From: the human T2T-CHM13v2.0 reference genome, Homo sapiens
Length of the DNA stretch: 64,000 bases
NCBI GenBank assembly: GCA_009914755.4
Contig: CP068257.2
Coordinates: forward strand, 23,488,001-23,552,000
Direction: 5' to 3'
Shown: piece after piece, positions 1-64,000 of the stretch
How positions within the stretch are numbered: position 1 is the first letter of the stretch
Layout: each line of letters begins with the position of its first letter
Program-made: the position numbers and the translations under genes
Notes under the pieces: model-generated
Databases searched by the model: none
Seen by the model: the letters and a program-made list of their open reading frames with translations, nothing else
What the model was told of the DNA's origin: nothing

Positions 1-1689
1 GGAAAAATCACATTAAATTTACATAGGGAATACAAGGAAGCCCCTTAATATTAAATAATCTACCAAAATCCTACAGAAATCTCATGAATAATGATAATAG
101 GCTAGGTGCATACCTTGCTAAGATCAGGAGCATGATAAGGCTACTAATTATCACTGCTTCTACTCAACCCTGAATAGGAAATGCGCCAGTGTTGAGTGAA
201 AGAAAATAACAAGTGTATGTGATTGAAAAGAAGAAATAGTTGCACATGATGATTGATTACAAGAAAATCCAAAAGCTCTACAGATCTACAGAAAAATTAT
301 TAGAATTAATATAAAGCTTAGACAACTCAATAAAAGAGCAATTTATGTAAAATTAATTTTATTTTTATATGTGAGAAATAAACACATAAAATAGTATTAA
401 AAATTATGCTGTTACAACAGTATGAGAATAACAGAATACATTTATTTTTTTAAAAAGTATGATAAAAGTTTGATAGACATTGAAGAGAAGTTAAATTCAT
501 AGAGAAATATACTCTCTTCCTGAGAAAAATATATTTCTTAAAAATGTGATTGTCTCCATAATTGTATATAATGACTTAATAGCAATTCCAATAAAATCTC
601 AAATTGTGTTTTTTTCAAGTAAATCAACATTCTGAATATGAAAACTGATATGGAAGATGAAATTTTGAGAATAGCTAAGATATTTCTGTAGAGGAATGAT
701 TAATGTGTAAAGTATTTACTGTAACTGATTACTTATATTGAATTGTAATTTATGATTCAAATTATAAATTATAGATTATACATTTCAAGCACAGTTATTT
801 TGGTACAGATATATTTTTTTAATGGAGCGATGAAACAAAACTGGAAAGAAACAGACATAGGACTAAATTTGGCATTTGCATTTGCTTCTGTTTGAAAAGT
901 CTCTCTCCACTTCCTCCTGGTCTCTCCCTAAATGCCACTTCCCAATAAGGACTCTTCCATGTATATCCTATCAAAATTTACATGCCCAAATATCTATATG
1001 TAGTTCTCTTAGCAAACATAAAATATAACATTCTTTCAAGTATAGGTTACAATAACACACAAAAGCTTCATCAAGAAATTTATTTAAAGCATAATGTGAT
1101 ATTTACACAATGAAGGCAAAATCGAACAACCACGCCCAGAAGCAATAGTTTGTAAACCTTTCATTTAAAGTAACGGTTAATATTTCTTAATACATTAATC
1201 TCAGGTTCTATTTGAAATGCTCCAGTTTATTCATGTTTATTCCTCTCTCTTTTAGTTAACACCTTTAGAATAAGCAATTTTCTTTCTCATTTCCGGGTCT
1301 GTGCACAAATTGTAAACTCACTTCACCAGCAGAATTGGCTTTTCCTTCTCCCTCAATATATGCAAATTTAACCCTTATCTAAGCTCTGGCTGTAGACGTC
1401 ACTCCTTTCATCTCCAGCCTTTAATTATATCCCACATCTGCACCAAGTCTGGCACTGAATGGCTATTTTCCCAGCCTCATGCCAGGCCTTGGGTACCACA
1501 TTTCACTCCATCCATTTAAAATCATTTATTGCTCCTATTCTTTGTTTCTGCCTTCCTGACATGTACCCAGACTCTAACTTCTGCAATATATTAGTCCTTT
1601 AAAATCCTACTCTTCCTTCCGGATTCATTTAGCTTCTCCCCCAGTCAGTATTTCTCCATTTCCTCAACCCCAGGCAATCATATTTTAGC

Positions 1690-1770
1690 ACTTCATTTAT
1701 TCATTATGTAACTAATGTATGCATGCATAACTGGCACAAAATAAGTACTCAGTAATTGCTTGTTGAATGA
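1690..1770 (+). mobile_element. MIR-family SINE fragment (3' portion)
   Basis: Ends ...gtactcagtaattgcttgttgaatgaa, which resembles the MIR 3' consensus (...gcgctcaataaatg...gaatgaa). Old and diverged. Confidence 0.4.
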
Positions 1771-1810
1771 AAAAATGCTTGTTGAATGAAAAAAATTGCT
1801 TGTTGAATGA
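1754..1810. repeat. Tandem ~20-bp repeat, 3 copies (a)ttgcttgttgaatgaaaaaa, at the 5' junction of the adjacent L1
   Basis: Three consecutive copies of tgcttgttgaatgaa separated by a-runs. The third copy (1790-1810, aaaaattgcttgttgaatgaa) is identical to the sequence at 2570-2589 on the far side of the L1. Confidence 0.8.
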
Positions 1811-2569
1811 AAAAATGCTCAACATCACTAATGATCAGGGAAATGCAAATTAAAACCACATTGCAATACCACCTCACTCATGAAGAATGGCCATAACCAA
1901 AAAATCAAAAAATAATAGATGTTGGCAGGGATGCAGTTAAAAGGGAACACTTTTACACTGCTGGTGGGAATGCAAACTGGTACAACCACTATGGAAAACA
2001 GTGTGGAGATTCTTTAAAGAACTAAAAGTAGAACTACCATTTGATCCAGCAGTCCCACTACTGTGTATCTACCCAAAGGAAAAGAAGTCATTATACAAAA
2101 AAGATACTTGCACACATATGTTTATAGCAGCACAATTTACAATTGCAAAAATATGGAACCAGCGTAAATGCCCATCAATCAGTGGGTGAATAAAGGCATT
2201 GTTTTATATATATACACCATGGAATACTATTCAGCCATTAAAAAAATGAAATAATGCATTTGTAGCAACCTGGATGGAATTGGAGACCATTATTTTAAGT
2301 GAAGTAACTCAGGAACGGAAAACCAAACATTGTATGTTCTCACTCATAAGTGGGAGCTAAGCTATGAGGATGCAAAGACGTAAGAATGATACAATGGACT
2401 TTGGGCACTTGGGGGGAAAGGGTGAGAGGGGAATGAGTGACAAAAGACTACAAATTAGGTACAGTATATACTGTTTGGGTGATGGGTGCACCACAGTCTC
2501 ACAAACCACCAGTAAAAAACTTATGTAACCAAACACCACCTGTTCCAAAAACCTATGGAAATTAAAGGA
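1811..2569 (+). mobile_element. L1 LINE 3'-end fragment (5'-truncated; ORF2 C-terminus plus 3'UTR), older primate subfamily
   Basis: Translation of 1822-2190 gives ...IREMQIKTTLQYHLTHEEWP...[58 protein letters not shown], which matches the L1 ORF2p C-terminus. It is followed by the canonical ...catggaatactattcagccattaaaaaaatgaa and ...gttctcactcataagtgggagctaa 3'UTR motifs. The 21-bp TSD aaaaattgcttgttgaatgaa sits at 1790-1810 and 2570-2589. Confidence 0.9.
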
Positions 2570-3068
2570 AAAATTGCTTGTTGAATGAATAAATGAGTGA
2601 TTTTTTTGTTTGTTTTCTAAAGGTATAGGCTGGAGGTCAGGAACCAATTATATTTTCTGGGTATTTTTCTGTGCATCTAACATGATGCTAAGTATATGGA
2701 AAACACTACTGTAGATTATTAGAATAAATAAATGTATGAATTCTGTTTCTATGGGTGAATGAATGTGTCTGTGTGTGTGAGAAAGACAAAGACAGATAAA
2801 GGCAGGAGGAATTACTTGTTCACCCTTGGAGAAGGTAATACAACATTCAAAATGACAAGCTTTCTTCTAGAAGATTAAATGCCAGCATACTATGATTAAA
2901 CTCTTTGTTTTCTTTTATAAGATACTTAGATGAAAAAGTTAGTATTTCACTTATAAAAGTTAAGTTTTATATTTAACTTTTGGACATTTGCTGCCTATGT
3001 GTCTAATTTATTTTCCATTTTGTTGTCTGTTTTTCAAGATGTATATTTCAGAATAACATTTCCCATAA

Positions 3069-3342
<274 letters not shown>

Positions 3343-3939
3343 TAAACTTATATGTAACTGAACATAGTATTCAAATATTTGCCTTTTTTTCTATATAAAT
3401 GACTTATATGTTTCTGTAGGAGAAAGTGATTCTGACAAATCAGTGAAATGCATAAAGAAAGGACAAAGAGACAGGACATGTCACAAAAGATTTTTTTGCG
3501 CTACGTCACCTCTGTGGGTTTTAAGAGGTGAGTCAAAGTGCTTCAACTCTGTCCTCTACAGTAGTTGCAATGATAACTAATTCTCCCCAGGTTTGACAGC
3601 ACAAAAGCCCTCCCACAGGTACCCTGCTGTACCAATGGTGGCTTATCTCACTAGAAAGTTGCTCCTCTGTCAACATTGGGCGTCTCTGGAAGGAGAGTTG
3701 GACCACTCTTTCCTCACTTTTCTCTGTATGTCAAAACTGAACTTGATAATTTCAAAGCCCAGACTCTCCTTGCAGACCCATCCTCAACCAGGAAACTTCC
3801 AGGACTACATGTTGTCCAAGTAGTGAAAGTGCCCTATAACGGAAAAGAGCTGACAGCATATGCAAACGTGACAAAGCATAAGAGTTTTCCTGGTTAGTCA
3901 TTTGCTGGCTTTCACATGTTCATAATAAGCCTCATACCT

Positions 3940-3995
3940 TCACAGTGTGTGGTACAGAGTAGACACTCAAATATTTTTGTTGAATGAATGAAAGT
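3940..3995 (+). mobile_element. MIR SINE fragment
   Basis: cacagtgtgtggtacagagtagacactcaaatatttttgttgaatgaatgaa resembles the MIR 3' end (cagtgcctggcacatagtaag.gctcaataaatg...). Confidence 0.4.
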
Positions 3996-5319
3996 ATTAC
4001 ATGAGGCAGAAATTTGAGTAAGAATAGATGTATATGCAAACATTCTGTGGTCACTATTTGGTAGGAAAAGGGAAAAGTTAATCAGTATGTACCCACTATT
4101 CATCCAGCTCTGTTGGGTGGTGAATGACAGTGTACGGTTGCTGTATTAAATAACAGCAACAAGAAAACACAAGTAGTTTTTATTTTGGCATAAACTTCAT
4201 GTTACTTTCTAGTTGGTTAACTCAATGCCTTGCATCTGTTTTGTTAACATCTTCTTGAACACATTGTATTTTTCACATTTAATAGTGTCAAGGCTTTTCA
4301 CAGTAGGGCTTACATTTGATTTCGTCACACAATAGACAATTCCTAAGACAACCTATAATTCCAATCCATTAGGCTAATGGATTGTAGCTGCTGTGAGCAG
4401 TGGGCCTGTAATCTTTTGATAATAAAGTCTAGTAAGACATAAAATATAAAAATAAATAAACTGAAAGGACTAGATTTAGCTGACATAAATATTTTCTTTT
4501 TTCCTTATAAAAGCCTAGTAAATAGTCACAGTCAACAGAATTTTTAGAATTACATATGGATACATATGAATAATTGCATCACACAATATTGACAAAGCTC
4601 CAAAAGTGATAAGTTTTTGTTTGGGAAGTCTTGGTAATGAAAATTCTTTACTTTCTTTTTTTCAATTTTTACTTTTAAAAGCCTATTATTATTACATGTC
4701 ATTGCTTATGTATTACAGCATTTATCATTATAGATTGTATTCAAGTGGATATTCTTAGACCACATTCTTGAGGCGTTATTAGTATAAGAACCTGCCTATG
4801 GGAGAAGTGGACCTACCATGAAAGAAGGTGAAGCATCATGGAAGAGAATTGGTATTTTACATTTAAATTTTTAATTTATCTGAGTCACTCCACTGAATTG
4901 CAGAAAAGCAAATATGTCCCCTTAAATCAATTTCATGGAGTTAAAAAAGAAATGTTCTTATAACATCTGGCTTCTGTTTTCAGAAAGCTGAAATTCTGTC
5001 TGTTGGAGAACATGGGGAGGAAATCTGGAACACCCAATCCAGCTGGTTTAGCCACCTAATGAACCATTCCATTAGTAACTAAAGATCTTTGCTTTGTTCA
5101 TGTTACCTGCATTAGAACCTGAACTCCTTCAAAGAAATTCTCTTTCTCTTGTTTCTATAGAAACAATGCTGCTAAAATATATTACATATCATTAATATTT
5201 TGAAGTCTATGATTAATAAATATGAAAAATAATTATTGATGTTCATTCTTAAAGCTTCACTGTAAACATAACTGTCTTCATGCTTCATCAATGTCCCTAT
5301 ATACCTCGCTTTTTTGATA

Positions 5320-5500
5320 ATAATGAAAAAGAAGTAGAGGTTGTAAAAGAAAGGTGAGGGTAGAAGAAAAGAGCAGAAAAGGGGAAAAAGGGATTGGAAA
5401 GGGGAAGAAGGAGAGGGCACAAGAGGAAAGGTAGTGGGAGAGGAGGAAAGAGAAGAGAGGAGGAAAGGAGAAAGTGGTTTCTGAGGGAAGGAGCATTGGA
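5320..5500. repeat. Purine-rich (GA/GGA) low-complexity tract
   Basis: Long run of g/a on the + strand (gaaaaagaagtagaggttgtaaaagaaaggtgagggtagaagaaaagagcagaaaaggggaaaaagggattggaaaggggaagaagg...). It underlies the proline/serine-rich spurious minus-strand ORFs at 5172-5557. Confidence 0.8.
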
Positions 5501-6592
5501 GGCCATGATTTTGACCCAAGGCTCATTTGCATACATACCATAAGGCCTTGGAGGCACGTGTCATCATTTAAAGGATGGAGGGGATGTCTTTATTACAAGG
5601 TCACTATGTATAGATGCAGTTGTGCAGTGAAAGTACTTAGATGTTGAGATGCCATAAATCTAATAGCCCCTCCCCGCACCAGGCTTAAGATGTATGTTTT
5701 GGTGAGAAATTTACTCCAAGCCAGGCTAATGAAGGGAAAGCTTAGAGTGAATGGGAAAGAGAATAACAGGAATGCCTCCTTGATCACCACACCAGATGTA
5801 CGATGCTGAGGAAGGCATGAGAAGCCTAGAAAAGAGCTTCTGAGACTCTCAGATGCTGGAAGGCATCACTGGAACAGCTTCCCTCCTCAGGAAGCCAGAG
5901 TCAGCAGTGCATTGTTTGGGCTCTGCTAGTTCCACATGAGCCAGGATAAGTAGCTTGGGAGGCGGCAGAGCTACAAGGTTTCCAGCACAAGTGGCTGCTG
6001 GTGGGGAACTCAGCTGGAACCACCATGACCAGCTCCCTGGCTAGAGAGTGCAAGTGACCTATGTCTTTGCCTGCAGCAGTTCCTGGGTATCAGGGAGACT
6101 GGCCCACTCCCTCAGCAACAGGTCAGAAAAGAACTCATCCTTGGAGGGAAGTTTCTAGGGAGGGAAGCCAATGAGGAGGGCCCTTATTTCTGTTTCTCCC
6201 TGGGTCTGCCCCTGGTGCTACATATCAGAGAAGAAAGACCCCCACGGGGTTGTGCAAAGAGGGCCAACAGAGCACCTCCAATTTATTCCAAGGGCAAATG
6301 GCTAGAGGCACAGACAAAAATGTTGGGCACCTGAGGGAAAAGGATTTAAGGCCAGAGTTTGGCTTCATTGATGTCTGGCCCTCTTCAGGCCGAAATTTGT
6401 GTACAGCTACTTCTAGCAGGGGTGAGATCACCAGGAGAAATGTCTGATGATGAAGTAGCCAGGCCCTCCCCAAATCCAGGAGCAATGTCTGCATGGGCCA
6501 GTTAGTGTGCAGGGTGGGAGGGGCAGAGCACAGTGTTCTCTTGGACAGCATTCTTTGCCACCCTCCTTACCCCCCAGCCACTTCTAACCAGG

Positions 6593-6976
6593 TGTATTAG
6601 TCCGTCCTCGCATTGGAATGAGGAACTACCTGAGACTGGGTAATTGATGGAGAAAAGAGGTTTGATTGACTTACAGTTCCGCAGGCTGTACAGGAAGCAT
6701 GACTGGGGAGGCCTCAGGAAACTTACAATCATAGCAGAAGGCCAAGGGGAAGCAGGCTCTTACATGCTGGGAGCAGGAGAGAGAGTGAAGGGGGAGGTGT
6801 TACACACTTTTAAACAACCAGATCTCATGAGAACTCAGTCACTATCGCCAGAACAGCAAGAGCAAAACCAGCACCCCCACAGTGATCCCATCACCTTGCA
6901 CCAGGACCCGCCTCTAACACTGAGGATTACCATTTGACATGAGATCTGGGAGAGGACACAGACTCAAACCATATCA
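6593..6976 (-). mobile_element. Solo ERVL-MaLR LTR (THE1/MST-like), diverged
   Basis: + strand starts tgtattagtccgtcctcgcattg (reverse complement of the LTR 3' terminus ...gaacggactaataca) and ends ...caaaccatatca (reverse complement of TGATATGGTTTG). Internal motifs present: cttacagttccgcaggctg...gcctcaggaaacttacaatcatagcagaaggc...ccagatctcatgagaactcagtcactatc. Confidence 0.8.
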
Positions 6977-8727
6977 CCTGGGCTATGTTAGAATCACAGC
7001 ATGTTTCCTTGGAGCTCTTTAGAGCTCCAGGAATATGGGGCCTTCTCTCAATGAGTCAATCTGGAGTCATCATGATTGTCACAGCTAGAAAATGGATTTA
7101 GATTTGTCACTCTTTTGTTCAAATGTTTTGACAATCTAGAGACATATGTATTACCAAGGACAATACTTCCTTCAAATTTTCCTCAGTATCGCAAATAAAG
7201 CGTAATTTTTATTTAGCAGGCTTCCAGGAGAAGCTAATTCCCATATTAAAAATTAAAAACTGGTGGCTGTATCTATATGTAACAGTTAACTTTTTCCAAA
7301 ATCTTTTTATTTTAATATAGCTAATATTCATAACTTTCTACTTAATCCCTAAAAATAGATTATGTTTTTCCATGAAAGTTACATTTTTTTAACACCGAAC
7401 TGAATCCAATTATCTTTTGATGTCAGCCTGTGAGTAGCACAAAAATAAAATTACAATAACAATTGGAAGCTGATAAAAGTAAGAATCTTCAAAAATTAAC
7501 TTTTTGTTTCTAGTAAAGAAATCTTCAAGGATTTTAAAATAAACTTTTAATGGAACCCCTTGCACAGTATGTCTACTTGCGGGATATCATTTAGTTAAGT
7601 TAGTTTGAAGTAAATTTATTAAAAATATTGATTTGTTTTTATTATATTTCAAATTAAAATGATTACATAATAAAGTCACTTTCAGATACACATTAACTAT
7701 TTTTAATCTTTTAAATATGTTGTCATCAAATTCCTTTTAACGATAATAGGCTCTAATGGAAAAATATTACATCTATATTTCAAGTATGATCTACATTTTT
7801 TATAAAGAACTCTGAATCTTTTTTAATATAATAACCAAATCATTAGTAGCCTAATGATTGTCCAGAACAATAAAGCTAAATTGAAAAATACTTTTCCAAC
7901 TGACATGAATTTATACAATGAACTAAATCTTTAATGAAGTTTTCTGCAGTGATACAACTTAAAAACCATCTTAAAGTATTATATACTTGACACCAGAATC
8001 TTTTAACAATTTAAAAATACTCTCTTTAAAATGAGTTCTAACACCACCTGTACTGAGAGATACTGATTAGAGGAAGAAGAAAGTCACCTATGAATAAAAA
8101 TAGTTCAGAAGCCACTTTGCAAACATTTAGCAGTCTTTAAATTCTCTAGTCTTTTAAAAGGAGAAATAGGGATTCCATTGCATGTTATGCTACTATGGTT
8201 TTTTGTGTGTAGATGGAAGACATGAGCTATAATAATGGTTAAATATACTGTATATTGAATTACTCATCTCTAATGAGCTTAGAATAACACTTTTATGTGA
8301 GCACAAATTGTATATATCTAAATTTAATTATACATCATTGAAAGTATTTCACCTGGTTTGCCGTGAAATTCTTCACCTGTGTGAGCTTCTTCCTTCTCTT
8401 TTCCCTTTTTAGTTAACATGTTTTCTCTAAGTTCCAGAATCCAGAAATTGGTGCATAGTATAAAATCAACTGGTAAATTTTAACTTTAAATGTTGTTTCT
8501 GGATTATCTTTCTTAAGTACGTCAAAATCTACTCAAGTTAATACTAGGCTATCTTTAGAACTTGACTATAGGACACAGACTACAACATTCAACAGGAACA
8601 TGACCTTCCCCACTCCATTCTAATAGATGGATGAAGGGTCACAGATACTTATTATATTTATCCACATGAATTCCCATTTTAATTGAAAAGCAAATGCCTG
8701 AGAAAAGAGCTAGAAGGTTCTTATTTC

Positions 8728-9044
<317 letters not shown>

Positions 9045-9559
9045 TAAATTATTTGTAATAAAAAGCTGTCTGATTTGGAAATAAACACTTTTAAAATGCA
9101 AAATTGTTTTGTTCATATCCTATGGCTGTCACGATTTATGTGGAGCTATTTAAACAATCGTCTTCTTCAAACGTATCTATATATTATGTTGAGGGAGGAC
9201 AATACCTTCTAGTGGAATCCATCAATAAATGTATTTCTCAGGCTTGTAACTAACATAATGTAACATTTCAGAATGTCTTTGTCCCCAGATGCTCTGCCAA
9301 TGGAATGCTCCCTGCTGCTAAAAGTTATGCTTTCCACCTCTTTTTATAACTTGTCTGGCAGACTTGGCATGAAGGTGACAACTTAAGCTAAAAATCTGTC
9401 AAAACAAAGAATAGCTAACAGGCATGTCTAAGGCTGATGTGAAAATGGAACACAAGCCAACTAGAATGAAATGTATGCTATATAGATGCTTGTTCAGAAA
9501 TAGGTACATCTGTGTTTACTGTAGTGAACACATATTTCTGGGCAACCATTTACTTTCCA

Positions 9560-9880
9560 GATCTACTGCAAGGTTCTCTGGATCCGTAGTGAAGACAGTC
9601 CCTGCCCTCAAGAACATAAACATAGGAACAGCTAACATTATTGAGCTCTCTCAGTGCTCCAGGAACTCTTCCAAATGCTTTCATATGTTACCTAATATTA
9701 AGATAATTAATCCTCACAATAAGGCTATGTGATAGGTGAATTATTGTACACATTTTGTAGATGAGAAAACCGAGGTACACAAAGTTAAAGGATCTTGCCC
9801 AGATTAGACAGATAGATACTAGGCTGTAGAGCCAGAGCTCACTTCCAAGCAGACCAACCCAGAGGCTCCACTCTTACCTA
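9560..9880 (-). mobile_element. MIR-family SINE (antisense)
   Basis: ...attaatcctcacaataaggctatgtgataggt...gtagatgagaaaaccgaggtacacaaagttaaaggatcttgcccagattagacagatagatactaggctgtagagccagagctcacttccaagcagaccaacccagaggc matches the reverse complement of the MIR core (aatcctcacaacaaccctatgaggtagg...cattttacagatgaggaaactgaggcacagagaggttaagtaacttgcccaaggtcacacagc...). Confidence 0.55.
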
Positions 9881-10406
9881 CTCCTCCATCCTGCCTCTTT
9901 TGCAATGTTATGAAGGAGATACATGGATAAATGCAAAATTCCAACATAGAGGTTAGAGTGTTAAAGTATAAAAAGAATATTTGTGGTTTTGTTGCACACT
10001 GTGTGGACGTGAAGGGGAGTATATTAAAAAAGGATTCTCGTACAACATAATGGAGCAGGAAAGTTTGTTCGTCCCAGGCAAACAGAAAAGTATCTGCAAT
10101 AGTGCTGAATATTTTGTAAATCACATTGTGTCCTAAATTAACTGAACTCGAGATTTCATTCATTTTAGAAAAGGTGGTAAATAGGGTGTTTTGAAACAAC
10201 ATTGTTGCTGTTTATTCTTCAATGAGTTGCTAACAAATTATTCCAAATGTATTGGTGTGATGATTAAGATTTATCACTTACAAACCAGGAATTCCCTAGA
10301 AATCAAAGAACAAGAGTATAACTGTGAAAAAAGAATCTCTCATTTGGCTATGTATGCCCTTGTGTGTCATATTCCTGGGCAACACACGGTTATAAAAATG
10401 GACTCA

Positions 10407-10751
<345 letters not shown>

Positions 10752-13566
10752 TTACCTCAATCAAAGGTTGTCCCTATTAGTGAGTGGAAACTAATTCTTC
10801 ACCCGTAACCACTATCTGTGTCCTGTCTCCTGAGTAACCCTCTAAGAACAGAACTACAGAAATCAGTCCTATGTCTTCCCTCTATGAGCCCAGTTCTCTG
10901 GCTAGCCCTTGTCTACCTGAATCCCACGTTAATTCTCCAACAAGAATAGAATCTGAAAAACTAAAATATTGGAAATCTTACCTAGTTTTTCCTCCTACAT
11001 CCCTCTGAAGCTGGATCCTTTAATGATCGATCACCTGAAAGAAATGTGATGTAGAAATATCACCAGAAAATATGAAATTTAAGATACAATGCACTTGCTA
11101 TGGCTAGATAGGTATATTGGTATAATCACTTTCTAGAGCAATTTTACATCTACGACATTTGAAAATGCCCAAAGCTTATTCAGCAATTTCACTTCTAGGT
11201 ATGAAACCTGGAAAAGCTGTCAAGAGTTTGTGCATAATTGTATCATAATATTGTCATAAAATAATCTAAATGTCCATCAACACAGAAATGGATGAATAAA
11301 ATGCAGTATATTTATGTGGTGAAATAATATAAAGTTTAAATGGGAAAAACAAATCCATATGCATCAACTAGGTAGATATCCATATTATAATATTGAGTAA
11401 AACATTTATTTTCTGCTTAAGGACACTTATAGAAATGAAAAGGTAGTGTTATTATTTATGGATATATATGTATAATATATACATATACATCTATACCTTC
11501 AAATTTCTTTGAATACAAGAAGCTAGAATATGATGACGAAAATCAACTTCCAAACAGTTTTCCTTCTGGGAAAGGAGAGAGGAAAATTGGACTGGAGGAG
11601 GAACAAAGAAAAGTTAAAATATTATCTATAATTTTTTTTATAGAATTATTCTAAAGCAATTGTGATCAATCGTTAAAATTGATCATGATGACTTCATGGG
11701 TGTCTGTAATGTATATTACATTCTGTCTTTCTTTTTAAAATTAGAAAGGAAAGGCACACAGCCCAGTTTGAGGATAATGTTGAAGGCCTGGAATAGAGGG
11801 CTTGGGTTGCTTATGTTGGGAGCCATCTCTCCTCTTTTCTCCTTTGAACTCACATTGAATTTCCTCTACTTGTCTTTAATTCTGCATTGATTAGCCCAGT
11901 ACACCTTTTACTTTGTTTTCATTTTATCTCTAAAATAATTTTACGTAGTGAGAAAGGCAGGCATTACTATGGCATTAGTTTCCTTAATGCTAATAAAATG
12001 AGGTGACTTTGCAACATGCATGTACTGATAGGCCAACCTCTGGATTAAGTCTAGGACCGGTCATCTTTCCAGTTTACTCTGTTGAGCTTGTCATAGAAGC
12101 AGGTGTACACCACGTCAGAGTGGTAGCATTAACAGCAGTTGTAGCTTTTGTTGTTGCTGCCACAGTCTTGTTACCACTTTATCTCAAATACGGCTATAAA
12201 GCAAATGTATTTTAGAACACTCTCCAGCTGTTTTGTGCCGCAAAGATACAAGGCACTGGGAGGAAAGCAATCCACCATAACGGTTTCTTGGTGGCTTTCT
12301 CCAATCAGTATTACATAGGTAGGGAATTTGTTTTGACTATGGTATGAGGTAATGTATTATTTTCTGGCTTAAAAACTGACAGCTAAAAGGGGTTTTGAAT
12401 GAAAATTGTGACATTTACAGAGAGAGCAATGATCTTATACAGAAGTCAGGTGGTGGCTTTTTTTTTTTTGCCATTCTGACAGACAGAAGACCTACAGTGA
12501 AGTTATTTTTTTGTCTTGTTAAAACAAATAACTGAAGTAATTCATACCTTTTTTCTGCCCTATTTTTGCTTTGTGTACAATTAAGTATTAAAAGACAATT
12601 TTTCTATTGGGTAAGATTTACCACTGTGTGTATTGATTTCCTTTGAAGTTACTGCAATTGTCTAAGCTGTTACAAGTTTTTATAGCACCATAATGTTCAT
12701 TTAAAATGACCAAAAAAGAGTAAGGATCTCAGGCAAATATAATTATAGAAGTTTACACCAATAATATAATAAACTTTGGCTTTAGGAGAATGCTCTAAAA
12801 TTGCCTTTCTATACATACTACAGGCAACAAAAATGCTATAACAAAGATATTAATTTCCCTAGGACATTCAGCCTATTTGCCTAGAATTTTATTGTTGAAC
12901 ATATTGCTAAATATTCAGTTGCAGGAGTGTTTGCATAGTATCCCCCAAATTTACTATTTTAAGTGGTTCATTACCACCTACTGTATTTTGTTAGCTTTTG
13001 CCTGTATACCCTGCAGTTATAGTCTAAGGAAAGATAAATAAATGAAAGCAATAGAGATTCATGGTTCATGTATTTTAAATATTTGAATGGCAAGTTACAG
13101 CTGCCCATACAAATTTATAGAGACAGGCAATCTCAGCACTGTGACGGAACTTCATATAAATGTCAACAGGCATTCAAAGGTTGTACTTTCACTAATTTCA
13201 CAATGGGTAAGTCTCTCTTGACTTCCTGCCTTCTGAAACAGTTCGTTTGATGCCTTCCTGACTCTTTACACCCTCGGCAAAGGCCGCGGTAGTAAAGGTC
13301 CTTCCAGGACTGGCATGTGGTCATGAACAGCCTGTGTGGGCCTCATATAGTCCCAGCTCATCTGGCAGGATTGGGATGAATGTGATGCTGTGGCCAAATG
13401 TTACTTTAAGGGGCCATAAATGTCTTAGAGTATATTGCTTTATTTCCTTGCCTATATAAGAACAAATTTACATTTCGGGAAATATTAGAAGATTTTTTTT
13501 CTATATTTCCTAACTCTCTTTTTTTTCACTAAAGTTCTAATGTCTAGCTACAGAAATTTGATGTAG

Positions 13567-13939
<373 letters not shown>

Positions 13940-13940
13940 T

Positions 13941-15640
<1,700 letters not shown>

Positions 15641-15739
15641 TATGTTTTCTAATTTGTGATTACCATGATGCTTGCAAATACTATCTTATAACCAATTATT
15701 TTAAACTGGTGACAATTTAACACTGATTGCATAAACAAA

Positions 15740-16886
15740 TAAATAAACAAACAAAAAGCTTTTCTAGGCACATGGTGCAAGCTGTCAGTGGATCTACCAT
15801 TCTGGGGTCTGGAGAACAGTGTCCCTCTTCTCACAGATCCACTAGGCAGTACCCTCGTAGGGACTCTGTGTAGTGGCTTTGACCCCACATTTCCCTTCTG
15901 CACAGCCCTAGCAGAGGTTCTCCATGAAGACCCTGCCCCTGCAGCACACTTTTGCCTGGGCATTCAGGCATTTCCATACATCTTCTGAAATCTAGGTGGA
16001 GGTTCCCAAACCTCAGTTCTTGACTTCTGTGTACCTCAATACTTTCTGTGCAGCCCCAACACCACATGGAAGCTGCCAAGGCTTAGGGCTTCCACCCTCT
16101 GAAGTCACAGCCCAAGCTGTACACTGGCTCCTTGCAGCCTTGGCTGTAGCAGCTGGGACACAAGGCATCAAGTCCCTAGGTGGCACACAGCAAGGGGGCC
16201 CTAGGCCTGGCCCACAGAATCACTTTTTCCTCCTGAGCCTCCAGAACTGTGATGGGAGGGGCTGCAGTGAAGCTCTATGACATGGCCTGGAGACATTTTC
16301 CCCAAGGTCTTGGGAATTAACGTTAGGTTCCTTGCTACTTATGCAAATTTCAGCAGCTGGCTTGAATTTCTCCTAAAAAAACACAGGCTTTTTTTTTTTC
16401 TACTGCATCGTCAGGCTGCAAATTTTCTGAACTTTTATGCTCTGTTTCCCTTTTAAACTTGAATGCTTTTTAACAAAACCCCAGTCACATTTTGAATGCT
16501 TTGCTGCTTAGAAATTTCTTCTGCCAGATACTCAAAATCATCTTTCTCAAGTTCAAAGTTCCACAAATCTCTAGAGCAGGAGCAAAATGCCACTGGCCTC
16601 CTTACAAAAACATAACAAGGATTACCTTTGCTCCAGTTCCCAACAAGTTCCTCAACTCCATCTGAGACCACCTCAGCCTGAACCTTATTGTTCATATCAC
16701 TATCAGCACTTCTTTAATCAAAGCCATTCAACAAAGGGATCTCAAGGAAGTTCCAAACTTTCCCACATTTTCCTGTCTTCTGAATTCTCCAAACTGTTCC
16801 AATCTCTGCCTGTTACCCAGTTCCAAAATTGCTTCCACATTTTCCGGTATCTTTTCAGCAACACCCCACTCTCCATACCAATTTAC
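15740..16886 (-). mobile_element. ERVL-MaLR internal region (THE1/MST-int type, non-coding), antisense
   Basis: Homologous in reverse orientation to the internal regions of the + strand MaLR copies at 23546-25337 and 36901-38359. For example, 16575-16700 (...gcaaaatgccactggcctccttacaaaaacataacaaggattacctttgctccagttcccaacaagttcctc...) is the reverse complement of 23700-23830 / 37050-37200. It leads directly into the LTR at 16887. Confidence 0.75.
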
Positions 16887-17232
16887 CATATTAGTTCATT
16901 TTCATGCTGCTGATAAAGCATATCTGACACTGGGAACGAAAGGAGGTTTAATTGGGCTTACAGTTCCACATGGCTGGGGAGCCCTCAGAATCATGGTGGG
17001 AGGGGAAAGACACTTCTTACATGGTAGTAGCAAGAGAAAAATGAAGAAGTAAAAGCAGAAACCCCTGATAAATCCATCAGATCTCGTGAGACTTACTCAC
17101 TATCACGAGAATAGCATGGCAAAGACTGGCCACCGGGATTCAATTACCTCCCCCTGAGTCCCTCCCACAACACGTGGGAATTCTGGGACATACAATTCGA
17201 GATTGAGGGGGTGACACAGCCAAACCATATCA
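16887..17232 (-). mobile_element. ERVL-MaLR LTR (THE1/MST-like; the 5' LTR of the antisense element)
   Basis: atattagttcattttcatgctgctgataaagcatatctgacactgg...aggtttaattgggcttacagttccacatggctggggagccctcagaatcatggtgggagg...ccatcagatctcgtgagacttactcactatcacgagaatagcatgg...gattcaattacctccccctgagtccctcccacaacacgtgggaattctgggacatacaattcgagattgagggggtgacacagccaaaccatatca. This is the reverse complement of the THE1-type LTR consensus. Confidence 0.85.
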
Positions 17233-17700
17233 GACCGTGTATTTTCAGATAGCCAGTTTTTAAGCTATTTCTTTCTTGTACTCTATCAATTCTGCTAAGA
17301 GGCTCTGATGCATTCTTCAGGATGTCAATTAAACTTTCAACTCTAGAATTTCTGCTTGATTCTTTTTCATTATTTCAAATCTAAAAAAATTCTGAATTAT
17401 TTCTTTGTCTTATCTTGAATTTCTTTGAGTTTCCCCAAACAGCTATCTTGAATTATCTGTCTGAAAAGTCATGTATCTCTGTCTCTCCAGGATTGGTCCC
17501 TATTGCCTTATTTAGTTTATTTGGTGAGGACATGTTTTCCTAGAGGGTCTTAATGCTTCTAGATGTTTGTCAGGGTCTGGGTGTTAAAGAGTTACCTATT
17601 TATTGTAATCTTTGCCATCTGTGCCTATCTTACTTGGGAAGGTTTTCCAGGTATTTGGAAGGACTTAGGCCCCAAGCCCAAAAATTATGTGGTTCTTGAA
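17233..17700 (-). mobile_element. L1-like antisense segment (possible continuation of the interrupted L1; uncertain)
   Basis: T-rich strand with L1-antisense-style phrases (ttcaactctagaatttctgcttgattctttttcattatttcaaatct...ttgaatttctttgagtttcc...). It is not contiguous in L1 coordinates with the ORF2 portion at 15640. The assignment is from memory, without an alignment. Confidence 0.35.
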
Positions 17701-17959
17701 TACTCGCAGAGGTACCACTTTGGTGGTCTTGAATAAGATCCAGATGAATTCTCTGGATTTCCAGGCAAAGACTCTTGTTTTATTTTCTTACTTCCTCCCA
17801 AACAAATGGAGTCTCTCTCTCTCTGTGCTGAGCTGCATGGAGATGGGAGTGGGGTGATGCAAGCACCCCAGTGGCCACCACCACTGGGACTGCTCTGGGT
17901 CATACTTGAAGCCAGCCCAGCACTGGATATCACCCACCGCCCACTTTAACCAGTACCTG

Positions 17960-18960
17960 GCTTCTACCTATGTTCGCTCAAGGCCCTATAGCTCTACAGT
18001 CAGCAGGTGGGGAATCCAGGCAGGTTTCTATCTTTCTCTTCAGAGCAGTATGTTCCCCAAGCCTTGAGTATCTCCAGAAGTAATGTCTTAGAACCAGAGA
18101 TTAGAGTCAAAATCCTTAGAAATCTACCTGGTGTTCTACCCTACTGCAGCTAAGCGGGTCTTCAACCCATAACTTCAAGTTCTTTCCTCTCTTCCGTCTC
18201 CTTTCCATAGGCAAAGGAGACTTTCTCAGTGGACGCCGCCAACACTGGCCCACAGGAAGTTATGCCAGACAGCCGTCAATATTCACTTAAGGCCCAAGGG
18301 CTCTTCTGTCAGCCTGTGGTGAATGCTGCCTGGCCTGGGACTCACCCTTCAGGGCAGTGGCCTCCTATCTGACCAAGCAAAGGTCCAGAAATGCTATCCA
18401 AGAGCCTAGACCTGGACTCAGGGACCCTCAGTCCTGCTTGGTGCCCTACCCTACCTTGGCTGAGCTGGTACCTAAGGTGCAAGATAAAGTCCCTTTCACT
18501 TTTCCCTCTGCTTTTCTCAAGCAGAAGAGAGTCTTTCACTGTAGTCACTACAGCTGGGAACGTTCTAGGTCTCACCTGAAGTAAGCATATCTCAGAGTCT
18601 TACCCAAGGCCCATGGCATGCTACCTGGGTATTACTGTTGAATTTTCAGGCCCTAAGGGCTCTTGAGTGAATAGGTGATGAATCCTGGCAGGACTGAGCC
18701 TTTCCCTTCAAGTCAGCAGGTTCCCTTCTGGCCCAGGGTATGTCTAGAAGTGTCATCCAGAAGCTGTGACCTGGAATGGGGGCCTCACGACTCTCTGTCC
18801 AGTGCCTTATATTACTGTGGCTGAGCTGGTATCCAAGATGCAAGAAAAATTGCTCTTTACTTTTTGCTCTCCTCTCCTCAAGCAGAAGGAAAAAGTCATT
18901 TTCATTGCTGTGAGCTATGCTGTCTGTTATTGAGGGAGTGGTAGTGCAAACACTTCCTTA
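17960..18960. repeat. Unclassified tandem array: about three diverged ~340-bp units
   Basis: Unit 18281-18600 (aggcccaagggctcttctgtcagcctgtggtgaatgctgcctggcctgggactcacccttcagggcag...ccctaccttggctgagctggtacctaaggtgcaagataaagtccctttcac...ctcaagcagaagagagtc) aligns with unit 18641-18960 (aggccctaagggctcttgagtgaataggtgatgaatcctggcaggactgagcctttcccttcaagtcag...ttactgtggctgagctggtatccaagatgcaagaaaaattgctctttac...ctcaagcagaaggaaaaagtc). A weaker third unit lies at 17960-18280. Confidence 0.6.
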
Positions 18961-21900
18961 TCTCACCCAGTTGGTGTCTCCCTAGGTGACATGCCACCCT
19001 AGTCCACTGGCTCTAAGCCCTTTCCAGAGCTAGGACTTGCCTAGGAATTGCAGTCCTTGTGTCCTTGACTGCCTTTCAAGATTACCTAGGACTATAAAAC
19101 ACTTTAGCCTGCAGAAGTGAGTCTTGCTGAGAACCTCAAGTTCCAGCCACTGGGATGGGCAATTCTCCTCAGCGAGGGCCAGCCCAAGTGTTTTCTCCAT
19201 GGGCAGGTGCCTGCTGAGCTAAGCACAACTTTGCTCTTGACTGTGGCAGGGCAGCAGTGAGTTCAATGCCAAGTCCCCCAGTGGCTGTGCTCCCCTCACT
19301 CCGAGTGCACAGATTCTGTCTGCATTCCATGCAGCTGCTGCCTAGGAATGGTAGCAGAGTAGCATCAGCAATTCAAGACTGTCTTTCCTACCCTCTTCAG
19401 TGCCTCTTTTAGCAACATGAAGTTAAAACCAGGTACTGTGGTTGCTCACCTGATTTGTGGTTCTAATGACAATGCTCTTTTGTGTGCAGATAGTTGTTAA
19501 AATTTGGCGTTCCTGTGAGAGGGACAATCAGTGGAGGCTTCTACTCAGCCACCTTGCTCCACTTATTAAAGTACCTTTTTTTTCCCTTCATTTGTGACCA
19601 TCATTTGGATTTGCTTCACCAAAGCACAAAAAGTGTAATTCAGATTGAAGATTTTATCCTGTATTTTTTTTCCTACTTCCTATATCTTTAACCTTTTATC
19701 CATAGGGGAGAGAGAGAAATATAATCTGATACAGCCTATTGGAATTACCCTTAATACCACCCTTATATCAGAGTTTACTCAAATTTAAATTATTAAATTT
19801 TCAAATTAGGATTTCCTATTCTATCCTCAGCCACCTTTTAAATATTCATGAATATCTTTTATAAGTTTTAAAATTATTTTGTAAAATGAATACAGGACTC
19901 TCCCTTTATTTGTGCTTTGTTCTTAACTAAATTCAAGTTTTGTGATTAAAAAAATCAAAGTATACCTCAACTTCTGTTGCAGTTTTCCTGCTTTATCTCA
20001 CTACTGTACTTACCTTGCCTTACCTAGTCAGAGGCTAACATATTTCTCTTCAAAAAGATTCAAAATAAAATTCTAGAGCAACTTCCTGATTAGTAATGGG
20101 GTTAAAATAAAAAACAATATTGCCTTGGAGAAAATTTCTGTCTTCCTCTTTAAAATGAAGCATTATAAGACAAGAGAGAAGTACTACCTTGAATAAAAAC
20201 CCATCGAAGCTTTTCTGGCAAAAGCTTTTTCCCTGCTGCGTCTTTATTGATTCCTTCAAGCTTCACATCCATGTTAGATATATTTGTAGGTATTAATGAG
20301 ACAGAGCATGCAGTCCAATGGAGTTACACAGTTTTAAGAAGTCTAGAGCTAATCAATTCAACAGATAGAGGAGTGTTACATTTCCAAAATGATTTTATAT
20401 GAAATGAGACACTTTTGAAGTAGTACTAAGACATGCACACACAAAAAACTTTAATATATGTTTTAAAAAGAAGCTTAATAAATATAAGCTTTTATTAATT
20501 AAAATTTGAAATAAATATCTCTTCAGTACAGAATATATGTGAGATGAAATCTAAGAGGTTTAGTAGAGAGAATACATATAAAATTCTGAGTAGAGAGAAC
20601 ATATATAATTCAGATAAATTATGATGATGATCACCTATGCAAAAATATACGAGATTTAACAATTGATTCAAGATTTCAGGCTAGGAAACAAAATAAAATG
20701 AATGCATTGTGTTTCTCCTTTATGGATTTCTTCATTTGGAATTCCACTGAAAATGTGTGCTCTCTACTCCTAAGTGTATGGTGTGGAAAAAATAAAAACC
20801 TAATAGGTGGCACGCCCATAAAGTATATTTTAGAAAAAGTTAGGTAATCTTAGCAGAAATTATGAATAAGAATTTTTAAATTCAAATATGAAACTATAAT
20901 AACCATAGGGTGTGAGCAGGAGGCTGCGAATCTAGATTTCAGACCCTGAAGGGCTGCTGCAGGAAACCAAGAAAGCAACAGAGGACATGGCAGAGCTCAA
21001 GATATTTGCTGAGACCAAATAAAAGGCAACAACAACAACAAAAACACAATAAAACTCCTAAGCAGACTCATGTTGTAGCCTCTACAGTAACCAATAAAGA
21101 ACAGAAATAGAATGCATAACAAGTTGATAGAAAAGATGGAATAATAAAATATTGTGCAATTTATTAATATGAACATTATGCTGCTATAAAAATTAACTAT
21201 TTCAAAACTAAAAGTAAAATCACATTCCTCTTTTACATATGATCAAAATAGATATCTTACATGGACTAAACATTTATATATCAAAATAAAGTGATAAATG
21301 TAAAGGAAGAAAATATTGTTGAATATTTGTATCATATGAAAGAGGTTCTGAGCATGATGGAGCAGTTGTGTGGATTTTCATTTAATAAAATCTTTAAGTG
21401 TCTTTGTATGAATTGGCTTTTAAACATCTACAAAGCAAATGATAAATTTAAAAGTTACAATCTATTATTGTATGTACTTGAAAGGAAACAAAATGGATTA
21501 CAAAAAAAACTATTGAGAACATTTTTAGGTCACTTTCTAAAGGATAGATGATAGTCGGATTCCGATTTGTTACTCTAAAAATATAAAGCAACAGATATCA
21601 ATTGTTATACACCCAATTAGAAAATAGAGAGAACTGTTGATATACATAAAACACGCTTTTTAACAAGGGTTTGGGGAGAAAGACACTCATAAAATTAATA
21701 GAGGACTATAAAATAGTACCTTTTTTCTGGATATAAATTTGATATTATACATCTGAAACTAGCAACTCCAGTTCTGAGATTTATCTTAAGCAAGTAATCA
21801 AATATGTACCCAAAGATGATGATGGTAACAGTGAGAAATTGCTTATAACAATAAAAAATTGGAAACTTGAATGCATAATATCAAGGTGTTAGGTACACTA

Positions 21901-22819
21901 AAGACAGCTAAATAAAATGCTGATAAAATGCTAAATAAAATGATAAATAAAATGGAATATTATATAGCAATGTTATATAAATATATATAAATTATATATA
22001 AATTTATATAAAAATTATATAAAAAATAGCTTATAGTCTTGGAAAACCCCATTTATTAACAATTTTTTGGAGCATCAGTTTATTTTGTAACGAAAGTATT
22101 TACATATCTAACTGCATATACATACAAACACACATGCATTACATTGGGAAATTACACATCACCTGGTAACAACAGAAATACATAACTAGTGGAATTTTTG
22201 TAATACATTTTGTTTTGCTTATACATATATTTTTCTCAATAAATATGTATTACTTGCAAAATAAGTAATAAAAATACTATCTACAACCCCAGGGTAGAAG
22301 CAGCTGCAGAATTCAGTTCACTTCCCCAAGGTTCTTCCATCTCTAGAGTTTTAACCCTCCACGTGTCCACTGTACTCAATCTACGATTTCTCTATTTTAT
22401 TTCACTTTTCTAATGAATTTCAGAAGGAGCTCTGCTGTGCCACCAGCTATTTATTTCTCCTGGAAGCAGAGCCTGAAACTTTCATTAAGAAAGGCTTATT
22501 TTTTGTGATAACTGAATGATAATGAAAATGAGAACTTTTGTTAAATTTCAAATTTATATTTACGTAAATGTACAACTACAATAAACACAGTTTCTTTTGC
22601 TTCGATTTATAATTAATCTTAACTAGAATATTGGAAAAACCCAGAGATGTGGCCATGATCACACAGTAGCATTCTTGTGTCATTGCGATGCTAGACTCTA
22701 CAGTGAATCTCTTCAATATGTCACTTGTTCATAAGTAGTGAACTGGTCGCATATCTTGCTTACAAAAAATCATTACCACTTATTATCTAATATAGCAGGC
22801 TTTTTATATTAAATAGTTC

Positions 22820-22960
22820 TAATTCTCTCAACAACTACATGTAAAAGATAAGGAAACTGAGGTTCTACGAGGTTAACATAAGCAGTTATGTGACTTGGGT
22901 CACAAAAGCAGTAAATCAGCTAAACCAGGATTAAAACTCATATCTGCCTAACTCCAAAAT
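22820..22960 (-). mobile_element. MIR SINE fragment (antisense)
   Basis: gtaaaagataaggaaactgaggttctacgaggttaacataagcagttatgtgacttgggtcacaaaagcagtaaatcagctaaaccaggattaaaactcatatctgcctaactcc matches the reverse complement of the MIR core (cattttacagatgaggaaactgaggcacagagaggttaagtaacttgcccaaggtcacacagctagtaagtggcagagccaggattcgaacccagg). Confidence 0.55.
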
Positions 22961-23190
22961 TAATACCTCCTTATACATTTAGAACACTTTTATGGTATCC
23001 TTCAGCAAATCAGACAAGTTCTGACCACACAGAATTTTAGTTGACTGTATTTGTACAGATCTACCTACTTCTCAGGCCCATGTGTTGTTGGCTTTGTAAA
23101 AATGTTGCCAGTACCCTCTATGAGATGTTGCTCCAGTTCCTCATTGCTGCATGGATGCTTTGGCATTGCAAAACCGTTCTCCAATATGAC

Positions 23191-23545
23191 TGATATGGTT
23201 TGGCTGTGTCCCCACCCAAATCTCATCTTGAATTCTAATTCCCACAATTGCCACGTGTTGTGAGAGATACCAGGTGGGAGGTAATTAAATCATAGTGGTG
23301 GGTCTTTTCCATGCTATTCTCATGATAGTGAATAAGTCTCATGTGATGGTTTTATAAAGAGGAGTTTCCTGGCACATGTTCTCCTCTCTGGTCTGCTGCC
23401 ATGTGAGATGTGCCTTTCACCTTCTGCCATCCTTGTGAGGCCTCCCCAGCCATGTGGAACTGTGAGTCCATTGAGCCTCTTTATTTTGTAAATTACCCAA
23501 TCTCGAGTATGTCTTTATTGGCAATGTGAGAACAGATTAATACAA
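23191..23545 (+). mobile_element. THE1/MST-type MaLR 5' LTR
   Basis: tgatatggtttggctgtgtccccacccaaatctcatcttgaattctaattcccacaattgccacgtgttgtgagagataccaggtgggaggtaattaaatcatagtggtggg...gtgaggcctccccagccatgtggaactgtgagtccattgagcctctttattttgtaaattacccaatctcgagtatgtctttattggcaatgtgagaacagattaatacaa. Confidence 0.9.
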
Positions 23546-25337
23546 TAAATTTGTAGCAGTAGAGTGGGGCACTGCTGAAAAGATTCCCAAAAATGTGGAA
23601 GCAACTTTGGAACTGGGTAACAGGCAGAGGTTGGAACAGTTTGGAGGGCTCAAAAGAAGAGAGGAAAATGTGTGAAAGTTTGGAACTCCCTAGAGATTTG
23701 TTGAATGGCTTTGACCAAAATGTTGGTAATGATATAGACAATGAAATCCAAGCTGAGGTGCTCTCAGTTGGAGATGAAGAACTCGTTGGGAACTGGAGCA
23801 AAGGTGACTCTTGCTATGTTTTAGCAAAGAGACTGGTGACATTTTGCCCCTGCCCTAGAGATTTGTGGAACTTTGAACTTGAGAGAGGTGATTTAGGGTA
23901 TCTGGAAGAAGAAATTTTTTTTTTTTTTTTTGAGATGGAGTCTTGCTCTGTCACCCAGGCTATGGTGCAGTAGTGCTGTCTTGGCTGACTGCAAACTTTG
24001 CCTGTGGGTTCAAGCAATTCTCTACCTCAACCTCCTGAGTAGCTGGGATTATAGGCACCCACCACCACATCTGGTTAATTTTTGTATTTTTAGTAGAGAT
24101 GGGGTTTCACTATCTTGGCCAAGCTGGTCTTGAACTCCTGACCTCATGATCCACCCACCTTGGCCTCCCAAAGTACTGGGATTACAGGCGTGAGCCACCA
24201 CGCCCCACCTGGAGGAAGAACTTTCTAAGCAGCAAAACATTCAAGAGGTGACTTGGGTGCTCTTAAAAGCATTTAGTTTTAAAAGGGAAACAGAGCACAA
24301 AAGTTTGGAAAATTTGCCACCTGACAATGCAATAGAAAAGAAAATCCCATTTTCTAAGGAGAAATTCAAGCTGGCTGCAGAAATTTGCATAAGTAGTGAG
24401 GAGTCAAATGTTAATCAGGAAGACTATGGGGAAAATGTCTCCAGGGCATGTCAGAGAGCTTTGAGGCAGCCCCTCCCATCACAGGTCCAGAGGCCTAGGA
24501 GGAAATAATGGTTTCATGGGCTGGGCCCAGGGTCCGTCTGCTATATGCAGTCTAGGGATTTGGTTCCCTGTGTCCTAGCCACTCCAGCTGTGACTAAAAT
24601 AGGCCAAGGTACAGTTTGGGCCATGGCTTCAGAGGGTGCAAACCTCAAGCCTTGGCAGTTTCCATGCTGTGTTGAGCCTGAGAGTGCACAGAAGTCAAGA
24701 ATTGGGGTTTGGGAATCTTTGCCTAGATTTCAGAGGATGTATGGAAATGCTTGGATGCTCAGGCAGGTTTGCTGCAGGGGTGAGGCTTTCTTGGAAAATC
24801 TCTGCTAGGGTAGTGCAGAAAGAAAATGTGGGGTCAGAGCCCCCACATGGAGTCCCTACTGGAGCACTGCCTAGTGGAGCTGTGAGAAGAGGGCCACTGT
24901 CCTCCAGACCCCAGAATGGTAGATCCACCAACAGCTTGCACTGTGTACCTAGAAAAGCTGTAGACACTCAATGCTGGCCCATGAAAGCAGCCAGGAGGGA
25001 GGCTGTACACTGCCAAGCCATAGAGTGGAGCTGCCCAAAACCATGGGAACTCACCTCTTGCATCAGCATGATCTGGATGTGAGACATGGAGTCAAAGGAG
25101 ATAATTTTGGAGCTTTAAGATTTGACTGCCCCCTGGATTTTGGACTTGCATGGGGCCTTTAGCCCCTTCATTTTGGCCAATATCTCCTGTTTGTAATGGG
25201 TGTATTTATCCAATGCCTGTATCCACATTTTATCTAGGAAGTAATTAACTTGGTATTGATTTTACTGGCTCATTGGCAGAAGGGACTTGCCTTGTCTCAG
25301 ATGAGACTTTGGACTGTGGACTTTTGAGTTAATGCTG
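23546..25337 (+). mobile_element. MaLR internal region (THE1/MST-int), truncated at its 3' end; no 3' LTR follows
   Basis: Collinear and ~85-90% similar to the internal region of the full-length copy at 36901-38359 (for example ...ggaagcaactttggaactgggtaacaggcagaggttggaacagtttggagggctcaaaagaagagaggaaaatgtg...). It ends at ...gactttggactgtggacttttgagttaatgctgaaaaaatac, about 90 bp short of where the other copy's 3' LTR begins. Confidence 0.8.
23915..24206 (-). mobile_element. Alu SINE inserted into the MaLR internal region, with ~14-bp TSD
   Basis: poly-T, then gagatggagtcttgctctgtcacccaggctatggtgcagtagtgctgtcttggctgactgcaaactttgcctgtgggttcaagcaattctctacctcaacctcctgagtagctgggattataggcacccaccaccacatctggttaatttttgtatttttagtagagatggggtttcactatcttggccaagctggtcttgaactcctgacctcatgatccacccaccttggcctcccaaagtactgggattacaggcgtgagccaccacgcccc. 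TSD atctggaagaagaa (23900-23913) and acctggaggaagaa (24207-24220). The uninterrupted copy at 37250 reads ctatctggtagaagacatttctaag. Confidence 0.9.
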
Positions 25338-25622
25338 AAAAAATACCTTTTATGAATTTATCTCTCTGTGGCCTCAATCATTTTGAAAGTTGATTTTTCA
25401 GAATCTTTTCTGGCTTTTCCCCAGATTCCAAGTAATATATAGTCTTTCTCCAAACACTCACCATTACTAGCTGTTTTCTTTACTTACTCTCTTTTCATAC
25501 TCTTCACCAACACCTCCTTCCCAAACCTGGGCTGCCTGCACATGGATCATTCTTTTTTCCTTTTTATATGGTCTGCTGAGAAGGATTATCTGTTTTCTTA
25601 TCTGAATGTGTTTCTTCTCAGG
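25338..25622 (+). repeat. Inverted-repeat arm 1 (~285 bp), right after the truncated MaLR internal region
   Basis: aaaaaataccttttatgaatttatctctctgtggcctcaatcattttgaaagttgatttttcagaatcttttctggcttttccccagattccaagtaatatatagtctttctcc...cccaaacctgggctgcctgcacatggatcattcttttttcctttttatatggtctgctgagaaggattatctgttttcttatctgaatgtgtttcttctcagg is about 90% identical to the reverse complement of 26653-26943. Confidence 0.8.
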
Positions 25623-26652
25623 AATAATTTTCCTCATGATCTCTTGAATATGTTTTTCGTATTGTTGTTAAATAATGTATGATGACTAAATGCCTACATT
25701 TTCTAAGACCAACAAATTTTTATAATTATACACATATTTTTATTTTCTCTTAATGCAAATTTTCAAATGGTCAAATGAAGTAAGAGCCTTGCTCAATTTA
25801 TTGACCTGCACTTTTACTCCTCATCTCTATTCCATGCTGAAGTAGAAGAAATCAAAGGATTTTCATGAAATCCTGTACATGATTTAAAATTGAAAACCTA
25901 TATTTTATATGTAATTTGTGCTTTAGTTTATCATTAAACAAAATATTAATCAATACTTTTTCAATAAAAATTTTGATCCACTTTGGTTCAGAAGCAAATT
26001 TAGAGTCATGTGATGACAATGATCCATGCTTACAGGACTGCTAGTTATATACGGATTATTCCTAACAACTTAACTACTGGTGGTCTTCTTATTATTCACT
26101 ATCCCATACATTTCTAAGTCATGTTCTCCAGCTAATAACAATGAAACTTTCATGTTAATCTTAGCTAAACTTGTTGGGGAAGTTATATCTTCTGGGATGA
26201 AGTAAAAAAAAAGTTATAGAATGTATTTGCAAGCCATATAGAAATAATATGTAGATTTATTAGCTTTGGGCATTGTAACTCACTTTTCCTCTATTGATTC
26301 AAATAATTCAAATAATTATCTGAGACAGTTTCATTAAAAAATAATGAATAAACTCAAAACTCATGGAATTTCTGGATCTAAGTGTAGACTTATAGTAAAG
26401 TTGTAAAATCACCTTGCTTTTGTAGTCTGACCATGATATGCATGGCAACTGGAGGAAACGTTTGAACCAGAATGAAGTGAACAAGCAAAGATTTTATTGC
26501 AATAAGAGATAATAAGAAAAATTCAGTTTTTAAGCTGTTTCTCTGAGCAATAGCCAAGGGCTATAAAAACATGTCTGTTGAGGGGATCATGGAGACAGAA
26601 TGTGGCTGAGAGAGACATGCAATAGAGTCGTTGTATTGGTCCATTTTCACAC

Positions 26653-26943
26653 CCTGAGAAGAAACATATTCAGAAGGGGAAACAGATAATCCCTCTCAGC
26701 AGACCATATAAAAAAGAAAAAAGAACGATCCACGTGCTGGCAGCCCAGGTTTGGGAAGGAGGTGTTTGATGGTGAGGAGTATAAAAAGAGAGTAAGTAAA
26801 CAAAATAGCTAGTAATAGTGAGTATCTGGAGAAAGACCATAAGTTACTTGGAATCTGGGGAGAAGCCAGGAAAGATTCTGAAAAATCAGCTTTCAAAATG
26901 ATTGAGACTACAGAGAGATAAATTCATAAAAGGTATTTTTTTC
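26653..26943 (-). repeat. Inverted-repeat arm 2 (~290 bp), with an adjoining LTR-terminus-like sequence at 26632-26654
   Basis: Reverse complement reads aaaaaataccttttatgaatttatctctctgtagtctcaatcattttgaaagctgatttttcagaatctttcctggcttctccccagattccaagtaacttatggtctttctcc...cccaaacctgggctgccagcacgtggatcgttcttttttcttttttatatggtctgctgagagggattatctgtttccccttctgaatatgtttcttctcagg. Continuing in that orientation it reads gtgtgaaaatggaccaataca, which resembles the MaLR LTR 3' terminus ...gtgtgagaacggactaataca. Confidence 0.8.
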
Positions 26944-28199
26944 TTTGTCTTCTATATCATGCAATGTTTAACTTTGCCATCCACATTTGGCTACAACAGA
27001 CTATGTATTTTGGTTGTTTGCATAGATTTCTTCTTATTGTGATTCTGTGCTGAGATGGATCACAGAATCGCTCAACTTTAATACTGTTGTAATTACCATT
27101 TATAGCTAATATCTATAAATAAGTAACAATCATGTAATATTTAATATATTCACATAAATATACATAAATCCTGTTCCATGAGAAATACAATGTGAAAAAC
27201 ATTTCAAATACCCTAATGTACATAGTTTAGTAATAATACTAAATTACCAGAAAATTATTGGTTTAATGACAATCACAACATAAATGCACACTTTTTTTTG
27301 ATAGAACAGTTTTAAATTTCTCATATAACCACTTTTATTTTTATATTAAAAGTGAAGATCCCACAGAAAATACAATGGTAATTGTGCTACAGCAACCTAT
27401 AAAAAGGATAACTAGAAAATATGACTTTGCACGCTGTATACTGCTATTTCAATTTCGTGGCTTATACATTTTAAGAAATTAAACTTTATTATTTCAAGAG
27501 GAAATTTATTTAAAAATCAATCGAAGAAAACTAAAAATTGTATAATAAAATATAGATATTATATGGACATTCACCTAAATGTGATATTAATAATACAAAT
27601 AGTTGAAATTGATTACATAGGGAACAAGTATTCATCCCATAACCTGTAGACAACATATCTTTAAGAGTCTCATGCTCTACTGACTGAGCTGGCTAGGCAG
27701 TCACAATATTTTAAAATTAACCAAAACAAATCAATAAATTAAAAAGTATATTTAAGTATGTCATGTTTTTCTAATTATTTTTTCATCTATATATTATTTG
27801 TATATGATTTATACATATATACTGTAGGTATATATATTAGACAGGTATGTTTTTTACATAAGTGTGGGGAGAGAGAAAAAGGAGGTATTTACTACTACCT
27901 AGTGATACTATTGCTAGCATCCAAATTGATAGGTTTAAACCCTAGATAAATGAAAAACTTTCCAAGGTTATTAGGGAGATGAACCACCAGAATATATTCT
28001 TATTCTTATGTAAACTAATGCAGTGTTAACATATTTCAAAGCATTGATTATGTTACAGTTTTATATTTCTTCCTCACAATAGCAAGAAGAGTAGGAATTA
28101 TATACTGTGCACAGTGATGTTTTTGCTTCTCTGAAGAGTTGAAGTCAAGAATACCATATTTAATCACAGAATATGAAATATAATAATTCACATATGAAA

Positions 28200-28310
28200 A
28201 AATATGCAAGACAGTTGAAAGAAAGAAATGAAAAATTAAAAGGCAGGAAGAAAAAAGAGAAGGAAGGGGAGGAGGGGAAGAGGGGTGGAGGGAGGGAGGG
28301 AAGGTTGTTA
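28200..28310. repeat. Purine-rich (GA/GGA) low-complexity tract
   Basis: gaaagaaagaaatgaaaaattaaaaggcaggaagaaaaaagagaaggaaggggaggaggggaagaggggtggagggagggagggaagg. Confidence 0.75.
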
Positions 28311-31300
28311 GCACCACACAAGCAAATAGAACACAGAAGACAGCACTATGCTTCCAAAGGCAAGAGAAAGCTATAACTTCCCCACTAACCTCCCAACCAC
28401 TTTAACCTCCCAGGCATAAGCAATTAGGTTTCAGGCCATCAGAGAATGATTAGTGGGTGAACCCAGGGCAGCAGTTATTGAGGTTAATTGAAGAGTAGAA
28501 AGCAGCAAGATTGGGACACTGATTGGTGGTTTTGGTGGGAGTGGTGGAGACTCAGGCCTTGCCAATGGGCAATGCCCCAGAAGGGAATCTCTGGGAGAAG
28601 AAGCCAGCCACTGCATATAGGCTAGAGGACAGAGGCCAGAGTCACTGAGTCACTGCTGGGATAGCTGGGCTCATTGAACAGGACCACCGGTAATGATGCC
28701 CACTTCTAAGGGACACGGGACACATGACCTGTCATTGCAGAAAATACCACTTAGCAGCAGTGTCAGGTGGCCAAAGAGGTGACAGCAAAGGTGACACTTA
28801 CTATGACTATAACTGAGCTTACATCAACTTTCCTATCAGTGTGAGTTCCTGGGTCCTGAGGTTTAAAACTTAAATAGAGTTGATTCCTAAAACCATCTCC
28901 AGTTCTAAATACACTATTTAATTTTGTGATTGGGCTAAAATGTTGTCACTGAAATTACTTTTACTGGAATAGTCCCTGGAATTATTTCAATGTACTCTTA
29001 CTAAAAATAAAATTTTTGACTTTGTATCTAACTAGCCGCATCCAAAGCGAGTTGATTTACCTTAAGTTAAACCATAGCCAAATTATACTTTAAGGGATTA
29101 GTTTATGTATTAAAGAGTTACATATATAAATACGTAGAATATTTAAGTCATTTGTATATAATTATGCTAATAAAAAGTTTAACTTCTATTAAGGGCCTGA
29201 GGAAAAAAATGTATTCAAAGATTTGGGACATTGGAGAAATAGAATGCTATATCCACTGTAGCCGTATGACCAAATTGTGACTTTATAGACACACTTGGAA
29301 TAGAAAAGAACCCTTCAGGGCATCTGATTTGAAATTTCTTCTCTAGCATCTAACACTCCTGCTGATGCAGGAATTATTACATCCCATGGTCTTGCCTCTC
29401 CAGAGGCAGTCAGAAGCATTTTTAAGCAGCTCGATTAGAAAAATCTTCCTTATGTTAATCTGAAATAATTCTCCTAGACATTTTTTCACTTTCTTTATTC
29501 TAGTCTAAAACTGTAAGTCCACAAGGAATAAATTAAATGCCTCTTGCACAGGAAAGCTCTTGGTTTGTTCAGGAGGAGCCCTCAAACTTCCCTGTAGCCT
29601 TCCCTTCTATAGACCCAACAGCATAATTCTTTCAAGGAAGCATCATCTGTCATGCTTTCAACTCCCTTTATAATTCTAATCCCCTAACCTCTGAATGTCT
29701 TCCAGTTTGTCAATATCTCTCTTAAAGCCTGATGCTAAGCAAAATGTTCCAGCTAAGATAAAACAAAATGAATGGAAAACAGAACCATCCCTTCCATTAT
29801 TCTATACATTGATCAACGTAGCCAAGATCAAATTAACTGTTCTAGAAAGTGTCAATTACTATTACTCCTATCGGTGATGCGGCTCACTCTGTACATGTCA
29901 ATTAATCTTCAGTATAGTTTTTGAAAAGAAGAGAAATAGAGACTATATATGATGTCTCTTAATCCTCTATTAAAATACAAAAACGTTCACCATTCCATCT
30001 TAACAGGACTCCAGAAGTAATTTCTGCTATTTCTGGAGTGTTATTTCAGCAACTCACACTCAAGGGGTTGCCTTTACTCAATGCAAAAAAAGAGAAAAGC
30101 AACTCTAAGTCTACCAAGTGTGCAATACAAGCACCTGTTGCAGGGAAGGTAGTTGGCACTAAAGTTGGGCACTGAAGTACAGAGCATCTCACCTTTCTTT
30201 GTTGTCTCCTTAAAGCGACCCAGCAGATCAAGATTAGCACCTTCAAAAGTGACAAATCCCACACATAAAAAATATTTTTCTACAAACCGTCCAAAACCAA
30301 TTTTATGAGCCAGATATTCATGGAAAAATGGTGTTTGTTTTGCTATTCTGGCATCATTCCCCTTAGTCATTTGAAAACAAGAAAATAAACACATTTAAAA
30401 GATATTTTTTCATCAACAGGATTGAAAAAGAGCAGCACTGAATAGAACTTTAAAAACTGTGATTTTGATGAAGGATTATCTTAATTTCAAGTAAATTTCT
30501 GTATAATAATCAAGACAGACAGGTACATAAGGAAAAATGCCAGAAATAAATATAACTGCTAACATGCATTATCTTCTTATTCATCATTTGTGTGTGTGCC
30601 TAAAAATAAAAATATCATTAAAAATAAGCTAGTCACTTGATTTTTTGTGTGTGTTCTAATCAAAGTCCCCACAGTCATAGTACCTACCAGGTCTCTTACC
30701 TCTTGTCTATCATTTTAAGTCCTTCATCCCCAAATCATGTAATCAAGCTAGTATTCAGACAAACAACCACTTTCCTCCACAGGTCACTTAGCAATGAATG
30801 CATCCATTGCTCGACTAAGATTACTCTGAGCAAATATTTTAGAGTGTCTATTCCTAGAGAATTGTACTAGCAGCTACAACAAGAACAGACTCTTCTTCAT
30901 GGGCTAATAATGTAATACTTGTGACAAACTTTATTGCAGCTATTAATACAAGATCCATACTAGTTTCTGTTAATTATGTCTTTATTTACATGAACCAAAG
31001 AGTCAGCAATTTCAAATAAAAAAGTACCTTAGACATCATCTGACCCAATTCCCTCTCTGCCTAGGTAGGACACTAAAGCCCAGAGAGGCTTGTCAGGAAG
31101 CCATATAACCCCAAATTGTCTACTGAGTCATGTTTACTTTCAATAAGCAACCTACCACTTCTATAAGGTATAAGAAGTAGAATTAAATATACTATTTTGA
31201 ATAATGATTAAAGAGGCAAAGAACATTTCCTAAGCATTGAGACATTTTTCAATTGTGTCTTGTTTCTACCTGCGTAACCTTTATAGAATATTCTCCACTA

Positions 31301-31414
31301 GCCACCTTTACCTAAATGACTCTAACTTGTCTTTAGAACTCAGCTCAGAGGTCATTTCCTCAAAAAAGTCTTCTGTCACCCCCAGCATTAAATTAAATGT
31401 CTATGTTATACAGT

Positions 31415-31787
31415 GATATGGTTTGGCTGTATCCCAACCTAAATCGCATCTTGAATTGTATAATAATCCCCACATGTCATGGGAGGGCCCTGGTGGGAGG
31501 TAATTGAATCACGATGAGGGTTACCCTCATGCTGTTCTCATGATACTGAGTGAGTTCTCATGAGATCTGATGGTTTTATAAGGGGCTTCCCCTGCTGCTT
31601 TGCTCAGCACTTCCCCTTCCTGCTGCCATGAGAAGAAGAACATGTTTGCTTCCCTTTCCACCATGATTGTAAGTATCCCGAGGCCTCCCCAGACGTGTAG
31701 AACTGTGAGGCAATTAAACCTCCTTTCTTTATAAATTACCTAGTCTCAGGTATGTCTTTATTAGCAGCATGAGAACAGACTAATACA
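31415..31787 (+). mobile_element. Solo ERVL-MaLR LTR (THE1/MST-like)
   Basis: tgatatggtttggctgtatcccaacctaaatcgcatcttgaattgtataataatccccacatgtcatgggagggccctggtgggaggtaattgaatcacgatgagggttaccctcatgctgttctcatgatactgagtgagttctcatgagatctgatggttttataaggggcttcccctgctgc...ccgaggcctccccagacgtgtagaactgtgaggcaattaaacctcctttctttataaattacctagtctcaggtatgtctttattagcagcatgagaacagactaataca. Confidence 0.85.
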
Positions 31788-33660
31788 TATAATTTTCTTG
31801 TCCCACCTTTACTCATAGCATTTGTCACATTTATAATTGTACATTCATCTGTGGTTGTGTGATTAACATCTGTCACCCCTACTAGACTCAAAATTCAGTG
31901 AATCAGAAATAGCATCTCTGAATTTGCCCATTATTGCACATGAGCTCTTAGACCATGGTTCCAGCACCCAGTAGGTACCCAGTATATACTATTGCATATC
32001 TAGTCAACCTCCCAAGCAGACTTGTGTAACTTTGGAATAAATCACAAAGTTTAGAAGACTACCAGAGACACTGCTTATTTCTGAGCCCCAGTTTGAAAAT
32101 GTTTGAAAGTTTTCTTTTGAATTCTAAGAAAAAAAAAAGCTGAAAAATGTCCATAGTAATTAAATAGGGAAATTTCTTTCCACAGTGACCTCTAAATTAA
32201 CTTCTTGTATCTTTAACCTGTTCTGTTTTTGCAATAACTTCCATACTGTCTCTGATTTTCAAAAGACCTAGAGATCATGGAGAAGACTCAGAGAAATTCC
32301 AAATGCATCTCAAAGAAAGAAAGAAAGAAAACAGAAAACCCAATAATTATAAGATTATGTTACTTTCTCATTCACACTTCATTTGCAATTCATCTTGACA
32401 CCAACTATTTAAAAAATGGGTGAGTTCATCAGTATCCAATCACAGTTCTGAGGGGGAGAACATTTGTTGATTTTTTTCTTTATTTAGTTAAAAAATAATC
32501 CATAACATAAGGTTTTGTGGTTATGTCTAAACCCAGCAGTGACTTTATCGTCTTTTTTCTTGCTTTCACTCCTTTGAGTCCTGGTTCAGTTTTGCTCCAT
32601 ATTTTCATAAGTTTCATTTCTGAGTCCCAACCTTTCTCTTTTTCTCCCCTGGGATTTCCTTATGAAAAATGTCTTCAGGCTTTTTATTTTTCTATAAGTA
32701 TTTGGAAAACATTTATTGAGGACCTACAACTTTATGTTTGGTATTTTTTATATTGATGACATTCCAAAGCTTATTGGGTTTATTCTATAATTTACTCATT
32801 TTCTTATTTCCTCTGGTATTTTCCAGTGCTACTTAAACATTTTTTAACCAATAAAGCTATTTTTTGTAATTTATAAGACAAAAGCTCAAGTAACTGAATT
32901 CACAAAAGCTATCAGAGGGTTATATTATATGCACATTAATCCTGTTTAAAATGATCAGCTTCCTTGCTATACACAAATTTCCAAATAGTGGCATCTAGGT
33001 CATCTTTGCACCTGTTCTTTCATCACAGATACACCCTCATTAAAGGGACTTCTTATTGCTTTCCTTATCACCATTTCCTGGTCATGGCCATATGTCAAAG
33101 CAAATGTTGACCTTGTTGTGTCACCAAATGAAAATTCTAGAAGTCAGGCCTTTAGATGTGAAATTTGTTAAAATCTCTCTCTTAATTTACCACTTGCTTC
33201 TTTTCCTTCATAACTTATGCTTTCTTTCTTTTATTAGAGAAGAAAGTTTTCTGACCCTGAGCATTTTTCCAGTTGTCACAAAAATGAGCCTAGCTCATAA
33301 AATTTGTCTTTTCCAAGTTCATTTTCCTTTTGAACATTTATAGCTATGATTCTCTTATTTCATCTTTTTCAAAGTCATTATAGATTATACTCTATTCATT
33401 TCATGTTTGTACTAAGTTGAATTTAATAAACCAATGTGCTAATTCCTCTTTTTCAAAATCCGAATAATGACTGTAATTTCCTTTTCAAATATTTGAAAAT
33501 GCTATTTCAGTCTTCTGTTTGTAATGCTTCCTTTTTTATTGCTTCTCTCTGGACAGTACTTTAAAATTATACTCTATAAAATAAGATATTCATAATTAAT
33601 ACTTTCCACATGCTGACATATATTTACCCCAAACTGTAATCCCAGACTTTCAAATATGAA

Positions 33661-34196
33661 TTTTTAAACTTTAATTTTAATTTCAAGTGCAGGTTTGTTA
33701 CATAGTTAAACTTGTGTTATGGGGGTTTGTTGTACAGATTATTTCATCACCCGGGTATAAAGCCTAGTACACTTTTGTTATTTTACCTGATCCTCTCCCT
33801 TCTCTCACCCTCCATTCTCCAAAAGGCCCCAGTATGTATTGTTCCCCTCTACGTGTTCATTTGTTCTCATCAGTTAGCTCCCACTTATAAGGGAGAACAC
33901 GTAGCATTTGGTTTTCAGTTCCTGTATTAGTTTGCTAAGTATAATATGGCCAAAGGAATATGAATCATTCTATTATAAAGACACATGCACAAGCATGTGT
34001 ATATTTATTGCAGCACTATTCACAATAGCAAAGACATGGAATCAACCTAAATATCTATCAATGATAGACTGGATAAAGAAAATGTACATATACACCATAG
34101 AATACTATGCAACTATAAAAAAAATATGAGATCATGTCCTTTGCAGGAACATGGTTGGAGCTGGAGGCCATTCTCCTTAGCAAATATGAATTTTTT
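33661..34196 (-). mobile_element. L1 3'-end insertion (~535 bp) with 5' inversion: direct segment 33661-33960 (antisense on +), inverted segment 33961-34196 (sense on +)
   Basis: 33661-33960 is antisense L1 3'UTR plus the ORF2 end (tttttaaactttaa...gcaggtttgttacatag...ccccagtatgtattgttcccctctacgtgttcatttgttctcatcagttagctcccacttataagggagaacacgtagcatttggttttcagttcctgtattagtttgctaagtataatatggcc). 33961-34196 is sense L1 (...tataaagacacatgcacaagcatgtgtatatttattgcagcactattcacaatagcaaagacatggaatcaacctaaatatctatcaatgatagactggataaagaaaatgtacatatacaccatagaatactatgcaactataaaaaa..gagatcatgtcctttgcaggaacatggttggagctggaggccattctccttagcaaa), matching the ORF2p tail KDTCT.MFIAALFTIAKTWNQPK...MIDWIKKMWHIYTMEYYAAIK.DE.MSF..TWM.LE.IIL. 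Flanking direct repeat caaatatgaa at 33651-33660 and 34197-34206. Confidence 0.85.
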
Positions 34197-34614
34197 ATGC
34201 CTCTCATGCTGTTATCAGGACAACTGTGGTTGGCAGACAAAATGAACACCAAGGTGTATTTATAAAACTATTATTAAACTTATATAAATAGATCTCATAA
34301 ATGACGTCCGTATCTTTCACATGAATTATACTCAACATCTAATACCTACTTGTAGAACCTGAATGACTAAAAGCAAAGCCTGTGGGGTTAGCAGATGTAG
34401 ATCTGACTCTTGAGGTATACAATTCTAAATCATATAAAGCCTTGAAATTTAATATAGAAAGAAAAACTCTCACTTGATGTCATTCATATAGATTTTTTCC
34501 TAAATTTCTTTTTAAGGCTAGATGATTTGGAATAACTGATAACTTTCCTTTGCCACATTTATTCCTACCAGATTGAGTTGAACACCTGCCTTAAGGGCTT
34601 AGCTTCCTGTTTTC

Positions 34615-35486
<872 letters not shown>

Positions 35487-35573
35487 GAAAGACAAAGAAA
35501 TTTCCAGGGGAAAAAAGAGAGATGAGCATGAAAAAGTTTATTTTAAAAATTATTATTCTAATGTGTATTAGTC

Positions 35574-35916
35574 CGTTTTCACGGTGCTGATAAAGACATA
35601 CCCAAGACTGGGCAATTTACAAAAGAAAGAGGTTTAATTGGACTTATAGTTCCACATGTCTGGGGAAGCCTCACAATCATGGCAGAAGGCAAGGAGGTGC
35701 AAGTCACGTCTTACATGGATGGCATCAGGCAAAGAGAGAACTTGTGCAGGGGACCTCCTTTTTTAAAACCATCAGATCTCATGAGACTTATTCACTATCA
35801 TGAGAACAGCATGAGAAAGACTTGCCCCATGATTCAATTACTTCTCACTGGCTCCCTACCACAACACATTGGAATTCAAGATGAGATTTGGGTGGGGACA
35901 CAGGCAAACCAAATCA
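35574..35916 (-). mobile_element. Solo THE1-type MaLR LTR (antisense)
   Basis: tgtattagtccgttttcacggtgctgataaagacatacccaagactgggcaatttacaaaagaaagaggtttaattggacttatagttccacatgtctggggaagcctcacaatcatggcagaaggcaaggaggtgcaagtcacgtcttacatgg...aaaaccatcagatctcatgagacttattcactatcatgagaacagcatgagaaagacttgccccatgattcaattacttctcactggctccctaccacaacacattggaattcaagatgagatttgggtggggacacaggcaaaccaaatca. This is close to the reverse complement of the THE1 LTR consensus. Confidence 0.88.
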
Positions 35917-36537
35917 CAATGTTTTGCAGAAATCTAGGAAATTTAAGATTTTTCCTCTAATGTTAGATCTGAAGATTTTTCAGTTTAAGGATAAGGTCAT
36001 GAGACAATGTAGTTCTAGAGTTCTCCCCAGACAGAGAGCAAAGGTTATGAACTAATGAATGCCTCTTGTTTTGATAAAATCTCTTCAACCTCACTTCTCT
36101 TGTCAAACAGTGAACTCGGGTATTGTATTAAGACAAAGATGAAAATGTGAAATTGAGACATCACCGTAAATTGTGTGCTTAGAAAGCCTATGAAAGCTTC
36201 ATTCATTGAGTGCAACTTGGACTAGAATGTTGCTTGACGTCCATAGCATGGGGCAACACCCTGTAGCCAATGAAATCTAAATATGATGTCAAATTGTCTC
36301 TGCTCTCTCCATTTTTTAGTTATATCAGGATTTCAAAAAGGTTATCAGTTCCAAGAGGAAATTTATAATAATCTTAAAAGTAATATCTTAAAATAATATT
36401 TTAAGTAATTTACTTAAAAGTAAAGTGAGATATTATTTAACATTATTTAATTCTTGAGATACTTTTTAAGAGATATTATTTATTTAATTCTTAAAGTAAC
36501 TCTAAGAATTAAATATGAAAATGCTAAAACAAGTGGT

Positions 36538-38710
36538 GATATGATTTGGCTTTGTGTTCCTACCCAAATCTCATCTTGTAACTCTCATAATTCTCATAAT
36601 TCCCACATGTTGTGGGAGGGACCCAGTGGAAGATAATTAAATAATGGAAGCAGTTCTTTTCCCTGTGTTGTTCTCATAAGAGTGAATAAGTCTCACTAGG
36701 TTTAATGTTTTTAAAAACAGGAGTTTCCTTGTACAAACTCTCTTATCTGCTGCCATGTGAGACATGCCCTTCACCTTCTGCCATGATTGTAAGGCCTCCC
36801 CAGCCACATGGAACTGTTGAGTCCATTAAACCTCTTTCTTTCGTAAATTGTCCAGTCTCAGGTATGTCTTTATCAGCAGTGTGAAAGCAGACTAATACAG
36901 TAAATTGGTACCAGGAGTGGGGTGTTGCTGAAAAGATACCTGAAAATGTGGAAGTGACTTTGGAACTGGGTAATAGCCAGAGGTTGGAACAGTTTGGAAG
37001 GCTCAGAAGAAGACAGGAAAATGTGGGAAAGTTTGGTACTCCCTAGAGACTTGTTGAATGGCTTTGACCAAAATGCTGATAATGATATAGACAATGAAAT
37101 CCAGGCTAAGGAGGTCTCAGATGGAGATGAGGAACTTGTCGGGAACCAGAGCAAAGGTGACTTTTGTTATGTTTTAGCAAAGAGACTGGCGACATTTTGC
37201 CCATGCCCTAGAGATTTGTGGAACTTTGAACTTGAGAGAGATGATTTAAGCTATCTGGTAGAAGACATTTCTAAGCAGCAAAGCATTCAAGAGGTGACTT
37301 GGGTGCTGTTAAAAGCATTTGGTTTCAAAGAAAAACAGAGCACGAAAGTTTAGAAAATTTGCAGCCTGACAATGCAATAGAAGGGAAAATTCCATTTTCT
37401 GAGAGAAATTCAAGCTGGCTGCAGAAATTTGCATAAGTAACAAGGAGCTATATGTTAAATTTCATAGGCTGGGCCCAGGGTCCCCTTGCTGTGTGTAGCC
37501 TAGGGACTTGGTCCGCTGTGTCCCAGCCACTCCACCCATGGCTAAAAGGACCCAGTGTAGAGCTCAGGCCATGGCTTTGAAGGGTACAAGCCCCAAGCCT
37601 TGGCAGCTTCCACATGATGTTGAGCCTGCAAGTGCACAGAAGTCAATGATTCAGGTTTGGGAACCTCTGCTTAGATTTCAGAGGATGTATGGAAATGCCT
37701 GGATGTCCAGGCAGAAGTTTGCTGTGGGGCAGGGCCCTCATGGAGAAACTATGCTAGGGCGGTGTGGAAGGGAAATGTGGGGTCAGAGCCCCTACACAGA
37801 GTTCCTACTGGGGCACTGCCTAGTGGAGCTCTGAAAAGAGGACCACCATCCTCTAAACCCCAGAATGGTAGATCCATGGATAGCTTGCACTGTACACCTG
37901 GAAAAGTGGCAGACACTCAATGCCAGCCCATCAAAGCTTCTGAGAGGGAGGCTATACCCTGCAAAGCCACAGGGCCAGAGCTTCCCAAGACCATGGAGCC
38001 CACCTCTTGCATCAGCATGACCTAGATGTGAGACATGGAGTCAAAGAAGATCATTTTGGAGCTTTAAGATTTGATGGCCCTGCTGGATTTTTGATTTGCT
38101 TTGGGCCTGTAGCCCCTTTGTTTTGGCCAATTTATCCCATGTAGAATGGCTGTATTTACCCAGCGCTTGTACACCCATTGTATCTAGGAAGTAATTAACT
38201 TGCTTTTGATTTTACAGACTCATAGGTGGAAGGAATGAGACTTTGGACTGTGAACTTTTGAGTTAATGCTGAAATGAATTAAATCTTTGGGGATTGTTAG
38301 GAAGGCATGATTGGTTTTGAAATGTGAGGACATGAAATTTGGGAGATGCCAGGGTGGAAAGATATGGTTTGGCTCTGTGTCCCCACCCAAATCTCATCTT
38401 GTAACTCCCATAATTCCCACGTGTTGTGGGAGGGACCTGGTGAGAGATAACTGAATCATGGGGGCGGGTCTTTCTTGTGCTGTTCTCATGATAGTAAGTC
38501 TCACGAGATCTGATGGTTTTAAAAACTGGAGTTTCCTTTTACAAACTCTCTTCTCTTGTCTGCTGGCATGGAAGACATGTCTTTCAGCTTCCATCATGAT
38601 TGTGAGGCCTCCCCAGCCACATGGAGCTGTAAGTCCTTTAAACCTCTTCCTTTTATAAATTGCCTAGTCTCAGATATGTCTTTATCAGCAGCATGAAATA
38701 AACTAATACA
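36538..38710 (+). mobile_element. Full-length non-autonomous ERVL-MaLR element (THE1/MST-type): 5' LTR 36538-36900, internal region 36901-38359, 3' LTR 38360-38710
   Basis: 5' LTR tgatatgatttggctttgtgttcctacccaaatctcatcttgtaactctcataattc...ggtatgtctttatcagcagtgtgaaagcagactaatacag. 3' LTR agatatggtttggctctgtgtccccacccaaatctcatcttgtaactcccataattcccacgtgttgtgggagggacctggtgagagataactgaatcatgggggcgg...agatatgtctttatcagcagcatgaaataaactaatacag. The internal region is homologous to 23546-25337 and carries only short ORFs. The two LTRs are only ~80-85% identical. The 5' LTR carries a 9-bp tandem duplication (ctcataatt x2). Possible 5-bp TSD agtgg/gatgg. Confidence 0.88.
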
Positions 38711-39991
38711 GATGGTTATTATTGTTATTGTTATCCATTTCTTTTTTTAAGTCTAAGGTATCACTTTTTTGTCAGGTTTCAACTAGAGAAACAGAACCAG
38801 CAGGAAGTATATATTAAGAAATTTATTGCAAGGAATTGTCTTTCTTGATTTGGGAGTCTGGTTAGGCAGATTCAAAATCCATAGGGATGGCTGTCAGAAA
38901 GTGGAGGCTGAAACTTTCGTGCAGGAGTTGAAGCTATAAATCCACAAACAGAATTCCTTTTGGTCCTGAAAAACCTCAGTTCTGCTCTTAAGGCCCTTAA
39001 ACTGCTTGAATTGGGTTTACCCAGGTTATCTAAAATAATCACTTCAAATCAACTGATTATAAATATTACTCACATCTATAAAATACCTTCACAGCACCAC
39101 CTACACTAGTGTTTGCATGAATGACTGGTAATGCATCCTTCCCAAGGTTACACATAAAACTGACCATCATAATAAGATATCCATTGTTAATGGCCTTAAT
39201 AGTAAGATATTAAAAAGCAACCACAAAATAACTGTGACAAATAAAAATAAATATTTATTTTTTGCTACCAAATCTACAAGTTTGCTGGGTGACTTTCTTG
39301 GCTCACTTGATGTTGGCTGACCTTGCCCATGATTCTGCACACAACAGACAGGTTGTAGCATGCTGCTGTAGTTTGGCCTTAGTTGGAGTGACTCAGTTCT
39401 CCTTCATATATTCTCTCATCCTTCAGTAGGCTAACTCAGGACTTGTCCTTATGGTGGTGGCAGGGATTCAACGAGAGAGCAGGAGTGCACACAGCTATTA
39501 GAGTCTTAGGTTTAATCACTTCTACCACATTCCATGGGCCAAAGAAAATCACTAAGATAGCCAAAATTCAAGACATGGGGAAGTAAATATTATCTCCCAA
39601 TGGAAGGAGCTACAAAGTCATGTTTTATATGGCATGGATATAGAAGAACTAGAAAATTGAGACCATTTTTTACAATAAATCTACCAAATCTAACATATAA
39701 AAAAATAAAAACATATAATGATTTATGGGTCATCTAATATGTTGTTTTAATAAAAATTTGATATCCTGCTCATACGAATGGGAAAAAGTTTTTTCTGCTA
39801 ATACAAAGTGGACTTAGACCGTCATCTACATGTCACACCAGTTTGGAGTGCAGTAATGTATAATGTCAATTATTATCCAGCATGATTTAGAAGACAGAAT
39901 GTGAAAGCCAAGAAGGCAGATCGTAAAATCAACTTGTAGTTCAGGCTTTGTATAACAGATAGTTCAAATAGAAAAGAAGGTAAAGAATTGA

Positions 39992-40288
<297 letters not shown>

Positions 40289-41449
40289 AATTGAGTTCAC
40301 ACAAAAATGAGTTGAAATTATTAGGCATTAAGAAAAACTGACAGACGTTAATGAAATGGAAGAAGCCAAGGGACCAGAGATCAGAGTGTGGGTGAAATGT
40401 GTGTATTGAGGCCAGCCCTGCCTTAGCCTTTGTGAGGCCTAGAGCCAGAGTACACATGATGTTCCCCACACTAGATACCTACACGTTTAAAAATTATAAT
40501 GAAACCTAGCAAATTGTTATATAAAATATGTCTACTACTCATCTCTTGATTAACCTACCTTTATGACAATCCAGAAGGGCTGGAGGACCACACCGGAATG
40601 GACAGCACAGGAAGGGCCAGCCCCAGTTCTCAGCCTGCCATCTTGTCTCCCGGCCTGACTTCATCTCATACCAACACATCTGGTCCATCCTGTGACTCAG
40701 CATGCAGTCTGAGAAGGAAGTACAGAGGCTCCAAGTGGGCTTTTGCATTTGGCCCCATGAAAGCCTCAGCCCATCAGAAGGCTTGTAGCCAGAGGAGAAG
40801 CAGAGAAGGGCTTTTTATAAAGGTAAACTTTTTGCCTAGGACTAAGAGGTAGTATTGTAGTAACAAGGATTTGAAGAACAGAAATCTGTGGAATTTAAAA
40901 TCTAATCTCCAAATAATCAAAGCGAACCATAAAATATATGTTCAATGTACTTGGTTGCTGAAGTAAAAATAAGATAATATTAAGATTGAGGCAAATCAAG
41001 ATACTGGATAAAGCAGGCCCACAGGTGAACAAACTTAGGGATACTGAAGGGCCCTGGTCAAGAGCCAAAGATAGAATAAGGGGGACCCTGACATATCAAG
41101 TGTCAAAGACTATGATGAATGAAAGAAACAGTGAGGTTCAAGAGAGGGCAGAATGAGTAGAAATGATGACATGAAAATCCTGTATCACCAAATGGCGGAC
41201 TTTAGCACAGGTGGATTTGGGAGAACATGGACGTGGAATCACTTGGAAGACACATGAAGAGCAAGAAAAAGACTGTTGATACCACCTCCTACTGTTATCA
41301 AGAGCACTTCACGTGAAAACAAGCATCCGTTATTTAAAGGCTGGGGAAGAACCAAGTTTCAGATTATAAAGAAGGTAAAGGAAGCAACGAGAGTGAAGCA
41401 ATAGGAAGGGGTAGGTTTCCAACGCTCTGTGGTAATGGAACCATGACCA

Positions 41450-41540
41450 CATTCCACACCGTTGCATCACCAGGGCCACACACAGTGCCCAGCACACTGT
41501 ATGTGCCTCATTAAAATAGCTGAATTTATGCATTACATTT
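41450..41540 (+). mobile_element. MIR SINE 3' fragment
   Basis: cacacagtgcccagcacactgtatgtgcctcattaaaatagctgaatttatgca resembles MIR ...acagtgcctggcacatagtaagcgctcaataaatg.... Confidence 0.35.
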
Positions 41541-42129
41541 GACAGAAGAAAATCTTTCTAACAGTGGTTCTTTCCAAGGAACACATAAAACATTATAAAG
41601 AATTGCGTAGACCTTCAGAAAGGGGATCACATAAAGCATTAGATGGCTTTTCAGTTCTGTTCCAAAACTGTGAGTCTACCATGCTGGTTAGGGTACCTGA
41701 GTTTCAGTGCCCCAATATTTATAACACAAATGTAAATTACACATGAAACACACACCCCTACAAACATTGCACAAGATTTTTTAAGTTATTATGTCCATAA
41801 TTTAAAGCTGAAAAGTCCAGCTATCTATAGGTTATAAATATCACAAATCTCCACTGTGATTTTAATATTTAGAGAAAAAAGTCAAAAAGAATGTGACCAT
41901 CTCCTAATGAATGCAATTACTAAAAATATCATCAATTAGAAATGATTTTCACATCAACAGAGCAGTCATAACAGTGTTTTTGAAACTACAGGTGGCAGGC
42001 TATTAGTTGTCATGAGCAGAATGTTTTAATGAAATAAAAAATGTAAAACACATTTCACATTGTACATAACGATTGCTTGATTAAACTCATCTTGGTCATG
42101 TATCATAGATATTGAAGTATTTTTAAATG

Positions 42130-55623: not shown

Positions 55624-55930
55624 GGCCGGGTGCAGTGGCTCACACCTGTAATCCTAGCACTTTGGGAGGCCGAGGCGGGTGGATTACCTGAGATCAGGAG
55701 TTCAAGACCAGCCTGGCCAACATGGTGAAACTCTGTCTCTACTAAAATACAAAAATTAGCCGGGCATGATGGCAGATGCCTGTAATCCCAGCTACTCGGA
55801 GGCTGAGATGAAATTGCTTGAACACAGGAGACAGTGGTTGCAGTGAGTGGAGATCGTACCACTGCCCTCCAGCCTGGGCAACAAGCAAGACTCTATCTCA
55901 AAAAAAAGAAAAAAAAAGAAACAAAGAAAA
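55624..55930 (+). mobile_element. Full-length Alu SINE with ~19-bp TSD
   Basis: ggccgggtgcagtggctcacacctgtaatcctagcactttgggaggccgaggcgggtggattacctgagatcaggagttcaagaccagcctggccaacatggtgaaactctgtctctactaaaatacaaaaattagccgggcatgatggcagatgcctgtaatcccagctactcggaggctgagatgaaattgcttgaacacaggagacagtggttgcagtgagtggagatcgtaccactgccctccagcctgggcaacaagcaagactctatctc, then an A-rich tail. TSD agaaacttccttcattttct (55603-55622) and agaaacttcattcattttct (55930-55949). Confidence 0.95.
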
Positions 55931-56222
55931 GAAACTTCATTCATTTTCTATTGTGTCTATCTGAATACGACATCAGTGTTTCCACTTGAGTAAGGCATTG
56001 TTAGTTTTGGTAAAATTGGACTTTTCTTGGTGGGTTGTTTTTCAAATTTGAAGAATTAATACCAAATAATCCTACACCACTTAAAGAACCAACTTATGTG
56101 TAAAACTTGCAGCAAACTGATTTTGGCAAGCCCACTGCATGCACCATTGATCATGTTCAATGTGTTACACAAGCCAAACCTTGTGCCTGCCAAGATCATA
56201 GCTGCTGGTCCTTGACCAGAAT

Positions 56223-56241
56223 TTTTTTTTTTTTTTTTTTT
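56223..56241. repeat. poly(T) run, about 19 nt
   Basis: Homopolymer T tract in otherwise unique sequence. No Alu body is attached. Confidence 0.9.
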
Positions 56242-56939
56242 GTGCAACATGGTTAGCAGTGTATTTGAGATAATGAGAACATTCAAATCTGCTTCCTGAA
56301 GAAATACACATTATTAGTATAGACTATACAATAAAACTAGAAAGCTACCAAGTGAATCTCCTCAGGGGTTAGATTACCTATCTAATAATAGGTTCAATGT
56401 GGAGCCTTACTCTTCATTTGCATGATTTTTCTGCTACTTACATGTCTTTTTATAGTACACAAACTTCACATCAAGTTTGAGAACCTAATATAATTAAGCA
56501 AAGAGAACATTAAATTTTTGTATTAACCTAAATTTGCAAATGTAAAAACATTGACATCCTGAGCAGGAAGTATGTCAATTAAGTGATAATGATTCTAGGA
56601 TTAACTGTGACATCAATATTTAAAACTAGTAAACTATTCTTTTCATAAAATCAAGATTTTATGTTCATCTACATTTGTCCTGTGAACCTTGTTAAAAGCC
56701 ATTTATAATTCCACAAACAATGTATTTATCATTTTATTTTGGGTGGACCTCATGAGAGCTACCTATATCTGTATAACAATTAAAAACATTTACTTAAAAT
56801 TCTAGTTTATATTACAGGTTATAGTATTATCTCTGTCTTTTTTTGTGAGTATCAAAAGAACATGCTCATACAATATACTTTATGTAGAATAATTTTCTGT
56901 ATCCCTACAAGTATTTGCCTATTTTAAATATTTTTGATG

Positions 56940-57276
<337 letters not shown>

Positions 57277-57699
57277 TCAAAGAAAATGTTAGGTGTTTTT
57301 TTTTTTGTTTGTTTAACGTTTTATACCTTGTTTTAAAAGTGAGAGATTAAGTCAAGAATAATAGGACTCCATCCTTGTATTTCCCCCCACCTCTCTCAGA
57401 GATTGATTGAAGGGAGTTGAAAAAGGAAAAAGGGAACTTCAGAGATGAGGAAATAATAGTGGGTATAGTCATTATGGTAATAGCAAGTGAGATACCCCTC
57501 CACCCAATTCCAGTAATTCAATAGGATATTTTTTTACTTTTGCAAATAAGTCCTTAGTCACCTGTCCTAAAAGATGGTTGACCACAATTTCTGCATAAGA
57601 GGAACAGTACTTGGCTTTTCCCTTGGCAGCTCAGGCCATGGGTTACACCTGTCCTACCCACCCAGTGAGGGGGCCATTGGAGAGCACCCAGCCCAAGGA

Positions 57700-58176
57700 C
57701 ATACAAGGTTGCAATGGGATGAACGGTGGCCCTTGCAAAAAAAATATGTCCACATCCTAACCCCTGGAACCTGTGAATGTAATCTTATTTAGGAAAAGAA
57801 AAATGTATCTTTACAGATATAACTCAGTTTGGGATCTTGAGATGAGCTCATCTGAGATGATCTAGGTAAGTGTTAAGTATTATAATGAATCCCTAGAAGA
57901 GACAAAAGAGAGGAAGACACAGACACAGAGAAGGTCATGTAAAGACAGAGGCAAAGACTAGAGTTATAAGGCAAGAAACATCCGGAGTCACCAGAAGCTG
58001 AAAGAAGCAAAGAAACATTCTTCACTAGAATCTTCCAAGGGATATAACTCCACCAACCACCTTGATTTTGCATTTCTGGCCTCCAGAACTGTAAAAGAAT
58101 AAATTTCTGTTGTCTTAAGCCAGAAACAATTTAATTTTGTGGTAATTCTGTTACAGCAGGCCTAGGACACTAATAC
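57700..58176 (+). mobile_element. MLT1-like (older ERVL-MaLR) solo LTR
   Basis: ...tccacatcctaacccctggaacctgtgaatgtaatcttatttagg...gatataactcagtttgggatcttgagatgag...gacacagacacagagaaggtcatgtaaagacagaggcaaagactagag...ccaccttgattttgcatttctggcctccagaactgtaaaagaataaatttctgttgtcttaagccag...tttgtggtaattctgttacagcaggcctaggacactaataca follows the MLT1 consensus pattern (...cctaatccctggaacctgtgaatatgttaccttacatgg...ccagaactgtaagataataaatttgtgttgttttaagccac...tttgttacagcagcaataggaaactaataca). Confidence 0.6.
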
Positions 58177-60435
58177 AAATAAGCAATCAAAACTGCCTTA
58201 AAAAAAGAGCCTTCAATAAACACTCAGCTTGTCAGGGAAGTTGGTGACTAAATTATCCCAATAAGTATGTCTCTGAGAGTTTGAAAATAAAATACAGAAA
58301 ATAATGAAGATGTTCATAACTGGAAGAATACTAAGAATAAATATAAAGAGAACAATCAGAGAGAGGAGCTGAGTCAGGTTCCTGAAGAAACATAAATGGA
58401 TGGGTAGGCTGAAGACAAATCAGCCAGCCAGAGCTCGACACCCCTCCCCAGCTACTGTGATGAAAATCTTTAGTTGGCATAATTCTCATTTCTAAATGCA
58501 ACCTCTGATGAGTACAGTAACCTCTGGCCTTTGTAACCAAAGTCTTCTTATTAACACAATCATTCTAAAATAGCAGTATGGGGTTTTGCTGTGGTCAAAG
58601 TTTATCCATGGAGCTAAGTGCACTTCTACATATCCAGTCATAATCAGCCCTGCTCATCTCCCTAGATCACAGCTCTGATGCTTCAAACAAGCATTTTCTA
58701 GACTCAAAAGCATATGCAAAGCGGCTATTTGGAAAACCCCTCAGAATTTCCTACACATTCATTTGTGCCAAGGTGGCTGGTCCGCTCTCCTAGTGAGAAC
58801 ACCAGTGTGTTATCTCAGCTTCCATGAGAGCTCATTAACAGTAGCTCCTACAGGTTATAGAATTCAAAGAGTATCGACTAGTCTAAAGTCATGTCGCCTC
58901 AAAAAATGAAAATTTCATCAGCTTTGCCAATGAAATGATATTTTAGAAGATGATCAAGTACTATTTATTCAACCCTTTAGATTTTTCAAGATCATTTTTA
59001 TTTCAAATTGATTGATTAGTAGACTATACTCATAACTACTTTACTAAATTATATTTTATATTTTATTGTATATTGTTTATATTATACATATATTATAAAT
59101 TCTTATGTCTTTATGCAGTTTTCCAAAAAGAAAGTTAGTGAAGAAGAAAAAGTTATATAAAGAATGCCTCAAGATATATTAAAATTATTGAATATTATTT
59201 TCCCCATAAAGTCTTACATAATTAGTATCTAATAGAATTTAGTAGCAAAATAACTTGTTCGTTTCTTAAAGAAATGTCATGATTACTTTTAATAAATAAG
59301 AGAAATTTTTGTCATGTTTTCTCATCTTATCTTGATTTTAAGAAGCCTAGAGTTCAACCTAATGCTTAATTACATGTATTATTTTAGTGTGTTTCAAGAG
59401 GCCTATCTGTCATAGTGGTTAAGCTCAATTTTGGACTCTGACATAGCTATACTTAAATCCTGACTCTGCCAACAGACAGTTACATGACATTGGGCAAAAC
59501 ATTTAATCTCTCTGGACTCCAGTTTTCCTATCTATGAAGTGGAGATAAAAATAGCACTTACTTCTGCGCGTTCTTGTAAAGAACAAATTAGATAATGCAT
59601 ATAAAACACTTAGAAACTGGCTTGACTCTAGTATCAACATAATACAGTTATATCTGTATTTCTGCTTTGATACCTTTATTCTAAACAACTTTTTTTATAA
59701 ACAGGTAAAATACGAATATAAACACAAGACATAGGAAAGGAATACTAAATTTAAAAAGAACCCGAACGGCTTAGAGAAACAGATTAATAAATGCAACTGC
59801 TGACTTTAAAAGTCTGCACTGAATTTCTGAGCTTTCTTTTTATTCCTCCTTTAAGATATATTTATTAGTGGTTAGATAAGTTAGAACAAAGGCAGAAAAA
59901 AATGTGGCATTTGGGACATCATAAAGTGATGCTTGGTCACAAAGGTGAAAACTGGCAATTTCCCCTTATTGGTAGAGATGGAAATTAATCTTATTAGTCT
60001 GTCACAGGAGTGTTATTTTCAATGTGCCCCAAAGTACTGGTCCAATTCTTTTTGCTCCAACATAAATCCCATTTTTAGAATGATAGGATAGCTACTCAAA
60101 ATGAGGGAAGCACTCATTCAAAAGATAAAGCAAAATTAGAGAGATGTGGAGAAGAATATCTAAAGAAGATTCAGTCAGGCATCAAGCCTGAGTAAATCTA
60201 AATGATATGTTTTGAATCAAGGATTAGCCAATATACAGTTGTGCCTGAATACTTGTGGACTAGAAAAAGAAAGACTTTGCAAAATGAAATTAGGAGGCGA
60301 TCAATAAAAATATTTGTGGCATGAGAACTGTCTTCTATTCTAAAATGCAAACCTAAATAAAATCATATTACAACTGGAAAAAGGTTTGGGAAACTTCTAA
60401 AGCTTCATTTAGAGCTCTGTCATTAATTTATTTAA

Positions 60436-60737
<302 letters not shown>

Positions 60738-61452
60738 GACTTCTAGCTCAATAAAAAATAAATCCAGAAGCCACAGGCATATGCAGATCTTTTAATTGCT
60801 AGGTAATTATTCGAGTATGAGATGTACTTTCAATCAGCTCTATCTGTCAAGAACTCTCTTCTGTTGTCCTATCAAAATCTTTACTCAGGACTCATTGCAT
60901 TGATTGATGCAAAGAGATTATTAACATTACTTTTAAGTTTACAAATATGAAGAGTAATTATTTTTTAGCCTACAAAGTTAAGCTTATATTTCAAAATCTC
61001 CTTAAAAAAGGGCCACAGATTCTGAGTTCTGTCTTCATCTAATCCAGTCAGCAGTGATTTTCAGAATGTCTGAGATCCCACAGATGAAAATAAAATGACT
61101 CATGTTCTACCTGGCTGCATTGGTCATTGCCTTTTTCCATATATCAGTCATCATAACTGAGATCAGAGCAGTAAGAAATCTTGCCTTAATGTTCCCCCAT
61201 TTGAGTCAGAGTAAAAAATCAGGGCTTCCACTGAAAATATCAATTATTCAGGTGATGTGTTTTATTGTCTATTATATATTAAGTTACTGTTTTTTTTTTA
61301 GAGATAAGATTTTTCCCTGATGTCACGGCATGCCATAGGTATGTCTCTGAGAGTTTGAAAATAGAATATAGAAAATAATCAAGATGTTCATAACTGGAGG
61401 AATCCTGAGAATAAATATGAAGAGAAGAGTCATAGAGAGAAGAAACAGAAAC

Positions 61453-61728
61453 CTGGAGTGTAGTGGCAAGATCATAACTTGCATAGCTTCGAACTCTTAG
61501 TCTCAAATGATCCTCTCATCTTCGCTTCCAAGTAGCTGGGAGTACAGGTCCATGCCGCCATCCTGGCTAAGTTTTGTTTGTTTGTTCGTTTGTTTCTAGA
61601 GAGATGGAGTCTTGCTATGTTGCCCAGGCTTGTCTCAAACCCCTGTCCTTGAGCAATCCTTCTACCTCAGCCTCCCAAAGTGTTTGGATTACACAGGCTT
61701 GAGCCGCCATACCTGGCCTAAATTTTAT
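61453..61728 (-). mobile_element. Old Alu (AluJ/FLAM-like), antisense, lacking the 3' end and poly(A)
   Basis: ctggagtgtagtggcaagatcataacttgcatagcttcgaactcttagtctcaaatgatcctctcatcttcgcttccaagtagctgggagtacaggtccatgccgccatcctggctaagttttgtttgtttgttcgtttgtttctagagagatggagtcttgctatgttgcccaggcttgtctcaaacccctgtccttgagcaatccttctacctcagcctcccaaagtgtttggattacacaggcttgagccgccatacctggcc. Confidence 0.8.
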
Positions 61729-61844
61729 GCTATGAAGAGTGACTCCCCCATCGCCACTCACATGGTTGAGAATAAATTGGTATGACAGGAATTTCACAGA
61801 TATTTGTAATAAGCAGGAGTTTCTCTAATCATAGAAAAATTCCC

Positions 61845-62368
61845 TAAGTCTGGTAGACTGCAAAATGTCTCCACAAAGATGTTCATATCATAATACCCAG
61901 AATCTGTGAATGTTACATTGCATGGCAAAAAGGATTTTACGAATATGACTAAATTAAGGATCTGGATATGAGAAGTTTATCTTGTATTAAATGGATGTGC
62001 CCAATATAATCGCAAGGGTCCATTTAAAAGGGAGGCAGTAGAGTTAGATTCAAAAAAGGCTAAGTGATAACAGCAGAGAGAGAAATTAGAAGATGCTAAA
62101 CCACTGGCTTTGAAGACCAAAAGTGGGACCACAAGCCACGGAATGCAGGTGGCCTCTAAGCTACCAAGGGCAAGGAAACTAATTTTCCGCTAGAACTTCC
62201 AGAAGGAATGCGCTCTGCCAAAAATGGGGTGTTTGCTCAGCAAGACCATTTTGAACTTCTGATTTCTAGAGTATAAATTTGTGTTGTTTTCATTTGAGTT
62301 TATGAATAATGAGTTTATGGCAATTTGAGTTATGGCAATTTGTCACAGCAGCCATAGGAAATGAATGC
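61845..62368 (+). mobile_element. MLT1-like (older ERVL-MaLR) solo LTR
   Basis: ...cataatacccagaatctgtgaatgttacattgcatggcaaaaaggattttacgaatatgactaaattaaggatctggatatgagaagtttatcttgtattaaatggatgtgcccaatataatcgcaagggtccatttaaaagggaggcagtagagttagattcaaaaaaggctaagtgataacagcagagagagaaattagaagatgctaaaccactggctttgaagaccaaaagtgggaccacaagccacggaatgcaggtggcctctaagctaccaagggcaaggaaactaattttccgctagaacttccagaaggaatgcgctctgcc...ttttgaacttctgatttctagagtataaatttgtgttgttttc...tttgtcacagcagccataggaaatgaatgc is collinear with the MLT1 LTR consensus. Confidence 0.55.
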
Positions 62369-64000
62369 GCTAAGTTATTTCAAATTTACTGTATTTTTAT
62401 TCATATTTGTGTATGTAGTCCATGCAGGTGTAAAAAGGTGATACATAAGCAGGGGCAGACCCCAAGCAGCCTCCATTGGGTAAACACTGCTCTTTACTGG
62501 TTCTTCATACCTACATAACACAATCTGCTTCAGTTCAGGTAATCTCTTTATAGCCCAACTAGAGATTTCTTAAGGTACCTTAGAAGTTCCTTCATAAGAA
62601 TTTCATGAAGCAATTGGGACTAGTTGAGAATTATTCAAACAGTGAATTTTAGAAGAAATGTTTACTGGGTAAATACAGTAACATTTAAATTATAGATAAG
62701 CTGATTATATTTTACTATCCAATTTCCATGCCTTTCTCACTGGGCAATTTATGAAATCATTAGTTGTGTATGGCTAAGGGAAATATTGATGTGCTCTATG
62801 AGTGGAGTGGCATCTGCTTTATTTTATTACTTGCTTCTGCATAATCCCCAGTCCTCTTGAATTTTGATCTTGAATTTGGATGGATGTCAATCCATAGATA
62901 ATTCTGCCTGTCTGAATTTTGTTCAAGATTCTGAATTTTAAACCTAAGTTCTCTTCTATGAACAACTATATTTGTCCTGTTTTTTTATCAACCATTATTT
63001 AATTTAACAAACATTTATAGAGTGCCTGCTGTATGCCATCCTCTCTTCAATGTACAAAACTGTCCAAAATTCCTGCCTTTCGAAGCTTAATTCTAGTGGA
63101 TCTGAGCAAACATGTAAAGGGATAAATATTCCTTCAATGTAAGTCTAGTAAATGTATCTACTGGAATCACCGACCAAAACCAAAGAAGGGCTCCTTTCTC
63201 TTTCTCTGATGGAAAGAGAGGGGGTGTGATTGGTGGAAAGTGAGGGAAGGGAGATGAAAAAAGCATTACAGAGGTGATATTTCATGACTCTGTTGACTGG
63301 GGACACAAAAAATTTCCACATGAAATACTTTTTCAAAATGTCCTTACCCGTTACTATAAATTTCAGTGATGATTTCCTTCAATGCCCTGTAAGCAAATGT
63401 CTCTGATTTTGCTACTAAACAATTAATTCCATGTCCATAAATGCATTGCTCACAGTGCCATCACCATGGATGAGGAAAGGAACCAGTAGGGCTATCACAG
63501 CTTAGGTCCAGTGAACTGCAACCTGCAGCTTCTTGGCTAAGAGTAATGATATGAAAAAGTCTAGCTGTAGATAATACAGTGATGTACAGCTGCAAGAAAA
63601 CAACCTGGGCTTCCTAAATGCCTTTGGAAAAGACATTTCACTTCTTTGGGCCTCTCTTTAAATATATATTGATTGAGAAATTTGCATTTGATAATCTTTA
63701 GATTTCTTTCCAGTGCTAATGTTCTATGATTCTATTGAAATTAAACATTCATATATGTAAGTCTAGAATCTCTTAATTCTATTCCTGTATGGAATATGTT
63801 TAATAATGTGTGTATTGTTGCATTAATTCAGTATCTTACTTTCTCCTCTAAGACACATGGAGACTAAAATCCCTTTGAAAACTACTGTTCTCAAAGTACT
63901 GTTACCACACACACATACAGGCATACCCAATTATATTTACATTCTGAAATTATACATGTATGTATAGACTGTATGTGGTTTAATCTCTTAAGTAGTATAA

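What the first reader, a model, noticed from the sequence alone, without database searches (positions are those of the whole stretch)
25338..26943. ~290-bp inverted-repeat pair (about 90% identity, ~1 kb spacer) next to a MaLR copy that has lost its 3' LTR
Arm 1 (25338-25622) and the reverse complement of arm 2 (26653-26943) align over their whole length. Both begin aaaaaataccttttatgaatttatctctctg and run through ...cccaaacctgggctgcc.gcac.tggatc.ttcttttttc.tttttatatggtctgctgaga.ggattatctgttt...ttcttctcagg. The MaLR internal region at 23546-25337 stops about 90 bp short of where its 3' LTR should start, and arm 1 begins exactly there. Arm 2 continues (in arm orientation) into gtgtgaaaatggaccaataca, which resembles an MaLR LTR 3' terminus. 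The arms could be two copies of an older MaLR-type LTR in opposite orientations, with a deletion that removed the THE1 3' LTR. Alternatively they could be an inverted duplication or the remains of an inversion breakpoint. Either way the locus can form a large hairpin or cruciform and is a plausible rearrangement hotspot.
Basis: seen in the sequence. Interest (0 to 1): 0.5.

Follow-up and report, generated by a model that had tools for sequence, protein, structure and literature searches.

The report
Old 1-kb inversion scar with duplicated ends
The inverted repeat is real, but it is most likely an ordinary scar of one old small rearrangement in a primate genome that flipped about 1 kb next to a THE1/MaLR retrotransposon, copied about 290 bp at one edge and deleted about 420 bp at the other; it is not a pair of old LTRs and not a present-day fragile site.

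Summary
Arm 1 (25338-25622) and the reverse complement of arm 2 (26653-26942) are 91% identical over 285 aligned bases (K2P 0.095), and the spacer is 1,030 bp. This is the only inverted pair in the window above 86%.

The arms are not MaLR LTRs: they match a MaLR profile no better than shuffled copies do. The 21 bases next to arm 2 (26632-26652, minus strand) are a real, orphaned MaLR LTR 3' end. They are followed by ACGAC, which matches the ATGAC in front of the THE1 5' LTR at 23191 (4 of 5, typical for MaLRs in this window). So the spacer is the THE1 element's original 3' flank, now inverted.

Two new junctions (25337|25338 and 26652|26653) explain the whole structure:
- a 1-kb inversion;
- a ~290-bp inverted duplication at the far breakpoint;
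- a ~420-bp deletion of the THE1 internal tail and most of its 3' LTR.

This is the known "delINVdup" pattern, produced by staggered breaks or template switching. On the local clock it happened at about half the age of a neighbouring MaLR insertion, roughly 20-50 Myr ago.

The cruciform or hotspot claim is weak: 9% arm divergence, a 1-kb spacer, and a longest identical run of about 32 bp. No outgroup genome or Dfam library was available. Interest is low.

The parts
23186..23190 (+). 5' target-site duplication of the THE1-like element (ATGAC)
   Evidence: It lies directly in front of the LTR start TGATATGG at 23191. It matches ACGAC beside the orphan LTR end 4/5. True TSD pairs in this window score 3-4/5 and mismatched pairs 0-3, mostly 0-1.
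23191..23544 (+). THE1/MaLR 5' LTR
   Evidence: It aligns to six other MaLR LTRs in the window at 63-84% identity. Its start and end motifs were found.
23545..25337 (+). THE1/MaLR internal region, cut 87 bp before its 3' LTR; it carries an Alu insertion at about 23915-24208
   Evidence: It aligns to the intact copy 36537-38274 up to '...gagttaatgctgaaa'. The intact copy runs on for 87 bp and then into its 3' LTR at 38360/38361.
25337..25340 (.). Junction J1 (THE1 internal | arm 1), with 3-4 nt of microhomology (G)AAA
   Evidence: The THE1 reference reads gctgAAAtgaatt and arm 2's outer context reads caaaGAAAAAAAtacc. The junction reads gctgAAAAAAtacc.
25338..25622 (+). Arm 1: one copy of the ~290-bp duplicated segment, contiguous with the inverted spacer
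   Evidence: It is 91% identical to the reverse complement of arm 2. It has no MaLR similarity.
25623..26626 (-). Spacer: the ancestral 3' flank of the THE1 element, now inverted relative to it
   Evidence: Its right end carries the THE1 3' LTR terminus and TSD in reverse orientation. It has no repeats, tandem repeats, Pfam or Rfam matches.
26627..26631 (-). 3' target-site duplication of the THE1-like element (ACGAC on the minus strand)
   Evidence: It follows the LTR terminus directly on the minus strand and matches ATGAC at 23186-23190 4/5.
26632..26652 (-). Orphan last 21 nt of the THE1 3' LTR (GTGTGAAAATGGACCAATACA)
   Evidence: It has 3 mismatches to the MaLR terminal consensus; 6 such matches occur in the window against 0.00 expected, and the other 5 sit at true LTR ends. 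nhmmer aligns it to profile positions 331-358 of 360. Two of its differences from the 5' LTR end are CG>TG versus CG>CA decay at one site.
26652..26653 (.). Junction J2 (reverse-complemented LTR end | arm 2), blunt, with no microhomology
   Evidence: Arm homology stops exactly at 26653, because arm 1 ends ...ttcttctcagg and continues into different sequence.
26653..26942 (-). Arm 2: the second copy of the duplicated segment, contiguous with the uninverted downstream sequence

Best explanation
This is a fixed scar of an old, small inversion-type rearrangement of the known 'delINVdup' class, meaning a deletion, an inversion and an inverted duplication together. The inferred ancestral order was: flank - ATGAC - full THE1/MaLR (5' LTR, internal region, 3' LTR) - ATGAC - [sequence now at 26626->25623, read backwards] - [one copy of the arm, as at 26653-26942] - downstream sequence. 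One event then formed two new junctions. J1 joined the THE1 internal region (25337) to the far end of the arm, using 3-4 nt of microhomology. J2 joined the last 21 nt of the 3' LTR to the near end of the arm, as a blunt join. Three things followed. About 1,030 bp (LTR end + TSD + flank) was inverted. The ~290-bp arm ended up on both sides in opposite orientation. About 420 bp (87 bp of internal tail plus about 333 bp of LTR) was lost. Two mechanisms give this product and cannot be told apart from the sequence: staggered breaks with fill-in and end joining, or two replication template switches (FoSTeS/MMBIR). The arms have since diverged neutrally by 9.5%. The structure has no indicated function. 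Shown here: the repeat, the truncation, the orphan LTR end, the TSD match, and the arms' lack of MaLR similarity. Inferred: the ancestral order, that a single event produced the structure, and the date.
For: 1) The repeat is 91% identical over 285 nt, E = 2e-92. 2) The THE1 internal region stops 87 bp before its LTR, exactly at arm 1's outer edge. 3) An orphan MaLR LTR 3' terminus lies exactly at arm 2's inner edge on the opposite strand; chance expectation is 0.00 in the window. 4) The 5 bp after it (ACGAC) match the 5 bp before the 5' LTR (ATGAC) 4/5. True pairs in the window score 4, 3, 3, 4 and 4; all 20 mismatched pairs score 0-3 and average about 1.3; these two flanks score 0-1 with every other partner. 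5) The missing ~420 bp is not elsewhere in the window; all other MaLR LTRs have their own ends. 6) The arm body matches the MaLR LTR and int tail no better than shuffles do. No further copy was found in this 64-kb window or in 262 kb of primate-like contaminant contigs, where the THE1 LTR found 5 loci. The arm 24-mer is absent from a metagenome collection that holds at least 120 Alu-bearing contigs. 7) Only two novel junctions are needed, and J1 has (G)AAA microhomology. 8) Precedent exists. delINVdup is a recognised complex-SV class (PMC5338099); an example with a ~600-bp deletion and ~930-bp duplication was attributed to template switching (PMC5829575). In Drosophila, 17 of 29 inversions carry inverted duplications of non-repetitive sequence, with median size 321 bp and mean identity 88%, often at one breakpoint only (PMC1885836). 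9) On the local clock, arm K2P is 0.095 against 0.176 between the two LTRs of the neighbouring intact MaLR, so the event is later than the MaLR insertions, as the model requires.
Against: No outgroup or orthologous sequence could be obtained, so the ancestral order rests on a 21-nt LTR end and a 4/5 TSD. No Dfam or RepeatMasker library was available, so the arm could still belong to a low-copy or very old repeat family that was not tested; only THE1/MST LTRs from this window were used as the profile. The orphan terminus differs from the 5' LTR end at 6 of 21 positions, which is somewhat more than the ~18% LTR-LTR divergence of the neighbouring copy would predict, although within sampling noise. 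The sequence cannot distinguish a single event from a multi-step history. J2 has no microhomology, so a pure MMBIR reading is not specifically favoured.
Confidence: 0.72

Rival explanations
1. Two-step history. First, an inverted copy of the arm was inserted into the THE1 element, replacing about 420 bp and creating THE1int-ARM-LTRend-TSD-flank-ARM(rc). Later, homologous recombination between the two arms flipped the spacer into today's orientation.
For: The final sequence would be identical to what is observed (reasoning). Inversions between inverted repeats by recombination are well documented (discussed in PMC8755829, and PMC5829575).
Against: It needs an extra event and an unusual first step, a duplication inserted inside the THE1 with a deletion. 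It has the same two junctions plus a recombination, so it is less parsimonious. The arm differences are spread evenly and the longest identical run is only about 32 bp, so there is no sign of recent exchange or conversion. This does not exclude a flip soon after the duplication.
Confidence: 0.14
2. One reading: the arms are two independently inserted copies of one older LTR or other transposable-element family in opposite orientation, and an unrelated deletion removed the THE1 3' LTR. That would make this coincidental nesting.
For: An LTR-like terminus adjoins arm 2. Inverted TE pairs of similar geometry are common; this window alone has ten others, including the solo LTR at 35564-35916 facing the LTR at 36537-36899. 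No full TE library could be consulted.
Against: The arm body has no MaLR similarity beyond shuffles. The LTR-like 21-mer is outside the repeat, because arm 1 lacks it. The arms share the same outer and inner limits, and these coincide with the THE1 truncation point and the orphan LTR end. There are no TG..CA ends and no TSDs around either arm. At 91% identity the pair is closer than any TE-derived pair in the window (71-86%). No other copy was found in 64 kb plus 262 kb of primate DNA, while the THE1 LTR hit 6 other places in the window and 5 contaminant contigs. This reading also leaves the 4/5 TSD match to the THE1 5' flank unexplained.
Confidence: 0.08
3. The inverted repeat is an assembly artefact or a chance similarity.
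For: None found. It is considered only because the source of the window is unknown.
Against: E = 2e-92 within the window. The arms differ at 25 substitutions plus indels spread along their length, which a mis-joined single-copy region would not show. The transition:transversion ratio of 21:4 is typical of real neutral divergence.
Confidence: 0.01

Closest known systems
delINVdup complex structural variants in human genomes (CNV-flanked inversions; Collins et al. 2017, PMC5338099; Frith & Khan 2018, PMC5829575)
   Same: An inverted segment has a deletion at one breakpoint and a duplication at the other, and the deleted and duplicated sequences are unrelated. The sizes match the published long-read example (~600-bp deletion, ~930-bp duplication; here ~420 and ~290 bp). 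Only two novel junctions are involved.
   Different: The published cases are polymorphic or de novo variants identified against a reference genome. This one is old (about 9.5% arm divergence), apparently fixed, and was inferred without an outgroup from a split retrotransposon.
Inversions flanked by inverted duplications of non-repetitive sequence, staggered-break model (Ranz et al. 2007, PMC1885836)
   Same: The duplicated sequence appears non-repetitive and lies in inverted orientation at the two ends of the inverted segment. The duplication size (~290 bp against a median of 321 bp) and copy identity (91% against a mean of 88%) are similar, and the duplication comes from only one breakpoint, as in 12 of their 18 cases.
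   Different: Those are Drosophila chromosomal inversions visible cytologically. Here the inverted segment is only about 1 kb, in a primate, and a deletion accompanies the other breakpoint.
Coincidental inverted pairs of transposable elements (inverted Alu, LTR or L1 pairs)
   Same: The geometry is the same: arms of a few hundred bp with a spacer of a few kb or less. The window contains ten such pairs.
   Different: TE pairs end at natural element termini, each copy has its own TSD (for example cattg/catta for the solo LTR at 35564-35916), and their identity reflects family divergence (71-86% here). The arms here are not recognisable TEs, end at rearrangement junctions and are 91% identical.
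Fragile palindromes and short-spacer inverted repeats (closely spaced Alu IRs in yeast; Lobachev laboratory, PMC10164571)
   Same: There are two arms of about 300 bp in inverted orientation that can pair in single-stranded nucleic acid (270 arm-to-arm pairs in the predicted fold).
   Different: Fragility in duplex DNA needs near-identical arms and spacers of tens of bp. Going from 12 to 100 bp lowers recombination about 300-fold, and a 1.5-kb spacer lowers gross-rearrangement rates about 31-fold. Here the spacer is 1,030 bp and the arms are 9% diverged.

Membership tests
delINVdup / inversion with breakpoint duplication | A segment is inverted relative to the ancestral order | tested here: met
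   The THE1 3' LTR terminus and TSD lie on the opposite strand, 1.3 kb from the truncated THE1 body. This is indirect: no outgroup sequence was available.
delINVdup / inversion with breakpoint duplication | Two copies of one sequence lie in inverted orientation directly next to the inverted segment | tested here: met
   The arms at 25338-25622 and 26653-26942 abut the 1,030-bp inverted segment on both sides.
delINVdup / inversion with breakpoint duplication | Ancestral sequence is lost at the other breakpoint | tested here: met
   Compared with the intact copy at 36537-38710, 87 bp of the internal tail and all but 21 nt of the 3' LTR are absent, and they are not elsewhere in the window.
delINVdup / inversion with breakpoint duplication | The duplicated sequence was single-copy before the event, not a dispersed repeat | tested here: inconclusive
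   No other copy was found in the window, in 262 kb of primate-like contigs or as exact 21-27-mers in three collections. These tests have low power and no Dfam library was available.
delINVdup / inversion with breakpoint duplication | All parts arose in one mutational event | not testable with these tools
   This needs orthologous loci from lineages that bracket the event.
MaLR (THE1/MST) LTR, as the identity of the arms | Sequence similarity to MaLR LTRs | tested here: not met
   nhmmer gives no hit for either arm against a 7-copy LTR profile. Smith-Waterman scores are 14-16 against 14.4 +/- 2.2 for shuffles. Older MaLR families (MLT1 and others) were not tested.
MaLR (THE1/MST) LTR, as the identity of the arms | TG...CA termini and a 5-bp target-site duplication around each copy | tested here: not met
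   The arms begin AAAAAATACC and end ...TTCTCAGG. Their flanks (gctg|..|aataa and caaa|..|gtgtg) show no duplication.
THE1/MaLR retrotransposon (element 23191-25337 plus 26632-26652) | LTR and internal-region similarity, a terminal ...AATACA, and a 5-bp TSD | tested here: met
   The element is 77-84% identical to other copies over the LTR and internal region. The terminus is shown and the TSD (ATGAC/ACGAC, 4/5). The 3' LTR is present only as its last 21 nt.
Inversion by recombination between pre-existing inverted repeats (NAHR) | The repeats existed before the inversion | not testable with these tools
   This needs outgroup genomes.
Inversion by recombination between pre-existing inverted repeats (NAHR) | Long tracts of uninterrupted identity are available for exchange | tested here: not met
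   At present the longest identical run is about 32 bp and differences are spread evenly. The state at the time of the event is unknown.
Cruciform-prone or fragile palindrome | Near-perfect arms and a short spacer (tens of bp) | tested here: not met
   The arms are 91% identical and the spacer is 1,030 bp. The thresholds come from PMC10164571.

The most novel reading that the evidence does not exclude
The pair might still be active rather than a dead scar. If it lies in a transcribed region, the ~290-bp arms would fold into a long double-stranded RNA stem (270 predicted pairs) that could be a substrate for A-to-I editing or small-RNA processing. Alternatively, the 1-kb spacer might still flip between orientations in human or ape populations, for example in long single-stranded DNA tracts, where widely spaced and diverged repeats do interact.
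Probability: 0.05. Interest if true: 0.35.

Novelty: new member of a known kind. Interest (0 to 1): 0.17.

Why it matters
It matters little in itself. It is one more example of a known class of small complex rearrangement, apparently neutral and non-coding. It has two modest values. First, it shows that a conspicuous non-TE inverted repeat can be created by an inversion rather than cause one, the same point made for Drosophila inversions. Second, it shows that a retrotransposon split from its own LTR end and target-site duplication can act as a built-in marker of ancestral order, so an old inversion can be reconstructed from one genome without an outgroup.

Tried and rejected
1) Reaching orthologous primate loci through the protein index failed. 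Exact look-ups of two ORF products from arm 2 and the spacer found nothing, and a homology search with the 66-aa arm ORF found no candidate, so the index does not cover spurious ORFs in this non-coding DNA.

2) Exact-pattern scans were run with arm segments of 21-27 nt: the 24-mer in metagenome contigs and genome contigs, the 21-mer in genome contigs and the 27-mer in viral contigs. None gave a hit. An Alu control showed that viral contigs holds no primate DNA, so that negative is uninformative. Metagenome contigs holds at least 120 Alu contigs, so the negative there is weak evidence against a high-copy family. Genome contigs had no control.

3) blastn of the arms, spacer and upstream flank against the 120 fetched primate-like contigs (262 kb) gave no hits, while the THE1 LTR hit 5.

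4) I had noticed by eye faint resemblances between the arm's 3' 100 bp and the MaLR poly(A)-signal region, and between the arm's start and the THE1 internal tail. These were rejected after shuffle controls.

5) Rfam found no family anywhere in the window. Pfam on 10 ORFs from the arms and spacer gave only sub-threshold chance matches (PhageMetallopep E = 0.022, DUF2417 E = 0.0037, both below the curated cut-offs). No tandem repeats were found.

6) I considered that the orphan LTR end might belong to the other truncated MaLR at 17232-15757 (minus strand). This was rejected: the end lies upstream of that element's 5' LTR and its flank matches only 2/5 by eye (sequences).

7) Aligning the reconstructed THE1 3' join to the intact copy's 3' LTR end by blastn was uninformative, because that copy's terminus is itself diverged. 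The consensus-pattern search was used instead.
Full report
**Context.** The window is primate-like DNA: it carries Alu elements, several THE1/MST-type MaLR retrotransposons and L1 fragments. It has no Rfam family, and the survey of ORFs of 90 aa or more showed no obvious gene.

The repeat finder reports two adjoining inverted blocks, 25338-25512/26767-26941 and 25509-25622/26653-26766. Both are 91% complementary and they are offset by one indel. Gapped blastn gives 260/289 identities with one 4-bp gap, E = 9e-95 pairwise and 2e-92 against the 64-kb window. A global alignment gives 260/285, 21 transitions, 4 transversions and K2P 0.095 +/- 0.017. The spacer is 1,030 bp. Of the 11 inverted pairs of at least 100 nt within 6 kb in the window, this is the only one above 86%. 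The other pairs overlap the Alu, MaLR LTR or L1 copies found by self-comparison and sit at 71-86%.

Compared with an intact MaLR copy at 36537-38710, the internal region of the element that starts at 23191 stops at '...gagttaatgctgaaa' (25337-25340). That is 87 bp before the 3' LTR would begin. Arm 2 does continue, in arm orientation, into GTGTGAAAATGGACCAATACA.

**2. The arms are not MaLR LTRs.** I built a profile from seven MaLR LTR copies in this window. It matches only the ~25 bases beyond arm 2's inner end (profile positions 331-358 of 360), not the arm body. With the arms alone, nhmmer reports no hit. Smith-Waterman scores of the arms against the intact copy's int-tail plus 3' LTR, or against the element's own 5' LTR, are 12-16. 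Dinucleotide shuffles score 14.4 +/- 2.2 and 13.5 +/- 2.0. The faint resemblances I saw by eye are therefore chance.

The arms lack TG..CA ends and have no target-site duplications of their own. No further copy was found in the window. None was found in 262 kb of primate-like contaminant contigs either, where the THE1 LTR hit five loci as a positive control. Exact arm 21-27-mers are absent from three public collections. Only the metagenome negative carries some weight, because that collection holds at least 120 Alu-bearing contigs; IMG/VR holds none. ORFs in the arms and spacer have no protein-family match above cut-off. Within the limits of these tests the arm is unique sequence.

**3. The 21-mer next to arm 2 belongs to the truncated THE1.** The pattern GTGTGAGAACGGACTAATACA, allowing up to 3 mismatches, occurs six times in the window against 0.00 expected from shuffles. 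Five of these are the 3' ends of recognisable MaLR LTRs. The sixth, at 26632-26652 on the minus strand, has no LTR body attached. It lies outside the repeat, because arm 1 ends ...ttcttctcagg and then continues into unrelated sequence.

On the minus strand the terminus is followed by ACGAC. The THE1 5' LTR at 23191 is preceded by ATGAC, a 4/5 match. As a control, the four other MaLRs in the window that have both ends give 3, 3, 4 and 4 out of 5 for their true flank pairs. All 20 mismatched pairings score 0-3 and average about 1.3. The two flanks in question score 0-1 with every other partner. The terminus differs from the 5' LTR end mostly by transitions, including CG>TG in one and CG>CA in the other at the same consensus CpG, as expected for two decayed copies of one sequence.

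So a MaLR lacks exactly its 3' end, and a MaLR 3' end with the matching target-site duplication lies 1.3 kb away on the other strand. Each sits exactly at an edge of the inverted repeat. The simplest reading is that the spacer (25623-26626) is the element's original 3' flank, now inverted.

**4. Reconstruction.** The inferred ancestral order is: ...ttctccaat-ATGAC-[5' LTR - internal region - 3' LTR]-A(T/C)GAC-tctattgcatgtctc... (the reverse complement of 26626->25623), then a single arm (as at 26653-26942), then the downstream sequence.

Today's order needs only two new junctions.
- **J1** (25337|25338) joins the THE1 internal region to the arm's far end. THE1 reads gctgAAAtg and the arm's native context reads caaaGAAAAAAAtacc, so there are 3-4 nt of microhomology.
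- **J2** (26652|26653) joins the LTR's last 21 nt to the arm's near end, with no microhomology.

The arm 1/spacer boundary and the arm 2/downstream boundary are native contiguity.

The net result has three parts:
- an inversion of about 1,030 bp;
- an inverted duplication of about 290 bp;
- a loss of about 420 bp (87 bp of internal tail plus about 333 bp of LTR).

The lost piece is not found elsewhere in the window.

**5. Mechanism.** This is the 'delINVdup' pattern, listed among CNV-flanked inversion subclasses in human genomes (PMC5338099). A long-read survey of human DNA described one case with a ~600-bp deletion and a ~930-bp duplication, and its authors favoured replication template switching (PMC5829575).

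The same product also follows from the staggered-break model proposed for Drosophila. There, 17 of 29 inversions carry inverted duplications of non-repetitive sequence (median 321 bp, mean identity 88%), and 12 of 18 have the duplication from one breakpoint only (PMC1885836). I cannot distinguish these two mechanisms. Microhomology at J1 and a blunt J2 fit either.

A two-step history gives the identical sequence but is less parsimonious: an inverted duplication inserted into the THE1, followed by a recombinational flip.

**6. Date.** Arm K2P is 0.095. The two LTRs of the neighbouring intact MaLR differ by 0.176 +/- 0.019. The event therefore happened at about half the age of that insertion, and after the THE1 insertion, as the model requires. 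With 1.0-2.2e-9 substitutions per site per year this gives about 22-48 Myr. The rates come from general knowledge and are not measured here. Gene conversion between the arms would make the true age older, but the evenly spread differences give no sign of it.

**7. The hairpin and hotspot claim.** As a single strand the region would fold with 270 arm-to-arm pairs. The predicted fold is about 320 kcal/mol (RNA parameters) or 215 kcal/mol (DNA parameters) more stable than a control with one arm flipped. That is true of any inverted repeat.

In duplex DNA, widening the spacer from 12 to 100 bp lowers IR-induced recombination about 300-fold, and a 1.5-kb spacer lowers gross-rearrangement rates about 31-fold. 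Arm divergence lowers the effect exponentially. Widely spaced, diverged repeats become dangerous only inside long single-stranded tracts (PMC10164571). With a 1,030-bp spacer, 9% divergence and a longest identical run of about 32 bp, this locus is no more a hotspot than the many inverted Alu pairs nearby. That it appears to have persisted for tens of millions of years agrees with this.

**8. Verdict.** The second (inverted duplication or inversion remnant) is supported and refined. The feature is a new example of a known kind of rearrangement, apparently neutral, and of low interest.

The main weakness is that there is no outgroup genome and no TE library. The ancestral order rests on a 21-nt LTR end and a 4/5 target-site duplication, although both are well above chance in the controls run here.

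Noticed in passing
window 36537-38710: A full-length THE1/MST-type MaLR with both LTRs (36537-36899 and 38360-38710). LTR-LTR K2P is 0.176 and the flanks are agtgg/gatgg (3/5). It was used here as the reference for the truncated copy and as a local clock.
   Followed up: partly
window 35564-35916 (-) and 36537-36899 (+): A solo MaLR LTR with its own TSD (cattg/catta) lies in inverted orientation about 620 bp from the 5' LTR of the full-length element, forming an 84% inverted pair. This is the ordinary 'coincidental TE pair' that contrasts with the finding.
   Followed up: partly
window 15757-17232 (-): Another MaLR (5' LTR plus internal region) on the minus strand. Its internal region breaks off at 15757 and is followed by an A-rich stretch (aaataaataaacaaacaaaaa). 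The cause of the truncation, whether an insertion or a deletion, was not examined.
   Followed up: no
window 23915-24208: An Alu in minus orientation (T-run first) is inserted in the THE1 internal region. A ~15-bp target-site duplication is still visible (tggaagaagaaattt / tggaggaagaacttt).
   Followed up: no
window 33667-33945 and 35178-35464: A 69-71% inverted pair made of fragments carrying the motif ttagctcccacttataag, which I recognise from memory as the reverse complement of an L1 3'-region motif. Related fragments lie at 2289-2585 and 14377-14580. This looks like ordinary TE debris.
   Followed up: partly
window 31414-31787 (+) and 6593-6976 (-): Two further solo MaLR LTRs. The second has TSD ccagg/cctgg (4/5). 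The first is the most diverged from the THE1 copy (K2P 0.34), so it is probably from an older subfamily.
   Followed up: no
loci L008 and L009 (contigs BNJS01000789.1, 841 kb, and BNJS01002514.1, 44 kb): The 'metagenome' collection contains very long Alu-bearing contigs, so it holds substantial assembled primate (probably human host) DNA. This may be useful as a control or a resource in other sessions.
   Followed up: no

What the first reader, a model, noticed from the sequence alone, without database searches (positions are those of the whole stretch)
33651..34206. L1 insertion with the 5' inversion signature of twin priming
The + strand reads an antisense L1 3'UTR plus ORF2 end (33661-33960, starting tttttaaactttaa... 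and ending ...tttgctaagtataatatggcc). The sense ORF2 tail follows immediately (33961-34196, ...tataaagacacatgcac... to ...ggaggccattctccttagcaaa). For a minus-oriented element this is a direct 3' segment joined to an inverted segment. The inverted segment comes from L1 sequence immediately upstream of the direct segment's 5' end: both pieces terminate at the same L1 position, near ...cattctcagcaaa. That is the topology produced by twin-primed reverse transcription. The whole structure is bracketed by caaatatgaa at 33651-33660 and 34197-34206, which is consistent with a single TPRT event.
Basis: partly seen in the sequence, partly recalled or inferred. Interest (0 to 1): 0.5.

Follow-up and report, generated by a model that had tools for sequence, protein, structure and literature searches.

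The report
Ordinary twin-primed L1 insertion, 5' inverted
This is a 515-bp fragment of a primate L1 retrotransposon whose upstream half was inserted back to front, the well-known outcome of "twin priming" seen in roughly one in five L1 insertions, so it is genuine but ordinary.

Summary
Several of its coordinates are off by 9-16 bp.

- **Flanking repeat:** a perfect 15-bp direct repeat, CAAATATGAATTTTT, sits at 33651-33665 and 34181-34195 (not 34197-34206). It brackets 515 bp made only of L1 sequence.
- **Direct segment:** 33666-33951 is L1 sense on the minus strand. It runs from the third base of ORF2 codon 1251 through the stop codon and the 3'UTR.
- **Inverted segment:** 33952-34184 is L1 sense on the plus strand and covers ORF2 codons 1181-1257.
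- **L1 coordinates:** the two pieces do not end at one position. They overlap by 19 nt, which is within the reported range for 5'-inverted L1s.
- **Priming-site match:** the inverted piece meets the right repeat through a shared CAAA, as expected if the top-strand overhang primed inside the L1 RNA.
- **Cut site:** the target reads TTTTTT/A, a canonical L1 endonuclease site.
- **Internal junction:** only 2 nt (CC) are shared.

One caveat is that the direct segment looks about twice as diverged as the inverted one (11.7% vs 5.8%, p=0.035). Part of that excess consists of variants shared with other copies of a rarer subfamily, and it is not significant for private changes (p=0.13). The empty site could not be checked. 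This is a textbook case of a known mechanism and of low interest.

The parts
33651..33665 (+). Left copy of the target-site duplication, CAAATATGAATTTTT. Its terminal T run (33661-33665) cannot be told apart from any remnant of the L1 poly(A) tail, read here as poly(T).
   Evidence: 15/15 identical to 34181-34195; the only exact run of 13 bp or more at spacings 480-580 in the window.
33666..33951 (-). Non-inverted (direct) L1 segment, 286 bp, i.e. the cDNA primed from the poly(A) end. It runs from the third base of ORF2 codon 1251 to the end of the 3'UTR (consensus positions 263-553).
   Evidence: ORF2p residues 1253-1274. (alignment to the empirical primate L1 3'-end consensus). (88.6% identity by blastn).
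33874..33876 (-). ORF2 stop codon (TAA) inside the direct segment. Downstream of it on the minus strand lies the L1 3'UTR.
33931..33951 (-). Copy 1 of the L1 stretch present in both segments: GGCCATATTATACTTAGCAAA. It is 21 nt long because it carries a 2-nt AT insertion and one substitution relative to the consensus.
   Evidence: Also reported as inverted repeat I5.
33950..33951 (+). Internal inversion junction (ATGGCC|AAAGG). The CC could belong to either segment, giving 2 nt of microhomology.
   Evidence: The consensus upstream of the inverted segment reads ...ACCCAAAGG.
33952..34184 (+). Inverted L1 segment, 233 bp, i.e. the cDNA primed internally from the top-strand overhang. It covers ORF2 codons 1181-1257 (consensus positions 53-281).
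   Evidence: ORF2p 1181-1236, E=3e-20. (1239-1257). (89.8% identity).
34166..34184 (+). Copy 2 of the shared L1 stretch: GGCCATTCTCCTTAGCAAA (19 nt).
34181..34184 (+). CAAA, shared between the end of the inverted L1 segment and the start of the right TSD. This is the microhomology at the presumed internal priming site.
   Evidence: The L1 consensus reads ...TTAGCAAACTAA.
34181..34195 (+). Right copy of the target-site duplication, CAAATATGAATTTTT.
34191..34197 (+). L1 endonuclease target motif on the nicked (+) strand: TTTTTT/A.
   Evidence: One search lists TTTT/A as the canonical cut site.

Best explanation
A single L1 retrotransposition event produced a 5'-truncated, 5'-inverted insertion by twin priming.

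Inferred sequence of events:
1. L1 endonuclease nicked the + strand at TTTTTT/A.
2. The T run primed reverse transcription from the 3' end of an L1 RNA, giving the antisense segment 33666-33951.
3. The opposite strand was nicked 15 nt away.
4. Its 3' overhang (...TTTG-3') annealed to CAAA at ORF2 codons 1256-1257 of the same RNA. It primed a second cDNA that ran upstream to codon 1181, giving the sense segment 33952-34184.
5. The first cDNA read 19 nt past the second priming site, so that stretch is present twice.
6. The two cDNA ends were joined with at most 2 nt of homology, and fill-in duplicated the 15-nt target.

The anatomy is shown. The order of events is inferred from the established model. 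The element is an old, dead primate L1 fragment (about 6-12% from an ad hoc consensus) with no evident function.
For: - The perfect 15-bp TSD brackets the composite and nothing else, and is unique at that spacing in 64 kb.
- Both pieces are L1 ORF2 and 3'UTR in opposite orientation.
- Their L1 coordinates adjoin with a 19-nt overlap. Overlaps occur in 42% of germline 5'-inverted L1s, with median 12 bp and quartiles 4-17 (PMC12016303).
- The inverted piece stops at an internal L1 position with no 3' end or poly(A), directly against the TSD, sharing CAAA with it. Microhomology at the target junction is the reported pattern (PMC2837659).
- The target has the TTTT/A-type cut site. The TSD length of 15 sits at the upper quartile of the reported distribution (median 13, quartiles 10-15).
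- The flanks are unique sequence, not L1.
Against: - The direct segment is about twice as diverged from the empirical consensus as the inverted one (31/264 vs 12/207, Fisher p=0.035). That ratio (2.03) lies outside the range of 19 comparator copies (0.55-1.67).
- There is essentially no poly(A) tail beyond the 5 T's that coincide with the TSD.
- A third copy of 9 nt of the TSD (AATATGAAT) lies 5 nt inside the inverted segment, at 33957-33965.
- No empty site was seen.
Confidence: 0.9

Rival explanations
1. Two independent L1 insertions of different age that happen to lie head to head. For example, the minus-strand piece could be a simple 5'-truncated insertion flanked by the 9-bp repeat AATATGAAT (33653-33661 and 33957-33965), next to or inside a pre-existing plus-strand L1 fragment.
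For: Raw divergence differs two-fold between the pieces. AATATGAAT occurs a third time, 5 nt from the junction.
Against: - The plus-strand piece has no L1 3' end and no poly(A), so it is not a TPRT insertion in its own right.
- The left flank is not L1, as it would have to be if the target had been an L1.
- The five bases AAAGG between the junction and the 9-mer continue the L1 sequence of the plus-strand piece.
- The 15-bp perfect repeat would be left unexplained (1 occurrence in about 6.4 million comparisons).
- The 9-mer is 8/9 in the L1 consensus anyway. A match of that quality within 15 nt of the junction is expected for 6.6% of random 15-mers.
- The adjoining L1 coordinates would be a coincidence.
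- The divergence excess is partly subfamily-diagnostic and is not significant for private changes (p=0.13).
Confidence: 0.03
2. A conventional 5'-truncated L1 insertion (ORF2 codon 1181 to the 3' end, minus orientation), whose 5' part was later inverted in place by a DNA rearrangement.
For: It would give opposite orientations inside one TSD.
Against: A simple inversion neither duplicates 19 nt of L1 nor places the duplicated end in CAAA register with the TSD. No inverted repeats that could mediate such an inversion flank the 233-bp piece, other than the duplication itself.
Confidence: 0.03
3. A two-template variant: the second cDNA was primed on a different L1 RNA molecule than the first. This is a trans or 'dual priming'-like event, possibly with an RNA of another subfamily.
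For: The two pieces diverge unequally from one consensus. The two copies of the 19-nt overlap differ at 2 substitutions and 1 indel. Dual priming with two mRNAs has been proposed (PMC2837659).
Against: With independent RNAs, the second priming site has no reason to fall within 19 nt of where the first cDNA ends. The differences between the two overlap copies are about what roughly 6-12% decay per copy predicts. Dual priming as proposed uses the poly(A) of the second RNA, which is not seen here.
Confidence: 0.04

Closest known systems
Twin-primed (5'-inverted) L1 insertions. Model of Ostertag & Kazazian 2001, cited as ref. 14 in PMC12016303 and described in PMC2837659.
   Same: [quoted passage not shown]
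- The 3' fragment reaches the L1 3' end.
- The inverted fragment comes from the sequence just upstream.
- The two cDNAs overlap by a small amount.
- There is microhomology at the target/inverted-cDNA junction and little at the internal junction.
- The cut site is of the TTTT/A type.
   Different: Nothing essential differs. The element is short (515 bp). The overlap (19 nt) is just above the reported upper quartile (17). The poly(A) tail has shrunk into the T run of the TSD.
Twin-priming variants with a 5' poly(T) stretch, and 'dual priming' (Meyer et al. 2010, PMC2837659)
   Same: The same family of two-primer TPRT events inside one TSD.
   Different: Those loci carry an inverted poly(A), seen as poly(T), and little or no non-inverted L1. 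Here both cDNAs carry L1 body sequence, and the second primer sat inside ORF2 rather than on a poly(A).
Ordinary 5'-truncated L1 insertion by TPRT
   Same: TSD, endonuclease motif, 3' end of L1 present, 5' truncation.
   Different: The upstream 233 bp is in the opposite orientation, and 19 nt of L1 are duplicated.

Membership tests
Twin-primed L1 insertion (L1 with 5' inversion) | Two fragments of L1 in opposite orientation, directly abutting. | tested here: met
   33666-33951 (minus-sense) and 33952-34184 (plus-sense).
Twin-primed L1 insertion (L1 with 5' inversion) | One target-site duplication brackets the whole composite. | tested here: met
   15/15 bp at 33651-33665 and 34181-34195. Unique in the window at that spacing.
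Twin-primed L1 insertion (L1 with 5' inversion) | The non-inverted fragment includes the L1 3' end and poly(A), next to the TSD at an L1 endonuclease-type site. | tested here: met
   The 3'UTR aligns to the end of the consensus. The target is TTTTTT/A. The tail is reduced to 5 A or fewer and cannot be told apart from the TSD T run.
Twin-primed L1 insertion (L1 with 5' inversion) | The inverted fragment derives from L1 sequence immediately upstream of the non-inverted fragment, with a small gap or overlap. | tested here: met
   Consensus positions 53-281 vs 263-553, a 19-nt overlap. ORF2p residues 1181-1257 vs 1251-end. Reported overlaps have median 12 and quartiles 4-17.
Twin-primed L1 insertion (L1 with 5' inversion) | Complementarity between the top-strand overhang and the L1 RNA at the internal priming site. 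| tested here: met
   CAAA at 34181-34184 is shared by the L1 consensus ...TTAGCAAACTAA and the TSD. A 4-nt match alone is only weakly significant.
Twin-primed L1 insertion (L1 with 5' inversion) | Both fragments are of the same age and from the same source RNA. | tested here: inconclusive
   5.8% vs 11.7% from an ad hoc consensus, p=0.035. Private changes only: 4.0% vs 7.4%, p=0.13. Two contig copies, L086 and L088 (possibly one locus sampled twice), share 9 of 31 of the direct segment's variants.
Twin-primed L1 insertion (L1 with 5' inversion) | An empty site in an outgroup shows a single-step insertion. | not testable with these tools
   An exact scan of metagenome contigs for the reconstructed empty site found nothing. 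No primate genome collection is available.
Primate LINE-1 (older L1PA / L1PB-like 3' end) | Homology to the ORF2p C-terminus, followed by a primate-type L1 3'UTR. | tested here: met
   PDB ORF2p matches. 88.6-89.8% identity to a consensus of 19 primate L1 copies recovered from metagenome contigs.
Primate LINE-1 (older L1PA / L1PB-like 3' end) | Assignment to a named subfamily by diagnostic positions. | not testable with these tools
   No Dfam or Repbase library is available. The 'L1PA-old/L1PB-like' label rests on my recollection of those consensus sequences.

The most novel reading that the evidence does not exclude
The two cDNAs may have been copied from two different L1 RNAs of different subfamilies. 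That would make the insertion a chimera formed by trans twin priming rather than by two primers on one RNA. The two-fold difference in divergence leaves this open. A weaker alternative is that the 9-nt match to the TSD, 5 nt inside the inverted segment, reflects annealing of the second cDNA to the single-stranded target, which would have set where that cDNA ended.
Probability: 0.04. Interest if true: 0.3.

Novelty: already known. Interest (0 to 1): 0.08.

Why it matters
It matters little beyond correct annotation. Repeat annotation would list two adjacent L1 fragments on opposite strands, and they should be counted as one insertion event. The locus is a clean teaching example: all the junction features predicted by twin priming are still readable in an old element. 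It adds nothing new to the mechanism, since 5' inversions occur in about 18-22% of L1 insertions (PMC12016303).

Tried and rejected
- **Empty site.** An exact 28-mer for the reconstructed pre-insertion site (ACTTTCAAATATGAATTTTTTATGCCTC) found nothing in metagenome contigs. This is uninformative, because an exact match would not survive the divergence expected in an outgroup.
- **Paralogous copies of the flanks as a proxy for the empty site.** There were none in the window or in 121 fetched loci, so the flanks are unique sequence.
- **L1 comparators.** A 22-mer from the 3'UTR found only one contaminant contig in genome contigs (L001) and none in viral contigs. The metagenome scan supplied the copies used for the consensus.
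- **Subfamily consensus.** A consensus built from copies that share the frequent variants of the direct segment did not work. Those sites behave as CpG-decay hot spots, and the 5-copy consensus was noise.
- **The original twin-priming paper.** It is not held in the library. Its content is taken from papers that cite it.
- **Rfam.** The scan of the window found nothing.
- **Foldback or self-priming of one cDNA.** Rejected, because the two arms share only 19 nt of L1 rather than being a palindrome.

Full report
**Observation**

Reading 33300-34600 and running the repeat finder show a perfect 15-bp direct repeat, CAAATATGAATTTTT, at 33651-33665 and 34181-34195. I compared every position of the 64-kb window with the positions 480-580 bp downstream, about 6.4 million comparisons. 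This is the only exact run of 13 bp or more; the next longest is a single 12-mer. The repeat is therefore not chance.

**What lies between the repeats**

The 515 bp between the repeats are entirely L1.

- *Sense piece (+ strand).* From 33950 the + strand translates to PKEYESFYYKDTCT...IEYYATIK. This matches residues 1181-1236 of human LINE-1 ORF2p (8uw3_A numbering) at E=3e-20. After a frameshift...EIMSFAGTWLELEAILLSK matches residues 1239-1257.
- *Antisense piece (- strand).* From 33951 downwards the minus strand translates to ...IILSKLIQELKTKCYVFSLISGS*, matching residues 1253-1274 followed by the stop codon (TAA at 33874-33876). A 3'UTR follows.

To obtain DNA-level coordinates without a repeat library, I fetched primate L1 3' ends that contaminate metagenome assemblies: 121 loci from an exact 18-mer scan. 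I built a majority consensus from the 19 copies closest to the element.

- Plus-strand segment 33952-34184 aligns to consensus positions 53-281.
- Minus-strand segment 33666-33951 aligns to consensus positions 263-553, which is the end of the element.

The two segments therefore adjoin in L1 coordinates and overlap by 19 nt (GGCCATTATCCTTAGCAAA, ORF2 nt 3753-3771). The overlap is present as GGCCATATTATACTTAGCAAA at 33931-33951 (minus strand) and as GGCCATTCTCCTTAGCAAA at 34166-34184.

**Junctions**

- *Right end.* The inverted segment ends ...CCTTAGCAAA and the TSD begins CAAATATG, so CAAA (34181-34184) belongs to both. The minus-strand overhang left by a second-strand nick at 33650/33651 ends ...TTTG-3'. 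It would pair with CAAA in the L1 RNA and prime exactly the cDNA that is seen.
- *Internal junction.* The + strand reads ATGGCC|AAAGG, and L1 upstream of the inverted segment reads ...ACCCAAAGG. At most 2 nt (CC) are shared.
- *Agreement with the literature.* This pattern, with more homology at the target junction than at the internal junction, is what is reported for twin priming (PMC2837659).
- *Cut site.* The pre-insertion site reconstructed from the flanks is ...ACTTTCAAATATGAATTTTTT/ATGCC. That is a TTTT/A-type L1 endonuclease site on the strand that carries the antisense L1, and the second nick lies 15 nt away.
- *TSD length.* The reported median is 13 bp with quartiles 10-15 (PMC12016303).
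- *Poly(A) tail.* The L1 ends ...AAAGTTTAAAAA directly against the TSD. Any poly(A) has shrunk into the T run shared with the TSD.

**Mechanism**

The anatomy fits the twin-priming variant of target-primed reverse transcription as described in PMC2837659 and PMC12016303. One cDNA is primed on the poly(A). A second is primed inside the same RNA by the top-strand overhang. [quoted passage not shown]

The 19-nt overlap means the first cDNA was extended past the second priming site. Such overlaps are found in 42% of germline 5'-inverted L1s, with median 12 bp and quartiles 4-17. The anatomy is shown directly; the order of events is inferred from the model.

**The one discordant result**

Against the ad hoc consensus, the direct segment shows 31/264 substitutions (11.7%) and the inverted segment 12/207 (5.8%), outside the overlap (Fisher p=0.035). 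The ratio of 2.03 exceeds that of all 19 comparators (0.55-1.67).

I examined each mismatch.

- Several mismatches fall at sites that vary in 10-41% of copies. These are CpG-type hot spots, as one search also indicates.
- Counting only variants seen in fewer than 10% of copies gives 21/283 vs 9/226 (p=0.13).
- Two contig copies, L086 and L088, which may be one locus sampled twice, share 9 of the 31 variants of the direct segment, against 3.5 expected. The shared variants include a run of changes in the 3'UTR.

Part of the excess therefore reflects a rarer subfamily that my mixed consensus represents poorly. I treat the divergence test as inconclusive rather than contradictory.

**Rivals**

- *Two independent insertions.* This fails for four reasons. 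The plus-strand piece has no 3' end or poly(A). The left flank is not L1. The 15-bp repeat would be unexplained. The adjoining L1 coordinates would be a coincidence.
- *The third AATATGAAT.* A third copy of 9 nt of the TSD at 33957-33965 could suggest a TSD around the minus-strand piece alone. However, the L1 consensus already reads AATATAAAT there. A match of 8/9 or better within 15 nt of that point is expected for 6.6% of random 15-mers from the window. The five bases between the junction and the 9-mer (AAAGG) also continue the L1 sequence.
- *Later in-place inversion.* This would not duplicate 19 nt.
- *A second RNA template.* This cannot be excluded, but nothing requires it.

**Context**

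The window is primate DNA with 62.7% A+T. It holds about 17 Alu copies and three further L1 3'-ORF2 fragments. One of these is an older + oriented L1 3' end at 34641-35464, about 450 bp to the right, which covers the same L1 coordinates and is split by an Alu. It is a separate insertion. No Rfam family is present.

**Novelty**

None. 5' inversions occur in 18-22% of L1 insertions, and this copy has every expected feature. Its coordinates for the junction, the end of the sense piece and the right TSD need correcting by 9, 12 and 16 bp respectively.

Noticed in passing
window 34641-35464 (+), with an Alu at about 34782-35069: An independent, older L1 3' end (about 81-83% identical to the same consensus) lies about 450 bp right of the focal element. 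It is split by a + oriented Alu flanked by a 16-bp TSD, ACAGTAGACT[A/G]GATAA (34766-34781 and 35070-35085), that is itself L1 sequence.
   Followed up: partly
window 33957-33965: A third copy of 9 nt of the TSD (AATATGAAT) lies 5 nt inside the inverted segment. It is created by a private A>G change in the L1 sequence AATATAAAT. The chance estimate is about 6.6%, so it is probably coincidence.
   Followed up: yes
window 33634-33650: The left flank reads CTGTAATCCCAGACTTT immediately before the TSD. It resembles the Alu motif CCTGTAATCCCAGCACTTTGG seen at 34806-34826, but no Alu-length homology was detected there. It is either a tiny fragment or chance.
   Followed up: no
window 2023-2368 (+) and 14289-14624 (-): Two further L1 ORF2 C-terminal fragments (74-80% identity to the consensus). 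Their similarity to it stops at or just past the ORF2 stop codon (consensus 339 and 346), which suggests older L1 families with a different 3'UTR.
   Followed up: no
L001 (WYCU01000344.1, 439 bp, 'Azonexaceae bacterium s22'): A contig in a bacterial genome assembly is a primate L1 3' end (ORF2 tail, stop codon and 3'UTR) at very low coverage. This is host-DNA contamination in a species-representative genome.
   Followed up: partly
This shows how much primate repeat DNA these collections contain.
   Followed up: no
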